Positions 1-64,000 of a stretch of DNA of 64,000 bases are shown here, one piece after another. The stretch covers positions 768,001 to 832,000 of the forward strand of contig JAXGMI010000002.1 in the NCBI GenBank assembly GCA_040768745.1, written 5' to 3'. This DNA comes from Desulfomicrobium sp. (GTDB lineage: Bacteria > Desulfobacterota > Desulfovibrionia > Desulfovibrionales > Desulfomicrobiaceae). A program made the translations under genes and the position numbers. The first letter of the stretch is position 1. Every line of letters begins with the position of its first letter. The notes under the pieces are model-generated. The model worked only from the letters and a program-made list of their open reading frames with translations. It did not search any database and had not been told where the DNA came from.

Positions 1-265
1 CCTGCATCAGGCCGGAGCAATCCACACCCTTGCGGTCCGAACCGCCAAGACGATGTGGCACCCCTTTCCAGACCTGGTATTGGGCCAGCAGCATTTCAGA
101 CACCGAAGGCGACGCCTTGTCCTGCCGCGGAGGGGGAGCGGTCGGGACCGACTGGATCACTGTCTTGGTTCCACAGCCGAAACCCAGCATCAGCAAACCC
201 AGAAAAATCCCCATCCTGGCCCAAAGCCGGATTGGGGAACCGTGAAGCAGCGCAAGATCGGGCAT
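1..265 (-). CDS. NlpC/P60 lipoprotein peptidase, 5' part (runs off window start); not in ORF track
   Basis: Manual translation MPDLALL...LMLGFGCGTK...LLAQYQVWKGVPHRLGGSDRKGVDCSGLMQ; lipobox-like Cys, NlpC DCSG catalytic motif, GGAG RBS. Confidence 0.85.
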   Translation of the reverse strand, partial: MPDLALLHGSPIRLWARMGIFLGLLMLGFGCGTKTVIQSVPTAPPPRQDKASPSVSEMLLAQYQVWKGVPHRLGGSDRKGVDCSGLMQ

Positions 266-326
266 ACCCACTCCAAACCGTGTGCCGCGCATTCACAAAG
301 CCAGCTCGTTCATCACAAAGGCTTAT

Positions 327-1046
327 TCAAGGCAGGACCCGCCGGACACGGAGCAATCGCTTCTGCCAATACCCGTCGAGCTTGGAGACGATGACTCCTT
401 TCTTGCTGGAAGCATGGAGAAACTGGCCGTCATTGACGACCACGCCGACATGATCCCTGCCCCGATCCACGAAATAGACCAGATCTCCAGGCCTGATTTG
501 GCCACGGGGCACAGCCTCTCCCATCCTGCTCTGTTCCTCTGATGTGCGTGGGAGCTCGATCTGGAAAGCGTCCCGGAATATGGCCCGGACCAAGCCAGAG
601 CAATCGACACCACTGAAGTCCTCGCCGCCAGAGCGATAGCGTACCCCCCTCCAGTCGTCATATTGAGCCAGGACGATGTCGCTGATGGAAGGAACGTCTT
701 CCACTTCTTCGAAGGAAAAAGCAGAGTCATCAAAATCAGATGATCCGGAAGCGGGTTCACCTTCCCTCTGGGAAACCAGCGCTCCCATGTCTGCCTGGGG
801 GGGCATGAATGAATAGTTGACTTTTGGGTGCGTGTCCGGCCGGGAAAGGAAGCACTGGGCGGCCGGCACAGACGAATTTTGAGCGTCATGAGAAAAGACT
901 GGAGTACGCGAGGAAACAACCTTGGTGGAGCAGCTGCTGCCGGCCAGAACGAGACAGGCCAACAGGACAAACTCACCCACCAGAACCATTCCGGCACACG
1001 GACCTTGTCCGCCTTGTCGAAAAATCATACCACAACTCCGTTTCAT
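327..1046 (-). CDS. NlpC/P60 cell-wall peptidase (probable lipoprotein); start uncertain
   Basis: WRGVRYRSGG, GVDCSGLV, LPRTS, GDLVYF, HVG, FLHAS motifs. Confidence 0.9.
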   Translation of the reverse strand: MKRSCGMIFRQGGQGPCAGMVLVGEFVLLACLVLAGSSCSTKVVSSRTPVFSHDAQNSSVPAAQCFLSRPDTHPKVNYSFMPPQADMGALVSQREGEPASGSSDFDDSAFSFEEVEDVPSISDIVLAQYDDWRGVRYRSGGEDFSGVDCSGLVRAIFRDAFQIELPRTSEEQSRMGEAVPRGQIRPGDLVYFVDRGRDHVGVVVNDGQFLHASSKKGVIVSKLDGYWQKRLLRVRRVLP

Positions 1047-1190
1047 GTTTCAGAAGGCCTATACACAACGAACCACCGAAAGTCAAAAACGGCGACCCGG
1101 GCCGTCCATGCGAATGGAGAACCCCGGGGGCCGCGCCCGCCAGCGCAAAACTGAGAAAACGAAGCAGTTCCCGCTGTCCTGGACAGAGGA

Positions 1191-2315
1191 TTACTTCACG
1201 TAATCCATGCTGTTCTGTCCCAGGAGGCAGAAGACCTCGTAGGAAATGGTCCCCCACCAGGACGCCAATTCGTCAGCTGAAATGGCCCGAGGACCCTCGC
1301 CCCCCAGCACGTACACCTCGTCACCGATCTCGGCTTCGGGCACGCAGCCCACATCCACGGCCGTTAGTTGCATGCAGACCCTTCCCAGCACAGGCACCCG
1401 TTGACCTCGCAGGAGCATCTGCCCCTTGCCGGACAATGTCCGGGAATAGTTGTCCGCATAGCCGATGGCCACAATGCCGACACGCATTGGCCTGTCGGCC
1501 ACGAAGGTCCTGCCGTAACTCACGGATTCCCCGGCGCGGATGGTCCGGATTTGCAGCAGGCGGGACGAAACGCTCATGGTGGACCGAAGGCCAGCTGACT
1601 TGTCAGCCCAGACCGTGCCGAAAAAGGGATTCCCTCCGTACAGTGCGATGCCTGGCCGTTGCAGGTCGTGGTGCAACCCTGGATGAGCGAAGATGGCCCC
1701 GGAATTGGCCAGGCTTCCGCGCACGTCCAGGCCGCGACTGTGCAAGACCCGGAGGATGCCGGCAAACCGCTGGCCCTGTTCGGAGACATATTCGGCCTGT
1801 TCCGGGTCGTCGGCCGTGGCCAAATGCGAACAGGCCATGACCGCCCGGACATGCTCCAGGCCATCCAGGACGTCGGCCACCCCGTTGGCCTCCTCGGCAG
1901 CAAAACCCAGCCTGGACATGCCCGTGTCAAACTTCAGGGCCACGCGCACCGGTGCACCGGTCCGCCTTCCCTCCTCCTCCAGGCGCACCAGCTGCTCCAC
2001 CCGACCGACGAAAGGGATCAGCCCATGGGTGCACACGGCCGTGTAATCCGCCTGGTCCAAGGGTCCCAACAGAGAGATCACCTCGGCCGCGGGCGTGACT
2101 TCTTTTAAAACAACCGACTCTTCCACTGTACCCGCAGCCATGCACCGCGCTCCGGCAGCGAAGAAGGCCCGCGCCACCTCGGCCAAACCGTGACCATAGG
2201 CATCGGACTTGACCACCGGGGCCGGATTCGCTGCCACGGCCCGGATCAGGGTGTAATTATGCACCAAGGCCCTGATATTAACGCGGGCCAGGACGTACGT
2301 ATTCCAGATGTCCAT
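1191..2315 (-). CDS. alr: alanine racemase
   Basis: PVVKSDAYGHG PLP-lysine motif, KFDTGMSRLG, RPGIALYG, VSYG, IGYAD, GRVCM; start reset to MDIWNTY after GGAG. Confidence 0.95.
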   Translation of the reverse strand: MDIWNTYVLARVNIRALVHNYTLIRAVAANPAPVVKSDAYGHGLAEVARAFFAAGARCMAAGTVEESVVLKEVTPAAEVISLLGPLDQADYTAVCTHGLIPFVGRVEQLVRLEEEGRRTGAPVRVALKFDTGMSRLGFAAEEANGVADVLDGLEHVRAVMACSHLATADDPEQAEYVSEQGQRFAGILRVLHSRGLDVRGSLANSGAIFAHPGLHHDLQRPGIALYGGNPFFGTVWADKSAGLRSTMSVSSRLLQIRTIRAGESVSYGRTFVADRPMRVGIVAIGYADNYSRTLSGKGQMLLRGQRVPVLGRVCMQLTAVDVGCVPEAEIGDEVYVLGGEGPRAISADELASWWGTISYEVFCLLGQNSMDYVK

Positions 2316-2344
2316 GCGTTGCTCCAAAGGAATGGTGGGAATGT

Positions 2345-3682
2345 TCAGACCCGCAGACGGACGTAGTAGCCCTGGCCGTCCCTGGCCACCAGGAGCAGCA
2401 CGGTGTTGGCCATGCGGTACCGCTTGAAGGCCAGGGCAAAATCGTCCACAGACCTCTGCACATCTCCGGCAATGTTGAGGAGGATGTCCCCTTTTTGCAA
2501 TCCCAGCTTCTGGGCCGGGCTGCCCTGACGCACCTGTATGATTTCCAGATTCGATCCACGCGGTGCAACCGTCAGGCCCCACCGCTTCTCGGCCATGGCG
2601 AGGGCTTTTTCATCGGTGAAGGGCTGCACAGATACGTTTACGGTGCGCAGGCCATTGGACCCGAGAAGTTCCAACTGCAGAGCCTGACTGATGGTAAAAT
2701 TGCGCAATACCCGCAGATAATGGTCACGGTCCTCAATGCGCACTCCATTCACTGCCCTGACCACCTCGCCGGTATTGACGCCCGCGTCGCGCACGGATTT
2801 CTCGTGAATGTCCGCAATCAGCATGCCGCGTGCTTGATCAAGCCCCAGGAAATGGGCGATGCGCTCGTCCACGTCCTGCCCTTCCAGTCCGAGCCATACA
2901 GCCTGCACCCGCCCATGGCTGACCAGTTCATCCACCACCAGCTTGGCTTTGTTGATGGGAATGGCGAAACCGATGCCTTCGGCTTCGGCATAAATGGCGG
3001 TGTTGATCCCGACGAGTTCACCGGCCAGGTTCATGAGTGGCCCACCACTGTTGCCCGGATTGATGGCTGCATCGGTTTGGATGAAATCCGTAAAAGTGCC
3101 CTGTTTGGTCTCAATGGTGCGCCCCAGGGCTGAAACCACCCCCGTGGTCACTGTATTGCCGAATCCGTAAGGATTGCCGATGGCAATGACCGTTTCACCG
3201 ATCATGATATCCGCGGAATCTCCCATGACCGCCTGCGGGAGGTCACGGGCGTCTGCCAGATGCAGGATGGCCAAATCGAAATCAGGGTCCGATCCGATCA
3301 GCCTGCCGTCGAATTCCCGCCCGTCCATCAGCCGCACCCGGATGGACGACGCCCCTTCAATGACATGGGCGTTGGTCAGAACCAGATTCTTGCGTCCATC
3401 GATGACCACGCCCGATCCCAGGCTGCGCTGCTCGAAGCGCCGGGTGAAATCCTGGGATCCGAAAAAATGCCGGAACACGTCATCCCTCCCGAAAAGCGAC
3501 CCAAAGGGATTCACTTCCCGCTCGACCATGCGCGCCGAGTGGATGTTGACCACGGCCGGTGAGACCGTCTGGACGGTGCGCACGACTGGGGTCATGCGTG
3601 CTTCTCGGCTTCCGGCAAAAGAAAAATGGGCGCTCCCAAGCGCCCAAAAGATTATCGTCACAAGCATTACAACTCTGTTCAC
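2345..3682 (-). CDS. degQ: periplasmic HtrA/DegQ serine protease with two PDZ domains
   Basis: Signal peptide, TNAHV, DLA, IQTDAAINPGNSGG. Confidence 0.92.
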   Translation of the reverse strand: MNRVVMLVTIIFWALGSAHFSFAGSREARMTPVVRTVQTVSPAVVNIHSARMVEREVNPFGSLFGRDDVFRHFFGSQDFTRRFEQRSLGSGVVIDGRKNLVLTNAHVIEGASSIRVRLMDGREFDGRLIGSDPDFDLAILHLADARDLPQAVMGDSADIMIGETVIAIGNPYGFGNTVTTGVVSALGRTIETKQGTFTDFIQTDAAINPGNSGGPLMNLAGELVGINTAIYAEAEGIGFAIPINKAKLVVDELVSHGRVQAVWLGLEGQDVDERIAHFLGLDQARGMLIADIHEKSVRDAGVNTGEVVRAVNGVRIEDRDHYLRVLRNFTISQALQLELLGSNGLRTVNVSVQPFTDEKALAMAEKRWGLTVAPRGSNLEIIQVRQGSPAQKLGLQKGDILLNIAGDVQRSVDDFALAFKRYRMANTVLLLVARDGQGYYVRLRV

Positions 3683-3728
3683 GCCACTCTTTCCTCCACC
3701 CTTCTGTGCACCTCAACATCGACTCTCT

Positions 3729-4187
3729 TCAATCTTGCAGGGAGATATTGATCTGCCTGTTCCGGGGCCCTTGGGGCCGTTTGGGGACCATCACACTCAG
3801 CAGGCCAGACTTCATGCTCGCCTCGACTGCCGAGGGGTCGATGTCCAGGGGCAGGGAAAAACGCCGGGCAAAGCTGCCATAGGAGCGCTCCAGAACGTGA
3901 AACGCGGCCCCGGTAATATTCCCGTGCAGTTTGCGTTCGCCGTACAGGGTCAGCTCGTTGCCATGTACCTCCAGGGTGACGTCCTCGCGCTCCAGCCCCG
4001 GCAGCTCCACGAGGATCAAGTATCCTTCGGCCAGCTCGAGCACATCGGCCACCGGGCGGAACTGGGCCAACCTTCTGGCACCTTGGGGAAAGGGGGCAAC
4101 GCAGGTCGTATCCTCAACCAGACGTTTCATGTCTTCCTTCATGCATTCCAATTCCAGCCACGGGTCCCACGGAAAAAGCTTTGCCAT
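3729..4187 (-). CDS. Hsp20/alpha-crystallin small heat shock protein
   Basis: WDPW N-terminus, ELPGL, ERSYGSFARRFSLP, GLLSVMVPK, C-terminal I-x-I. Confidence 0.93.
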   Translation of the reverse strand: MAKLFPWDPWLELECMKEDMKRLVEDTTCVAPFPQGARRLAQFRPVADVLELAEGYLILVELPGLEREDVTLEVHGNELTLYGERKLHGNITGAAFHVLERSYGSFARRFSLPLDIDPSAVEASMKSGLLSVMVPKRPQGPRNRQINISLQD

Positions 4188-4255
4188 ACCCCACCATCGA
4201 AAATGCGGTCATCACCGGCTTGTCAATTCGTGATCCGGCCCGCCTGACCGGCCCT

Positions 4256-4630
4256 TCACAGGAAAAAAAACAGGGCCGCCACGCCCAACGCCAGCAGTCC
4301 CACGCCAACGGCCACCCAGGTCGCGGAACCGGCTCGGTTGACGAACATGGCCCCGCCAAGTTGGGAGCCTCCCAGCGAAGGATCCTTGGCTTGGGCCCGT
4401 CTGCGCATTTCCGCCAGCTCCGCCTCGTCCTGAAGTTGCTGTCCCTGGTTGAGGCGCCTCACCTCTTCCATGGCCAGGGCGTAGACGACCCCACACTTGG
4501 GGCACTCAAACGGGGAAGAGAAGGCATCGTCCTCTTCATGCCGCTCATAGGTGCATCTGGGGCATTTTTCCAGCCGCAACCGCAAATGCTGCGGAATCAC
4601 TGCAGGTTCGTCCTTGATCGTCACGCGCAC
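4256..4630 (-). CDS. hypothetical zinc-ribbon protein with C-terminal membrane anchor
   Basis: CPRC...CPKCG and hydrophobic C-terminal helix; co-directional with neighbours. Confidence 0.7.
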   Translation of the reverse strand: MRVTIKDEPAVIPQHLRLRLEKCPRCTYERHEEDDAFSSPFECPKCGVVYALAMEEVRRLNQGQQLQDEAELAEMRRRAQAKDPSLGGSQLGGAMFVNRAGSATWVAVGVGLLALGVAALFFFL

Positions 4631-4669
4631 CTCGATCCGGCGTCACAAAAGCCCATCCCAGAACCTCGG

Positions 4670-6976
4670 CTAGTCAGATACTGTCACTTTCTGCAACTGC
4701 CAAGTATCGATATCGCCTTGGAAAATTTTGGCTATGCCATCCTGATACAGGGTGCGCATGCCCTGCTCCACGGCCAGGCGCTCAATGTCCTCGGCCGGTT
4801 GCTTGCGCATGATGGCCTTGCGGATTTCCGGAGTGGTTACAAGCAGTTCATGGATGCCCGTGCGCCCTCTGTAGCCTGTGTGTGAGCACCGCCGGCAGCC
4901 CACCGGTTTGAAGGTCCTGGCCCCGGATCGCTCGATGCCCAGTTCCGGAAAATATTCGGACCCGTATTGACTGACGAGGTAGTCCCACTCCTCGTCCGTG
5001 ACCTCGTGTGCGGCCCTGCAGCTGACACAGAGGGTCTTGACCAGCCGCTGGGCCAGAATCCCCTGCAATGCTTCGGCGAAATTGAGCGACTCAATGCCCA
5101 TATCCAGCAGTCGGGTCACGGTTTCGGCCGCAGAGTTGGTATGCAGCGTGGTAAAGACCAAATGCCCGGTCAGGGAGGCCTCCACGCCAATCTGGGCGGT
5201 TTCCAGGTCGCGCATTTCCCCCACCAGAATCACGTCCGGATCTGCCCTCAGAAAAGACCTCATGATCCTGGCAAAATCAAGCCCGATGGCGTTCTCCACC
5301 TGCACCTGCTGCAACCCCTGCTGGGTGATTTCCACCGGATCCTCCACGGTCCAGATCTTCTTGTCGGGGGTATTGATGCGGGACAGGATGGAATGCAGGG
5401 TCGTGGTCTTGCCCGAACCCGTGGTGCCCACAACAAGAAAAATGCCGTGCGGCTTGACCATGATCCGCTCGATCTGCTCCGCGTTCCGTGCGCTCAGGTT
5501 GAGCCTGCTGAAGGGCATGACCTTGCCGGCCGAGAGCATGCGCATCACGACGCTCTCCCCGTACACTGTGGGCAAGGTCGCCACCCGCATCTCTATTTCA
5601 CGTCCTTTGAACCTGACCCTGAGCTTCCCGTCCTGGGGCAGGCGTTTCTCTGAAATGTCAAGGCGGGACATGATCTTGATGCGCGAGGTCACGGGTTTGA
5701 TGACGCTCTCCGGGATGGAGAGCACCCGTTCGCAGGTTCCGTCTATGCGCATGCGCACCAACCCGGGCTTTCCACCGCGGTTAGGTTCGATGTGGATGTC
5801 CGAGGCCCCAACCCTGTGCGCATGCATGATGACCTTGTTTACAAAACGGACCGCGACCTGCCTGCTCTCCAGCGAGATATCCTCTTCCTCATCCTGGGTG
5901 AATTCTAACCCTTCTTCTGCGGCTGTGGCCAATTCCGCAAGGGATGCCGCAAGATCGTCGCCGTCATCAAGTTCTTCGGTGAGATCCTCCGGCTCGCCCT
6001 CTTCCGCGCCGGTGCTCCAACCTCCCCCTCCAGGACTTACGCTCTTGGGCAACTGGGACGAATCGCCGAGAAACGCCAAAATATCCTCAGGCAGTCCAAC
6101 CCGGAACTCATAACTTTTTGCATTCACAACACGTCGAATCTCGTTCACCGTATCGGCATCATGTGGATCCTGGACCAATACAACCGCTTTCCCGGCACCG
6201 GTGTGAAGTGGAAGCCACATGTTGCGGATCAGATACTGACGATTGATGCCTTTGAGCATCTGATCGGAAACCGGATTGTTTTCGTAGCGCACGAAGGGTG
6301 TCTGGTAGAACCGTTCCAGGGAGGCTCCGATGGCGTCGGGGTCCAGGTTGAAGTCCGCGCGCAACACCCGCGAGACGAAAACCCCTCTCTGGGCGGCCCT
6401 GGACAGGGCATCATCCAGTTGCTCCTGAGTCAAAAAACCCTTGGAGACCAGATGGTCAAAGGGCCCTTGGGGCAAGTCGAACTCCTCGAAAAGCTTCTGC
6501 CCCATGATGCCCACGATCAAACGGCAGTAGGCCTCATCCTGTCGGGTGAATTTGCCGCTCTTCTTGTTGATGAGCTGAAAGACCCCCATCAAGGCATTCT
6601 CATGGTGAACGGGCATGGACAGGATATTTATGATTTCAAGTCCCAGGAGCTTGTCCAGTCCGCGATCGAAGCGCAGGTCAGGATGAACGGCCGCGAGTTC
6701 TCGCGGATCAAGATTCTGCAACATCAGTGGCGCCTGGGACAAGGCTGTAAAGCCGGCCACACTCGAAAACGAGAACGGGACCCGCATCTCCTCCACGCCA
6801 GCATTGCGTTCGATCTGGAAGAAAAGTTCCGTCTGTTTCGGATCGCGCTTGAACAGCACGAGCTGGTCCACATCAAAAAGGGCCTTCAGCGTGGACTGGC
6901 ATTCCTCCCAGGCCGCCTGAAACGACCGGGAGTGCTGAAAAATATTTTTGATGTCGAGCAGTTTGGTCTTGAGCAT
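4670..6976 (-). CDS. GspE/PilB-family ATPase with N-terminal GAF domain
   Basis: GAF signature (ILSMPV...GVFQLINKKSGKFTRQDE), ASDIHIEP, RLPQDG, Walker A GTTGSGKTT, EDPVE, LVGEMRD, TGHLVFTTLH, CxxC...CxxC. Confidence 0.93.
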   Translation of the reverse strand: MLKTKLLDIKNIFQHSRSFQAAWEECQSTLKALFDVDQLVLFKRDPKQTELFFQIERNAGVEEMRVPFSFSSVAGFTALSQAPLMLQNLDPRELAAVHPDLRFDRGLDKLLGLEIINILSMPVHHENALMGVFQLINKKSGKFTRQDEAYCRLIVGIMGQKLFEEFDLPQGPFDHLVSKGFLTQEQLDDALSRAAQRGVFVSRVLRADFNLDPDAIGASLERFYQTPFVRYENNPVSDQMLKGINRQYLIRNMWLPLHTGAGKAVVLVQDPHDADTVNEIRRVVNAKSYEFRVGLPEDILAFLGDSSQLPKSVSPGGGGWSTGAEEGEPEDLTEELDDGDDLAASLAELATAAEEGLEFTQDEEEDISLESRQVAVRFVNKVIMHAHRVGASDIHIEPNRGGKPGLVRMRIDGTCERVLSIPESVIKPVTSRIKIMSRLDISEKRLPQDGKLRVRFKGREIEMRVATLPTVYGESVVMRMLSAGKVMPFSRLNLSARNAEQIERIMVKPHGIFLVVGTTGSGKTTTLHSILSRINTPDKKIWTVEDPVEITQQGLQQVQVENAIGLDFARIMRSFLRADPDVILVGEMRDLETAQIGVEASLTGHLVFTTLHTNSAAETVTRLLDMGIESLNFAEALQGILAQRLVKTLCVSCRAAHEVTDEEWDYLVSQYGSEYFPELGIERSGARTFKPVGCRRCSHTGYRGRTGIHELLVTTPEIRKAIMRKQPAEDIERLAVEQGMRTLYQDGIAKIFQGDIDTWQLQKVTVSD

Positions 6977-7071
6977 GAAATCTTCCCCCTGAGACAGGCA
7001 ACCTGATGATCATGTAGCGGGATCAGGCCCATGCTCCCGGACCCGCGAACCAGAACAGAAACTGAATTGGG

Positions 7072-7584
7072 TCAATCCAAAAAAGAGGCATCCTTTGATT
7101 TGCCTGACGACCCATTCAGGGACTGAAGCTTCATGATCAGTTCATCACGCTGCTGTTTGTATATGTATCGCTCGGAATGGCATCGGATACGGGCCACGAG
7201 TTCCACCTTGTCCGGCAGCTTGATCATGTAGTCATTGGCTCCCAGGGCGATGGCCTTCTTTTTCAGTTCAGGTTCCTCCCGTGCCGAAAGCACGATCAGG
7301 GGCACATCCCGGAAGTCCTCGCTGCTTTTGAAAAATTTGACCATGGTCAGTCCGTTCACCCCGGGCATGACCAAATCCAGCATGATGACCGTGGGTTGGG
7401 CGCTGATGGCCTTCTCCAGGGCCTTGTCCGGCTCCTTGCAGTAGTGAAAAATGATGTCCCGCTCGCTGGAGAGCTTGATGCGCATGGCCTCGCCGATGAG
7501 GTACTCGTCGTCAATGAGCAGCACCGAAACCGGGATCCTGGTCACATATTTTTCTGCTATGTCGTCAACATCGTGGATGTACAT
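7072..7584 (-). CDS. WspR-like receiver domain plus coiled-coil stalk, no output domain
   Basis: VLLIDDE, PTVIMLDLVMPGVNGL, IVLSAREE, GANDYMIKLPDKVELVARIR, QQRDE. Confidence 0.88.
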   Translation of the reverse strand: MYIHDVDDIAEKYVTRIPVSVLLIDDEYLIGEAMRIKLSSERDIIFHYCKEPDKALEKAISAQPTVIMLDLVMPGVNGLTMVKFFKSSEDFRDVPLIVLSAREEPELKKKAIALGANDYMIKLPDKVELVARIRCHSERYIYKQQRDELIMKLQSLNGSSGKSKDASFLD

Positions 7585-7586
7585 AT

Positions 7587-11369
<3,783 letters not shown>

Positions 11370-11428
11370 AACCTTCTCGTGGGAGACGCTCTACGCGGCA
11401 GGCAAAATTACGGGACGATATTGGCAGT

Positions 11429-11860
11429 TCAGGGCATGGCCAGCACTGCTGTGACGGCGTTCAACAATTCCTCGCGCTTGATGGGTTTGCTCAGGCACTG
11501 CTTGGCGCCCATGAGCCTGGCCCATTTCAAATAGTCTGTTGCGCCGCCCCGCCCCCCTGCTGACATGGCAATGATGCGGATTCCGCTGTCTTCCTTGCGT
11601 AATTCGCGGATGATCTGAATTCCTTCCTTGTCCGGCATGATGAGGTCCGTGATGACCAGATCGAATCGATGGCTGCGGTACAGCCGCAACCCCTCATCCC
11701 CATTGGCTGCCTGGGCCACGTTATATCCAGAGGCGGCCAGAATCTTGGCCAATGCCAGGCGCATGAGCTTATCGTCGTCAATGACAAGAATGCTCTGCGC
11801 CAGTCCTTGTCCGTCTCCAGAACCGTTGCTGTTCGTGGCCACCTTTATTACCTCATCCAT
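11429..11860 (-). CDS. single-domain response regulator (CheY-like)
   Basis: ILVIDDD, DLVITDLIMP, IIAMSA, LSKP. Confidence 0.92.
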   Translation of the reverse strand: MDEVIKVATNSNGSGDGQGLAQSILVIDDDKLMRLALAKILAASGYNVAQAANGDEGLRLYRSHRFDLVITDLIMPDKEGIQIIRELRKEDSGIRIIAMSAGGRGGATDYLKWARLMGAKQCLSKPIKREELLNAVTAVLAMP

Positions 11861-13545
11861 AGTTCAACCCGACGATTTTTTTCCCTGCCAGCTTTGGTTT
11901 CGTTGGATTCGAGAGGATCTTCCTCCCCAGCGGCCAGGACCAGCGCCTGGATGCCTCGGGACCTGAATTCATTGGCAATGGCCTCTGCCCTTTTTCTGGA
12001 TGCCGCCAGATTGGAGGCATAGTCACCCGGGGAGTCGGAAAAGCCCACAAGAATAAGCTGTTTTCCTGCATTCTCCCTGCGCTGCATGAATCTGGCCATG
12101 CGATCCACCTCAGCCCGGGCCTCGCGATCAGGATTGATGCTTGCCGCATCAAATCGGAACACGGACTGCAATCGTTGGGCTCCACTGACCCCTTCCCGAT
12201 ACGCCAGGAGGACATCCCGGCGTGCAGCTTCGGTCACCACCTCGCCATCAAGCTGTACCAGGGGAGGCAGTGGGCCCGCCGACGCCATTGAGGCGCGCCC
12301 CCCGCCCTCGTGCTGGGCGGATATGGCTGGGGTTTTCAGGAGACTCACAAATCCGAATTTCCTGACAGTCTCCTGTCCTGCCGATCCGAGGACCATGTCG
12401 AGAAAATCGCGGGCATAGATGTTTTTGGACTCCATAGAAAGCAGGAAATACAGATTCCGGAAGGCGGGATAGGACAAGGAGGCAATACTCTGAGCCGTGG
12501 GAGCCACAGGCGCGACGTCGGGCATGACCTTCAGGGGAACCTCCCGGCACTGCCCTGCAAAGGCACGGCTGCAGAATCCTACGGCCAGCGGGTCCTGGGC
12601 CACAAGATCCGAAAGCATTTCCTGGCTGTCGACCAAACGGGCCGCTTGCGCGAGATTCCGGCCGGCCATGAAAAATTCGTCGAAGGCCCAGCGCGTTCCC
12701 GACCCCTCCTGCAGGGCAAAAACCTTGATCGGCACGGCAGGCCCGCCAACCTGATCCCAGCTGGCGATTTCTCCGCTGAAAATTTTGTGTATCTGTTCAA
12801 GGCTCAGGGCCGCAACAGGGTTGTCCCGGTGCACAACCAAAACCACTGCATCCAGCCCGACTGCATGACGCGTCATCCCCGCTGCAGTTGGATCCTCTTT
12901 CAGCATGGCCTGCTGGTCCGACAAGCGCCCTGCGGCCAGGACCACGTCATAGCCTTCTTGGCGCAAGGCCCCCCAGCCGGATGGGATTGCCTTGCCCTCG
13001 ATCCGGATGGAACGAATTTCCGATGTTGCATAGAAAATCCCCTGCACCGTGTTCTCTTCGGCGTTCTTTCCCGGGATCCTGCGTACTTCGCCTGCACCGA
13101 TGCGGAGCAGGTAGAGCCTGGCCAATTCAGGGACAAGGCGTTGGGCCAAGCTGCTTTCCCCGGCAACCGTCAGAATTGTCTGCTCGGAAAAGACCGCCGG
13201 CTTGTATGTGCCCTCGATTCGCTGATTGCGCTCATCTTGTTTGAGCACGATTGGCTGAGGAGTTTCCCAGCCAGGGACATGTTTGAACTCGACAACGGAG
13301 ATGTTTCTCTCGTTCCCCGACTCCCCAGGCTTCCGCCACTGGCTGACCAACCGCCATTCCGCTCCTGCTTCAACTGCATCCTGCGGAACAATGGATACCA
13401 CGTCCAGGACGTTGGTCGAGACGAACGAAAACAGTGCAGGCCTCATCGCCAGGAACACTGCGCACCCGATGGCAAGAAGGGCCAGAAAAATAAGCGCCAT
13501 GCCCCATATTTTCCCAGTCGCATGCGACTGATTTTGCCCGGCCAT
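11848..13545 (-). CDS. membrane-anchored PstS-like binding protein fused to OmpA/MotB peptidoglycan-binding domain
   Basis: N-terminal TM; DAVVLVVHRDNPV, GSGT (PstS-like); C-terminal GFSD...NLAASRKRAEAI...NRRVEL (OmpA-C); GAGGT RBS before MAGQ. Confidence 0.85.
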   Translation of the reverse strand: MAGQNQSHATGKIWGMALIFLALLAIGCAVFLAMRPALFSFVSTNVLDVVSIVPQDAVEAGAEWRLVSQWRKPGESGNERNISVVEFKHVPGWETPQPIVLKQDERNQRIEGTYKPAVFSEQTILTVAGESSLAQRLVPELARLYLLRIGAGEVRRIPGKNAEENTVQGIFYATSEIRSIRIEGKAIPSGWGALRQEGYDVVLAAGRLSDQQAMLKEDPTAAGMTRHAVGLDAVVLVVHRDNPVAALSLEQIHKIFSGEIASWDQVGGPAVPIKVFALQEGSGTRWAFDEFFMAGRNLAQAARLVDSQEMLSDLVAQDPLAVGFCSRAFAGQCREVPLKVMPDVAPVAPTAQSIASLSYPAFRNLYFLLSMESKNIYARDFLDMVLGSAGQETVRKFGFVSLLKTPAISAQHEGGGRASMASAGPLPPLVQLDGEVVTEAARRDVLLAYREGVSGAQRLQSVFRFDAASINPDREARAEVDRMARFMQRRENAGKQLILVGFSDSPGDYASNLAASRKRAEAIANEFRSRGIQALVLAAGEEDPLESNETKAGREKNRRVELWMR

Positions 13546-13552
13546 GTTTACC

Positions 13553-14053
13553 TCATTTGGAAAGAATGAACTTGCCCAGAACCCTGTCGAATCCCCCCGG
13601 ATCGACAAAACTTGCCCCGACCTTGTCGTCCCGGATGGACTCGACTTTCACTTCCTTGTCCATGACCGTCTGATCATCGTCGTCCAGAAGAAAACGAATG
13701 GTCAATACGGCTCCAGGTTCCAGCCAAGGGCCTTCCCCTTGAAAACCCAGGCCGGTCATGGACAAATCCGTGACCAGCACCTCGGCCAATGCATCTGTCG
13801 CATCCCCGGAAGCATAGACAAGACCCCGGAGGGCCGTTTCCTTGCGGAAATATTTTCGGAAATTGAACGAAATGGTAAATTTATGACCACAACGTGTGCA
13901 TGTCGCATTCACCATCCAATGCGGGACATGGAGTATATTTTCTGTGTTGATTGTCTTTTGAAGCATGCATGATGGACAGGAAAAGGATACATCCTGCTTC
14001 TTGTGCACGAAAACCTCTACGTCAGCTTTCATCGTGTTGTTCATAGATCGCAC
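13553..14053 (-). CDS. zinc-ribbon/PilZ domain protein
   Basis: CPSC...CTRC, then RKYFRK (RxxxR) and DLSMTG (DxSxxG) PilZ motifs. Confidence 0.82.
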   Translation of the reverse strand: MRSMNNTMKADVEVFVHKKQDVSFSCPSCMLQKTINTENILHVPHWMVNATCTRCGHKFTISFNFRKYFRKETALRGLVYASGDATDALAEVLVTDLSMTGLGFQGEGPWLEPGAVLTIRFLLDDDDQTVMDKEVKVESIRDDKVGASFVDPGGFDRVLGKFILSK

Positions 14054-14445
14054 GAACCATGCTCCCCATTGCGCTTCAATGCAAAAACCCTATGAAATTT
14101 ATGCAAAATTCAGGCCATCAATACTGAGCGCTGACTGTTGGTCCCTTTCGGCCCTCACCCCTGGCACACCCATCGTTGCTCTAAGAGACGTGCCATTTAT
14201 CAGAGCGCTGTTGAAAGCCACAGGGAACAAGGGAAGACAAAAAATATTCGACACTCTAAATCTTTCCATATCCTTACAAAATTTGTCGGACAATGCAATC
14301 CATGCCCCTGATTCGAGGACAGAGTCCTGCCCACTCCTCCAAAACCGACCACGGGCCCTGCACGCTTCCCCGACCAGGCCATCCGATGGGCATCTGTCCA
14401 TAATCGCATTGACAGCAGGCATGGCGTGGACAATGGTTCATAACA

Positions 14446-15402
14446 GTGGCGTGTCTTGCCCAAACCATGCAGACATCTGATCCGGATGTACACACAATGA
14501 CCTTCGGCACAACCTCTCCTCTCAGGGTACGTGGCCGGAAATGGAGTTCCGACAAGACCTTCAAGCTGTTGCTGGAGCTTTCTGACGGCCATTGCATAGA
14601 ATGTGTGGCCATGGCCATGCCCACATGCATGACTGTCTGCCTTTCCACCCAGGTGGGATGTGCGCTGGGTTGCAGATTCTGCAGCACTGGACAATCCGGC
14701 TTTATTCGCAACCTCTCTGGGTCAGAAATCCTGCGTCAATTGGGTACCATCGCGCATGAGCTTGAACAGACCGCGGGAGTGAGGCCAGCACGCGTTGTTT
14801 TTATGGGAATGGGCGAACCGCTCCTCAACGAGGAAGCCCTGAACGCAGGCCTTCTTCATCTCGCCAAGGCGGCCCGCATTTCCTGGAGAAAGATCCTGGT
14901 CTCCACAGTTGGGATCCCGGACGCGCTGGAAAGGCTTGGCGCCAGCCGGATGGCTTTGCCGGCCATTTCCCTGCACGCCGCCGACCAGGAACTCCGGAAT
15001 TTCCTGATGCCCGGGGTACGACAATGGCCGTTGCAGGACCTCCTCCATGCCCTCGAACGATACCCGCTGCCGGGCAGGGAACGCATCGTCATCGAATACA
15101 TCATGCTCCGCGCTGTGAACGACGACACGGAACACGCAGACATGCTCCACGCCCTGCTCCGCGAACTGCGCGTCAAGATCAATCTCATCCCCTGCAATCC
15201 TGTTCCCGGAAGCGCGTTTGCGCCATCCACCCCGCAGGCCATCGATGCCTTTGCCCAGCGCCTGCGGCAGCATGGCAGAAGCGTATTCGTCAGGCGCAGT
15301 CTGGGATCGGACATCCTGGCCTCCTGTGGACAGCTTCGCGGACACATCGGATCCGCGATGCATTTCGACACCTCCGCCACAATATCCGAGGTATGCACAT
15401 GA
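14446..15402 (+). CDS. RlmN/Cfr-family radical SAM methyltransferase, short form; start uncertain
   Basis: CLSTQVGCALGCRFC, FMGMGEP, ISLHA, IEYIML, NLIP, C-terminal ASCGQL. Confidence 0.88.
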   Translation: MACLAQTMQTSDPDVHTMTFGTTSPLRVRGRKWSSDKTFKLLLELSDGHCIECVAMAMPTCMTVCLSTQVGCALGCRFCSTGQSGFIRNLSGSEILRQLGTIAHELEQTAGVRPARVVFMGMGEPLLNEEALNAGLLHLAKAARISWRKILVSTVGIPDALERLGASRMALPAISLHAADQELRNFLMPGVRQWPLQDLLHALERYPLPGRERIVIEYIMLRAVNDDTEHADMLHALLRELRVKINLIPCNPVPGSAFAPSTPQAIDAFAQRLRQHGRSVFVRRSLGSDILASCGQLRGHIGSAMHFDTSATISEVCT

Positions 15403-16772
15403 ACCCACGCCGATGCCGTATTCTGCGCGATGGACCCTCGGGGTCCGGTCCAATCCTGTACTGGATGCATCGCGAATTCCGGGCCAGCGACAACTGGGGA
15501 CTGACCCACGCGCGGCTGCTGGGGCTCAAGTCCCATCAGCCGGTCGGCGTGGTTTTTTGCCTTGCCGAATCGTACCTGGACGCGACCGTGCGCCACTTCG
15601 ACTTCCTGTTTCGCGGCCTGGAGGGTACCTCCCGCTCCATCCAAAATTCAGGTCTGCGATTCTTTGTCCTGCATGGCAGTCCCGGCCTGGAAGTCGCCCG
15701 GCTGGCCCGCCAATGTGGCGCAGGGGCCATTGTTATGGATTTCGACCCGTTGCGCATCAAGCGAAAATGGGTTGAGGATCTCTTGCTGTCCTGTCAGATC
15801 CCGGTGCACGAGGTCGATTCCCGCAATATTGTGCCCTGCTGGATCACCTCGGAGCGACGAGAGTTCGCGGCCAGGACCATCCGACCCAAAATTCGCCGTC
15901 TCCTGCCCGAGTTTCTGGAAGAGTTTCCACGTCTGCCCGCACCCAGGCCCTGGGCCGAATCCTCCACCCCTCCTGATTTTTCTCGGCTTCTGACGTCGGT
16001 CAAGGCTGACACCACGGTCGGACCGGTCGCCTGGATCACCCCCGGAGAATCAGCCGGTCAGGCCGTGCTCAAAAATTTTCTCTCCACCCGACTTCCGCAT
16101 TATCTGCTCCGCAATGACCCCAACCAGGACGTCTGCTCCCATCTTTCCGCTCATCTCCACTTCGGGATGGTTTCGGCCCAGCGCATTCTGCTCGAACTCC
16201 AGGAGCAATCCATGCAGGGCGAGCAGGTTGATTCCTTTGTCGAGGAGCTTCTTGTCCGCCGCGAACTCGCTGACAATTTCTGTGCGTACACACCGGACTA
16301 TGATGCGGAATCCGGGTTTCCGGTCTGGGCCAGAGAAACGCTGCATGCCCACCGCCATGACCCCCGCCCTGTCCTGCATTCATCCGAAGAACTGGAGCAT
16401 GCCAGAACCCTTGATCCACTCTGGAACGCAGCCCAGACCCAGATGGTGCGCACCGGAAAGATGCATGGGTACCTGCGGATGTACTGGGCCAAAAAAATTC
16501 TGGAGTGGACTCCAGACGTCCACGAGGCCCTGCGCATCGCCATCCGCCTCAATGACCGCTACAGCCTTGATGGCCGGGACAGCAACGGGTATACGGGCAT
16601 CGCCTGGTCCATGGGCGGGGTTCATGACCGCGGCTGGACCGAACGTCCGGTTTTCGGCAAGATCCGCTACATGAATCTGCAGGGGGCGCGCCGGAAGTTT
16701 GACGTCGACAGGTTTGTGCGAACCTGGTCAGCCTGCCGGAAATCCGATCCAACCCTTCCTCAGGATGCATGA
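15399..16772 (+). CDS. phr: class II CPD DNA photolyase
   Basis: YWMHREFRASDNW, LSAHLHFG, RRELADNF, MHGYLRMYWAKKILEW, DGRDSNG; ATGA overlap with upstream stop. Confidence 0.92.
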   Translation: MNPRRCRILRDGPSGSGPILYWMHREFRASDNWGLTHARLLGLKSHQPVGVVFCLAESYLDATVRHFDFLFRGLEGTSRSIQNSGLRFFVLHGSPGLEVARLARQCGAGAIVMDFDPLRIKRKWVEDLLLSCQIPVHEVDSRNIVPCWITSERREFAARTIRPKIRRLLPEFLEEFPRLPAPRPWAESSTPPDFSRLLTSVKADTTVGPVAWITPGESAGQAVLKNFLSTRLPHYLLRNDPNQDVCSHLSAHLHFGMVSAQRILLELQEQSMQGEQVDSFVEELLVRRELADNFCAYTPDYDAESGFPVWARETLHAHRHDPRPVLHSSEELEHARTLDPLWNAAQTQMVRTGKMHGYLRMYWAKKILEWTPDVHEALRIAIRLNDRYSLDGRDSNGYTGIAWSMGGVHDRGWTERPVFGKIRYMNLQGARRKFDVDRFVRTWSACRKSDPTLPQDA

Positions 16773-18548
16773 ATGCCAGCCCTGTCCGTGCGGGTCCTCC
16801 TCATCCTCTCCCTGGTCCTGACTTCTGCCCTCTGCCCAAAGCCGTCCCGGGGGGCTGCGATTGAATACACGGTGGAAATCCCCAACCTGCCCGATGGAAT
16901 CACCGACATGCTGTCCTCGGTTTCGGACTGCGCGGGCCTGCAGGATAACCCGCCGGACTCCCTGCCCCTGCTCCGCTCGAGGATGAACAACGATGTGAAG
17001 GCGTTTTCCCAGGCCCTCAAATCCAGGGGATACTTCAAGTCCGGGGTGGCGGCCGCGCTGGACGAACAAACAACTCCCCCCACCGTCCGCTTTGATGTCA
17101 CTCCCGGCCCACGTTTTATTTTCGCCCAACCCCGAGTGATCCTCAACCCGGACAATCCCGCTCTCTCGTCCCTCCTGAACGACATATTGAAAGGCTTGGC
17201 GGAAGGGACGGGCTATTCCTCCGGTGCCGTCGTCGACACCGAATACGCCCTCCTCGAGAGGCTCCGGGAGCATGGGCGACCATCGCCCGTCTCTGAGCAG
17301 CGAGAGGTCCTGGCCGATCACGCCACGGACACCGTCGCAGTGCGCTTCGTCATCAACACTGGACCGGAGGCCGTATTCGGAGACACGGACATTCTCGGAC
17401 TCGAAGACGTATCCAGGGATGTCGTCTTCGCCAAGCTGGCCTGGCAAAAAGGCTCGCCATACGACAAGCGACTGGTGGACAAAACGCGCGAACAGCTCAT
17501 CCGCACCGGGCTCTTCCGCTCAGTGCAGGTCGTCACCGACCATGTGCCTGAAGCACACAGCGTGGCCATGCGCATCACCCTCCTTGAAGCGCCCCCTCGC
17601 AGCGTGCGTTCCGGACTGTGGTTCTATTCCGATCTGGGCTTCGGAGCAGGACTGGGCTGGACTCACCGCAATATTTTTGGAGCGGGTCAGGAGTTACGGC
17701 TCAATTCGGCGGTTTCCGAAAAGCTCCAGGAGGCCGGTGCGGGCCTGATTCTCCCGAACTTCAATGGCCCAGGGCGGAGCCTCGACCTCTCGGCCCGCTT
17801 CGAGAACGAGGAGACCGACGTCTACGACACCACCAACCTGTCCCTGTCCTGCATCGCACGCCGCCCTCTGGCGGACCTGAACGTGGGCTACGGCCTTGCC
17901 TACCGCCTGGCCGAGGTCGATGACGACGAAACCAGACGTTTCAATCTTCTTTCCGTGCCGCTCATCCTGGAATACTCCTCGGCAGACAATCCCCTGGACC
18001 CCACCTCAGGCCTGACATTGGCAGGCCGCGTCGAGCCCTTTGCCAGCCTGGAGGAGCGCAGTTCCTCCTTCGTGCTCTGGAGCATCTCAGGAAGGAACTA
18101 CCTGCCCCTGCTCCAGGACAGATCCCTGATCCTGGCCACCCGCGGCCGCTACGCCCTGCTGGCTGGAACCGGCCGCGACAGCATCCCCGAGGACATGCTC
18201 CTCTATGCCGGAGGCGGTGGTTCGGTCCGCGGGTATGCCTACCAGTACGCTGGCCTCCTTGACGAGGACGACGAACCCCTCGGAGGCGTCAGCGCCGTGG
18301 ACTTTTCCGCGGAACTGCGCTGGCGTATGAGCACGGACTTCGGGTTCGTCCTGTTCGGGGACGGAGGCGGGGCCTTTACGGATCGCAACCCTTCGGAGAA
18401 AGAAGATTATTTCTGGGCCGCAGGGACTGGTTTGCGCTATTTCACCCCCATCGGACCCATCCGGGCAGACCTGGCCATCCCCCTGGACAGGCGTGATGGG
18501 GTGGACGACCCTTTCCTGATCTACATCAGCCTGGGGCAGGCCTTCTGA
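16773..18548 (+). CDS. tamA: TamA-like Omp85 outer membrane protein
   Basis: Signal peptide, POTRA-like segments, AGGGGSVRGY, GPIRADLA, C-terminal YISLGQAF. Confidence 0.9.
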   Translation: MPALSVRVLLILSLVLTSALCPKPSRGAAIEYTVEIPNLPDGITDMLSSVSDCAGLQDNPPDSLPLLRSRMNNDVKAFSQALKSRGYFKSGVAAALDEQTTPPTVRFDVTPGPRFIFAQPRVILNPDNPALSSLLNDILKGLAEGTGYSSGAVVDTEYALLERLREHGRPSPVSEQREVLADHATDTVAVRFVINTGPEAVFGDTDILGLEDVSRDVVFAKLAWQKGSPYDKRLVDKTREQLIRTGLFRSVQVVTDHVPEAHSVAMRITLLEAPPRSVRSGLWFYSDLGFGAGLGWTHRNIFGAGQELRLNSAVSEKLQEAGAGLILPNFNGPGRSLDLSARFENEETDVYDTTNLSLSCIARRPLADLNVGYGLAYRLAEVDDDETRRFNLLSVPLILEYSSADNPLDPTSGLTLAGRVEPFASLEERSSSFVLWSISGRNYLPLLQDRSLILATRGRYALLAGTGRDSIPEDMLLYAGGGGSVRGYAYQYAGLLDEDDEPLGGVSAVDFSAELRWRMSTDFGFVLFGDGGGAFTDRNPSEKEDYFWAAGTGLRYFTPIGPIRADLAIPLDRRDGVDDPFLIYISLGQAF

Positions 18549-21500
18549 TGTGCCCCGCTAGCGCCACATCCCGGCTGCGCGCAGCAGCGCTCGTTGTTGC
18601 CGCCAGCCTCGTTGCCCTGTCCGTTGCCGCGGCTCTGGCCCTGGGCACGTCAACCGGCAGGCAGGCACTGCTCGACGGCATCGGACGGATGACCGCCTCC
18701 GCCAATTTCCAGCTCGAGATGAGCGGACTCGAACTGGGCCGCATCTGGTCAATGGAGCGCTTGGCCTTGAACGACTCGACAGGGACATGGCTCCTCCTCG
18801 AGGATCTTCGCCTGCGGCCGCGGCTGAGCGCTCTGCTCCGGGGCAGATTGTCCCTGCACGATGTCAGCGTACGACGTCTGGATCTGGACCGGCTGCCCGC
18901 AACAACCGAAGACTCTGCGGGCGATGCCCTCCTTCCGGAATTGGCCATCTCCGGCATAGACGCACAGCACATCCGTCTCGGGCCTGCTGTCATGGGTCAT
19001 GAGGCCTTTTTTTCCCTCCAAGGGGGCATCGAGATGGATCCGGACAAAACCCATGCCCGCTTGCGCGTGGCCCGGCTGGACCGGACCGGGGACCACGCAG
19101 AACTTGACGGCCTCCTCGTCTTCCAAGACAGGGCGGGATCCCTGCAGCTGGAATTGCACGAGGCCCAGGGCGGTCTGATCCATTCCGTCCTGGGCCTCAA
19201 CAGCACCGAGGGCATCTCTCTGCAACTGGCCGGAACGGGGCCCATGGACCATTGGCCCCTGACAATCGAGGCCCGGATTTCCGACGCCGCCCGGCTGGAA
19301 GCCAACGCCACCCTCGACATCACCGAAGGCCCCAGTCTTTCATTGCGCGCGAGCCTCAGCCCCGGTCCGTCCTGGACTGGACTCACGGGCTTGCCGGACG
19401 GGGAGATTCTGGTGGAAGGGCACGGATTCTGGCGGGACGGCATTCTGCACCTCGCGCGTCTGGACCTGCAGGGCCGGCCCGCAATGTTCCAGGGCAACGC
19501 CACATGGGATTTCGAAAGCGACATCCTGGACGCCCAGATCCAGGCCAGAGGCTCTGACCTCTCCTGGCTTCTGCCTGCAAAGATCAAAGCAGGCCCCGTC
19601 ACTGCCAACGCCAGACTGAGACGCGACACCTCGGGTCTGAGCGCCCGCGCACGCATGGAGCTTCAGGACTGGAACCTGTCCGGACAGACCATCCCCACGG
19701 CCGCTGCCGATCTCACTCTGCACATGCCGGCGGATCTGAAACAATGGGAAGGCCGGGCCAATGTCGACGCCCAAACCCCCGATCTGCCAAGGGGGCTGCA
19801 GACATGGACGGCAACAGCCGTGGCGGAGGGCAACGCCACACTTCTCCGGCTGCACGAAATCCGTCTGGATGCTGGGCTCCTGGAACTGGAGGGCAATGGC
19901 ACCCTCGACGCGGATATGGTTTTGCGCGCACGGACGGTTTTGCACAAAACCGAAGATCAGCCCATCTCCGCAATTCTGGAATCGGAACTGCACGGTTCCA
20001 TGGACCGCGAATCCCAGGCCTTTGCGGGAAAACTTGCCGTGAACGCCACGGGTATCTCCGGCATGCCTCCGTTTGCAGAGCAACTGCTAGGCGACAACGG
20101 CCGTATCACCGCCAATCTGGCCCTTTCTCCGGATCTTTTGTCCATCCGTGACGCGCTCGTGCAGTTCAGATCCAGGGCCGACCTGCGCGGCGACATCGAC
20201 ATGGACACAGGGCGATTTTCCGCGGGAATCGAGGCCAGCCTGCCGCAACTGACATTGGACAGCCTGCGCGTGGACCAGGGGACTTCCGTTCGCGGCAGTC
20301 TTTCCGGAAAACCTGAATCCTTCGACATGGCCCTGGAGGTCCGCTCCCCTCGCTTTGCCATGGACAGGGCGGTGCTGGACACCTTCAGCGCCACTGCGGC
20401 ACTGAACGGCCTGCCCGGCCTGCAGTCGGCAACGCTGCAGGCCAAAGCCGCCTTGCGCGGACAGCCCTTGAGCCTCAATCTGCGGACAAGGGGCGGAACG
20501 GATTCACTTCAAGTGGAGGAAGGGGTGGTGCAACTCCCCGGAACGAGGCTGCAGGCCAACGGTCATGTGACCCTTGACGTCCCCCGGTTTGACGGCACCC
20601 TGGACTTGAACAGCGCGGATCTCCGACCGCTGGGCCAAGCCCTGGACCTGGCCCTGGCAGGAAAAATGGGGGTGCGGGCCGACCTGGTCGGCGACAAGAA
20701 CAGACACACCCTCCGCTTCGAAGGCCGCGGGGAAGACCTCGACCTTCTGGGAACGCGCATCGGCACGATTTCGCTGAAGGGCTTCACGGCCATACCCGGG
20801 CCGATGCGCGACACAGACGTGCATCTGGAGTTCGGCAAAGTGTTCCACCCTCCCTTGCGCGCGGATCTCATGGGTGTTCACCTGCGTGGCGACGACCAGG
20901 GGCTCTCCTTCCAGGCGGACGCAAGGGACGACGCTTCCAAAACCCAAATCAGGTCCGGCGGACAGTTGAAACTTGATCCGCTCCGGCTGCTGGTCAATTC
21001 TCTCAATGGCCAACTGCTCGGCCAGGACCTGCGTCTGGCATCCCCCTTGGACCTGCGCATCTCCGCCCCCGAAACCAGTTGGAGTGAATTTGTCCTTCAC
21101 CTCGGCCCAGCCCGGTTCACCTCCCAGGGCAGCATGACTCCGGGAGGAACCGACATCCGCGCCGATGCCAGGGGCATGGACCCCGCCATGTTGCACGTTC
21201 TTTGGCCCCATCTGCCCAGCGCCACGATGCACGCCCGGCTGGAGATCAGGGGCACCCCGCAGGATCCTCTTGCCCGACTGGTTGTCCAGGGCGATTCCAT
21301 CCTCATGCAGACCGCGGGTCTGGAAAACCTGCCGGAGCTCATGGGAAAAGCCGAAATTGTGCTGCACAGAGACTCCCTGAATGCCACAGGTCTTGTCTCT
21401 GCCAACGGCGACCTCAGGTTGGAGGGGCAGTTGTCCGGCCCTGTCATGGCCAAGCTTTTCTCTGTCTCCCTCCCTAACGATACCCCCCTCTCTGGCCGCA

Positions 21501-22753
21501 TCTCCGGGTACACGGATCTCCATCTGCTCCCCCACTTCCTGCATCTCGACGACCAGACCCTGGCAGGACGATGCGACCTGGACTTCCGCATGGGAGGCAC
21601 CTGGTCCGTCCCTTCCTTGACCGGGACAGCGCAAACGCGCGGGGCCCGCTACGAGAATTTCCGCAGTGGTACGGTGATCGAAGGAATCGATCTTGACGCC
21701 AGCGCCACGGGTTCACACCTTGAACTGAAGGCCACAGGCACTGACGGTGACAAAGGCAGGCTGCAGGCCCAGGGCAGCATGGATCTGGACACCCTGACCT
21801 ATGCCTTTGGCGCCGATCTCGACAACTGTCGTCTGCTGCGCATGGACCTGGCCCAGGCATCGGCCAGCGGGAACGTGGGCCTGCGGGGCTCCCCCTCCTC
21901 CGGGATGGCTCTGGACGGTCTGCTGACCATAGATCCAAGTCAGCTCCGCATCCCCTCCTCGGCGCCGCCGGATGTAGTGCACATCGAGGTGCGGGAGATC
22001 AACACCCCGGTCGCAGCCAGTTCCAAGGCAAAATCCCAGTCCCCGTTCCGGATCGACCTGGACCTGGGCTTGCAGATCCCGGCCCGGATGATCGTCAAGG
22101 GTCGTGGTCTTGATTCGGAGTGGCACGGCCGGTTGCACATCCATGGAAATCAGAACAGTCCCGTTATCAACGGTGAGGTAACCCTCCTGCGGGGCAAGCT
22201 CGAATTTCTGGACCGTATTTTTGATCTGACCAAAGGCTCTCTGATCTTCAGCGGCAATACCCCGCCCAACCCGCTTCTGGACGTCGTGGGAGAGGTGCAT
22301 GTCCTGGAAACACTGATTCAGGTCCACGTGACCGGATCTGCCAACTCCCCCCGGGTAACCCTGTCTTCCGTTCCAGCCCTGCCGCAGGACGAACTTCTCG
22401 CCATGATCCTTTTCGGTCGGTCCGCCCGCCAGATCTCACCCTTGCAGGCTGTCCGGCTGGCCCAGGCGGCGGCTGAAATGACCGGCCTCGGAACAGGCCC
22501 GGATGTCCTGAACAACCTCAAGTCCAGCCTCGGACTGCAGGAGGTGGAATTCAGCCAGGACGACAAGGACAACACCGCGGTCGGCGTCGGCGCATACTGG
22601 GGAGGGAAATACTACATCCGGACCGAGCGTAGCCTCTCCGGGCAGGACCGGACCAAGGTGGAAGTGCAGCTTACTCCCAAGATCAGCGTGGAGACCGAGG
22701 TGGGCGGGGATTCACGAGAAGGGGGCGGTGTGAACTGGAAACACGACTACTGA
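18548..22753 (+). CDS. tamB: TamB/AsmA-like translocation and assembly module subunit
   Basis: 1401 aa, N-terminal anchor, beta-rich repeats, DUF490-type C-terminus (GRGLDSEW, SVPALPQDELL, WKHDY); overlaps tamA stop. Confidence 0.88.
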   Translation: MCPASATSRLRAAALVVAASLVALSVAAALALGTSTGRQALLDGIGRMTASANFQLEMSGLELGRIWSMERLALNDSTGTWLLLEDLRLRPRLSALLRGRLSLHDVSVRRLDLDRLPATTEDSAGDALLPELAISGIDAQHIRLGPAVMGHEAFFSLQGGIEMDPDKTHARLRVARLDRTGDHAELDGLLVFQDRAGSLQLELHEAQGGLIHSVLGLNSTEGISLQLAGTGPMDHWPLTIEARISDAARLEANATLDITEGPSLSLRASLSPGPSWTGLTGLPDGEILVEGHGFWRDGILHLARLDLQGRPAMFQGNATWDFESDILDAQIQARGSDLSWLLPAKIKAGPVTANARLRRDTSGLSARARMELQDWNLSGQTIPTAAADLTLHMPADLKQWEGRANVDAQTPDLPRGLQTWTATAVAEGNATLLRLHEIRLDAGLLELEGNGTLDADMVLRARTVLHKTEDQPISAILESELHGSMDRESQAFAGKLAVNATGISGMPPFAEQLLGDNGRITANLALSPDLLSIRDALVQFRSRADLRGDIDMDTGRFSAGIEASLPQLTLDSLRVDQGTSVRGSLSGKPESFDMALEVRSPRFAMDRAVLDTFSATAALNGLPGLQSATLQAKAALRGQPLSLNLRTRGGTDSLQVEEGVVQLPGTRLQANGHVTLDVPRFDGTLDLNSADLRPLGQALDLALAGKMGVRADLVGDKNRHTLRFEGRGEDLDLLGTRIGTISLKGFTAIPGPMRDTDVHLEFGKVFHPPLRADLMGVHLRGDDQGLSFQADARDDASKTQIRSGGQLKLDPLRLLVNSLNGQLLGQDLRLASPLDLRISAPETSWSEFVLHLGPARFTSQGSMTPGGTDIRADARGMDPAMLHVLWPHLPSATMHARLEIRGTPQDPLARLVVQGDSILMQTAGLENLPELMGKAEIVLHRDSLNATGLVSANGDLRLEGQLSGPVMAKLFSVSLPNDTPLSGRISGYTDLHLLPHFLHLDDQTLAGRCDLDFRMGGTWSVPSLTGTAQTRGARYENFRSGTVIEGIDLDASATGSHLELKATGTDGDKGRLQAQGSMDLDTLTYAFGADLDNCRLLRMDLAQASASGNVGLRGSPSSGMALDGLLTIDPSQLRIPSSAPPDVVHIEVREINTPVAASSKAKSQSPFRIDLDLGLQIPARMIVKGRGLDSEWHGRLHIHGNQNSPVINGEVTLLRGKLEFLDRIFDLTKGSLIFSGNTPPNPLLDVVGEVHVLETLIQVHVTGSANSPRVTLSSVPALPQDELLAMILFGRSARQISPLQAVRLAQAAAEMTGLGTGPDVLNNLKSSLGLQEVEFSQDDKDNTAVGVGAYWGGKYYIRTERSLSGQDRTKVEVQLTPKISVETEVGGDSREGGGVNWKHDY

Positions 22754-22777
22754 GCCGATCTTTCTCACAGGGACTGT

Positions 22778-23029
22778 TCAGAGGTCGTCATCGGGGTCGA
22801 AACCCGTTGGAGCTGCCTTGACAGTCAGGGATACGACCTCCTGCAGCACCCGGCCGCGCTCTTGGGCCAACTGCTTCCATTTTTTTTTCTCTTTTTTCAC
22901 GGCATCGACGGTCTGCAGCAGGTCCTGAATGGTATGGGCTGGATAGCCGTATTTGGCATACTTGCCCTTGCGCAACTCCTCGTCGTTGCGTTCCTTCAGG
23001 GCGCGAAGCTGGCTGGAGGACAGGATCAT
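22778..23029 (-). CDS. small basic hypothetical protein
   Basis: MILSSSQLRALKERNDEELRKG...; starts just after the upstream ATPase stop. Confidence 0.7.
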   Translation of the reverse strand: MILSSSQLRALKERNDEELRKGKYAKYGYPAHTIQDLLQTVDAVKKEKKKWKQLAQERGRVLQEVVSLTVKAAPTGFDPDDDL

Positions 23030-23034
23030 GGCCT

Positions 23035-25143
23035 TTACCCGGTTGCGGCCCGGACCTGCTCCATGTCCGTCAGACCCAGCAGCACTTTGAGCATCCCGTC
23101 CTGCTTCAAAGTCAGCATCCCCTCGGTAACAGCCTGGGCCCGGATGTCCTCCGTCGGTTTGCGGTGCTTGATCTGGATTTTGATGCCTGAAGAGTTGACC
23201 ATCAGCTCGTGCACGCCAAGACGGCCCCTGTAGCCGTTGACACATTGGGAGCAACCGACCTTGCGGTACAGGGTAGGTTTGGCCTGCAGGAACTCCCGGG
23301 CATGCTCTTCCCAGCCCAGCCCGAACTCCATGCCCATTTCCATCACTTCCTGCGCCGACGGGGTGTAGGCTTCCTTACAGTTGGTGCACAACGTCTTGAC
23401 CAGGCGCTGGGCCAGGACGCAGAGGAGAGAATCTGCGAAATTGAATGGGTCAAGATCCATGTCCAGCAGGCGGGTCACGGTTTCCGGGGCAGAGTTGGTG
23501 TGCAGGGTGGAGAGGACCAGATGGCCGGTGAGGGAAGCCTCCACGCCGATATGGGCCGTTTCCTTGTCCCGCATTTCGCCGATCATGATCACGTCCGGGT
23601 CCGCACGCAGAAACGATCGCATGGCCGATGCGAACGTCAGCCCGATCTTGGGCTGCATCTGCACCTGACGCAGCCCTTCCTGAGTGATTTCCACCGGATC
23701 TTCGGCAGTCCAGATCTTGCGCTCCGGCGTGTTGATGTAGCTCAAGGCAGAATGCAAGGTCGTGGTTTTGCCCGATCCGGTCGGCCCGACGACCAGAATC
23801 AGTCCATAAGGTTTGTAGATCATCCGCTCGAAAGTTGTTTTGTTCCGGGCCGAGAGCCCCAGCTTGTCCAGGGGAAGGGGCTTGCCCGAGGCCAGCACGC
23901 GCAGGACCACATCCTCCATCCCCTCCAGCGTGGGGATGGTCGCCATGCGGTATTCCACCAGCTTGTTGCGCTCGGGCAGCTTGATTTTGATCTTGCCATC
24001 CTGGGGCAGGCGGCGTTCGGCAATGTCGAGGTTGGCCATGATCTTCAAACGCGAGACAATGGGCCTGGCCAAAGCCAGACGGACCTTGCGGAACTCGTAG
24101 CAGGTCCCGTCCACGCGGAAACGGAACATGCAGTGCCGGGCATGGGGGTTGGGCTCGATATGAATGTCAGACACGTTCTTTCTCCAGGCTTCGACAAGGA
24201 GGGCGTTGACCATGCGCACCACCTCGCTGTCCTGTTCGCTGAGCTCCGCTTCGCTTATATCCAGCGCCCCGGAAGTATCTGAAGCTTCGACATCCTCGTC
24301 AAAAGCAGCGGCCAGGTCGTCCCCGCCTCCGATTTGTTTGTAGAAATGCTCAATGAACTGCTCGATGTCGGCGGCCAGGGCCACCTTGGCCTCGATGTGC
24401 GATGTGCCGTAGATGAACTTGATTTCATCGAGCCGGCCGAGATCGAAGGGGTTGGTCATCAGTACCGTGATGACCTGACCCTCCTGGGAAAAAGGTATCC
24501 AGCCATAACGCTTGAGAAAATCGGGATCCAGCCGACGTTTTTCAAACAGCTCGAAAGGCGGCTCTTTGCTCGGAGAAAAAGGGACGAATTCCGTGTTGTA
24601 GAATCTGGCGAGGCTTTCCCCCAGATCGGTTTTGGATATCTTGTAGTCGGTCAGCAGGACGAGATCGGGATCCTTGGCGTCCTGGGCCAAAACCCGGGCC
24701 ATTTGCTCAGCAGTGACAAGCCCTGTCTCCAGAAGATAGGAATAGCGGCTGCTGCCCGAGGGAGAACGCCTGGGATTGAGGGCTTTGATGCGCTGTTCGA
24801 TGCCTGGAAAATCAGGATCAAGAATTTTGACCTGCTGGAAAATTTTCCTGGCTTCGTCGTGATTGTCCTGGTGCTGAAAGATGAGGCCGGCCCGGAAATA
24901 GAGCTTGGCAGCGACTTTGGGGGGGTATTCATTTTCGCCAAGGACCTTGAGGGTGACCTCCGCCTGTTCCTGGGCCTTGCCGAGCTTATTGAGGCTGTCG
25001 AGCATGAGCCTGATCAGATCATAGCTGCGTACACCGTGGGTGTACCCATGCTGACAGACATTGAGGACACCGGCATAGTCATCTTTGGCGAACAGTGTCC
25101 ACGCCCTGGACAGGAGCTGTTCCTCGTTGAGCGGTTTATCCAT
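23035..25143 (-). CDS. GspE/PilB-family ATPase with N-terminal TPR-like domain
   Basis: Helical TPR-like N-terminus (LYFRAGLIF...ILDPDF), VSDIHIEP, RRLPQDG, GPTGSGKTT, EDPVE, GEMRD, TGHLVLSTLH, CTNC/CSQC. Confidence 0.93.
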   Translation of the reverse strand: MDKPLNEEQLLSRAWTLFAKDDYAGVLNVCQHGYTHGVRSYDLIRLMLDSLNKLGKAQEQAEVTLKVLGENEYPPKVAAKLYFRAGLIFQHQDNHDEARKIFQQVKILDPDFPGIEQRIKALNPRRSPSGSSRYSYLLETGLVTAEQMARVLAQDAKDPDLVLLTDYKISKTDLGESLARFYNTEFVPFSPSKEPPFELFEKRRLDPDFLKRYGWIPFSQEGQVITVLMTNPFDLGRLDEIKFIYGTSHIEAKVALAADIEQFIEHFYKQIGGGDDLAAAFDEDVEASDTSGALDISEAELSEQDSEVVRMVNALLVEAWRKNVSDIHIEPNPHARHCMFRFRVDGTCYEFRKVRLALARPIVSRLKIMANLDIAERRLPQDGKIKIKLPERNKLVEYRMATIPTLEGMEDVVLRVLASGKPLPLDKLGLSARNKTTFERMIYKPYGLILVVGPTGSGKTTTLHSALSYINTPERKIWTAEDPVEITQEGLRQVQMQPKIGLTFASAMRSFLRADPDVIMIGEMRDKETAHIGVEASLTGHLVLSTLHTNSAPETVTRLLDMDLDPFNFADSLLCVLAQRLVKTLCTNCKEAYTPSAQEVMEMGMEFGLGWEEHAREFLQAKPTLYRKVGCSQCVNGYRGRLGVHELMVNSSGIKIQIKHRKPTEDIRAQAVTEGMLTLKQDGMLKVLLGLTDMEQVRAATG

Positions 25144-25442
25144 CGGTCATGCCCGGGGTTGAAAACTCGGCCAGGACTGCCGGCAGCCGGACTACCCGTC
25201 CGCCGGAGCCCTTCAATATTTTCAAATCAAAGCAATCGATCTTCGCATCATCAGACATCCCCAGGGGTGCTGCCTGTCAGAGACAGCGGACCACCTGCGT
25301 GGGTCCGTGCAGATGATGCATGGAAACAACGTTTCCTGAGGAAAACCGCAGTCAGCCCTTCGCCCACCACTGCGGCGATCTTGTCCCGCGACAGACTTTC
25401 TGCGGTCCGCCTCCGTGCGCACGGCAAGAAGGTGGTCCCGCG

Positions 25443-26432
25443 CTATTTCTTCAACCAGGCCATCATGTTGCGCAAGCTGTCCCCGACCTTCTCGACCTGA
25501 TGCGCGTGACTTTGGCGTCTCTTGGCCAGAAAGGACGGCAAGCCTGCCTTGTTTTCCAGTATCCAATTCCGGGCAAAGGTACCGTCCTGGATTTCCTCCA
25601 GCACCTTCTGCATGGCCTTGCGGGATTCCTCGTTCACGACCCGCGGACCGGTCACGTAGTCGCCATACTCGGCGGTATCGCTGATGGAGTGGTGCATTTT
25701 CTTGAACCCGCCCTCGTAGAGCAGGTCGACGATGAGTTTCAGCTCGTGCATGCACTCGAAAAAGGCGATTTCCGGCTGGTATCCGGCTCTGACCAGGGTT
25801 TCGAATCCGGCCCGGATCAATTCGCTCACACCCCCACACAGCACCGCCTGCTCCCCGAAGAGGTCTGTTTCTGTCTCCTCGGCAAACGTCGTTTCCAGTA
25901 CCCCGGAGCGGGTTCCTCCGATGCCGGCGGCGTAAGCCAACGCCTTGGGCAGGGCCTGCCCCGTTGCGTCCTGATGCACGGCCACCAGACAGGGCACGCC
26001 CCCGCCCTTCTCGAATTCGCGGCGCACCAGATGGCCCGGGCCCTTGGGTGCGATCATCACCACGTCCACATCCTTGGGAGGGACGATCTGGTTGAAATGG
26101 ATGTTGAAACCATGGCCAAAAACCAGGGTCTTTCCGGCTGCCAGATTGGGCAGGATCTCTTCCTGGTAGACCTTGGGCTGGTACTGGTCCTGCACAAGGA
26201 TCTGGATCAGATCGGCCCTTCTGGCAGCTTCGGCCGCACTGACCGGCTCGAACCCATGCTCCTTGGCCAGCTGAAAGTTCGGTCCGCCCGGACGCTGGCC
26301 AATGATGACCTGCACGCCGGAATCCCGCAGGTTCTGGGCATGGGCATGTCCCTGGCTGCCATACCCGATGATGGCCACGATCTTGTTCCCAAGTATATTG
26401 AGATCGGCATCCTTGTCGTAATAAATCTTCAT
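25443..26432 (-). CDS. ilvC: ketol-acid reductoisomerase
   Basis: [33 protein letters not shown]. Confidence 0.97.
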
Positions 26433-26495
26433 TTCACACTCCTTTTTTATGTATATGGCCCGGTTGGATCAGGCCTTTTCCCCTCGCCGGAGGGA

Positions 26496-26984
26496 TCAAT
26501 CGGCAAGCTGCATGCTGCGCCGCATGGCCAAGGTCCCGGCGCGGACGAACTCCTTCACCCCGAACCGTTGCAGGAGGGCGACCACGGCCTTGATCTTGCC
26601 TTGATCCCCGGTCAGCTCCAGCGTCAGCTCATCAGGACTGACGTCCACCACCTTGCACCTGAAAATATCCGCGATGCGGAGCACTTCTGCACGCTTGGAG
26701 TCTTCGGCTCCGATCTTCATCAGCACGACTTCCCGCTCCACGGCCTGCAGATGGGTCAAATCAACAACCTTGATGACCGTGATGAGCTTGTGCAGCTGCT
26801 TGATGATCTGCTCGATGATCTGCTCGTCGCCGATGGTCGTGATGGTGATGTGGGACACCCCGGATTCCAGGGTCGGACCGACGTTCAGGGACTCGATGTT
26901 GAACCCCCGCCCGCTGAACAGGCCAACAACGCGGGACAGGACCCCGGGCTCGTTCTCGACCAGAATGGATAGCACGTGTCTCAT
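26496..26984 (-). CDS. ilvN: acetolactate synthase small subunit
   Basis: ACT domain ENEPGVLSRVVGLFSGRGFNIESL. Confidence 0.96.
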   Translation of the reverse strand: MRHVLSILVENEPGVLSRVVGLFSGRGFNIESLNVGPTLESGVSHITITTIGDEQIIEQIIKQLHKLITVIKVVDLTHLQAVEREVVLMKIGAEDSKRAEVLRIADIFRCKVVDVSPDELTLELTGDQGKIKAVVALLQRFGVKEFVRAGTLAMRRSMQLAD

Positions 26985-26993
26985 GGCCGTCTC

Positions 26994-28682
26994 CTACACC
27001 AAAAGCATTTCCGTCAGGGCCGCGCCGGCGGGAACCATGGGCGCGACGTTTTCCTCTGGTTCCACACGCACATCGACGATGACCGGTCCCGGATAAGCAA
27101 ACGCGGCCGCCAGGGTCGGCTCCAGGTCCTCGGCTTTTTCGACGAGGAATCCCTCGGCCCCGTAGGCTTTGGCCAGGGCCACGAAATCGGGGTTGCTGTG
27201 CAGGCAGGTGGCGCAATAATTCTTCTTGTAGAAAAGTTCCTGCCACTGCCGGACCATGCCCAAATAGCCGTTGTTCAGGATGATGATCTTGACCGGAACC
27301 TGATAGCTCACTGCGGTGGCCAGTTCCTGGATGTTCATTTGGATGGAGCCGTCCCCGGCGATATCGATGACCAGCTTGTCCGGGAAGGCGAACTGGGCTC
27401 CGATGGCTGCCGGAAACCCGTATCCCATGGTGCCCAGGCCTCCCGAGGTGAGCAGGGTGCGGGGCTTGCGGTAGATATAGTACTGGGCCGCCCACATCTG
27501 ATTCTGACCAACCTCGGTGGAGATGATGGCCTCGCCCTTGGATAATTCGTAGATTTTTTCCACGACCCACTGTGGTTTGATCTGCCCGGCGTTTTTGGCA
27601 TAGTTCAGGGGATATGCGGCGCGCATCTCGGCCAGAGAGGCGTTCCAGGGCGCATGTTTGGCCGCCCAATCCACGGCCGGAATCTTGGCCAGCTCCTCCG
27701 CCAGCCCGGCAAGGCCCTGCTTGCAGTCCGAAACGATGGGCACGTCCACAACCACGTTCTTGCTGATGGACGTGGGATCGATGTCCATGTGGATGATCTT
27801 TGCTCCGGCAGCAAAGGCGCTGACCCGACCGGTGACACGGTCGTCGAAACGGGCCCCGACGGAAATGAGCAGGTCGCAGTTGTTGATGGCCATGTTGGCC
27901 GTATAGGTTCCATGCATGCCGAGCATCCCCAGCCAATGGGCGTGATCCCCGGGAAATGCTCCCAGGCCCATCAGCGTGGTGGTCACCGGCAGAGAAAACT
28001 TCTCTGCCAGCATGGTCAGCTCCTCGGAGCTGTTGGAGGAAACCACTCCTCCGCCTGCATATATCACGGGTCGCTGGCACTGCGCGATGAGTTCCGCTGC
28101 CTTGCGCAACTGCTTGCGGTTGGGACTGTAGTTGGGATTGTAGCTGCGGATGCTGATGGTCTCGGGATAGGAAAACTCTGCCCGGGCGTTGACCACATCC
28201 TTGGGCAGATCGATGAGGACGGGCCCGGGACGGCCCGTCCTGGCGATGTAAAAGGCCTGCTTGATGGTCTCGGCCAGATCCGCGACATTTTTGACCAGAT
28301 AATTGTGCTTGGTACAGGGTCTGGTGATCCCCACGATGTCTGCTTCCTGAAACGCATCGTTGCCGATCAGGTGCGTGGGCACCTGGCCTGTGATGATCAC
28401 CAGGGGGATGGAGTCCATGTATGCCGTAGCGATTCCGGTCACCGTGTTGGTCGCGCCGGGGCCCGAAGTGACCAGGCATACGCCAACCTTGCCCGAGGCC
28501 CTGGCATACCCGTCGGCCGCATGGACCGCCGCCTGCTCGTGACGGACCAGGATATGTCGAATCGGGTGCTTGGGGAGTTCATCGTAGATATCGATGACCG
28601 CCCCTCCGGGAAAACCGAAGATGAGATCCACCCCTTCCCGCTTCAGACACTCCATCAAAATCTGGGCACCAGTGAACTCCAT
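26994..28682 (-). CDS. ilvB: acetolactate synthase large subunit
   Basis: [37 protein letters not shown] motif. Confidence 0.97.
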
Positions 28683-28688
28683 GATCTC

Positions 28689-28919
28689 CTACCCCTCCTG
28701 ACGTCTATATTTCGCAAGCAGAGCCTGGATCCGGGTCTTCCCGGCCAGCTTCTTTTTCTTGTACTCCTTCACTTCCATCTCTTCCGCCGGGGAAAGCACT
28801 GCCTTGCCGGAGTAGCGTTCCAGTATTTTTTCAAAGCCCACATGTTCCTCCCACAGAGCCTTGAGTTCCTCGTCGTGGGGCAGCTGCGCCGCAATCAATT
28901 CGAGGTCTTTCTGTTCCAT
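28689..28919 (-). CDS. DUF465-like small protein
   Basis: MEQKDLELI...LWEEHVGFE...KKKKLAGK; GGAG RBS. Confidence 0.7.
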   Translation of the reverse strand: MEQKDLELIAAQLPHDEELKALWEEHVGFEKILERYSGKAVLSPAEEMEVKEYKKKKLAGKTRIQALLAKYRRQEG

Positions 28920-28942
28920 AGGATGTCTCCTTAACGTTATGG

Positions 28943-29254
28943 TTATATCTCTGCCCGATCCGAAAAGCGGCTCCAGTCGGGCTCTTCCTCTGTTTTCAGG
29001 AGCAGGCTCTTCCGCCTGGATCCGTGACCTGCCTCGATCTCCACCTGACCCGGACGCAGGTCCAAAACCTCGGCCACAAATCGGACCAGGGCGGCATTGG
29101 CTTTGTTGTCCACAGCCGGAGCCTGCACCCGAATTTTCACACAGTCGCCGTGCACTCCCGCGAATTCGCTTCTCCTGGCCCCGGGCTGAACCCAGGTGGC
29201 AATCCTCCACCCGGTCTTTGCCCTGCCGACCCAGGGTGGACGATGTGCGCCCAT
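28943..29254 (-). CDS. DUF167/YggU family protein
   Basis: VQPGARR, APAVDNKAN, GHGSRRK; next to yggT. Confidence 0.85.
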   Translation of the reverse strand: MGAHRPPWVGRAKTGWRIATWVQPGARRSEFAGVHGDCVKIRVQAPAVDNKANAALVRFVAEVLDLRPGQVEIEAGHGSRRKSLLLKTEEEPDWSRFSDRAEI

Positions 29255-29255
29255 G

Positions 29256-29549
29256 CTAGAACATCATCTGCTGCATCAACCGTGACAAAAAGACCTGCAC
29301 AAACTTGATCCCCAGGACAACCAGAAAAGGTGAAAAGTCGATGCCGCTGACGTACGTGAACGGCAGCAGCTTGCGGATGCGATAAAAGACCGGCTCAGTC
29401 AGGGATCGTATGCCACGCACGATGGGGTTGTAGGGATCGGGGTTGACCCAGGACATGACTACAGCGGCGATGACTATCCAGAAATAGAGAGCCAAAAGAC
29501 TGTCGACGACATAGTAAAGGGCCGAAAAAAGGCTAGAAAACACAGGCAT
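29256..29549 (-). CDS. yggT: YggT family membrane protein
   Basis: SWVNPDPYNPIVR...TEPV...IDFSP. Confidence 0.9.
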   Translation of the reverse strand: MPVFSSLFSALYYVVDSLLALYFWIVIAAVVMSWVNPDPYNPIVRGIRSLTEPVFYRIRKLLPFTYVSGIDFSPFLVVLGIKFVQVFLSRLMQQMMF

Positions 29550-29580
29550 GAACACTCCTTTCCCCAAAAAAGCGCAAACG

Positions 29581-30258
29581 CTAATCGATTATTTCGCAAA
29601 AGCCCTTCATAAACCATTGCCGCAGTTCATGGAAACTGTCCACATACAGTTCGGCCAGCAATTCCGGGTTGCGGTAGGCCCAGAAGGGCACCCCGGCCCG
29701 GCCAGTTGTCTCCTGGTCAACCTGCGAGTCACCGATGTATGCCAAAGTCTGCACATCCAGGCCCCAGGTTTCAACAATGGATCTGAGTCCTTCCGGATCG
29801 GGCTTGGGACGGGAAACCTTGGCCGCGGTCATGACCGGATCGAAGAACCGGGTCAGCCCAAAGCGTTCCAGAACCAGTTCCATGGAGTTCTTCCGGTTGG
29901 TGTTGACGGCCATGCGCACCTCCAGCCGATCCAACTCTGCCAGGAGTTCGAACAGGCCTGGCTCGGGGATCATGCGGTCGATGAAGTCACTGTAGGTCAT
30001 GTGGTGCTGCACGTCCCTGGCCCTTGGCATCAGGTCGTGCGGGATGATCCGGAGCAGGGCCGCGTCCACGGTATGCATGAACGCATAGTCCTCCTCTTCC
30101 TGGGTCATGGCCGGCAGGCCGAGTTCTGTGCGGATATGGTTGTAATAGTAACGATTCACGTCCCTGGAATCGAACAATACTCCATCGCAATCAAAGACCA
30201 CTCCGCGAATCCGGCCCAGATCAAAACGGCGGGGCGAAACCGCATCCACGGATCTCAC
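29581..30258 (-). CDS. HAD-family phosphatase
   Basis: [25 protein letters not shown]. Confidence 0.9.
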
Positions 30259-31910
30259 TCCTGCATTGCCTCGGGAAAATACTGGGACGCCAGATCTCGC
30301 AGCTTGAACTTCTGGATCTTGCCGCTGGCGGTCATGGGGTATTCGTCAAGAAATGCCACGTATTTCGGAATTTTGTACCTGGCAATCTGGCCGCGGCAGA
30401 AATCGCGGATGTCCTCGGGGGCGAAGTCGAATCCATCCTTGAGAATGACAAATGCGCCTACTTCCTCGCCGTATTTGCGGCTCGGCACGCCCACCACCTG
30501 TACATCCTTGATCCCTTCCATGCGGTAGAGGAATTCCTCGATCTCGCGCGGATAGACGTTCTCGCCACCGCGAATGATCATATCCTTCAGACGGCCGGTG
30601 ATGGTCACGTATCCATCCGCATCCATAGTCCCCAGGTCTCCGGAATGGAGCCACCCGTCGGGGTCGATGGCCTGGGCAGTGGCGTCGGGATTGTTGTAGT
30701 AGCCCTTCATGACGTTGTAGCCCCGGCAGCAGATCTCGCCCTGGCCGCCGCGAGGGACTTCTTCGCCTGATTCGGGATCCACAATGCGCACCTCCACCTC
30801 GGGCATGGCCCGGCCCACGGTCCGGGTCCGCTGTTCCACCGTATCGTTGACCCTGGTCTGGGTCATGCCCGGCGACGATTCGGTCAAGCCGTAGACGATG
30901 GTGATCTCCTGCATGTTCATGACCTCCATGACCTTTTCCATGACCGGCACCGGACAGGGCGACCCTGCCATGATGCCCGTGCGCAGGCTGGAAAAATCAT
31001 AGCGATGGAAGGATTTGTGCTCCAACACGGCGATGAACATGGTCGGCACGCCGTAAAGGGCGGTGCACTTCTCCTCTTCCACGGCGGTCATGACCAAAAG
31101 GGGGTTAAATCCTTCCAAAATGACCAATGTGGCGGCGTGGCTGACGGCTGCCATCACCCCCAGCACGCATCCGAAGCAGTGGAACAGGGGGACGGGGACG
31201 CACACTCTGTCCCGATGGGTGAATTTCTGATTCTCCCCGATCCAGAAGCCGTTGTTGCCGATATTGTAGTGGGTCAGCATGACGCCCTTGGGGAAGCCGG
31301 TCGTCCCGGAGGTGTACTGCATGTTGACCACGTCGTGCGCATCCAGAGAGGCCTGCCTGGCCCGGTATTCCTCTTCCGAAGTGACCCGGCTCAGAGCCAG
31401 CAGCTCGGGCATGGAGTACATGCCCCGGTGCTTTTCCTGGCCCAGAAAGAAAACCCGCTTCAGGTCAGGGAATTTGGCCGAGTGCAGGTAGCCGCGTTCC
31501 TGGGTCTTGAGCTCCGGCACCAGGTCATACACGGTCTGCACGTAGTCGGTCTCCCTGAAGGAGTCGATCAGGATCAGATTCTCGCACTCGGACTGCTTGA
31601 GCAGGTATTCGAGTTCGGCTCTTTTGTAGTAGGTATTGACCGTCAGCAGGACTGCCCCGATCTTGGCCGTGGCGAACTGAAACGCTACCCAATAGGGCAC
31701 GTTGGTGGCCCAGATGGCCACTTTCTCCCCTCTCTGCACGCCCATGGCCATGAGGCCCTTGGCCAGGTTGTCGACCAGTTCTCCGAACTGGCGATAGGTC
31801 AGCCGGAAATTCCGGTCCACGTACACCACAGCTTCGTTGTCCGGGTGCTGCAAGATGGCCTCATCAAGCATCTGCCCCAGGGTAATTGCGCGCAACGCAG
31901 GCTTGTCCAT
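30255..31910 (-). CDS. acyl-CoA synthetase (AMP-binding)
   Basis: [29 protein letters not shown]; start reset to MDKPAL. Confidence 0.93.
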
Positions 31911-31935
31911 GACTCCCCCTGTAAATGGCCCCGGA

Positions 31936-32511
31936 CTATTCCGGGAAATAGAGCACCGCATAGATGGATGCAGGCTTGTTGCCACTTGCAGCCACATGAT
32001 GCGGGACAATGGAATTGAGATAAATGGAATCGCCCTTGGCCAACGCGATGGCCTCGCCACCGTAGATCACCTCAACCTCGCCTTCGTGGACGAGAATGAA
32101 TTCCTCGCCTTCGTGGCTGGACATTTTCCGTTCCCCGCAGGCAAGAGGGGTGAGTTCGATAAAGAAAGGCTCCATGTGACGGTCGGTCTTGCCCCTGCCC
32201 AGGGAATAGAACGTCATGTCCGCGGGGCAGTCCTTGCCGCTGTGCATGCTCAGGCCTTTTTTTCGCTCTCCCAGACGAACGACAAGGGGATCTTGCCCCA
32301 GTTCGTCATCCAGAAATGTGCCCATGCGCACGCCAAGCCCCCTGGCCACTTTGAGCAGCGGCCCCAGGGAGGGATACACCGAATCCTCCTCCAGGGATTT
32401 GAGGAAATTGTGGTTGAGGCCGGTCCGTTCTGCCAGCTGTTCCAGACTGATCTCGTTCATCTCCCGGAAGCGTTTAATCCGCACGCCAAGCTGCTCTTTG
32501 GTCATTGCCAT
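31936..32511 (-). CDS. XRE-family regulator with cupin domain
   Basis: N-terminal HTH, HEGEEF, GDSIY...PH. Confidence 0.9.
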
Positions 32512-32521
32512 TCTCGCAAGG

Positions 32522-33283
32522 TTAAGGGTTCAGAGGGCGAGCCACAAGTTTCACTGGGCTCGGCAGTTCCAGTCGGCTGCCGCAGATGCGCTCTATCACG
32601 TCGGGGTCAAGGGTACAGCAGACCACGTCATGGCCATCATGCCCGCACGGCTCGAATTGTAAGTCCAGGGAAACGAGTTCCCGCATCACGTCCTCGTCAG
32701 ACACATAAAAATGGGTTCTTGCGGGAAGAAAAAACAGCATGGGAAGAAGGACACTTCTCCATGGCAAATCCAACCCGGCTCTGGGAAAAAGAACGTCATC
32801 GGGCACGCCCAGCTCGGCGAAGGATTCCTCCTCGTCCAGGCCCAGGGTCTGAGCAAAGCCCTCCCGGGCCTTGGCAAAGCGGACCTCTTCCCCGTGCATG
32901 GCCGCGAACTGATCCTCCCGGAAAAGTGCCATGGCCAGAAAAAGCTGGGCCTTCCTCAAACGATCCCCGGCTTCATCGCTCTCCCTTGCGGCGCCTCCCA
33001 CCAGCTGGGATTTGATGTCCATGGTCGTGTCCGTATAGAAATTCTCCAGCCCGGCAGTCATGTAGGCCTGAATGTCCGAGGTCCGCGGAAACCGCCCCGC
33101 GAATTCCAGATACTCACGCAAAAGGCGTCGGACTTCCTGATGCGTGTAGGGCAGATCCGGAGGCGTCCATCGACCCTGTTCAGGCAGGTCAACGCCCGGG
33201 TCAAGAAAAACCAAGCCTTGTGGCAAAGGGCCTTGGGCCAGCCTGGGATGCATCCAGGGAAAATGTACCAGCCTTCCACTCAT
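32522..33283 (-). CDS. hypothetical protein
   Basis: 253-aa ORF coupled to neighbours. Confidence 0.7.
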   Translation of the reverse strand: MSGRLVHFPWMHPRLAQGPLPQGLVFLDPGVDLPEQGRWTPPDLPYTHQEVRRLLREYLEFAGRFPRTSDIQAYMTAGLENFYTDTTMDIKSQLVGGAARESDEAGDRLRKAQLFLAMALFREDQFAAMHGEEVRFAKAREGFAQTLGLDEEESFAELGVPDDVLFPRAGLDLPWRSVLLPMLFFLPARTHFYVSDEDVMRELVSLDLQFEPCGHDGHDVVCCTLDPDVIERICGSRLELPSPVKLVARPLNP

Positions 33284-33684
33284 TCGTCTCTCTCCTCGCG
33301 ACCTTCATCTCGTTCAGGCGGCATTGCCGCATACCGCCGGCAACGACCCGGGCAGGGGGGCAGTCGCAGGTGGCACAGATCGCCCTCCAACCGCGCACAC
33401 CACATCCCGCCAAACTCGTCCCCAACCGGCATGAAATCCGGACAGTCCCACGTCTCCCCGAGATCCCGGACCAAACGTTGCAGCCAGATCCTTCCGGTGT
33501 TCTCAAGAGACAGATTTTGTTTTTCGCCGCGATCAATCAAGGCGTCAAGACTGTCTTCCAGTTTCCGCAGTACCAGGCACCGGAACCCCTGCTCCAGGCC
33601 TGGATTGAGGGCTTCGGGATAGAGGCAGAATCCGGCTGTCCAATAGCGGCAGCCTGTGCCGGGCAGAACGAGTATCCGACTCAT
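33280..33684 (-). CDS. cysteine-rich hypothetical protein
   Basis: 134 aa with 8 Cys; ATGA overlap with downstream ORF. Confidence 0.68.
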   Translation of the reverse strand: MSRILVLPGTGCRYWTAGFCLYPEALNPGLEQGFRCLVLRKLEDSLDALIDRGEKQNLSLENTGRIWLQRLVRDLGETWDCPDFMPVGDEFGGMWCARLEGDLCHLRLPPCPGRCRRYAAMPPERDEGREERDE

Positions 33685-33847
33685 GCCCGACCTTCAAGCA
33701 GCGTGGTGCACAGCGCCAAGTGCTGGGGCGTAAAACCGGGATACATTGCATCCTCCCGAAAACCAAGGATTTTCTCTTCCAGGGAGGAGTTGACCTGCCT
33801 GATGGGGTGTGTGTATATGAGGCCCAATCATTCCTGAGGAGGCGTAC

Positions 33848-34045
33848 ATGTTCGGTATTGGAATCCCTGAATTGCTCATCATCCTGGTCATCGTCCTGAT
33901 CATTTTCGGGGCCAACAAGTTACCTGAGATAGGTTCGGGCATGGGCCGGGCCATCAAGAATTTCAAGAAAGCCACCAGCGAACCCGAGGAAATCGACGTC
34001 ACCCCCAAGGCTGAAAAAAAGAAGGACGGGGACGAAAAAGAATAA
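33848..34045 (+). CDS. tatA: twin-arginine translocase subunit TatA
   Basis: [29 protein letters not shown]...FKK; GAGGAGG RBS. Confidence 0.93.
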
Positions 34046-34064
34046 AGTCAGTATGTTTTTGATG

Positions 34065-34090
34065 AAAATCCCGGTCCTTCCGGGATTTTT
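34065..34090. terminator. probable bidirectional intrinsic terminator
   Basis: AAAATCCCGG-TCCTT-CCGGGATTTT between convergent genes. Confidence 0.7.
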
Positions 34091-34953
34091 CAGTGAATTT
34101 CCATGCGCAGTCCCTGGGCCCTGACCGCCTCCTCCAAACGTCGAACCAGGCCCTCGCGGGACGGGGTCCGCACCTTCCACACCCCGACCATGCCCACCTC
34201 GTCCATTTCCACCCCGACCAGGCTCTTCTGCGCAATTTCCGCAGTCCATGCATCCATAAGCTTGTCGAATTCCATGGGCCCCACGCTGGAAAGCCAGCCG
34301 GAAATGCGGAATGTGACCCCGGACTCGCCCTGGGCCATGACCTCGGGGCGGGAAAAATAGTCCTTCCAGACCGCGAACCAGACCTGGTCCAGTGTCCTGC
34401 CTGTTGAGGTCGATTTCCACCCATCCGCGCTCAGGGTCCCCGTCCAGGTCCCGAGCTGGGAGAGTTCCAACACCGGCGCTTCTGGTCCGCCAGCAGGAGC
34501 CGGCTTGAGGCCGCATACCTCCTGCAGGACGCCGAGACGCCTGGTGCGGGAAGGCTCCACCCCGGAGAGCCTGAGCACATAGACAAGCGGTCTTTCCAAC
34601 GTGAACAGGACGCCCAAATCCCGCAGCCGGGCTTTGAGTCGCTCGGCGTTGACACGCACATCCAGGGCCAGGCTTCCGGTGGTGGCGTTGGCTCCGGACG
34701 CTGTCTCGCTGTAGCCGAGGATCAGGCTGTCCCGTTCCGCACCAAGGATGTCCATGACCGCCTTGGAACGGGATGGATTCAGGGACCTGCCCAGGATGGA
34801 CTTCGTTTCCTGGGCAATGGCCAGGTCAAAGGCCCTCTCCCTGAGCGGACTGGTCTGACCTTGAGTTTCTGGCTCGACCATGACTATCTGCCCAGCCAGG
34901 GCAGCAGGCCCCCACAGGACCACTGCCAACAAAATGCAGGATGCCATACGCAT
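34090..34953 (-). CDS. exported hypothetical protein
   Basis: Signal peptide MRMASCILLAVVLWGPAALA after GAGGTG RBS. Confidence 0.65.
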   Translation of the reverse strand: MRMASCILLAVVLWGPAALAGQIVMVEPETQGQTSPLRERAFDLAIAQETKSILGRSLNPSRSKAVMDILGAERDSLILGYSETASGANATTGSLALDVRVNAERLKARLRDLGVLFTLERPLVYVLRLSGVEPSRTRRLGVLQEVCGLKPAPAGGPEAPVLELSQLGTWTGTLSADGWKSTSTGRTLDQVWFAVWKDYFSRPEVMAQGESGVTFRISGWLSSVGPMEFDKLMDAWTAEIAQKSLVGVEMDEVGMVGVWKVRTPSREGLVRRLEEAVRAQGLRMEIH

Positions 34954-35029
34954 TGCTTCACCTCGCAACATGTGTACCTCGCGTCGCCACCCACCGCAAT
35001 CCAGCGCAAGGGGGTGGCCTGTGGCGGCC

Positions 35030-35950
35030 TCATGCGCCCAGAAACGCGCGGGCCTCGGCAAGCATGGCCACAATCTCCCCGGGTTCATGCCAGACAATGC
35101 GACGATCTTTGCGGAACCAGGTCAGCTGCCTCTTGGCATAGGCCCGAGTGCTGCGCAGCCAGTCCTCCTTGGCCTGGATCAGGGTCTGCCCATCCAGGAG
35201 AACGGACAGGAGCTCCGGGCAGCCGATGCCTGAAAATCCAGGGGCGTTTCGGTCCGAAACCGTGGAGTACGCCTGACGGACTTCCTCCAGGGCACCAGCC
35301 TCCAGCATGACATCGATGCGCCGGGCCAACCGGGGCGTGAGGGTCGCCAAGTCCGCACGCAGACCAATCTCAAGTACACGCGGACCTGCAGTCAGGGCAG
35401 GTTGCCTATGCCACCAGGACAGAGTCCGGCTCGTGGCCGCGAAGACCTCCAAGGCCCGGCAGACGCGCTGCGGATCGTTGGGGTGGATTCTGGCTGCGTA
35501 CTGCGGATCGAGGTGCTTCAGCCTGTCATACAGGGCCGGCGATCCCTCTGCGCGGCATTCGGCAGCCACCTTCTGGCGCACTGCCGGATCGATATCCGGA
35601 ATGGGGGCCAACCCCTCGACCAGGCTTTTCAGATAGAGCCCGGTTCCTCCGACCAGGATGGGCACCAGGCCGCGAGCCTTGAAAGCCTTTGCCTGTTCAA
35701 GGATCTCAACGGCAAACGCCCCCGCCCTGACCGGCATGCTGAGCGGCACATAGCCGTACAGGGCATGGGGACAGAGGGACTGCTCCGCCGGAGTGGGCTG
35801 GGCTGTGACAATGGGCAGGCCGGCATAGACCTGGCGGGAATCGAAATTGATCACACCCCCGCCCAGGTCCTGGGCCAAGGCCAAGGCCGCAGCAGTTTTT
35901 CCGGTGCCTGTGGCCCCGACCAGACAGACCACGGCAAGATCACGGCTCAT
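35030..35950 (-). CDS. miaA: tRNA dimethylallyltransferase
   Basis: GATGTGKT, DSRQVY, VGGTGLY, YAKRQLTWF. Confidence 0.95.
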   Translation of the reverse strand: MSRDLAVVCLVGATGTGKTAAALALAQDLGGGVINFDSRQVYAGLPIVTAQPTPAEQSLCPHALYGYVPLSMPVRAGAFAVEILEQAKAFKARGLVPILVGGTGLYLKSLVEGLAPIPDIDPAVRQKVAAECRAEGSPALYDRLKHLDPQYAARIHPNDPQRVCRALEVFAATSRTLSWWHRQPALTAGPRVLEIGLRADLATLTPRLARRIDVMLEAGALEEVRQAYSTVSDRNAPGFSGIGCPELLSVLLDGQTLIQAKEDWLRSTRAYAKRQLTWFRKDRRIVWHEPGEIVAMLAEARAFLGA

Positions 35951-36477
35951 GGCGTCGGGGCTTCCTCTGCGAGGGACGCGCGCCGTTCCAGCATGCGCTG
36001 GTTGACCCTGGCCTGGATGGCCTCCGGAACCAGCCCGTCGATGCTTCCGCCCAGCCGGGCCACATCCTTGATGATGGTCGAACTGATATACAGCCAGCGG
36101 TAGTCCGTCATCATGAAGACCGTGTGGATGCTGGGTTTGAGCTTGCGGTTCATGAGGGCCATCTGGAATTCATACTCGAAGTCCGAGACCGCTCGCAGGC
36201 CTCGCAGAATGGTGTTTGCCCCTTTTTTCGGCACGTAGTCCACCAGCAGTCCCGCGAAGCCGTCGACATCCACTCGGACCTGTCCCCGGAAAACCTCGCG
36301 GATCATGTCGACCCGCTCATCCAGGGAGAAGAGGGGATTTTTCCCCGAATCCTTGGCCACGGCCACGATGATGCGGTCAAAGACCTCCAGGCCCCTGCGC
36401 ACCAGGCTGAGATGCCCGTTGGTGAAGGGGTCGAACGTGCCTGGATACACCGCTATGCGCTCTTCTTTAGGCCCCAT
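35947..36477 (-). CDS. coaD: pantetheine-phosphate adenylyltransferase
   Basis: YPGTFDPFTNGH, RGLRAVSDFEYE, ISS. Confidence 0.96.
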   Translation of the reverse strand: MGPKEERIAVYPGTFDPFTNGHLSLVRRGLEVFDRIIVAVAKDSGKNPLFSLDERVDMIREVFRGQVRVDVDGFAGLLVDYVPKKGANTILRGLRAVSDFEYEFQMALMNRKLKPSIHTVFMMTDYRWLYISSTIIKDVARLGGSIDGLVPEAIQARVNQRMLERRASLAEEAPTP

Positions 36478-37025
36478 ATGCAAATCCTCGTCTGTCCATA
36501 GACCTTGTTGCGGATCGGATCCAAAATCGGATGGGGCGACTCTGCAAGAGGCAGGCTGGCCTCAACCTCGGCGCAGATCAGGCCCTCAGGCTGAAGCTTC
36601 TCTCTGGCCACCAGCAGACGCACCGCAGGCAACAGCAGGTCCTGGCCGTAGGGTGGATCAATGAACACAAGCCCGTATGGGCCTCTGCTCTCAGTGCTTC
36701 CCAGCCAGTGCAGGGCATCGCCCTTGACCAGGGACCATCGCTCGCGTCGAACCTGCAGCAATTCCAGGTTGGTCCTGATCAGGGCCGCCGCACAGCCAGC
36801 CTTCTCAACAAAAACAACGGAGCTGGCACCGCGACTTAACGCCTCGATGCCCAGCGAGCCGCTGCCGGCAAAGATGTCTGCCACATTGGTCTGGGGCCAG
36901 CTCACGCCCAGGGATTCGAGCATGGAAAAGACCGATTCCCGGATCTTGCCCGTGGCCGGACGATAGCCCGGCCCCCCGGTGGTCCGGATCTGCCTGCCCC
37001 GATAGGCCCCGGCAATGATGCGCAC
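36453..37025 (-). CDS. rsmD: 16S rRNA m2G966 methyltransferase
   Basis: RIIAG, RP, FAGSGSLGIEALSRG, IDPPY; upstream of coaD. Confidence 0.93.
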   Translation of the reverse strand: MRIIAGAYRGRQIRTTGGPGYRPATGKIRESVFSMLESLGVSWPQTNVADIFAGSGSLGIEALSRGASSVVFVEKAGCAAALIRTNLELLQVRRERWSLVKGDALHWLGSTESRGPYGLVFIDPPYGQDLLLPAVRLLVAREKLQPEGLICAEVEASLPLAESPHPILDPIRNKVYGQTRICIWGLKKSA

Positions 37026-37028
37026 GCC

Positions 37029-38672
37029 CTAGTCCCTCTTTTCCGCCTGCTTCTGCTCGAAGATCAGCTCGGACAGGATGGTCGTAAATCGCGAATTGAT
37101 GGCTACGAGATTGCCCCGGATTTCGACCTGGTTGGTCAAGCCCATGCGTTTGAGGTAGTCGACCCGCTCCTGGACCTGCGAAAGTTTGGCTGCGGTCTCC
37201 TCCAGCAGGTAGTCCCAGTCGATGCGCGGCGCTGCCAGGGACGGATGGGCGGTCAGTTCGAAACGGCCGCCCTTCTCCAGGAGGCAATCGTCCATATAAT
37301 CGGGGATGTGCACCGTAAGGTTGAACTTGTCCCGGATCAGGTCGGCCAGCACTTTCTGACCCGTATGCTCCCCGTGCACGAGATAGACGCTCATGCCTGG
37401 GCTGCGGAAGTGGGAGAGCCAATCCAGAATCTGCTGCTGTCCTGCATGGGCTGAAAACCCACCGATGGTGAAGACCTTGGCCTTGATGGACAATTCTTCG
37501 CCCAAAATCCGCACGGTTTGCGCACCGTCGACAATGCGCCGGCCCGGGGTGCCTTCGGCCTGGAAGCCGACGAAGACGATGGATGCGCCCGGCTTCCAGA
37601 TATTGTGCCGGATATGGTGCTTGATCCGTCCGGCGTTGGCCATGCCGCTGCCGGCAATGACGATGGCCGGGCCCTGGGAGACATTGATGGACCTGGATTC
37701 CTCGGCCGTCAGCGTGTAGCGCAGGTTGGGCAGCTCCAGAGGGTTCTCCCCCTTTTTGATCAGTTCCTTGGTCTGCTGATCGTAATAGTCCCAATTACGG
37801 CGGAAAATTTCCGTGGCCTTGATGGCCAGGGGGCTGTCCACGAAGACAGGCATGTCCGCCGGCAGGCGGCCGTCCTTGTGCAGCAGATAGAAACTGTACA
37901 GCAGCTCCTGGGTCCGCTCCACGGCAAATGCCGGAATGATGACCTTCTCGCCCCGTTCGTAGCTGTATTTGATGGCGGAAGCCAGCTCATCCCGGCTTTC
38001 TGCTTCGTTCTTGTGATTGCGGGCGCCATACGTCGATTCCAGAAAAAGAAAATCCGCAGTCTCGACGGTTTGCGCGTCACGGACCAGAAGCTGGTCGGGC
38101 CTGCCCAGATCCCCTGAAAAGACCAGTTTGGTTTCCTTGTCCCCTTCCTTGACCCACAATTCGATAAACGCCGAGCCGAGAATATGGCCGGCATCGTTGA
38201 ATACGACCCGGATCCCGGGTTTCGGCGAAAAGGACTGATTGTATTCCTGCACAACCATGCGCGAAAAGGCTTTCTGGGCGTCCTCGACTGTGTACAGCGG
38301 CTCCACGGGCAGATCGCCGGCCCGCATCTTCTTGGTGCTGCGCCACTGGGCTTCGGTCTCCTGGATGCGGGCGCTGTCCTCGAGCATGATCTCCACGAGT
38401 TCCCTGGTTGGCGCGGTCATGTACACCGGACCGGCAAATCCCTTGGCCACCAGTCGGGGCAGGAGCCCGGAATGATCGATATGGGCGTGGGTGAGCAGAA
38501 TGAAGTCCAGTGCTTCGGGCTGATAGACCTCATTCTCGTCCCAGTTGCGCATTTCAATATCCCGGTTGCCCTGGTGCATGCCGCAGTCGATGGCGAAGCG
38601 GGAATGTTCGCATTCCAGCACGTAGCAGGAGCCGGTCACGGTCCGGGCCGCGCCAAGGAAGGTGATTTTCAT
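37029..38672 (-). CDS. MBL/beta-CASP RNA-metabolising hydrolase
   Basis: THAHIDHSG, AGHILGS, SGDLG, ESTYG, GFSAHA, VHGE. Confidence 0.92.
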   Translation of the reverse strand: MKITFLGAARTVTGSCYVLECEHSRFAIDCGMHQGNRDIEMRNWDENEVYQPEALDFILLTHAHIDHSGLLPRLVAKGFAGPVYMTAPTRELVEIMLEDSARIQETEAQWRSTKKMRAGDLPVEPLYTVEDAQKAFSRMVVQEYNQSFSPKPGIRVVFNDAGHILGSAFIELWVKEGDKETKLVFSGDLGRPDQLLVRDAQTVETADFLFLESTYGARNHKNEAESRDELASAIKYSYERGEKVIIPAFAVERTQELLYSFYLLHKDGRLPADMPVFVDSPLAIKATEIFRRNWDYYDQQTKELIKKGENPLELPNLRYTLTAEESRSINVSQGPAIVIAGSGMANAGRIKHHIRHNIWKPGASIVFVGFQAEGTPGRRIVDGAQTVRILGEELSIKAKVFTIGGFSAHAGQQQILDWLSHFRSPGMSVYLVHGEHTGQKVLADLIRDKFNLTVHIPDYMDDCLLEKGGRFELTAHPSLAAPRIDWDYLLEETAAKLSQVQERVDYLKRMGLTNQVEIRGNLVAINSRFTTILSELIFEQKQAEKRD

Positions 38673-38819
38673 GAATTACTCCTTATATTTCATAACAATA
38701 GAAAAAAAATATCATCGCATTGCCGTCAAAGAGATCCCTGTGATAGCTGCCCGCCAATGGCAGGTAACCAGGGCTGACACCCCTTTCACAATCCGCATCA
38801 GGCAACAAAATGGTTTCCC

Positions 38820-39671
38820 ATGATCAACCTGAACCAGCTCAGCGACAAAGACCTTCCGCCCCTGAAGCCCATGGTCATCCGACTTTGGCAGCTCCTCAAC
38901 TCCCAGCATACCCGGCTGCAGGATATTGCCGAGGCCATGAGCGCCGAGCCGGTGCTCTGCGCCAGGATTATGGCTATTGCCAACTCGCCGCTGTACCGGG
39001 GCGTGGAGGAAATCCTCTCCCCCCAGAAGGCATTGATCCGGCTCGGTCTGGATGAGGTCAAGGGGATCGTCTACTACCTGACCCTGTCGGACTCCATGCG
39101 CAAAAAAAACTTCCCTTCCAGCTTCGACATCCGCAGGTTCTGGTCCCACAGCCTGAGCACCGCGCTCTTGAGTCAGAAGCTCTGCCAGTATTATCCGCAC
39201 CTCTTTCCCATGACTCCGGAAGAACGTGAAGGAGCCTATCTTGCGGGGCTGCTGCACGACATCGGGTATGTGGTCATGGCCGCGCTCATGCCCGGCGAAT
39301 TCCGACTCATGGTCAAAAGCTGGGAGACAGAAACCCTGCCTCCCCTGGACACGGAAGAAGAAATTTTTGGCCTGAGCCACCCCATCCTCAGCGCCAAGGC
39401 TCTCAACCTGTGGAAATTCCCGAAAAATGTCCAGCTTGCGGTCTACGCCCACCACCGGGACATCCCCACCGACTCCCGGACCGGGGCGATCATGCTTCTC
39501 AAGCTGGCTGACTGCCTGTCCACGGATGCCGGGTATCACTTCAATCCACGCTTTTCCGTGGATCTCAAGAGGGCGACCATCCCCCCCGTATTGCTGGCAG
39601 AAGACTTTCAGCCTGTGATCCAGGAAGTGTCCTTGAAGGTGGAAATGCTGGTCAGTCAAGCCCTCTCGTGA
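38820..39671 (+). CDS. HDOD domain protein
   Basis: ANSPLY, FWSHSL, AGLLHDIG. Confidence 0.88.
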   Translation: MINLNQLSDKDLPPLKPMVIRLWQLLNSQHTRLQDIAEAMSAEPVLCARIMAIANSPLYRGVEEILSPQKALIRLGLDEVKGIVYYLTLSDSMRKKNFPSSFDIRRFWSHSLSTALLSQKLCQYYPHLFPMTPEEREGAYLAGLLHDIGYVVMAALMPGEFRLMVKSWETETLPPLDTEEEIFGLSHPILSAKALNLWKFPKNVQLAVYAHHRDIPTDSRTGAIMLLKLADCLSTDAGYHFNPRFSVDLKRATIPPVLLAEDFQPVIQEVSLKVEMLVSQALS

Positions 39672-39677
39672 CCAGGT

Positions 39678-40652
39678 TCAGTGCAGCGAAGGGTCCTGGC
39701 ATTCGAGTTCAACGGTCACGGTTCCGGTGCACCCGAAAATTCCCACGGGCATGGGCTCGCCCATCCTGGCCCTGACCCAGTTCCACAGCGCGTCCCCTGT
39801 TCGCCCGAACTGTCTGTAGTCGCCGAGGACCTGCACGCAGAGATAGCGAGCGGCCAGGCTGATCCGCATGGACTGCTCCAAACCGTCATGCAGCTGATAG
39901 TCGTCCACGGCCCCGGACAGGCGTTTCAGCAAGGCCCGCGTGCCCGCCTCCTCCAGATCCGGAGAAACAAGACACAAAAGCCCTTCGCCCAGGGATGCCA
40001 GCCTGTCGTAGTTGCGAAGCTGGCGGCGCAAAAAGGACCACACCCCGGCGTTGAACCACTCTGTCCAATCCCTGCCATAGCTGGCTTTGAACCCGTCCAG
40101 ACCGGCGATGGACACCATGCTCAGAGATATCCAGCCCTGCCTGCGCCCAACCCGGTTGACCTCTTCGTAGAGGAAAACCCTCAGTCCCTCTGCAGTGAGC
40201 AATCCCGTACCCTCCTCGAAGAGCACGGCTGCATCCACACCGTGGGCCTTTGAGCGGCGCAGGGCCTGCTTGACCTTCCATTCCAGTTCCACGTCCATCC
40301 AGGGGACGGAGAGATAGTCGTCAATGTCCTGCGCGCCGGAAAAAAGGGAAACCAGATCCCTCCCCGCGCCCAGCAGGACGATTTGCACTGGAGGCAGGGA
40401 GCGTCTCTTTTCGCGGGCCCGGATCAAGGCGACGAATTCCGCCCCGGAAATATCCCGCCCCTGAGCGGCGACCAGCAGGCACTGGTACGCTTCGTCCTCG
40501 GTCCGGGCCACAGCCTTGAGATGCCCCGGGACATGCTCGGCATGCACCCCCAGGCGGTTCAGCACGAACATGACTTCCCGGGCATGGTCCTCGTCCGGGT
40601 CCACGAGGAGGAATCTGCTTTCTCTGTCTTCCTGTGCGCTGTCCATGGGCAT
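39678..40652 (-). CDS. pseudo-receiver plus degenerate GGDEF protein
   Basis: REC-like N-terminus without phospho-Asp; TGLL, DGFKASYG, RNYDRLASLGEGLL. Confidence 0.72.
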   Translation of the reverse strand: MPMDSAQEDRESRFLLVDPDEDHAREVMFVLNRLGVHAEHVPGHLKAVARTEDEAYQCLLVAAQGRDISGAEFVALIRAREKRRSLPPVQIVLLGAGRDLVSLFSGAQDIDDYLSVPWMDVELEWKVKQALRRSKAHGVDAAVLFEEGTGLLTAEGLRVFLYEEVNRVGRRQGWISLSMVSIAGLDGFKASYGRDWTEWFNAGVWSFLRRQLRNYDRLASLGEGLLCLVSPDLEEAGTRALLKRLSGAVDDYQLHDGLEQSMRISLAARYLCVQVLGDYRQFGRTGDALWNWVRARMGEPMPVGIFGCTGTVTVELECQDPSLH

Positions 40653-40825
40653 AATCCGTCTCTTCTTGAAAGGGGTGCAAAAACAACCGGGCGGTCCTGG
40701 CGACGGTTCTGGTTAGCAGACGAGGACTTGGATTGTCCATCGAGGCCGGGCCGGCCAGGGCTATGGAAGCTTTTGCCCTCCCGGCCATTTTTGTGTAACG
40801 GGTCTGAGCACAATGGAATCCACTG

Positions 40826-41524
40826 ATGCACAATCCGTTCAAATCCCTTGAAATCAATCGGCGCTTGCAGGCCAAGACGGCGAAGCGCTCCCACCGAAGC
40901 CATCCTCCTGACCCCTCGCCCGAGGACCTGCAGAGCAGCGCCGTGATCCAGACCTCCGAGGAGGATATCTTCCTGCACGCCGTTTCCGACGTCGCCCCCC
41001 TGCGCAAGGGCGGCCGCGACATCGCCGCACCGGTGCGGCCCGCCGCCCCTGCACCGGCCCCGGCCACGACGTTTGACCGCCTGGTGGAAGAACACATCGA
41101 ATTCGACATGGAGCATACCCACGAATTCATCATGGGCCAGGTCCGGGGACTGGACCCCAAGATATTCCGCAAGCTCAAAGCCGGCCAGCTCAGCGTGCAG
41201 GCCCACCTCGACCTGCACGGACTCAACGCGGATCAGGCCAAGCTGGCGGTGATCGAATTCTTGCGCCGCTGCTACATGGAAGGTAAACGCTGCGTTCTGG
41301 TTATTCCAGGCCGGGGCCGGAACTCACTTTTGGGGCAGGGAATCCTGCGCCAGGAAATCTCCACATGGCTGACCCAGGCCCCCCTCAAGCGCATTGTTCT
41401 GGCCTTCACCACGGCCCTGCCCAGGCACGGCGGCAGCGGAGCCGTGTACCTGCTCCTGCGTCAGGCACGCAAGGAGCGGGGCAAGATTTTTTGGGAAGAT
41501 GTTTTCGTTGATGTCGACGGCTGA
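40826..41524 (+). CDS. Smr/MutS2 domain protein
   Basis: LDLHG, VIPGRG, GGSGAVY. Confidence 0.9.
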   Translation: MHNPFKSLEINRRLQAKTAKRSHRSHPPDPSPEDLQSSAVIQTSEEDIFLHAVSDVAPLRKGGRDIAAPVRPAAPAPAPATTFDRLVEEHIEFDMEHTHEFIMGQVRGLDPKIFRKLKAGQLSVQAHLDLHGLNADQAKLAVIEFLRRCYMEGKRCVLVIPGRGRNSLLGQGILRQEISTWLTQAPLKRIVLAFTTALPRHGGSGAVYLLLRQARKERGKIFWEDVFVDVDG

Positions 41525-41550
41525 GCAACACTGCAACCAAGGACCAGAAC

Positions 41551-43143
41551 ATGGGCTTTTTTTCCCGCATAAAAAAACTCTGGGGCTCGTCCGAACCCCA
41601 GGGCAAAGCCATATCCGAGACCGAGGCGTCCGACCTCCAGGCCCCATCCTCCCCTGGCCCCGAAAACGTCCTGGTGGCTGAGGATCAGCAGCCAGGGCCC
41701 AAGGGTACGCTCGAGGCTTCGGGCCGGGAGGACCGCCTGCTCCACGGGAACGCGGAGCCGGCGGCAGCGTCCCAGCCCCGTCTTGTCCAATCAGCCCCGC
41801 CGGTTGCAAAAGAGCCGGCCGCTGAGAAATCAGGCGGCTGGCGCAGGCTGTTTGGCCTGGACACCCCGAAAAAGGAGGATTCCGCACCCGCAACCCAGCA
41901 GCCGGAACTCCTTTTTCAGGAAAAACCCTCGGCCAGGGCCGGACTGGAGCCGTGGCAGGAACCTCTGGTGCAGGCCCTGGGCGAGGCCGAACCGAGACTT
42001 TCGGTCTGGATGACACACATCCTTGACGGGGTGGACCGCCGCGGGGAACTCCTCTGGAATCGCCTGCGTTTTCTTTTCAGCCAGTTGGACGTGCCTGCCG
42101 CGGAAAGCGAGGATTTCATCCATCGTTTTGAGCAGTGGCTTGCGGACATGGACTACGACCATGTGGACGAATTCCGCTCGGAACTGCAGTACCGCATGGC
42201 CTTGGCCCTGGATCTCGAAGACGAGGAAGACGAGCGCAACCGCCTGCTCCTGAAGCTCTCGGCTGGTCTGGGCAAGACTCGCGAACAGCTGACCATGCGC
42301 ATCGACCAGCTTCTGGCCATGACTGGCAGCTACGATGACGAATTCTGGGAAGAGCTTGAGGAGATTCTGCTGGTTGCCGACGTGGGCGTGAAGGCATCCC
42401 AGGAACTCCTCAAGCGCCTCAAGCCCAAGGTCCGCAAGGCAGGCTCCAGGGATGCGGCCGAATTCAAAACCCTGCTGAAGGAAGAGCTGGCTGCCGTCTT
42501 TGTGGAGCCCAAGGCGCCCAGGGTGCCCCAGCCCCCGGAAGTGGTCCTCATGGTCGGCGTCAACGGCGCGGGCAAGACCACAACCATCGCCAAGCTGGCG
42601 CACCGCGCCCAGATGCAGGGACGCAAGGTCCTGGTGGCGGCCGGGGACACCTTCCGGGCCGCGGCCATCGAGCAGCTGCAGGTCTGGTCCAAGCGCGTCG
42701 GGGCCGGGTTCTACGCCAAGCCCCATGGCAGCGACCCCGCGGCCGTGGCCTTCGAGGCGGTCGACCACGCCATGCAGGAAGGATACGACCTTCTTTTCGT
42801 CGACACGGCCGGCCGTCTGCAGACCAAACACAACCTCATGGAAGAATTGAAGAAGATCAACCGGGTTCTGGGCAAGAAACTGGACGGGGCGCCCCACAGG
42901 ACCATTCTCATCCTGGATGCGACCACGGGCCAGAACGCCCTCTCCCAGGTCAAGCTCTTTTCCCAGGCCTCGCCCGTGGACGAGATCATCCTGACCAAGC
43001 TCGATGGCACGGCCAAGGGCGGGGTTATCGTGGCCATCGCCCTGGAGTACGGCCTGCCCATCAGCTTCGTCGGCCTGGGCGAAAAAATGGAGGATTTGCG
43101 GCCCTTCTCGGGGCAGGAGTTCGCCAGCGCTCTGTTCGACTGA
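41551..43143 (+). CDS. ftsY: signal recognition particle receptor FtsY
   Basis: GVNGAGKTTT, DTFRAAA, DTAGRL, TKLDGTAKGG. Confidence 0.96.
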   Translation: MGFFSRIKKLWGSSEPQGKAISETEASDLQAPSSPGPENVLVAEDQQPGPKGTLEASGREDRLLHGNAEPAAASQPRLVQSAPPVAKEPAAEKSGGWRRLFGLDTPKKEDSAPATQQPELLFQEKPSARAGLEPWQEPLVQALGEAEPRLSVWMTHILDGVDRRGELLWNRLRFLFSQLDVPAAESEDFIHRFEQWLADMDYDHVDEFRSELQYRMALALDLEDEEDERNRLLLKLSAGLGKTREQLTMRIDQLLAMTGSYDDEFWEELEEILLVADVGVKASQELLKRLKPKVRKAGSRDAAEFKTLLKEELAAVFVEPKAPRVPQPPEVVLMVGVNGAGKTTTIAKLAHRAQMQGRKVLVAAGDTFRAAAIEQLQVWSKRVGAGFYAKPHGSDPAAVAFEAVDHAMQEGYDLLFVDTAGRLQTKHNLMEELKKINRVLGKKLDGAPHRTILILDATTGQNALSQVKLFSQASPVDEIILTKLDGTAKGGVIVAIALEYGLPISFVGLGEKMEDLRPFSGQEFASALFD

Positions 43144-43184
43144 AAGCGGCGAACCCCGGATCCTTTTCGGGGTTGGCCAAATGG

Positions 43185-43616
43185 CTACCGTCCCTGGCCC
43201 GCTTCATCGGCCAGGGCGGCCCGGAGCCGTTCCACCCGCCGCCGGTTGACGCCCAGGTCCCACCACCCGCTGCGCGACGCAGAGCGGACCTGCACGACGT
43301 CCCCGTCCCTGCGGCATTCCAGGTCGTCCACAAAGCCGAAGACCCGCGATCGGAAGGTGGCGTGTACGTACCCATCCTCCACGTGCTCTACGCTCCCTCC
43401 CATGGCGACAATGGTCCGAATCAGGCCCTCCCACTCCCCCCTGGAGGATACCGCAAGAGGCTGCACATCCCGGTCCGGCATCTCGGAACGCACACAATTG
43501 GGCGAACCCGGGCAGGGCCGCAGCTTTCCCCCCGCAGGCCCAGTGCCTGCGGCCATTGCGCTGGCAACCACACTCACGCACACCAGAATCGTCAGCCACG
43601 GTGTTGATGCTTTCAT
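43185..43616 (-). CDS. DUF1499 family protein
   Basis: CPGSPNCVRS, FGFVDDLE, RSASRSG...DLGVNRRR. Confidence 0.85.
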   Translation of the reverse strand: MKASTPWLTILVCVSVVASAMAAGTGPAGGKLRPCPGSPNCVRSEMPDRDVQPLAVSSRGEWEGLIRTIVAMGGSVEHVEDGYVHATFRSRVFGFVDDLECRRDGDVVQVRSASRSGWWDLGVNRRRVERLRAALADEAGQGR

Positions 43617-43670
43617 GCATACCTCCCTCTGGCAACCTGCGCCATAGTGCAGGTTCATGTTCGGCCATGT

Positions 43671-44519
43671 TCAGGGATTCGGAAAAGACAGGCGGACAGC
43701 CTCGGCCTGGGCCGGGTCCACTCCCGGCCAATCGGGAAGCCACATGGCCGAAAACCCGGGCATGTCCACCCGCCAGTGGTGCAGGAAAAGTCCCCCAGGT
43801 TCGGCCTGGCCGTAGAGCGGATCGCCCAGGAGGGGATGGCCCGCATGGGCCATGTGAGCGCGGATCTGATGACGACGGCCTTTCAGGATGCGCACGAGGA
43901 CAAGGGTCAGACCGCCCTCCTCCCGCACGGGCCGAACCAGGGTGGACCGCAGGGGATGGTCCGGCTCTCCCGTGACCCTGACCACGCGCCGCCTGTCGTC
44001 GAGGATACGCCCCCGGAGCTCCATCGGTCCCACGGCCCCGTGGGCCACTGCCAGATAATACTTGCGGACCAGTCCCTGCTCCTGCCACCCCTTGTAGGCC
44101 CTCTCGTCCTCTCTCGTGGCCGCAGCCAGCACCAGGCCGGAAGTGGACTGGTCCAAGCGGTTGACCAGCCTCCACCCTGCGAACCCTGCGGACGGAAGCC
44201 GGACCTCGACACTCTGCGGACCTGCTCCCGCGGCGCTGTGCATGCCCCTGGGCTTGAGGAGTGCGGCAAACCGTCCCGAGTTGGCGATGACGGGCAGTGG
44301 AGGACCAGGCAGGATATCCGGGGAAGCAGCGGCATCGTCCAGGATGATTGTCTGACCCGGGTGGACCAGGTCGCCCTTGCGCAGCACCCGGCCGTCCACC
44401 AGGACCCTCCCTTCCTCGATGAGTGCGCGGCATCGGCGCAGGCCCAGGCCCAGGCTGCGGGCCAGGGCGTAATCAAGGCGCATGGGTGCGGAATCAGAGC
44501 TCAAAAGCAGCTGCGTCAT
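43671..44519 (-). CDS. RluA-family pseudouridine synthase
   Basis: S4-like N-terminus, NRLDQSTSGL, GRRHQIR, LLGDPLY; start reset to MTQLL. Confidence 0.9.
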   Translation of the reverse strand: MTQLLLSSDSAPMRLDYALARSLGLGLRRCRALIEEGRVLVDGRVLRKGDLVHPGQTIILDDAAASPDILPGPPLPVIANSGRFAALLKPRGMHSAAGAGPQSVEVRLPSAGFAGWRLVNRLDQSTSGLVLAAATREDERAYKGWQEQGLVRKYYLAVAHGAVGPMELRGRILDDRRRVVRVTGEPDHPLRSTLVRPVREEGGLTLVLVRILKGRRHQIRAHMAHAGHPLLGDPLYGQAEPGGLFLHHWRVDMPGFSAMWLPDWPGVDPAQAEAVRLSFPNP

Positions 44520-44678
44520 ACGTGGGGAAAAACCAGTGCGGGTTGATGCCGGCATGCGTTCCGGCCCTCCAGCCCAGCGAGGTCCAGCATGGGTGGATTC
44601 CATCCCTCTTCAGGCCCATGTCCGGGACAAGAATGGACGGGCTGGTGTGAACGTGCATGCCCAGCGAATCCGCCGGCC

Positions 44679-46148
44679 CTAGTGGCCGGGGTATCCCGGA
44701 TGCTCACGCTCGATGATGTCGATCCAGGTCCGGGTCAGCTCCTCGTCCCATTGGCTGCCGGCTCCGCGATCGAGGGTGTAGAGGACCTTTTCCAGGGGCA
44801 GGGCCTGCCGGTAGGCCCGGTTCGAGCTCATGGCCTCGTAGCTGTCGGCCAGGCAAATGATCCGCGCCAGGGGGGGTATTTCGTCTCCGCTCAAGCCCTC
44901 GGGATAACCGGAACCGTCCACGCATTCATGATGGGAGTAGATGATGGGTGTGATGTCGCACAGGGCCCCGACCTGCCCGAGGATGTCGCGGCCCATGATG
45001 CTGTGCCGCTTCATGATGGCGTACTCCTCGCTGCTCAACATCCCGGGCTTGTTCAGGATATGGTCTGGAATCCCGATCTTGCCGATGTCGTGCAGCATCC
45101 CGGCGATATGCAGGCGCTCCAGCTCCTTGCCCCCGATGCCCACGGCCCGTCCCAGACGACAGGCGTACTCGGCCACCCGTTCGGAATGGCCCCGCGTGTA
45201 GAAATCCTTGACCTCCACCGCCTGGGCAAAGGATCGGATCACATCCTGGTTCAGGATTTGCAAACGTGAATACAGATGGGCATTGCGCAGGGCCGAGGCG
45301 GTATGGGAGGCAAAAACAACCAGAAGCTGCAGGTCCTGCTCTTTGTACAGACTCTCCTGCTCGTTGCGAACCAGGGCGACCACGCCGATGCGCTTCTGGG
45401 ACAGATCCAGGGGCACGGCCATGACCGAGTACGGGAACCCATGGGGAAAAAAGGCCGAACTGAAGGAGGATTGCTGCAGGGTGAATTGATCGAGCAGATA
45501 GGACCGGCCGTGTTCCATGATCCGCTCACACAGCCGGGTCACGAAAAGGCGCATGCCTTCGTTGGAATCCAGCAGATCTCCCTGGGTCAGAATCGGCCCC
45601 TGATCCAGGAGATCGGGCAGCAGGAGGCAGACCGCGGCAGGGCTGAAACTTTCACGCAGGTGGGCCAGGAACTCGTCCACCACTGCCACGTGATTGAGCT
45701 GGGCCCCGAGACTTTTGCTCAGGTTGAGCATGCGGACCACAGCCGAGAGCTTTTCCTGTTCCCTGCGGGCTTTGCGCTGGGCCAAGATGGAACGCACGCG
45801 GTGCAGCATGTGCTTGAGGTCAAAGGGCTTGGCAATGTAGTCCGCGGCCCCGCTTTTCATGAAGTCCACGGCCGTTTCGGTGGTGCCGTATCCGGTCATG
45901 ACCAGGAAATCCACGTCCAGATTGCGCTGCCGGACCTTGTCCAGCAGTTCCTGCCCGTTCATATCAGGCATGCGCAGATCGCTGATGATCAGATCGAAAG
46001 CCTGGCCACGCCCGGAGATTCTGTCCAGGGCATCCTGGCCGTTGGAGGCGATTTCCACGGCATAGCCCTCTTCGGACAGGGCTTCCTGGCAGATTTCCCT
46101 GAGAACGGGCTCGTCATCAACAATCAAGACCTGAAACTCTGCCGCCAT
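44679..46148 (-). CDS. REC-GAF-HD-GYP c-di-GMP phosphodiesterase
   Basis: DLRMP receiver, GAF, HSERV, LHDIGK, HHECVDGSGYP. Confidence 0.92.
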   Translation of the reverse strand: MAAEFQVLIVDDEPVLREICQEALSEEGYAVEIASNGQDALDRISGRGQAFDLIISDLRMPDMNGQELLDKVRQRNLDVDFLVMTGYGTTETAVDFMKSGAADYIAKPFDLKHMLHRVRSILAQRKARREQEKLSAVVRMLNLSKSLGAQLNHVAVVDEFLAHLRESFSPAAVCLLLPDLLDQGPILTQGDLLDSNEGMRLFVTRLCERIMEHGRSYLLDQFTLQQSSFSSAFFPHGFPYSVMAVPLDLSQKRIGVVALVRNEQESLYKEQDLQLLVVFASHTASALRNAHLYSRLQILNQDVIRSFAQAVEVKDFYTRGHSERVAEYACRLGRAVGIGGKELERLHIAGMLHDIGKIGIPDHILNKPGMLSSEEYAIMKRHSIMGRDILGQVGALCDITPIIYSHHECVDGSGYPEGLSGDEIPPLARIICLADSYEAMSSNRAYRQALPLEKVLYTLDRGAGSQWDEELTRTWIDIIEREHPGYPGH

Positions 46149-46327
46149 CCTCACTTCCTCTCGATTCGTGGCGTACCCGGGGCAGCCGTGGAAGGCCCGA
46201 CTGCCAAGGCCTGAATAGAATTTGCTCTCGCTACTAGTGAAAAAAGGTTTGTCTGACAATGATTATCAAGACCAGAAAATAAGTCTTGCCATGCACAGCC
46301 AACTTGGCTAGTGAGCATTTCCTCATT

Positions 46328-46404
46328 CGGGATGTGGCTCAGTCTGGTAGAGCGCTGCGTTCGGGACGCAGAGACCGCGCGTTCAAATCGCGCCATCCCG
46401 ACCA
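46328..46404 (+). tRNA. tRNA-Pro(CGG)
   Basis: Acceptor CGGGATG/CATCCCG+ACCA, D arm GCTC/GAGC, anticodon arm CTGCG-TTCGGGA-CGCAG, GTTCAAATC. Confidence 0.97.
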
Positions 46405-46411
46405 GATATTT

Positions 46412-46446
46412 CAAGGAGTTGGGTATAAAAACCTAGCTCCTTTTTT
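46412..46446 (+). terminator. intrinsic terminator after tRNA-Pro
   Basis: GGAGTTGGGT...ACCTAGCTCC hairpin followed by T-run. Confidence 0.8.
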
Positions 46447-46457
46447 CTTGCCCTAAA

Positions 46458-46556
46458 TCTTTATCACATTCTTTATCACATCCGCGAAATCTAGCCTCAA
46501 CCTGCTCTACTCCTTTGTCACACCGTCATCACATTTTATCACAGATTTGATCACAA
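46458..46556 (+). repeat. six short direct repeats (consensus TTTATCACA), integrase arm-site-like
   Basis: TCTTTATCACAT twice in tandem (46458-46481), then TTTGTCACA, GTCATCACA, TTTATCACA, TTGATCACA (46514-46555). Confidence 0.7.
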
Positions 46557-46590
46557 AGGTTGGTTGCACAGCGTCGGTTCCCTAGCAAAT

Positions 46591-46623
46591 AAAAAGCCCC
46601 GCCTCCACGATGGGAGGGGGGGC
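46591..46623 (-). terminator. minus-strand intrinsic terminator facing the tRNA
   Basis: AAAAA-GCCCCGCCTCC...GGAGGGGGGGC. Confidence 0.6.
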
Positions 46624-46652
46624 AAGTGCGACTGGTTAAAGTTTGCTTATAA

Positions 46653-47433
46653 CCCAAGTTTGACAGCAATATCGAGCTTATTTGTTTAAAATTAGGATAT
46701 TATCGCTTCGGCGCTAGTTGGAGTTTACACTACATCTCCTTTTTCTCCACGGGTCGGGATCGGCGGGACTCCCAGAGCACGCAGGATCTTTTTCTGCGCG
46801 TCCGTGGGGCGACTAGGAGTCATCAGCGTCTCCTCTCCGACCATGATCTCCCCCATCTTGATCTGACGCAGAAGGCGGATGGCTGTCGGCACAGACACTG
46901 CCATTCCTTTGAGCTTGTTGCGCATCCAGCGCTCTAACTGCAATGCGATCACGCAGACAAACACATGTGCCCTGATTCGCTCCTCAGTCCAGTGATACAC
47001 AGGGCGTAGTTCCAAGGTGCTTTTGAGCGCTCTCCATCCCCGTTCAATTTCAGCAAGCTCTTTGTAATGTTTGATAATGTCTGCGCATGGTGCATCCATG
47101 TCGGTTGTTTCGAGAAGCAAGACGCCATCGATCTTTTCCTCCCAAGCCCTGCGCTTCCTGTGGGCCTTGACGATGACCTGATCCTGAGTGAGCGCAACTT
47201 GGAACAATGAGAGCAAGCCCTTGTCACGCAGGTAATCCCTGATGCGGTCGTATTGACCCTGTGGGCTTGGTTTGCGTCCCTTGCCTGACCTTGGGGCGAG
47301 TATTTCCCGGATCTTGGCATCGGCCTTGGCAAGGCGCTCCTGGCGGTTCGCCTTGGTTTCGGCTGCGATCTTCGGAGAATAGGCCATAACGAACCGGACC
47401 CCGCTGCGAACTTCCTCGACAATCTCCTCGTCC
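46653..47433 (-). mobile_element. partial inverted IS1634-family copy (right end, 781 bp)
   Basis: Reverse complement of 48530-49308; begins with terminal IR CCCAAGTTTGACAGC; encodes transposase C-terminus. Confidence 0.92.
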
Positions 47434-49308
47434 CCCAAGTTTGACAGCGGCCTGAGGCTAACATCTCGAAGTTATGACTTATATTGATTTTTGATATCCG
47501 ATTTGTAGTACGTACAAAATAGACATAAACATTGCTATTCATGAATAATAATGCTACTCGTAGTTTATGTTTGTACGAATAGCCAAGCAGAAACGAGGCG
47601 ACAAAGTCTACCGCCATCTTCAGATCGCGGAATCTTTCCGTGATCCCGAGAAAGGCGGATCTCCGCGCACACGCATCCTGGCTCATCTCGGCACTATCGA
47701 GAGTTTGGGCGAAGACCAGGTCGAGAGACTCATCGCTGGCTTCCAGAAAGCTCTCGGTCGAGATCCGGTTCAGACTGGACCGCCGCTCCTCACGTTTGCA
47801 CGTGATTTCGGACATGTTCACGCGGTCAAACATCTCTGGGAAATCCTGGGACTCTCCAAAGCCCTGGCCCGTGCAGGAGTAAAGACCGGGGCCGGGATGG
47901 ATTATGCTGAACTGATCAAGTTGCTGATCGTCAATCGACTCTGCGATCCGTGCTCCAAACTGGCGCTACTGGATTGGCTCGATGGCGTCTGGCTTTCTGG
48001 ATTTGAGCAACACCGCCCGGCCTATCACCATCTCCTGCGCGCCATGGATAGATTGCTGGACGCGAAGGGAAGCTTTGGAGCCCTTGATAGCCAAGCGCTT
48101 CATGCCCAAGGCGCATTGGGAAGGCGACCTGCTCTTCTATGACATCACTTCCACATGGTTCGACGGGGATCGATCGTTGGTGGAGGATGACATTCGGCGC
48201 TTCGGATACAGTCGCGATGGCCGGTTTGATCGGCGCCAAATCACCATCGGCGTGGTCATGGGCAAGGACGGCATACCGCTTTGCCACCATGTCTTTCCGG
48301 GGAACACCGTGGATAAGACCACTGTGGTTGAGGTGGTGAAGGATCTGAAGACTCGCTTCAAGCTACGCAGCGTGGTGTTTGTCGGGGACAGGGGAATGCT
48401 CTCGGACCAAAATCTCGAGACGTTGCTGGCCGAGGAATTCGGCTTCATCGTGGCGCATCCATTGCGTCGTGGAGAGGAGGCGCGGAGCGTGATCGAGGCG
48501 TTGCGTCTTAAGATCTCGTTTAATGGGCAGGACGAGGAGATTGTCGAGGAAGTTCGCAGCGGGGTCCGGTTCGTTATGGCCTATTCTCCGAAGATCGCAG
48601 CCGAAACCAAGGCGAACCGCCAGGAGCGCCTTGCCAAGGCCGATGCCAAGATCCGGGAAATACTCGCCCCAAGGTCAGGCAAGGGACGCAAACCAAGCCC
48701 ACAGGGTCAATACGACCGCATCAGGGATTACCTGCGTGACAAGGGCTTGCTCTCATTGTTCCAAGTTGCGCTCACTCAGGATCAGGTCATCGTCAAGGCC
48801 CACAGGAAACGCAGGGCTTGGGAGGAAAAGATCGATGGCGTCTTGCTTCTCGAAACAACCGACATGGATGCACCATGCGCAGACATTATCAAACATTACA
48901 AAGAGCTTGCTGAAATTGAACGGGGATGGAGAGCGCTCAAAAGCACCTTGGAACTACGCCCTGTGTATCACTGGACTGAGGAGCGAATCAGGGCACATGT
49001 GTTTGTCTGCGTGATCGCATTGCAGTTAGAACGCTGGATGCGCAACAAGCTCAAAGGAATGGCAGTGTCTGTGCCGACAGCCATCCGCCTTCTGCGTCAG
49101 ATCAAGATGGGGGAGATCATGGTCGGAGAGGAGACGCTGATGACTCCTAGTCGCCCCACGGACGCGCAAAAAGATCCTGCGTGCTCTGGGAGTCCCGCCG
49201 ATCCCGACCCGTGGAGAAAAAGGAAATGTAGTGTAAACTCCAACTAGCGCCGAAGCGATAATATCCTAATTTTAAACAAATAAGCTCGATATTGCTGTCA
49301 AACTTGGG
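47434..49308 (+). mobile_element. IS1634-family insertion sequence (1875 bp)
   Basis: Perfect 15-bp terminal IRs CCCAAGTTTGACAGC / GCTGTCAAACTTGGG; transposase motifs YDITSTWF, FGYSRDGR, VGDRGM, IERGWRALK, LRPVYHW. Confidence 0.92.
47567..49236 (+). pseudogene. IS1634 transposase, frameshifted as read
   Basis: Extra G at 48067-48069 splits LLDAK/EALEPLIAK; 2-bp loss near 49168 relative to the partial copy. Confidence 0.8.
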
Positions 49309-49311
49309 TGG

Positions 49312-49890
49312 TCCGAAATAAATCCTGCGCTGACAAAGGAAAAATGTCTTATCTCCATTGCCGCCGGATTGACTATAAGTGACCTACAAAAAAACACCCA
49401 TAGCGCCTGTCCCGTCATCCGGGTCATGCCCAATACCCCTGTATTCATCAAAGAGGAAGTAACTGCTGTCTGCTTTGACGACAAAACACTTTCCGAACAC
49501 AAAAAAAATCTATAAAAGATACTTTTCGATTCGTTGGGATGTTCACGTCTTGCATGTAAATCAGCTTGATGCATTTACGGCTGTGATAGGCTCAGGACCT
49601 GCATACATATTTTATTTGATCGGAACAATGATTGACGCAGCTGTAGAACTAGGATTAGAGCGAAATACATCCTCTGTTATGGTAAAAAAACTTTTCCGGG
49701 GTCAAGTATAATGGCAAGCCAATCCAAAGAGCACATTAGCATATTGAAAGAAATATCAACCGCACCTGTAGGGGCGACTGTTGCAGCGTTGGTTCATTTC
49801 GACCGGAAAGCGATTCGTGGCAATATCATGGATGCAATAAGAATGGCATTCGTTCGCAGCGTCAAAATCGGACAGAATCTGCACCCGTAG
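49312..49890 (+). pseudogene. proC: pyrroline-5-carboxylate reductase remnant, 5'-truncated and frameshifted
   Basis: ISIAAG and RVMPNTP in one frame, TAVIGSGPAY in another, STAPVGAT...DAIRMAFVRS near the end; begins at IS end. Confidence 0.85.
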
Positions 49891-49920
49891 GCGCTTAAAA
49901 CCACGCAGCACGAATGTACG

Positions 49921-50217
49921 ATGAACTCAATGTGCGATCATAGAATAAAGCAGGCCAACAAGGAGTCCCTGATCTCCCTGGCAGTCTATGCCGTGTATTT
50001 TTTATGGTGGTACTTGTCTGGGTACGGCATCGGCGACACGGATCCAGACACGTATTCCTACATATTCGGATTCCCGTCGTGGTTCTTTTACAGCTGCATT
50101 CTTGGCTACCCGCTTATTACCGTCATCCTCTGGCTGGTCGTCCGATTATTCTTCAAGGAAATACCGCTTGACGCAGATGTCCGGAACACGTCTTCAATGA
50201 AAGGCGAGGACAACTGA
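49921..50217 (+). CDS. yhdT: YhdT/DUF997 membrane protein
   Basis: RIKQANKE, FGFPSWFFYSC, FKEIPLD; directly upstream of panF. Confidence 0.88.
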   Translation: MNSMCDHRIKQANKESLISLAVYAVYFLWWYLSGYGIGDTDPDTYSYIFGFPSWFFYSCILGYPLITVILWLVVRLFFKEIPLDADVRNTSSMKGEDN

Positions 50218-51689
50218 TGGCCGCGTCGATCCAGACCATCATCCCCATGATTGTGTACCTGGCCTTATCCATAGGCATAGCGCTATGGGCTCGCCAACAG
50301 TCAGCAAAAACAACTTCGCAAGGTTTCATCGAGGAATACTTCATCGGCAGCCGGTCCATGGGCGGCTTCGTTCTCGCCATGACCATCATCGCCAGCTACA
50401 CCAGCGCCAGCAGCTTCATCGGCGGCCCCGGCGTGGCCTACCGGTTCGGCCTGAGCTGGGTATTGCTGGCCATGATCCAGGTGCCCACGGCCTTCCTCAC
50501 GCTGGGGGTGCTCGGCAAACGGTTCGCCATCATGGCGCGCCGGACGCAATCCGTGACCATCACGGACTACCTCCGCGCCCGATACGATAGCGACGCGGTG
50601 GTCATCCTGTGCTCCGTGGCCCTGATCGTCTTTTTCATGGCCGCCATGCTGGCGCAGTTCATCGGCGGGGCGCGCCTCTTCCAGACCGTCACGGGCTATC
50701 CCTATGCCGTCGGTCTTTCCCTGTTCGGCATCAGCGTGGTGCTGTACACGGCGGTCGGCGGTTTCCGCGCCGTGGTGCTCACGGACGCCATGCAGGGCAT
50801 CGTCATGGTCGTGGCCGTGGTCGTGGTCCTTCTGGCCGTCATCAACGCCGGCGGCGGCGTGGCGCAATGCGTCTCGACACTCAAAGGCATCGACCCAGGC
50901 CTGATCACGCCCACCGGGCCGGACAACGCTGTGCCGCAAGCCTTCACCCTGTCCTTCTGGGTCCTGGTGGGCATCGGCGTGCTGGGCCTGCCGCACACCA
51001 CCCAGCGCTGCATGGGCTACCGGGACTCCCGCGCCATGCACGACGCCATGGTCATCGGCACGCTGCTCATCGGATTCATGATTTTGTGCGCGCACCTCGC
51101 CGGGACGTTCGGCCGCGCCGTTTTCCCGGACCTGCCAGCCGGCGACCTGGCCATGCCGACGATGATCCTCAAACTGCTCTCCCCCGTGTGGGCGGGAGTG
51201 TTCATCGCCGGGCCCCTGGCGGCCATCATGTCCACGGTCGATTCCATGCTCCTGCTGGTCTCCGCCGCCATCATCAAGGACCTGTACATCCACTACCGGC
51301 TGAAGGGGGACGCGTCCCGGATGCCCGTGGCAACGCTGAAAAGGACGAGCACCTGGATCACGGCGGTGGTCGGCCTGTTGGTCTTCGTCGCCGCCCTCGA
51401 ACCGCCGGACCTCCTGGTCTGGATCAACCTCTTCGCTTTCGGCGGCCTCGAAGCCGTTTTCCTCTGCCCCATCGTGCTGGGCCTGTACTGCCAGTCCGGC
51501 AACGCCAGAGGGGCCGTTGCCTCCATCATCTGCGGCGTGACAGCCTTCATGGCCCTCTCCATCCTCAAACCCGCCATGGGCGGCGTCCACGCCATCGTCC
51601 CGACGACACTGATCAGCATCAGCGCATACATAATCGGATCATACCTCGGGCGTCATGCCCATGAACTTCGGAATTCTCCAAAATTCTAG
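50217..51689 (+). CDS. panF: sodium/pantothenate symporter (SSS family)
   Basis: EYFIGSRSMGG, SASSFIGGPG, GGFRAVVLTD, AAIMSTVDSML; yhdT-panF synteny. Confidence 0.88.
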   Translation: MAASIQTIIPMIVYLALSIGIALWARQQSAKTTSQGFIEEYFIGSRSMGGFVLAMTIIASYTSASSFIGGPGVAYRFGLSWVLLAMIQVPTAFLTLGVLGKRFAIMARRTQSVTITDYLRARYDSDAVVILCSVALIVFFMAAMLAQFIGGARLFQTVTGYPYAVGLSLFGISVVLYTAVGGFRAVVLTDAMQGIVMVVAVVVVLLAVINAGGGVAQCVSTLKGIDPGLITPTGPDNAVPQAFTLSFWVLVGIGVLGLPHTTQRCMGYRDSRAMHDAMVIGTLLIGFMILCAHLAGTFGRAVFPDLPAGDLAMPTMILKLLSPVWAGVFIAGPLAAIMSTVDSMLLLVSAAIIKDLYIHYRLKGDASRMPVATLKRTSTWITAVVGLLVFVAALEPPDLLVWINLFAFGGLEAVFLCPIVLGLYCQSGNARGAVASIICGVTAFMALSILKPAMGGVHAIVPTTLISISAYIIGSYLGRHAHELRNSPKF

Positions 51690-51754
51690 TTTTCAGCATG
51701 CTCATTCTGTTTGTGCTGGGGGGATTCTGGCCATCAGCTTGAACAGGAATCGAT

Positions 51755-52072
51755 TCACGAACTCGACAGCTTCATCAAGACCAGACCTGACACGATCAGC
51801 CCCGCAGCAAGGATCCTCATTGCATTGACCGGCTCAGCCAGCAAGATGATCCCGACGAGAAATGCCCCGACCGAGCCGATGCCGGTCCAGACGGTGTACG
51901 CGGTGCCGAGCGGTATGGTCCGCATGGCAAAGGCCAACAGCCAAAAGCTGCCCGCCATTGTAATCAGCGTGATCAGTGATGGGATCGGGCGGCTGAAGCC
52001 GTGGGACAGCCTCATCGAATACGCCCAGACAACTTCGAGAACACCGGCAAAGAAGAGTATAATCCAGGCCAT
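51755..52072 (-). CDS. sugE: SMR-family guanidinium exporter (SugE/Gdx)
   Basis: 105 aa MAWIILFFAGVLEVVWA...GTAYTVWTGIG; guanidine-II riboswitch upstream. Confidence 0.92.
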   Translation of the reverse strand: MAWIILFFAGVLEVVWAYSMRLSHGFSRPIPSLITLITMAGSFWLLAFAMRTIPLGTAYTVWTGIGSVGAFLVGIILLAEPVNAMRILAAGLIVSGLVLMKLSSS

Positions 52073-52094
52073 CGGCCATCCTTTTTTCACAGGG

Positions 52095-52145
52095 CCAGGC
52101 CGTCCTGGACATTCTTCCCGAGGCGGGGGGGAGGTCGTCCTCCTC
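52095..52145 (-). ncRNA. guanidine-II (mini-ykkC) riboswitch
   Basis: Two hairpins with ACGR loops: GGAGG-ACGA-CCTCC (52143-52130) and CCAGG-ACGG-CCTGG (52108-52095), about 22 nt upstream of the sugE ATG. Confidence 0.9.
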
Positions 52146-52291
52146 AAACGGTTTCCATACCTGAAAAGCCCCGGTCAGACAAGCAGGCAGTGTTCGAAGA
52201 ACCATGGCTTCCCGTTTGCAAACTGTCACCCAGGCACATCCTGTTCACTTTCTCAGGGCAGCCCATGCGCAGCAGAAAAGTGCAACACTTC

Positions 52292-54040
52292 CTAGCCCCT
52301 GCGCGCGATCTGCGACCCGTCGAAGAGGCCCTGGAAAAAGGCCATCGCGTTCACGCCCAGGGACCTGATGCGATATCCGCCCTCCTGCACGACCAGGGTG
52401 TGCCGGCCCAGGGCACCGATGAGCTTCCCGTTGCGGTGGAAGTCACGGGCCCGCAGGTCCCAGGTGCCTGTCGGGTCCCCTTTGGCCGGGTCCAGACCGA
52501 GCCCGACGACCAGAAAGGCCGGATCGAAGTCCGTGACCAAGCCCAGGGCGCGGCGCAGCACCTCGGCGTACCTCTCGCCGTCCATGTTCTCGGGCAGGGC
52601 GAAATTCCGGTTGAATCCGCATCCCGGCCCCTCGCCGATTTCTTCGGCGAATCCGCTGAAGTAGGGATAGGCGAAGCTGGGGTGCCCATGGATGGAGACC
52701 GTCAGCACGTCGGATCGTTCGTAGAAGATGTTCTGGGTGCCGTTGCCGTGGTGGTAGTCCACGTCCAGGACAGCTACCCGCCCGTGGGCGCTCAGCCGGT
52801 GGGCGACCACTGCGGCCGTGTTGAAGTAGCAGAAGCCCCCGAAGGCCCGCCGCTCGGCATGGTGTCCGGGCGGTCGGACCAGGGCGTAGGCTAGGCGGCG
52901 ACCGGCCAGGATTTCCTCCGCGGCGGTCAGTCCGCAGTCCACTGCCCCTCGCGCCGCGGCGTAGGCGTTGCCGTTCAAAGGCGTGAAGGTGTCGATGCAG
53001 TAGTAGCCTGCTCGTACGGCCAGATCCTTGGGCGGGCGCGCCGCGTTGCGGATGGGGAAGACATAAGGATAGACGGATTTCTTTTCGGGCAGCCCCGCGC
53101 AAACTGTCCTGAGATAGGACACGAAGCGGCTGTCATGGACCTGCGTGATGTGGCGCTCCGAAAAGTGACGGGCCTCCCCGCGCTGAAACAGGCCGGACTT
53201 CTCGACCTCCCGCAGGATGGAACTCATGCGCACCGGCGATTCGACGTAGCCGCGCTCCCGGATGTGATGGATGGAGTGTCCCTCGTTGCAGACCAGTCCG
53301 ATGCGGCGGTCGGCGCTGATGGCGGAGGGGCGGACGGGAAAGGCATCCCTCACGTAGCGGAAGTCCCGCAGGATCAGGGGTCCGGCAGGGATGGAGTCGA
53401 GGACCATCTGCACGTACCGCGGGGAGCACTTACCCCGGTACTTGCGTTCCAGCACAGCGCGGATGACGTGCCGGGCCCGGTCCCGCGTCAGCCGGAAGTG
53501 CCTGTCCAGGGGATCGGCCACCAGGTAGGGGGCGCAATCGTCTTCGGGGGAAAGGGGCGTCTCGTAGGCCGTGTTGACGACCGGACGCGCCCCGTAACGC
53601 TCGTAAAAGCGCAATCTAGCGACGTTCTCGCGCAGGAGTTCCGGGTCCCGGCACAGGGCCGGGTCGTCGGGCAGGCATTCGAAAAAGAGGGACGTATCGC
53701 CCAGGGCCCGGGCTTCCTCGCGCACCCGCTCGTAGAGGGCCGAACCCACGCCGCGCCCGCCGTGCAGCAGGCTGACCGAAAGGTAGTCCAGGTAGCAGAA
53801 GCGCAGGTCCGAGAAATGGCACAACAGGGCGAACCCCTGCACCACCCGGCGCTGCCCTTCGGCCACGAAGACGATGGTCCGGTACCCCTTGCCCAGGGGG
53901 TTCTTGAGGGTGGCGGGCAGGCTCTCCACCTCCTCGGCCGCAATCAGTGGAAAGCGCTCGGCCAGGATGGTCTGCACCTGCTCGACGCTCTGGGCGTCGA
54001 CCGGAACCGTGGTGTCGTAGATGGGGCGGATGCGGAACAT
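52292..54040 (-). CDS. GNAT acetyltransferase fused to HDAC/acetylpolyamine amidohydrolase domain
   Basis: HGGRGVGSALY (GNAT motif A); RPPGHHA, GGFCYFN, DVDYHHGNGTQ, GLD, QEGGY. Confidence 0.9.
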   Translation of the reverse strand: MFRIRPIYDTTVPVDAQSVEQVQTILAERFPLIAAEEVESLPATLKNPLGKGYRTIVFVAEGQRRVVQGFALLCHFSDLRFCYLDYLSVSLLHGGRGVGSALYERVREEARALGDTSLFFECLPDDPALCRDPELLRENVARLRFYERYGARPVVNTAYETPLSPEDDCAPYLVADPLDRHFRLTRDRARHVIRAVLERKYRGKCSPRYVQMVLDSIPAGPLILRDFRYVRDAFPVRPSAISADRRIGLVCNEGHSIHHIRERGYVESPVRMSSILREVEKSGLFQRGEARHFSERHITQVHDSRFVSYLRTVCAGLPEKKSVYPYVFPIRNAARPPKDLAVRAGYYCIDTFTPLNGNAYAAARGAVDCGLTAAEEILAGRRLAYALVRPPGHHAERRAFGGFCYFNTAAVVAHRLSAHGRVAVLDVDYHHGNGTQNIFYERSDVLTVSIHGHPSFAYPYFSGFAEEIGEGPGCGFNRNFALPENMDGERYAEVLRRALGLVTDFDPAFLVVGLGLDPAKGDPTGTWDLRARDFHRNGKLIGALGRHTLVVQEGGYRIRSLGVNAMAFFQGLFDGSQIARRG

Positions 54041-54220
54041 GAGGTCACCTCCGGGTTGAGCCTGCGGGATTGCCCCGAGGAGCCGGACAAGAAGGGTACG
54101 TCGGGGTCGAGTGTCAAAACAAGACCGGGTCTCCCTCTGCCGGAACAGTCTCCTCTGACGGCCATGCCCCTGCCAGCGTCGTTCGGCGCCTCCGACAGCG
54201 CACGGCTGGAGCCTTCCATC

Positions 54221-54634
54221 TCATGACAGCCTTCCGACCCATTGCGCTGCCCAATTCGCCGCGTCCACGCTCAAGCCCTCGCAGAGATGCTGCGGCTGCC
54301 CTTCGGCAAAGCCCTGCGGCCGCAAATCCCGGCAAAGCAGACTGCCGAAACGCGTCTCAAATTCACGGGCATATGCCTTGCACAGGTTTTCGACCTCTTC
54401 TGGGGAGCGACCGCGTCCATGCCCCCATATCCCCAGAAACATGAGCCCGCCTTCCACCAGCCCGCACTGGGCCCGAAATCGGCCCGCGCCGTTCATGCCG
54501 GTTGCCGCCGCAAAGACCTGCTCATGGATCTCCCGGTCTGTAACCGCCCCGAGCACGCGGAGCATGGCCACCGCTCAATTGACGTCATCGCGCCAGTAGG
54601 CATCGCGGACTACGCTCCGCACCGCATCATTCAT
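54221..54634 (-). CDS. C_GCAxxG_C_C family redox protein, predicted selenoprotein (Sec at codon 20)
   Basis: GGGGGGTG RBS, MNDAVRSVVRDAYWRDDVN-TGA-AVAML...QCGLVEGG...LLCRDL...HLCE; UGA at the family's N-C-A position. Confidence 0.82.
54540..54571 (-). promoter_or_regulatory. bacterial SECIS-like hairpin
   Basis: GTGGCC-AT-GCTCCG-[CGTGCT]-CGGGGC-GGTTAC, starting 3 nt after the UGA (54577-54575); loop 17 nt from the UGA with GU near the loop start. Confidence 0.72.
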
Positions 54635-55067
54635 GGCTCACCCCCCGCAAAAGGTTAGCAGATCTGCTTTTGACGATTATACGATACCCTTCTGTTTTCA
54701 TTTGTGATCCGCTCTGAACACATCCCCTGAATCCCGGTCCGTTGCATGCCAGGCCTGGCGCCCTGCATTGGGAATACATCGGGTCCACGAAAGGGGCTTG
54801 CGCAATCATGAGCCTTCGACCGGATCAGGCGGCCGAGATGCCTGCTGCGGGGCATGACCCGGAAGGCATCTGTGGTCCTTTTTGCGAAGCGGTCTGATCC
54901 AATGGTTCTTGTGCGCGACCTCCCGCTTCGGAAGAAACCACGGGGACATCGGGCTGCAGGCGACAGCCTTCACTATGGACAGCTCGGATCTGAACTATTC
55001 GTCGGATATAAGGCACCACAGCCTCGACGGCAACGGTCCACAGCCGGCGAACACCACCCTCCCCGAC

Positions 55068-56048
55068 TCACCCCCCGGCAAAGACGCTCCGAACCAGGTT
55101 GGCGGTATACCCGACATAGCACGTCAGAAGAAACGCCCCTTCGTAGCGGTTGATCCTGCCGAGTCCCGGACCCCGGAAGCCGTAGCCGATGACGAACAGC
55201 GAAACGGTCAATGCCACCATGGTCAGTATGTCGCGGGAGATGATTTCCTGGCCGATTGGCATGGGGGAAATTCCCCCTGCAACCCCGACCACCGCCAGGG
55301 TGTTGAACAGGTTTGATCCCAAGACGTTGCCCAGGGCAATGTCGTGCTCGCCCTTGCGCGCGGCAATGATGGAGGAGGCCAATTCAGGGAGGGATGTCCC
55401 GACCGCCACAATGGTCAAACCTATGATGAAATCGCCGATCCCCAACCCCTGAGCGATTTCAACAGCCCCCCAGACCAGAATCCGGGAACTTGCGACGAGC
55501 AGCGCCAGGCCAAAGGCCAGCCAGCCGACCGCCTTGTGCAGTGGCATTGAGCTGGCCGCCATTTCCTGGTCGATTTCAGCACCCAAGGCGTCGGTTTTCG
55601 TGCGCATGCCCTGCCAGATTGTCCAGGCCATGAGCACCCCGAACACGCCCAACAGCACCACGGCATCCCCGCGCGAAACTGTCCCGTCCAGGAGCTGCCA
55701 GCCGGCCAAGGCGGTGATGGCAGTGAGGATCGGCAACTCCATGCGCAATACGCGGGAATGCACCGCGATGGGACTGATCACCGCGGTCAGGCCCAGAATA
55801 AGCGCGATGTTTGTGATGTTGGAGCCGTAAGCGTTTCCAAGGGCGATCCCGGGGTTGTTCTGCAGGGCGGCGAGCACCGAGACCACCAACTCCGGGGCGG
55901 ACGTCCCGAAACCGACGATGATCATGCCGATGAGCAGCGGGGGCATCTTGAAATGATGCGCCGTGGAGGAAGCCCCATCGATGAAACGCTCCGCGCTCCA
56001 GACAAGCAGGACAAGGCCCGCAATGATCGCTCCCAGTGGCAGAAGCAT
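55068..56048 (-). CDS. CaCA-family cation antiporter (YrbG-like Ca2+/Na+)
   Basis: Alpha repeats GTSAPE...GSN and GTSLPE...GSN. Confidence 0.92.
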   Translation of the reverse strand: MLLPLGAIIAGLVLLVWSAERFIDGASSTAHHFKMPPLLIGMIIVGFGTSAPELVVSVLAALQNNPGIALGNAYGSNITNIALILGLTAVISPIAVHSRVLRMELPILTAITALAGWQLLDGTVSRGDAVVLLGVFGVLMAWTIWQGMRTKTDALGAEIDQEMAASSMPLHKAVGWLAFGLALLVASSRILVWGAVEIAQGLGIGDFIIGLTIVAVGTSLPELASSIIAARKGEHDIALGNVLGSNLFNTLAVVGVAGGISPMPIGQEIISRDILTMVALTVSLFVIGYGFRGPGLGRINRYEGAFLLTCYVGYTANLVRSVFAGG

Positions 56049-56169
56049 GATGTTTCTCCGTCTTGATCAAAAAACGAAATGAAGCCTGCTGACAAAAATA
56101 CAATGCCGGTACTCCGTGCAGAGCGATGGCCGGGCCGACCACTCTGCACGGAATCCATGGAGGCTTGCC

Positions 56170-57069
56170 TCAGCGTTGGAGCTGCTGAATTCCCTCGAGG
56201 GTCCATTGCGGGGCATTTTGGTCCCGACGGACATGCCAGACTTCCCGGATCTGCTCTGCAGGAGCGTCTTGCGCCCCTTCCCTGAGCATTGCGTCGAACA
56301 GGACGCTGATCACGGTCTCGGAACCGACAGTCCTCGCTTCAAGCACACGCGCTTCAAGCATCAGTATCTCGGTCCGGCCAGGGGATGGGTCGAGTTCGGC
56401 CTGGCGCGAGATCTCGCGGTACACTTCCTGCGTTGTGAACTGTCCGATATCATGCAGATCACGGCGGTCCCACGAACTCTGCAAACGAATGTAGAGGGCC
56501 TTGGCCCCAGCCAGGAACTCCTGCTCGTCAACGCCGTCGGGCAGGTCCGGGCCGTGCTTGGCACCGGGCTGCCGGAAGACCTGGTTTCCCCAACCCCCGC
56601 CCTGCACCGGGTCATAGGTCGCCCCGCTGCCCGCATTGGCATATGGCGCGGCCGTTGCCGTGGCAGTCCTGCGCGAGCGGATGAATTTGAGCAGGAGAAA
56701 CCCGCCGAAGCCAAGCAGGAGAAGATCGAGCATGCCCGGGCCAGAGAAGCCGCCCCCAAAAAGCATGGATCCGAGCAGGCCGCCCATGAGCAGACCCCCA
56801 AACATGCCACCGAGCCCGCCGAACCTGGACCCAGGACTTGGCGCGGCCTGCTGCATGCCCGGAGCGCTTTTCGGTTGCGCGGCAGGCTTGGTATAGCCAC
56901 TGCCGTAGGAAGGCTTGCTCCCGAAGGACCCTCCTCCACCGATGCGCTTGGCATCTGCCACGTCCGGCCAGGCGAAAAGAAGGGTCAGGGCGATGAGCGG
57001 AAAAAAGAGATAGGCCAGTCCAGGTTTCAGGGCAGCAGCGTGGGACTGGAAAACGGGAACGGACTTCAT
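56170..57069 (-). CDS. Tim44-like domain protein with signal/TM segments and Gly-rich region
   Basis: AKRIGGGGSFG, GGLLMGGLLGSMLFG, FLAGAKALYIRLQSSWD, REVWHV...WTLEGIQQ; GGAGGT RBS before MKSV. Confidence 0.87.
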   Translation of the reverse strand: MKSVPVFQSHAAALKPGLAYLFFPLIALTLLFAWPDVADAKRIGGGGSFGSKPSYGSGYTKPAAQPKSAPGMQQAAPSPGSRFGGLGGMFGGLLMGGLLGSMLFGGGFSGPGMLDLLLLGFGGFLLLKFIRSRRTATATAAPYANAGSGATYDPVQGGGWGNQVFRQPGAKHGPDLPDGVDEQEFLAGAKALYIRLQSSWDRRDLHDIGQFTTQEVYREISRQAELDPSPGRTEILMLEARVLEARTVGSETVISVLFDAMLREGAQDAPAEQIREVWHVRRDQNAPQWTLEGIQQLQR

Positions 57070-57097
57070 GGTACCTCCAAGGTTGGCTGGAGGTCTG

Positions 57098-57137
57098 AAA
57101 AAAAGAAACCTCCAGCATGGGTTGTCATGCTGAAGGT
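57098..57137 (-). terminator. intrinsic terminator of the riboswitch expression platform
   Basis: ACCTTCAGCATG-loop-CATGCTGGAGGT then TTCTTTTTTT; 5' arm overlaps aptamer P1. Confidence 0.8.
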
Positions 57138-57221
57138 CTGGCTCATCGGCGGGGCCGACGGCAAGGCCAAGCGTCTGCACGCCAGTATTGTTGACCTTGC
57201 ACTTGGGAGCTACTCCCCTTC
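57132..57221 (-). ncRNA. yybP-ykoY (Mn2+) riboswitch
   Basis: GAAGG-GGAGTA-GCTC...GCAAGGTC-AACAATAC...GGCCTTGC...GAGC-CAGA-CCTTC; pairs GAAGG/CCTTC, GCTC/GAGC, GCAAGGTC/GGCCTTGC. Confidence 0.88.
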
Positions 57222-57228
57222 TGGAAAC

Positions 57229-57258
57229 CGTCTATCCTCGGAAAGGCTCTTCCGTCAA
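57229..57258 (-). promoter_or_regulatory. putative sigma70 promoter for the riboswitch leader
   Basis: TTGACG-N18-TAGACG, placing +1 near the aptamer 5' end. Confidence 0.45.
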
Positions 57259-57411
57259 GTTCGGATTGACGCGGGTACGACAGGGGGCGCAGCAGGACGG
57301 GCGGATCGTTATTTTAGGGAGCCGGTAAAGAGACTTTTCAAACCCGCGAAAAGCTGCGAGGTTGAGCATCCGGACGCCTTCGGCGAATTGATGCACAGGA
57401 GGAGCGAGGGA

Positions 57412-57774
57412 GTGATTTCATTCTCGTGCAGGGTTTTCTATCTGATTCTGCTGTATCTGATTTTTCCCCTGAAGCTGTACGCCCAGGATTGGCACCTGGC
57501 CGGAACGCGGGGCATAATGAATTTTGTCGTTGTGTCCAAGGAGAGGGAAGCGGACAAGGATGTCTATCTTGAAGCGATTCAAAGCATCTGCAAGGTCGGC
57601 GAAAACTGCAAGATCATATTCTGGGCAAGCGCAGACCATGTTCCCACGTCATGGCCCATGACAGATGCGCAGAGGGAATCACGGGTTGTTGATTATTTCA
57701 AGGAAGGCAATTCTGAGGAGGAAAAATTTCTTTGGAATTGCCGGATAGTCAACGACCCGTCGCAATGTTTTTAG
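57412..57774 (+). CDS. small exported hypothetical protein
   Basis: AGGAGG RBS, GTG start, signal peptide ending LYA-QD, 4 Cys in mature part. Confidence 0.65.
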   Translation: MISFSCRVFYLILLYLIFPLKLYAQDWHLAGTRGIMNFVVVSKEREADKDVYLEAIQSICKVGENCKIIFWASADHVPTSWPMTDAQRESRVVDYFKEGNSEEEKFLWNCRIVNDPSQCF

Positions 57775-57786
57775 CAGAGGGAAAAA

Positions 57787-57809
57787 ACCCGTCGCCCCTG
57801 GCGACGGGT
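57787..57809. repeat. 23-bp hairpin direct repeat, left target copy
   Basis: ACCCGTCGCC-CCT-GGCGACGGGT, identical at 59426-59448, preceded by AAAAA. Confidence 0.9.
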
Positions 57810-59425
57810 CAGACTGCTGACAAAGTCACCTCAAAACCCTCGTCAAATGACGGGGGTTTTGTTATGAAAGCTTACATGTTACGCAGCACAGGACCCAAAC
57901 AACTGAAGTACGAATTCGTCTGCATCGAGCGCTTGGTTCCCAAAGATCATCTTCTTCGTAAGATCACCAAGTTCATCGATTTCCGTTTCATCCACGACAA
58001 GGTCAAAGACCTGTACTGTCCGGACAACGGCCGGCCGGCTCTTGATCCGACAGTGCTCTTCAAGATGCTCTTTCTGGGGTATCTGTTCGGCATCCGCAGT
58101 GAGCGGCGGCTGATTGAGGAGATCAAGGTCAATGTCGCCTACCGCTGGTTTTTGGGCTTCAGCCTGGAAGACAAGATTCCCGACGCCTCGACCATCAGCC
58201 AGAACCGCCGCCGTCGCTTCAACCAGAGCACGGTCTACCAGGAGATTTTCGACGAGATCGTGGTTCAGGCCATCCGCCGCAAGATGATCGACGGTCGTAC
58301 CCTGTACACGGATTCGACCCACCTCAAGGCCAACGCCAACAAGAACAAGTTTGTCGAAGCCGAGGTTGCCAAGAGCACGCGGGATTACATCGATGATCTG
58401 GAGCGGGACGTTGCCCAGGACCGGGCCGACCACGGCAAGAAGGCGTTGAAAGAGAACGATCCGGAACCCGAAACCAAGACGGTCAAGCAGAGCACGACGG
58501 ACCCGGAGTCTGGCTACATGCACCGGGACGGCAAGCCCAAGGGGTTCTTCTTTCTGGATCACCGCTCGGTGGACGGTCTTCATGGCCTGATCACGGATAC
58601 GTACGTGACGCCAGGCAATGTGCATGACTCGATACCGTATCTTGATCGTCTTGATCGACAGCGCGAACGATTTGGTTTTGAAGTGGAGGCGGTTGGACTG
58701 GATGCTGGCTACGCGACGACAGGAATCTGCAAAGGGCTTGAGGAGAGAGGGATTTTTGGAGTGGTTGGCTACCGTCGTTTTGGAAAAAACACGGGCCGCT
58801 TCAGACGCAAGGATTTTTTCTACGACGACTCAGTGGATTGCTACGTCTGCCCTGCAAACTGCCTTTTGAGTTACCGAACCACCAACCGGGCGGGTTACCG
58901 GGAATACGCCTCGGATCCCAAGATTTGCAAAGCATGTCAGCTTCTTGAGAGATGCACGACCAGCAAGATATGCCGACGGGTCATAGCGCGCCACGTATGG
59001 GAAGATAGTCGGGAACGCATCGACTCCAACCGGCTGACGGAGCGTGGCAAGGCCATCTATGCCCGACGCAAGGAAACGGTTGAACGCAGCTTTGCCGACT
59101 GCAAGGAACTGCATGGGCATCGTTACGCCCGGATGCGTGGTCTCTCGAAGGTCTTGGAGCAGTGCCTGCTGTGTGCGGCCGCGTTCAACATGAAGAAAAT
59201 CGCGCTGCACTTGTCCAGGTTGGGACTCCGCAGGCCAGCAAGCCCGGCGGGCGCCATGGCCGGGATGATTCTGTCCTTTATTTACGGGATATTCCAACAA
59301 CAGAAGCGCCAATACGCCCCAATTTGATCCCAGAAGGGCCTCCTGAACGATTTCAGGAAAAATACACATCGTCAGAAAAAACAAACCCTCGCCGGACAGT
59401 GTGACGAGGGTTTGTCAGTGGTCTG
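57810..59425 (+). mobile_element. IS1182-family insertion sequence
   Basis: Imperfect IRs CAGACTGCTGACAAA / TTTGTCAGTGGTCTG; flanking 23-bp direct repeat. Confidence 0.9.
57864..59327 (+). CDS. IS1182-family transposase (start 57864 or 57876)
   Basis: LVPKDHLLR, GRPALDP, SERRL, DSTHLKANA, STTDPESG, DAGY, RKETVERSFAD, NMKK. Confidence 0.92.
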   Translation: MKAYMLRSTGPKQLKYEFVCIERLVPKDHLLRKITKFIDFRFIHDKVKDLYCPDNGRPALDPTVLFKMLFLGYLFGIRSERRLIEEIKVNVAYRWFLGFSLEDKIPDASTISQNRRRRFNQSTVYQEIFDEIVVQAIRRKMIDGRTLYTDSTHLKANANKNKFVEAEVAKSTRDYIDDLERDVAQDRADHGKKALKENDPEPETKTVKQSTTDPESGYMHRDGKPKGFFFLDHRSVDGLHGLITDTYVTPGNVHDSIPYLDRLDRQRERFGFEVEAVGLDAGYATTGICKGLEERGIFGVVGYRRFGKNTGRFRRKDFFYDDSVDCYVCPANCLLSYRTTNRAGYREYASDPKICKACQLLERCTTSKICRRVIARHVWEDSRERIDSNRLTERGKAIYARRKETVERSFADCKELHGHRYARMRGLSKVLEQCLLCAAAFNMKKIALHLSRLGLRRPASPAGAMAGMILSFIYGIFQQQKRQYAPI

Positions 59426-59448
59426 ACCCGTCGCCCCTGGCGACGGGT
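59426..59448. repeat. 23-bp hairpin direct repeat, right target copy
   Basis: Identical to 57787-57809. Confidence 0.9.
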
Positions 59449-59488
59449 CACAGGTCAATCAGGCAAATCTCATCCCGTGGAGGCATCC

Positions 59489-59686
59489 ATGTTTGGCATT
59501 GGCGTGCAGGAACTGCTCATCATCCTCGTCATCGTCCTGCTGGTATACGGAGGCAGGAGACTCCCGGAACTCGGGTCCGGTATCGGCCGGGCCATCACAA
59601 ACTTCAAGAAGGGCATGCGCGAACCGGATGAGATAGACGTCACCCCGTCCCCTCCATCCAAAAACGACCCAGACAAGCGGCCTTGA
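59489..59686 (+). CDS. tatA: second TatA/E paralogue
   Basis: [29 protein letters not shown]...FKK; GGAGG RBS. Confidence 0.88.
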
Positions 59687-59798
59687 TCCGTCGCCCTTCC
59701 CCCGTTTCCGGATCCCGGCGTCTCCTGACTATGCCCGGCCGCCAGCCAGCAGGGGAACGACGCCGGCCCCCACAACACCTCGCATGCACGGAGACCGT

Positions 59799-61139
59799 AT
59801 GGATATCGCCATATTGATCTTCCTCATCGTCCTCAACGGAGTGTTCGCCATGTCCGAGATCGCGCTCGTCACGGCACGCAGAAGCCGCCTCCAAAGGCTG
59901 GCCGAGGACGGGGACAAGTCCGCAGTTGTCGCCATCCGTCTGGGTGAAGACCCCACTCAATTCCTTTCCACCATTCAAATCGGCATCACCGCCATCGGCA
60001 TCCTGAACGGCATCATGGGCGAAGCGGTGCTTGCCAACCCCTTGGCCACCATGTTTCTGTCCATGGGAATCGATCAGAAGACGAGTTCCGTAACCGCAAC
60101 GACGATTGTCGTCGTACTGATCACCTATTTTTCCATCGTGGTCGGCGAGTTGGTGCCCAAACGCATCGCGCAGTTCAACGCCGAGGGCATCGCCAGGCTG
60201 ATGGCCACCCCGATCTCCCTGCTGGCGAATCTGTCCCGGCCGTTTGTCTTCCTGCTTTCCATATCCACAGACGGGATTCTGCGGCTGATGGGCAGGAAGG
60301 AATTGAGCGGCGCCAGCCTGACCGAAGAGGACATCCACTCCATGCTGGCCGAAGGGTCACAGGCGGGCCTCATCGAAAAACAGGAACACGAGATCGTCCG
60401 CAACGTGTTCCGGCTGGACGACCGGCAGATAGCCTCGCTGATGACGCCCCGCAGCGAAATCGTCTTCCTGGACGTGGACCGACCCGTGGAGGACCAGCTG
60501 GAGCATCTCATGGATTCCGAACACTCCCGCTACCCGGTGTGCCGGGGAGGACTGCACAATACCATTGGAATCATCACCGCCAAAAAACTGCTCAAACAGC
60601 GCCTGAAAGGTGAATCCACTGAAATCCGGGCCTATCTCCAGCCCGCCGTCTTCGTGCCCGAGACGCTGACAGGGATGAAGCTCCTGGAACGCTTCCGGGA
60701 ATCGGGCGTGCAGATGGTTTTTGTCGTGGACGAATATGGGGAGATACTGGGGATCGTCACCCTGCAGGATGTCCTGGAGGCCCTGGCTGGCGAATTCAGG
60801 CCCCGCGATCCGGAGGATGTCTGGGGGGTCCAGCGCGAAGACGGCTCATGGATTCTCGACGGCCTGATCCCCATCCCCGAACTCAAGGACAGGCTGAACC
60901 TGAAGGGCGTCCCCGAGGAACAGAAGGGGAGGTACAACACGTTGAGTGGCATGATGATGTGGCTGGTCGGCAGCATCCCCCGCACGTGCGATGTGGCCGT
61001 CTGGGAAGGTTGGAGGCTCGAGGTGATTGATCTCGACGGCAACCGGGTCGACAAGGTTCTGGCCAGCCGCCTGCCGGAGACGAAGGGGCAGCCCGGGAGT
61101 CCGGAAACCCCTTCCGCCAGCCCAGAGGCCGCCTGCTGA
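59799..61139 (+). CDS. HlyC/CorC (CNNM) transporter: DUF21-CBS-CorC
   Basis: NGVFAMSEIAL, GELVPK, MTPR, HSRYPV, VVDEYG, YNTLSG. Confidence 0.92.
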   Translation: MDIAILIFLIVLNGVFAMSEIALVTARRSRLQRLAEDGDKSAVVAIRLGEDPTQFLSTIQIGITAIGILNGIMGEAVLANPLATMFLSMGIDQKTSSVTATTIVVVLITYFSIVVGELVPKRIAQFNAEGIARLMATPISLLANLSRPFVFLLSISTDGILRLMGRKELSGASLTEEDIHSMLAEGSQAGLIEKQEHEIVRNVFRLDDRQIASLMTPRSEIVFLDVDRPVEDQLEHLMDSEHSRYPVCRGGLHNTIGIITAKKLLKQRLKGESTEIRAYLQPAVFVPETLTGMKLLERFRESGVQMVFVVDEYGEILGIVTLQDVLEALAGEFRPRDPEDVWGVQREDGSWILDGLIPIPELKDRLNLKGVPEEQKGRYNTLSGMMMWLVGSIPRTCDVAVWEGWRLEVIDLDGNRVDKVLASRLPETKGQPGSPETPSASPEAAC

Positions 61140-61263
61140 TGCGAATCTCGGGCTCTGTGCTGGGACGGCTGCAAACGGTTGCGGCCGACGCACCGGATTT
61201 GTCCCGTCCCGCATCGAACACGGAAGGCTTTTGCCCTCGCAAGGGCAAAGGGCGTTTCGCCCG

Positions 61264-62838
61264 TCAGAACGGAAAATCCGCAGTCGCATCGATTTTTGTT
61301 TCTGCCGTGGCCGGTTTCGGCTTCCTGGCCCGCTTGTGCACCGGGTTCCCATCAACGCAGATCGCCTTGAACGGTTTCGTGGGGCAGGCGTGTTCGCAGG
61401 CCCCGCAACCGATGCAGTAGTCCGGGTCGACTGCGGGGATGACCAGCTTGCGGTTCAGAGGATTGGGGTACGGGACCATCTGCACGGCCTTGGTGGGACA
61501 GTGCTCGGAACAGGCGCCGCAATTCGTGCTGTCCGTGAAAACCACGCAATTCGCCTTGATGAACCTGGCCACGCCCAGCTGCGTGAGCTTCTTCTCCTCC
61601 TTTGCCAGAGGCAGGATGGCCCCGGTGGGGCACACTTCCGAGCAGAGCGTGCATTCGTAATTGCAGTGGGCCGCCCGGAAGTTCAGGCGAGGTTGGAGCA
61701 TGCCGGAGGGGCCGAACTCGAGCAGCGAGGGACTGAGCACCCGTGAGGGGCAGACGCTGACGCACAGGTGGCAGGCCGTACAGACCACGGTGAAACGGTC
61801 AATGCTGACGGACCCTGGCGGCGAGACAGGGCCCGTCACGGCCTCGGGCACGGTTGTCGGCTTGCTCTGCAGGACCGTTGCATTCGTTTCGGCCAGCCCC
61901 GCCAACCCCAGCAGGGACACGCCCGAATGCACGAGAAAGGCCCTCCTCCCGCGATCCAGCTGCTCGGCGGCCACACGCCGCCACCCGTTCTCGAAGCGCA
62001 CCGCCCCTTCCGGACAGGCCGCCAGGCAGTTGCAGCATCCGACACAACGGCTGGAGTCCACCGCCATGTTCCGGAGGTCGATGCACCCGGCCTTGCAAAC
62101 GCGTTCACACCGCTTGCACTGCGTGCAGGCGTTCGGGTCAATGCCGACCCGCAGCCATGAAATGCGCGCCACGAGGCCCAGCAGCGTGCCCACCGGGCAG
62201 ACCGTGTTGCAGTACAGACGGCCCCGCGTGGCGGCGAGCCAACCTACAAACCCGAGGGTCGCCGCGGCGACCCCGACGGCCACCGGCGTCAGGACCGCCC
62301 ATTGTTTGCGGGACAGCTCGTAGACGCCGAACTGCTCCAGCATCGCTGCCGCGATGTTGTTGATTACGACAACTGCCGGGCGGACAAGATCGACCAGGAT
62401 GCGACCGCACGCGCTGAAGGGGTCGAGCAGGTTCAGCAGCAGACCGCTGCCGGCCATCAGCAGGAGGATCGCAGCCGTGGCAATGCAGTACCTGAGCCAC
62501 CTGTCCGGCCTGGCAAAGCGGAACCCGGGCCTTTTGCGCCTCCGGCGGGCCGCGAAGGCAATCACGTCCTGGAGTGTCCCGAGGGGGCAGACGGTGGAGC
62601 AGTAGATGCGCCCAAAAAGGGCGGCGGACATGACCACGACAAGACAGCCCGCCGCTCCAAAGGCCGCACCGTGCAGGAACTGCAGCAGCGAGGGGATGAA
62701 CTGCGGGTACAGCAGGCCCCTGGTGAACGATGTCGGGATCATGTTCCCGAAATCGAGAAAGACCAGGGCGATCAGCCCGAAGAACACGACGGACACCCCG
62801 ATGCGCAGCCGTTTCAGATACCGGAGCATCAAACTCAC
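61264..62838 (-). CDS. membrane polyferredoxin (NapH-like fused to NapG/MauM-like)
   Basis: GRIYCSTVCPLG, CNTVCPVG, several CxxCxxCxxxCP motifs, internal RRAFL. Confidence 0.9.
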   Translation of the reverse strand: MSLMLRYLKRLRIGVSVVFFGLIALVFLDFGNMIPTSFTRGLLYPQFIPSLLQFLHGAAFGAAGCLVVVMSAALFGRIYCSTVCPLGTLQDVIAFAARRRRKRPGFRFARPDRWLRYCIATAAILLLMAGSGLLLNLLDPFSACGRILVDLVRPAVVVINNIAAAMLEQFGVYELSRKQWAVLTPVAVGVAAATLGFVGWLAATRGRLYCNTVCPVGTLLGLVARISWLRVGIDPNACTQCKRCERVCKAGCIDLRNMAVDSSRCVGCCNCLAACPEGAVRFENGWRRVAAEQLDRGRRAFLVHSGVSLLGLAGLAETNATVLQSKPTTVPEAVTGPVSPPGSVSIDRFTVVCTACHLCVSVCPSRVLSPSLLEFGPSGMLQPRLNFRAAHCNYECTLCSEVCPTGAILPLAKEEKKLTQLGVARFIKANCVVFTDSTNCGACSEHCPTKAVQMVPYPNPLNRKLVIPAVDPDYCIGCGACEHACPTKPFKAICVDGNPVHKRARKPKPATAETKIDATADFPF

Positions 62839-63755
62839 AGCCTGATGCGGTTGATGGACAGACCGCTCAGATCCATGCGCCCCAGATTCATCTCAGACGC
62901 AAGCTGGATGTGGCGGATGTCGGCCGGCTCCACGCCGAAGAGCTTTGCCGCGGCAGCGTCGGCCGCCACCGGATCCGTGGAGACGATGAGCGATTGCATC
63001 AGGACGATGTCTCCGACGGACAGACCGCGGGGACCATTCTGCTTCATCACGTTGTAGGCGTCCACCACGGTCAGCGCAGGCCTGCGGAAGGTCATGAAAT
63101 CCGCGATGCACTGGTGCAGGTCGTTGCGGTGCCAGTACCCCCGGTCCCAGACCACACCCATGAGGTTCTTCATGCCGATGGTGAGCATCGTCGAGCTGTG
63201 GTGCTTCAGGACCGGAACATTGATGACCACGTCCGCCTCCAGGAACAGCTCGTGGACCTTGACTTCGCCCAGACGCCTCCCGCCCGGCACGGAAACCCGC
63301 TGGTAGTATCCCTCGCTGTCCCCCGACACGATCTTCCCGCCGGCGCTCCGGACCGCCATCTCGATGCCGCTGTTCCTGTAGCACTGCATCCACGGGTCGC
63401 AGGCATGGTCGAACACGGACACTTCCCGGGCTTCGGCACCCAGGCAATGCTCGATGATGCGGCCCACGAGCTTCGGGTTCGTGTTTCCGGCGCGATCCGG
63501 CGTCACGTCCCAGCCGATGTTCGGCTTGACCAGCACCCTGCTCCCTTTGGGCACGAAGGTCTGCATCCCGCCAAGGGAGGCCATGGCCTGGTCGAACATG
63601 ACCTCCGGCTCCCCGCCCCGCACGGCCACGAGGTCGTATGCCGGGGCTGGCTGGCCAGTGGCGGCCAGGAGGGGTGCATAGTTTCCGAGAGCCACCGCCG
63701 AACCGGCGACGACGGTCCCCTTGACCACGTTCTTCAGGAAATGACGACGATTCAT
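62835..63755 (-). CDS. DUF362 domain protein with Tat signal
   Basis: MNRRHFLK, VLVKPNIGW, INVPVLKHH, MKNLMG, DPVAAD. Confidence 0.88.
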   Translation of the reverse strand: MNRRHFLKNVVKGTVVAGSAVALGNYAPLLAATGQPAPAYDLVAVRGGEPEVMFDQAMASLGGMQTFVPKGSRVLVKPNIGWDVTPDRAGNTNPKLVGRIIEHCLGAEAREVSVFDHACDPWMQCYRNSGIEMAVRSAGGKIVSGDSEGYYQRVSVPGGRRLGEVKVHELFLEADVVINVPVLKHHSSTMLTIGMKNLMGVVWDRGYWHRNDLHQCIADFMTFRRPALTVVDAYNVMKQNGPRGLSVGDIVLMQSLIVSTDPVAADAAAAKLFGVEPADIRHIQLASEMNLGRMDLSGLSINRIRL

Positions 63756-63857
63756 GCACGCCCTCGCTGGTTTTCCCGTTTCACGAACCTCAAAACGGCC
63801 TTCCACCCCTCCTCGGCGCCAAGACACGCGGGTGGCCGGAAAGAGACAGCCGTTGCG

Positions 63858-64000
63858 TCAGAGGATTTCCCTCACCGCCGCGATCAGCTGATCCTCTCCT
63901 GGGATGTAAAAACGCTCCAGGGGTGGGCTGGCGGGCACCGGGATGTCCGGACCTGTCACCCGGCGCAGCGGCGCCTTGAGGCTTGCGAATCCCTCCTCCA
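63858..64000 (-). CDS. C-terminus of a 2-oxoacid/acetoin dehydrogenase E1 beta-type (transketolase-C) subunit; partial
   Basis: EEGFASLKAPLRRVTGPDIPVPASPPLERFYIP...REIL*. Confidence 0.8.
   Translation of the reverse strand, partial: EEGFASLKAPLRRVTGPDIPVPASPPLERFYIPGEDQLIAAVREIL

Follow-up and report, generated by a model that had tools for sequence, protein, structure and literature searches.

Proteins of the C_GCAxxG_C_C family (PF09719), which Pfam names putative redox-active protein, appear among the predicted selenoproteins listed in one review (PMC9312934) and, in two forms, among those listed in another (PMC13188914); the listing has its origin in Olavius symbionts, where three genes were labelled 'Putative redox protein' (PMC1976440). 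In the literature searched, we found no tested function for the PF09719 family. Its only solved relative, split-Soret cytochrome c (PDB 1h21; NCBIfam NF047622), contains an iron centre according to its description. The gene examined here lies in a 64,000-nucleotide stretch of Desulfomicrobium sp. DNA, called the window below, and is a new member of this already known selenoprotein family. The preliminary description of the gene had suspected that Sec forms might already be catalogued, and both the NCBIfam name of model TIGR01909, 'C-GCAxxG-C-C family (seleno)protein', and the listing in PMC13188914 show that they are. With the published Sec forms it has in common the Pfam domain, the four invariant Cys positions, a single putative Sec and a hairpin immediately after the UGA with a G early in its loop, and, like 32 other family genes, it has the putative Sec at the first Cys position. 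It differs from the published Sec forms in belonging to a divergent subfamily (TIGR01909 score of 37.2 bits against a curated cut-off of 47.4) and in having its Sec form on a separate branch.

The table-11 open reading frame of the gene begins at GTG 54571 and the public collection entry (P0002) is a 114-aa product beginning at Met24, a shortening by standard callers that had been anticipated. The missed upstream start was found where it had been proposed: on the minus strand, ATG 54634 and its putative ribosome-binding site are followed by 19 codons and then by AAT-TGA-GCG (TGA at 54577-54575), past which the frame is open until the stop TGA at 54223-54221, giving 137 aa with no other stop or frameshift in the gene. 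The U/C/C/C pattern described earlier could thereby be placed at U20, C57, C101 and C118. An orthologue with the same TGA, from another species (G020), has a canonical GGAGGTG at the place of the Shine-Dalgarno-like stretch. The features are as follows.

54221..54634, minus strand: full gene, 137 aa with putative Sec20, encoding a divergent-subfamily PF09719 C_GCAxxG_C_C domain protein (reading frame and profile matches)
54638..54650, minus strand: Shine-Dalgarno-like G-rich stretch whose end is 6-8 nt upstream of ATG 54634 (sequence)
54575..54577, minus strand: in-frame TGA, codon 20, aligned to the family's first invariant Cys; putative Sec codon (alignment, contigs)
54540..54571, minus strand: SECIS-like hairpin, 12 bp and a 2-nt bulge, with the loop CGUGCU occupying 54557-54552 (folding, comparison)
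54464..54466, minus strand: Cys57, invariant, in the CGxxxG motif, here CGLVEG (alignment)
54332..54334, minus strand: Cys101, invariant (alignment)
54281..54283, minus strand: Cys118, invariant, two residues past the subfamily-invariant His116 (alignment)

The read-through protein matched PF09719 with 62.2 bits over residues 19-131 (gathering cut-off 27), a score that fell to 57.1 bits without the N-terminal part, and alignments with canonical PF09719 members placed positions 20, 57, 101 and 118 at the family's four invariant Cys. The divergent subfamily is marked by the motifs YW..D.NC, GMHGAG, AQCGLVEG and PPHLCE; the second-Cys motif CGAxxG appears here as the variant CGLVEG, which retains C, the first G and the final G and has Leu in place of Ala in the whole subfamily. 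Four subfamily relatives scored 25.1, 32.8, 38.5 and 50.7 bits against TIGR01909, so that the subfamily straddles the 47.4 cut-off. In nine of the ten long hits scanned, the subfamily protein was joined to an unrelated enzyme (GNAT, NUDIX, GDSL, methyltransferase, HD and others). At window positions 52292-54040, 180 bp downstream of the gene and on the same minus strand, lies a gene for a 582-aa fusion of a GNAT acetyltransferase domain with a histone-deacetylase-family domain, a neighbour that we note beside the GNAT-fused members of the subfamily.

Two further PF09719 paralogues in the genome are Cys-only. The paralogue L031 (G000:C1:1548309-1548665), with Cys at the first position, is found in visibly AT-rich DNA; no clear start was seen upstream of its first Cys, its table-11 open reading frame also begins after that Cys, and it was possibly acquired from outside. 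Two related-domain families were also compared. Against the DVU_1555 family (NF045669) the 137-aa protein scored 29.5 bits (cut-off 103), and the genome's separate DVU_1555 member, L032 (G000:C2:662785-663132), has Cys, scores 171.9 bits and is followed by a radical-SAM-like gene. No match to the HUGP/GUXX-star fusion selenoprotein (NF045501) was obtained at E 0.01.

The preliminary description had proposed that Sec20 is inserted at the TGA, and this proposal is supported by both Cys/TGA alternation and the Sec machinery. Codon 20 was Cys or TGA in all 98 locus rows aligned (TGT 58, TGC 36, TGA 4; hence 94 Cys), which comprised 13 rows from relatives, the best 80 of 480 genome hits and five metagenome hits, duplicates included, for 88 distinct contexts; the four TGA rows represent this gene and the one orthologue in G020. 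The genome has selA, selB, selD and selC (tRNA-Sec), all above their cut-offs. In-frame TGAs are also present in SelD, two formate dehydrogenases and the NiFeSe hydrogenase of the same genome, each followed, as here, by a hairpin beginning within the next 20 nt; these are widespread enzymes of known function, whereas the present Sec form was found in two of the 35 family genomes searched. Judged by these comparisons, the UGA of codon 20 is very probably read as selenocysteine. Elsewhere in the genome (G000:C1:18610-25391), two adjoining molybdopterin-oxidoreductase genes of similar size have an in-frame TGA in only one of the two, and are possible Sec/Cys isoenzymes.

The hairpin described earlier was recovered as drawn in its geometry, its loop CGUGCU and its 17-nt offset. 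More specifically, three unpaired nucleotides after the TGA are followed by 6 bp, a 2-nt bulge and 6 bp, with G-U in three of the 12 pairs, and the loop begins 17 nt past the TGA. Its stability, however, was ordinary for DNA this rich in GC: the energy was -15.9 kcal/mol (z -0.49), 52 of 200 shuffles folded as well, and three longer folded segments gave z of +0.25 to +0.48, with other folds winning in two of them. Under a simplified SECIS rule, which is not bSECISearch itself, the element has the bacterial-SECIS arrangement of a hairpin directly 3' of the UGA with a G early in the loop; the same rule was passed by 647 of 4000 TGA triplets drawn at random from the genome. Given this pass rate and the ordinary energy, chance could account for the hairpin by itself, but not for its position, loop identity and conservation. 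The element of the NiFeSe hydrogenase of the same genome has the identical six loop bases at the same offset. The G020 orthologue keeps 11 of the 12 pairs, three of them through pairing-compatible changes, and about 62% of synonymous sites differ between the two genes outside the hairpin against 3 of 11 inside it (p 0.047). In four Cys relatives, 18 of 48 hairpin pair cells are kept, and the simplified rule was passed by two of two TGA contexts against 8 of 86 Cys contexts.

The subfamily is carried by seven of the 35 family genomes, two with TGA and five with Cys, and all four Cys-form carriers checked for selA (of the five) were positive. A 34-row tree gathered the two Sec genes into a single clade (98/96) together with five database proteins shortened to the same Met; the clade was nested among Cys forms, and the present copy had a long branch. 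A sixth shortened protein (P0026) grouped with a Cys form, so that shortening alone is no proof of Sec. A quick 77-row tree, which carries a long-branch warning, placed the whole subfamily far from other Sec forms. Apart from this Sec form the subfamily was all Cys in the loci examined. Since the Sec clade lies within the Cys forms of this divergent subfamily, a separate, recent Cys-to-Sec switch in one lineage of the genus is likely, in which the SECIS would have been formed out of coding sequence, its stem by codon and residue changes after the UGA.

At the scale of the phylum, 183 of 301 genomes searched matched PF09719, with 423 matches in total. Among the 150 matches listed, an internal TGA was present in 23, and in 11 the sequence started immediately after the first Cys. 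Of these 34 genes, 32 carry a TGA at their first Cys; in one of the other two a TGA falls at a non-Cys site, and the last has no TGA. The simplified hairpin rule was passed by 28 of the 32, and six controls have Cys. As read from these codons, putative Sec at the first Cys is frequent in the PF09719 family. The sample (L132-L165) includes at least four PF09719 subgroups with a first-Cys TGA (NUAES, HUSQA, SUAQ/AUTQ and HUGQ contexts); every subgroup has a hairpin type of its own, and Sec and Cys forms interleave in a quick tree, which suggests repeated gains or losses of Sec.

Split-Soret cytochrome c offers the closest structural comparison. The two proteins share a four-Cys helical domain: their predicted fold is the same over 132 residues, C44, C86, C147 and C171 of split-Soret cytochrome c (1h21 chain numbering) align with positions 20, 57, 101 and 118, and both have YW-x4-5-C ahead of the first Cys, at an identity of only about 16-18%. 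An Fe-S site is predicted because the fold and the four Cys positions match. The 137-aa protein has neither a twin-arginine leader nor a CxxCH haem domain, whereas the homologues L207 and L208 have two CxxCH and an export leader, and a profile search gave no NF047622 match for it; although not a member, it may function as the iron-centre part of split-Soret cytochrome c does. From the lack of a signal-peptide-like N-terminus by eye, we infer a cytoplasmic location.

In the explanation that we prefer, SelB-dependent selenocysteine insertion at the UGA, at the first conserved Cys and with the hairpin just after it, would produce a 137-aa helical protein. Sec20, Cys57, Cys101 and Cys118 would bind an Fe-S centre, and the product would serve in the cytoplasm as a small electron-transfer or redox accessory protein. 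By analogy with the iron-centre protein, we lean modestly towards an Fe-S site over a bare selenol/thiol site; read-through as Sec and the Fe-S site, taken jointly, come out barely on the favourable side. Tentatively, and at a strength somewhat short of even, one may go further and propose that a stand-alone split-Soret iron-centre domain gained Sec as an Fe-S ligand in a recent, independent switch within one genus, with synonymous codons and residues 22 and 30-32 remodelled so as to reproduce the host's NiFeSe-hydrogenase-type SECIS.

The same selenoprotein could instead use Sec20 as a catalytic selenol, pairing with Cys57, Cys101 or Cys118 in a selenylsulfide as a thiol-disulfide oxidoreductase or redox sensor and holding no stable Fe-S cluster. 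The position does seem singled out as reactive, all Cys-aligned TGAs seen (the 32 phylum genes and the two here) being at the first Cys; the Pfam name points the same way, and PMC13188914 regards most uncharacterised selenoproteins as probably redox. Against this, the protein has no CxxC or UxxC motif and no thioredoxin fold, and four widely spaced invariant Cys that match those of an iron-centre protein suit a metal site better. We consider a catalytic selenol unlikely, if still a serious competitor to the Fe-S site.

Rather improbable, in our view, is a selenoprotein whose U/C/C/C site holds just one metal or metalloid (Zn, Fe, Hg or As), making it a transporter-linked carrier or sensor. It would suit the enzyme fusions of the subfamily and some of its gene neighbourhoods: in G020, G007 and L115 an amino-acid-permease-family gene stands immediately upstream, accompanied by a divergent LysR gene, and in five other loci a periplasmic binding protein gene is found downstream. 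In the relatives L193:6598-9188, L194 and L115 the start of the gene overlaps or abuts the stop of the permease-family gene, and an aspartase-like lyase gene lies beyond the divergent LysR gene. Yet the most widely shared neighbour occurred in at most 12 of 85 loci, neither the permease nor the LysR gene was found in the genome of the present copy (G000), and the sole solved relative is described with an iron centre.

Other elements were also seen in the window. A match resembling a Guanidine-II (mini-ykkC) riboswitch (52095-52146, minus strand; 31 bits against a gathering cut-off of 32, E 0.0042) is directly followed by a SugE/Gdx-type SMR exporter gene (51755-52072, minus strand; 123.1 bits, cut-off 126), an expected pairing. 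Transposase-like open reading frames were recognised by eye at 46725-49247, where the same 3' part occurs twice in inverted orientation (46725-47438, minus strand; 47982-49247, plus strand) and a 5' part lies in another frame at 47567-48142; a separate transposase-like frame of 531 aa occupies 57732-59327.

Very unlikely is a TGA that acts as a true stop, whether in a decaying pseudogene or with a 114-aa product made from Met24 only. The long branch of this copy, its loss of His48 and Pro115, the in-frame ATG 9 nt after the TGA, the ordinary hairpin energy and the neighbours of the ancestral locus not found in G000 would agree with such a stop. The TGA is nevertheless kept in G020 across a dS of about 1.1-1.3, with dN/dS of 0.12 in codons 2-19 and 0.18 overall, values by which the codons before it are evidently under purifying selection; moreover, the frame has no further stop or frameshift, the hairpin is retained in TGA forms only and 32 other family genes likewise have a TGA at the first Cys. 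That a TGC or TGT was altered to TGA in sequencing or assembly can be practically dismissed, as contigs of three runs (X1, X6 and X15, one of them an RNA library, with X1 and X6 possibly this DNA's own source) cover the codon with no differing letters and the same TGA is present in a separate metagenome contig (L114) and in G020. This read check at 54575-54577, made at contig level, gave TGA and no TGC or TGT in the three runs (the contig of a fourth, X16, ends within the codon), and as far as contigs can show the TGA is no assembly error.

The corrected gene replaces a 114-aa fragment that stands in public collections without its first ligand. With it, the known selenoprotein family takes in a subfamily that largely escapes the NCBIfam model. 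Modest interest comes from the likely nested origin and the proposed split-Soret iron-centre link. If the Fe-S reading is true, a family with many selenoprotein members gains a concrete, testable role, for which the Sec/Cys pair of close relatives would be a convenient system. Because Cys forms 62-66% identical occur in Sec-capable relatives, the pair would also be a natural experiment on the effect of a Sec ligand on an Fe-S cluster and on the origin of a bacterial SECIS within a gene.
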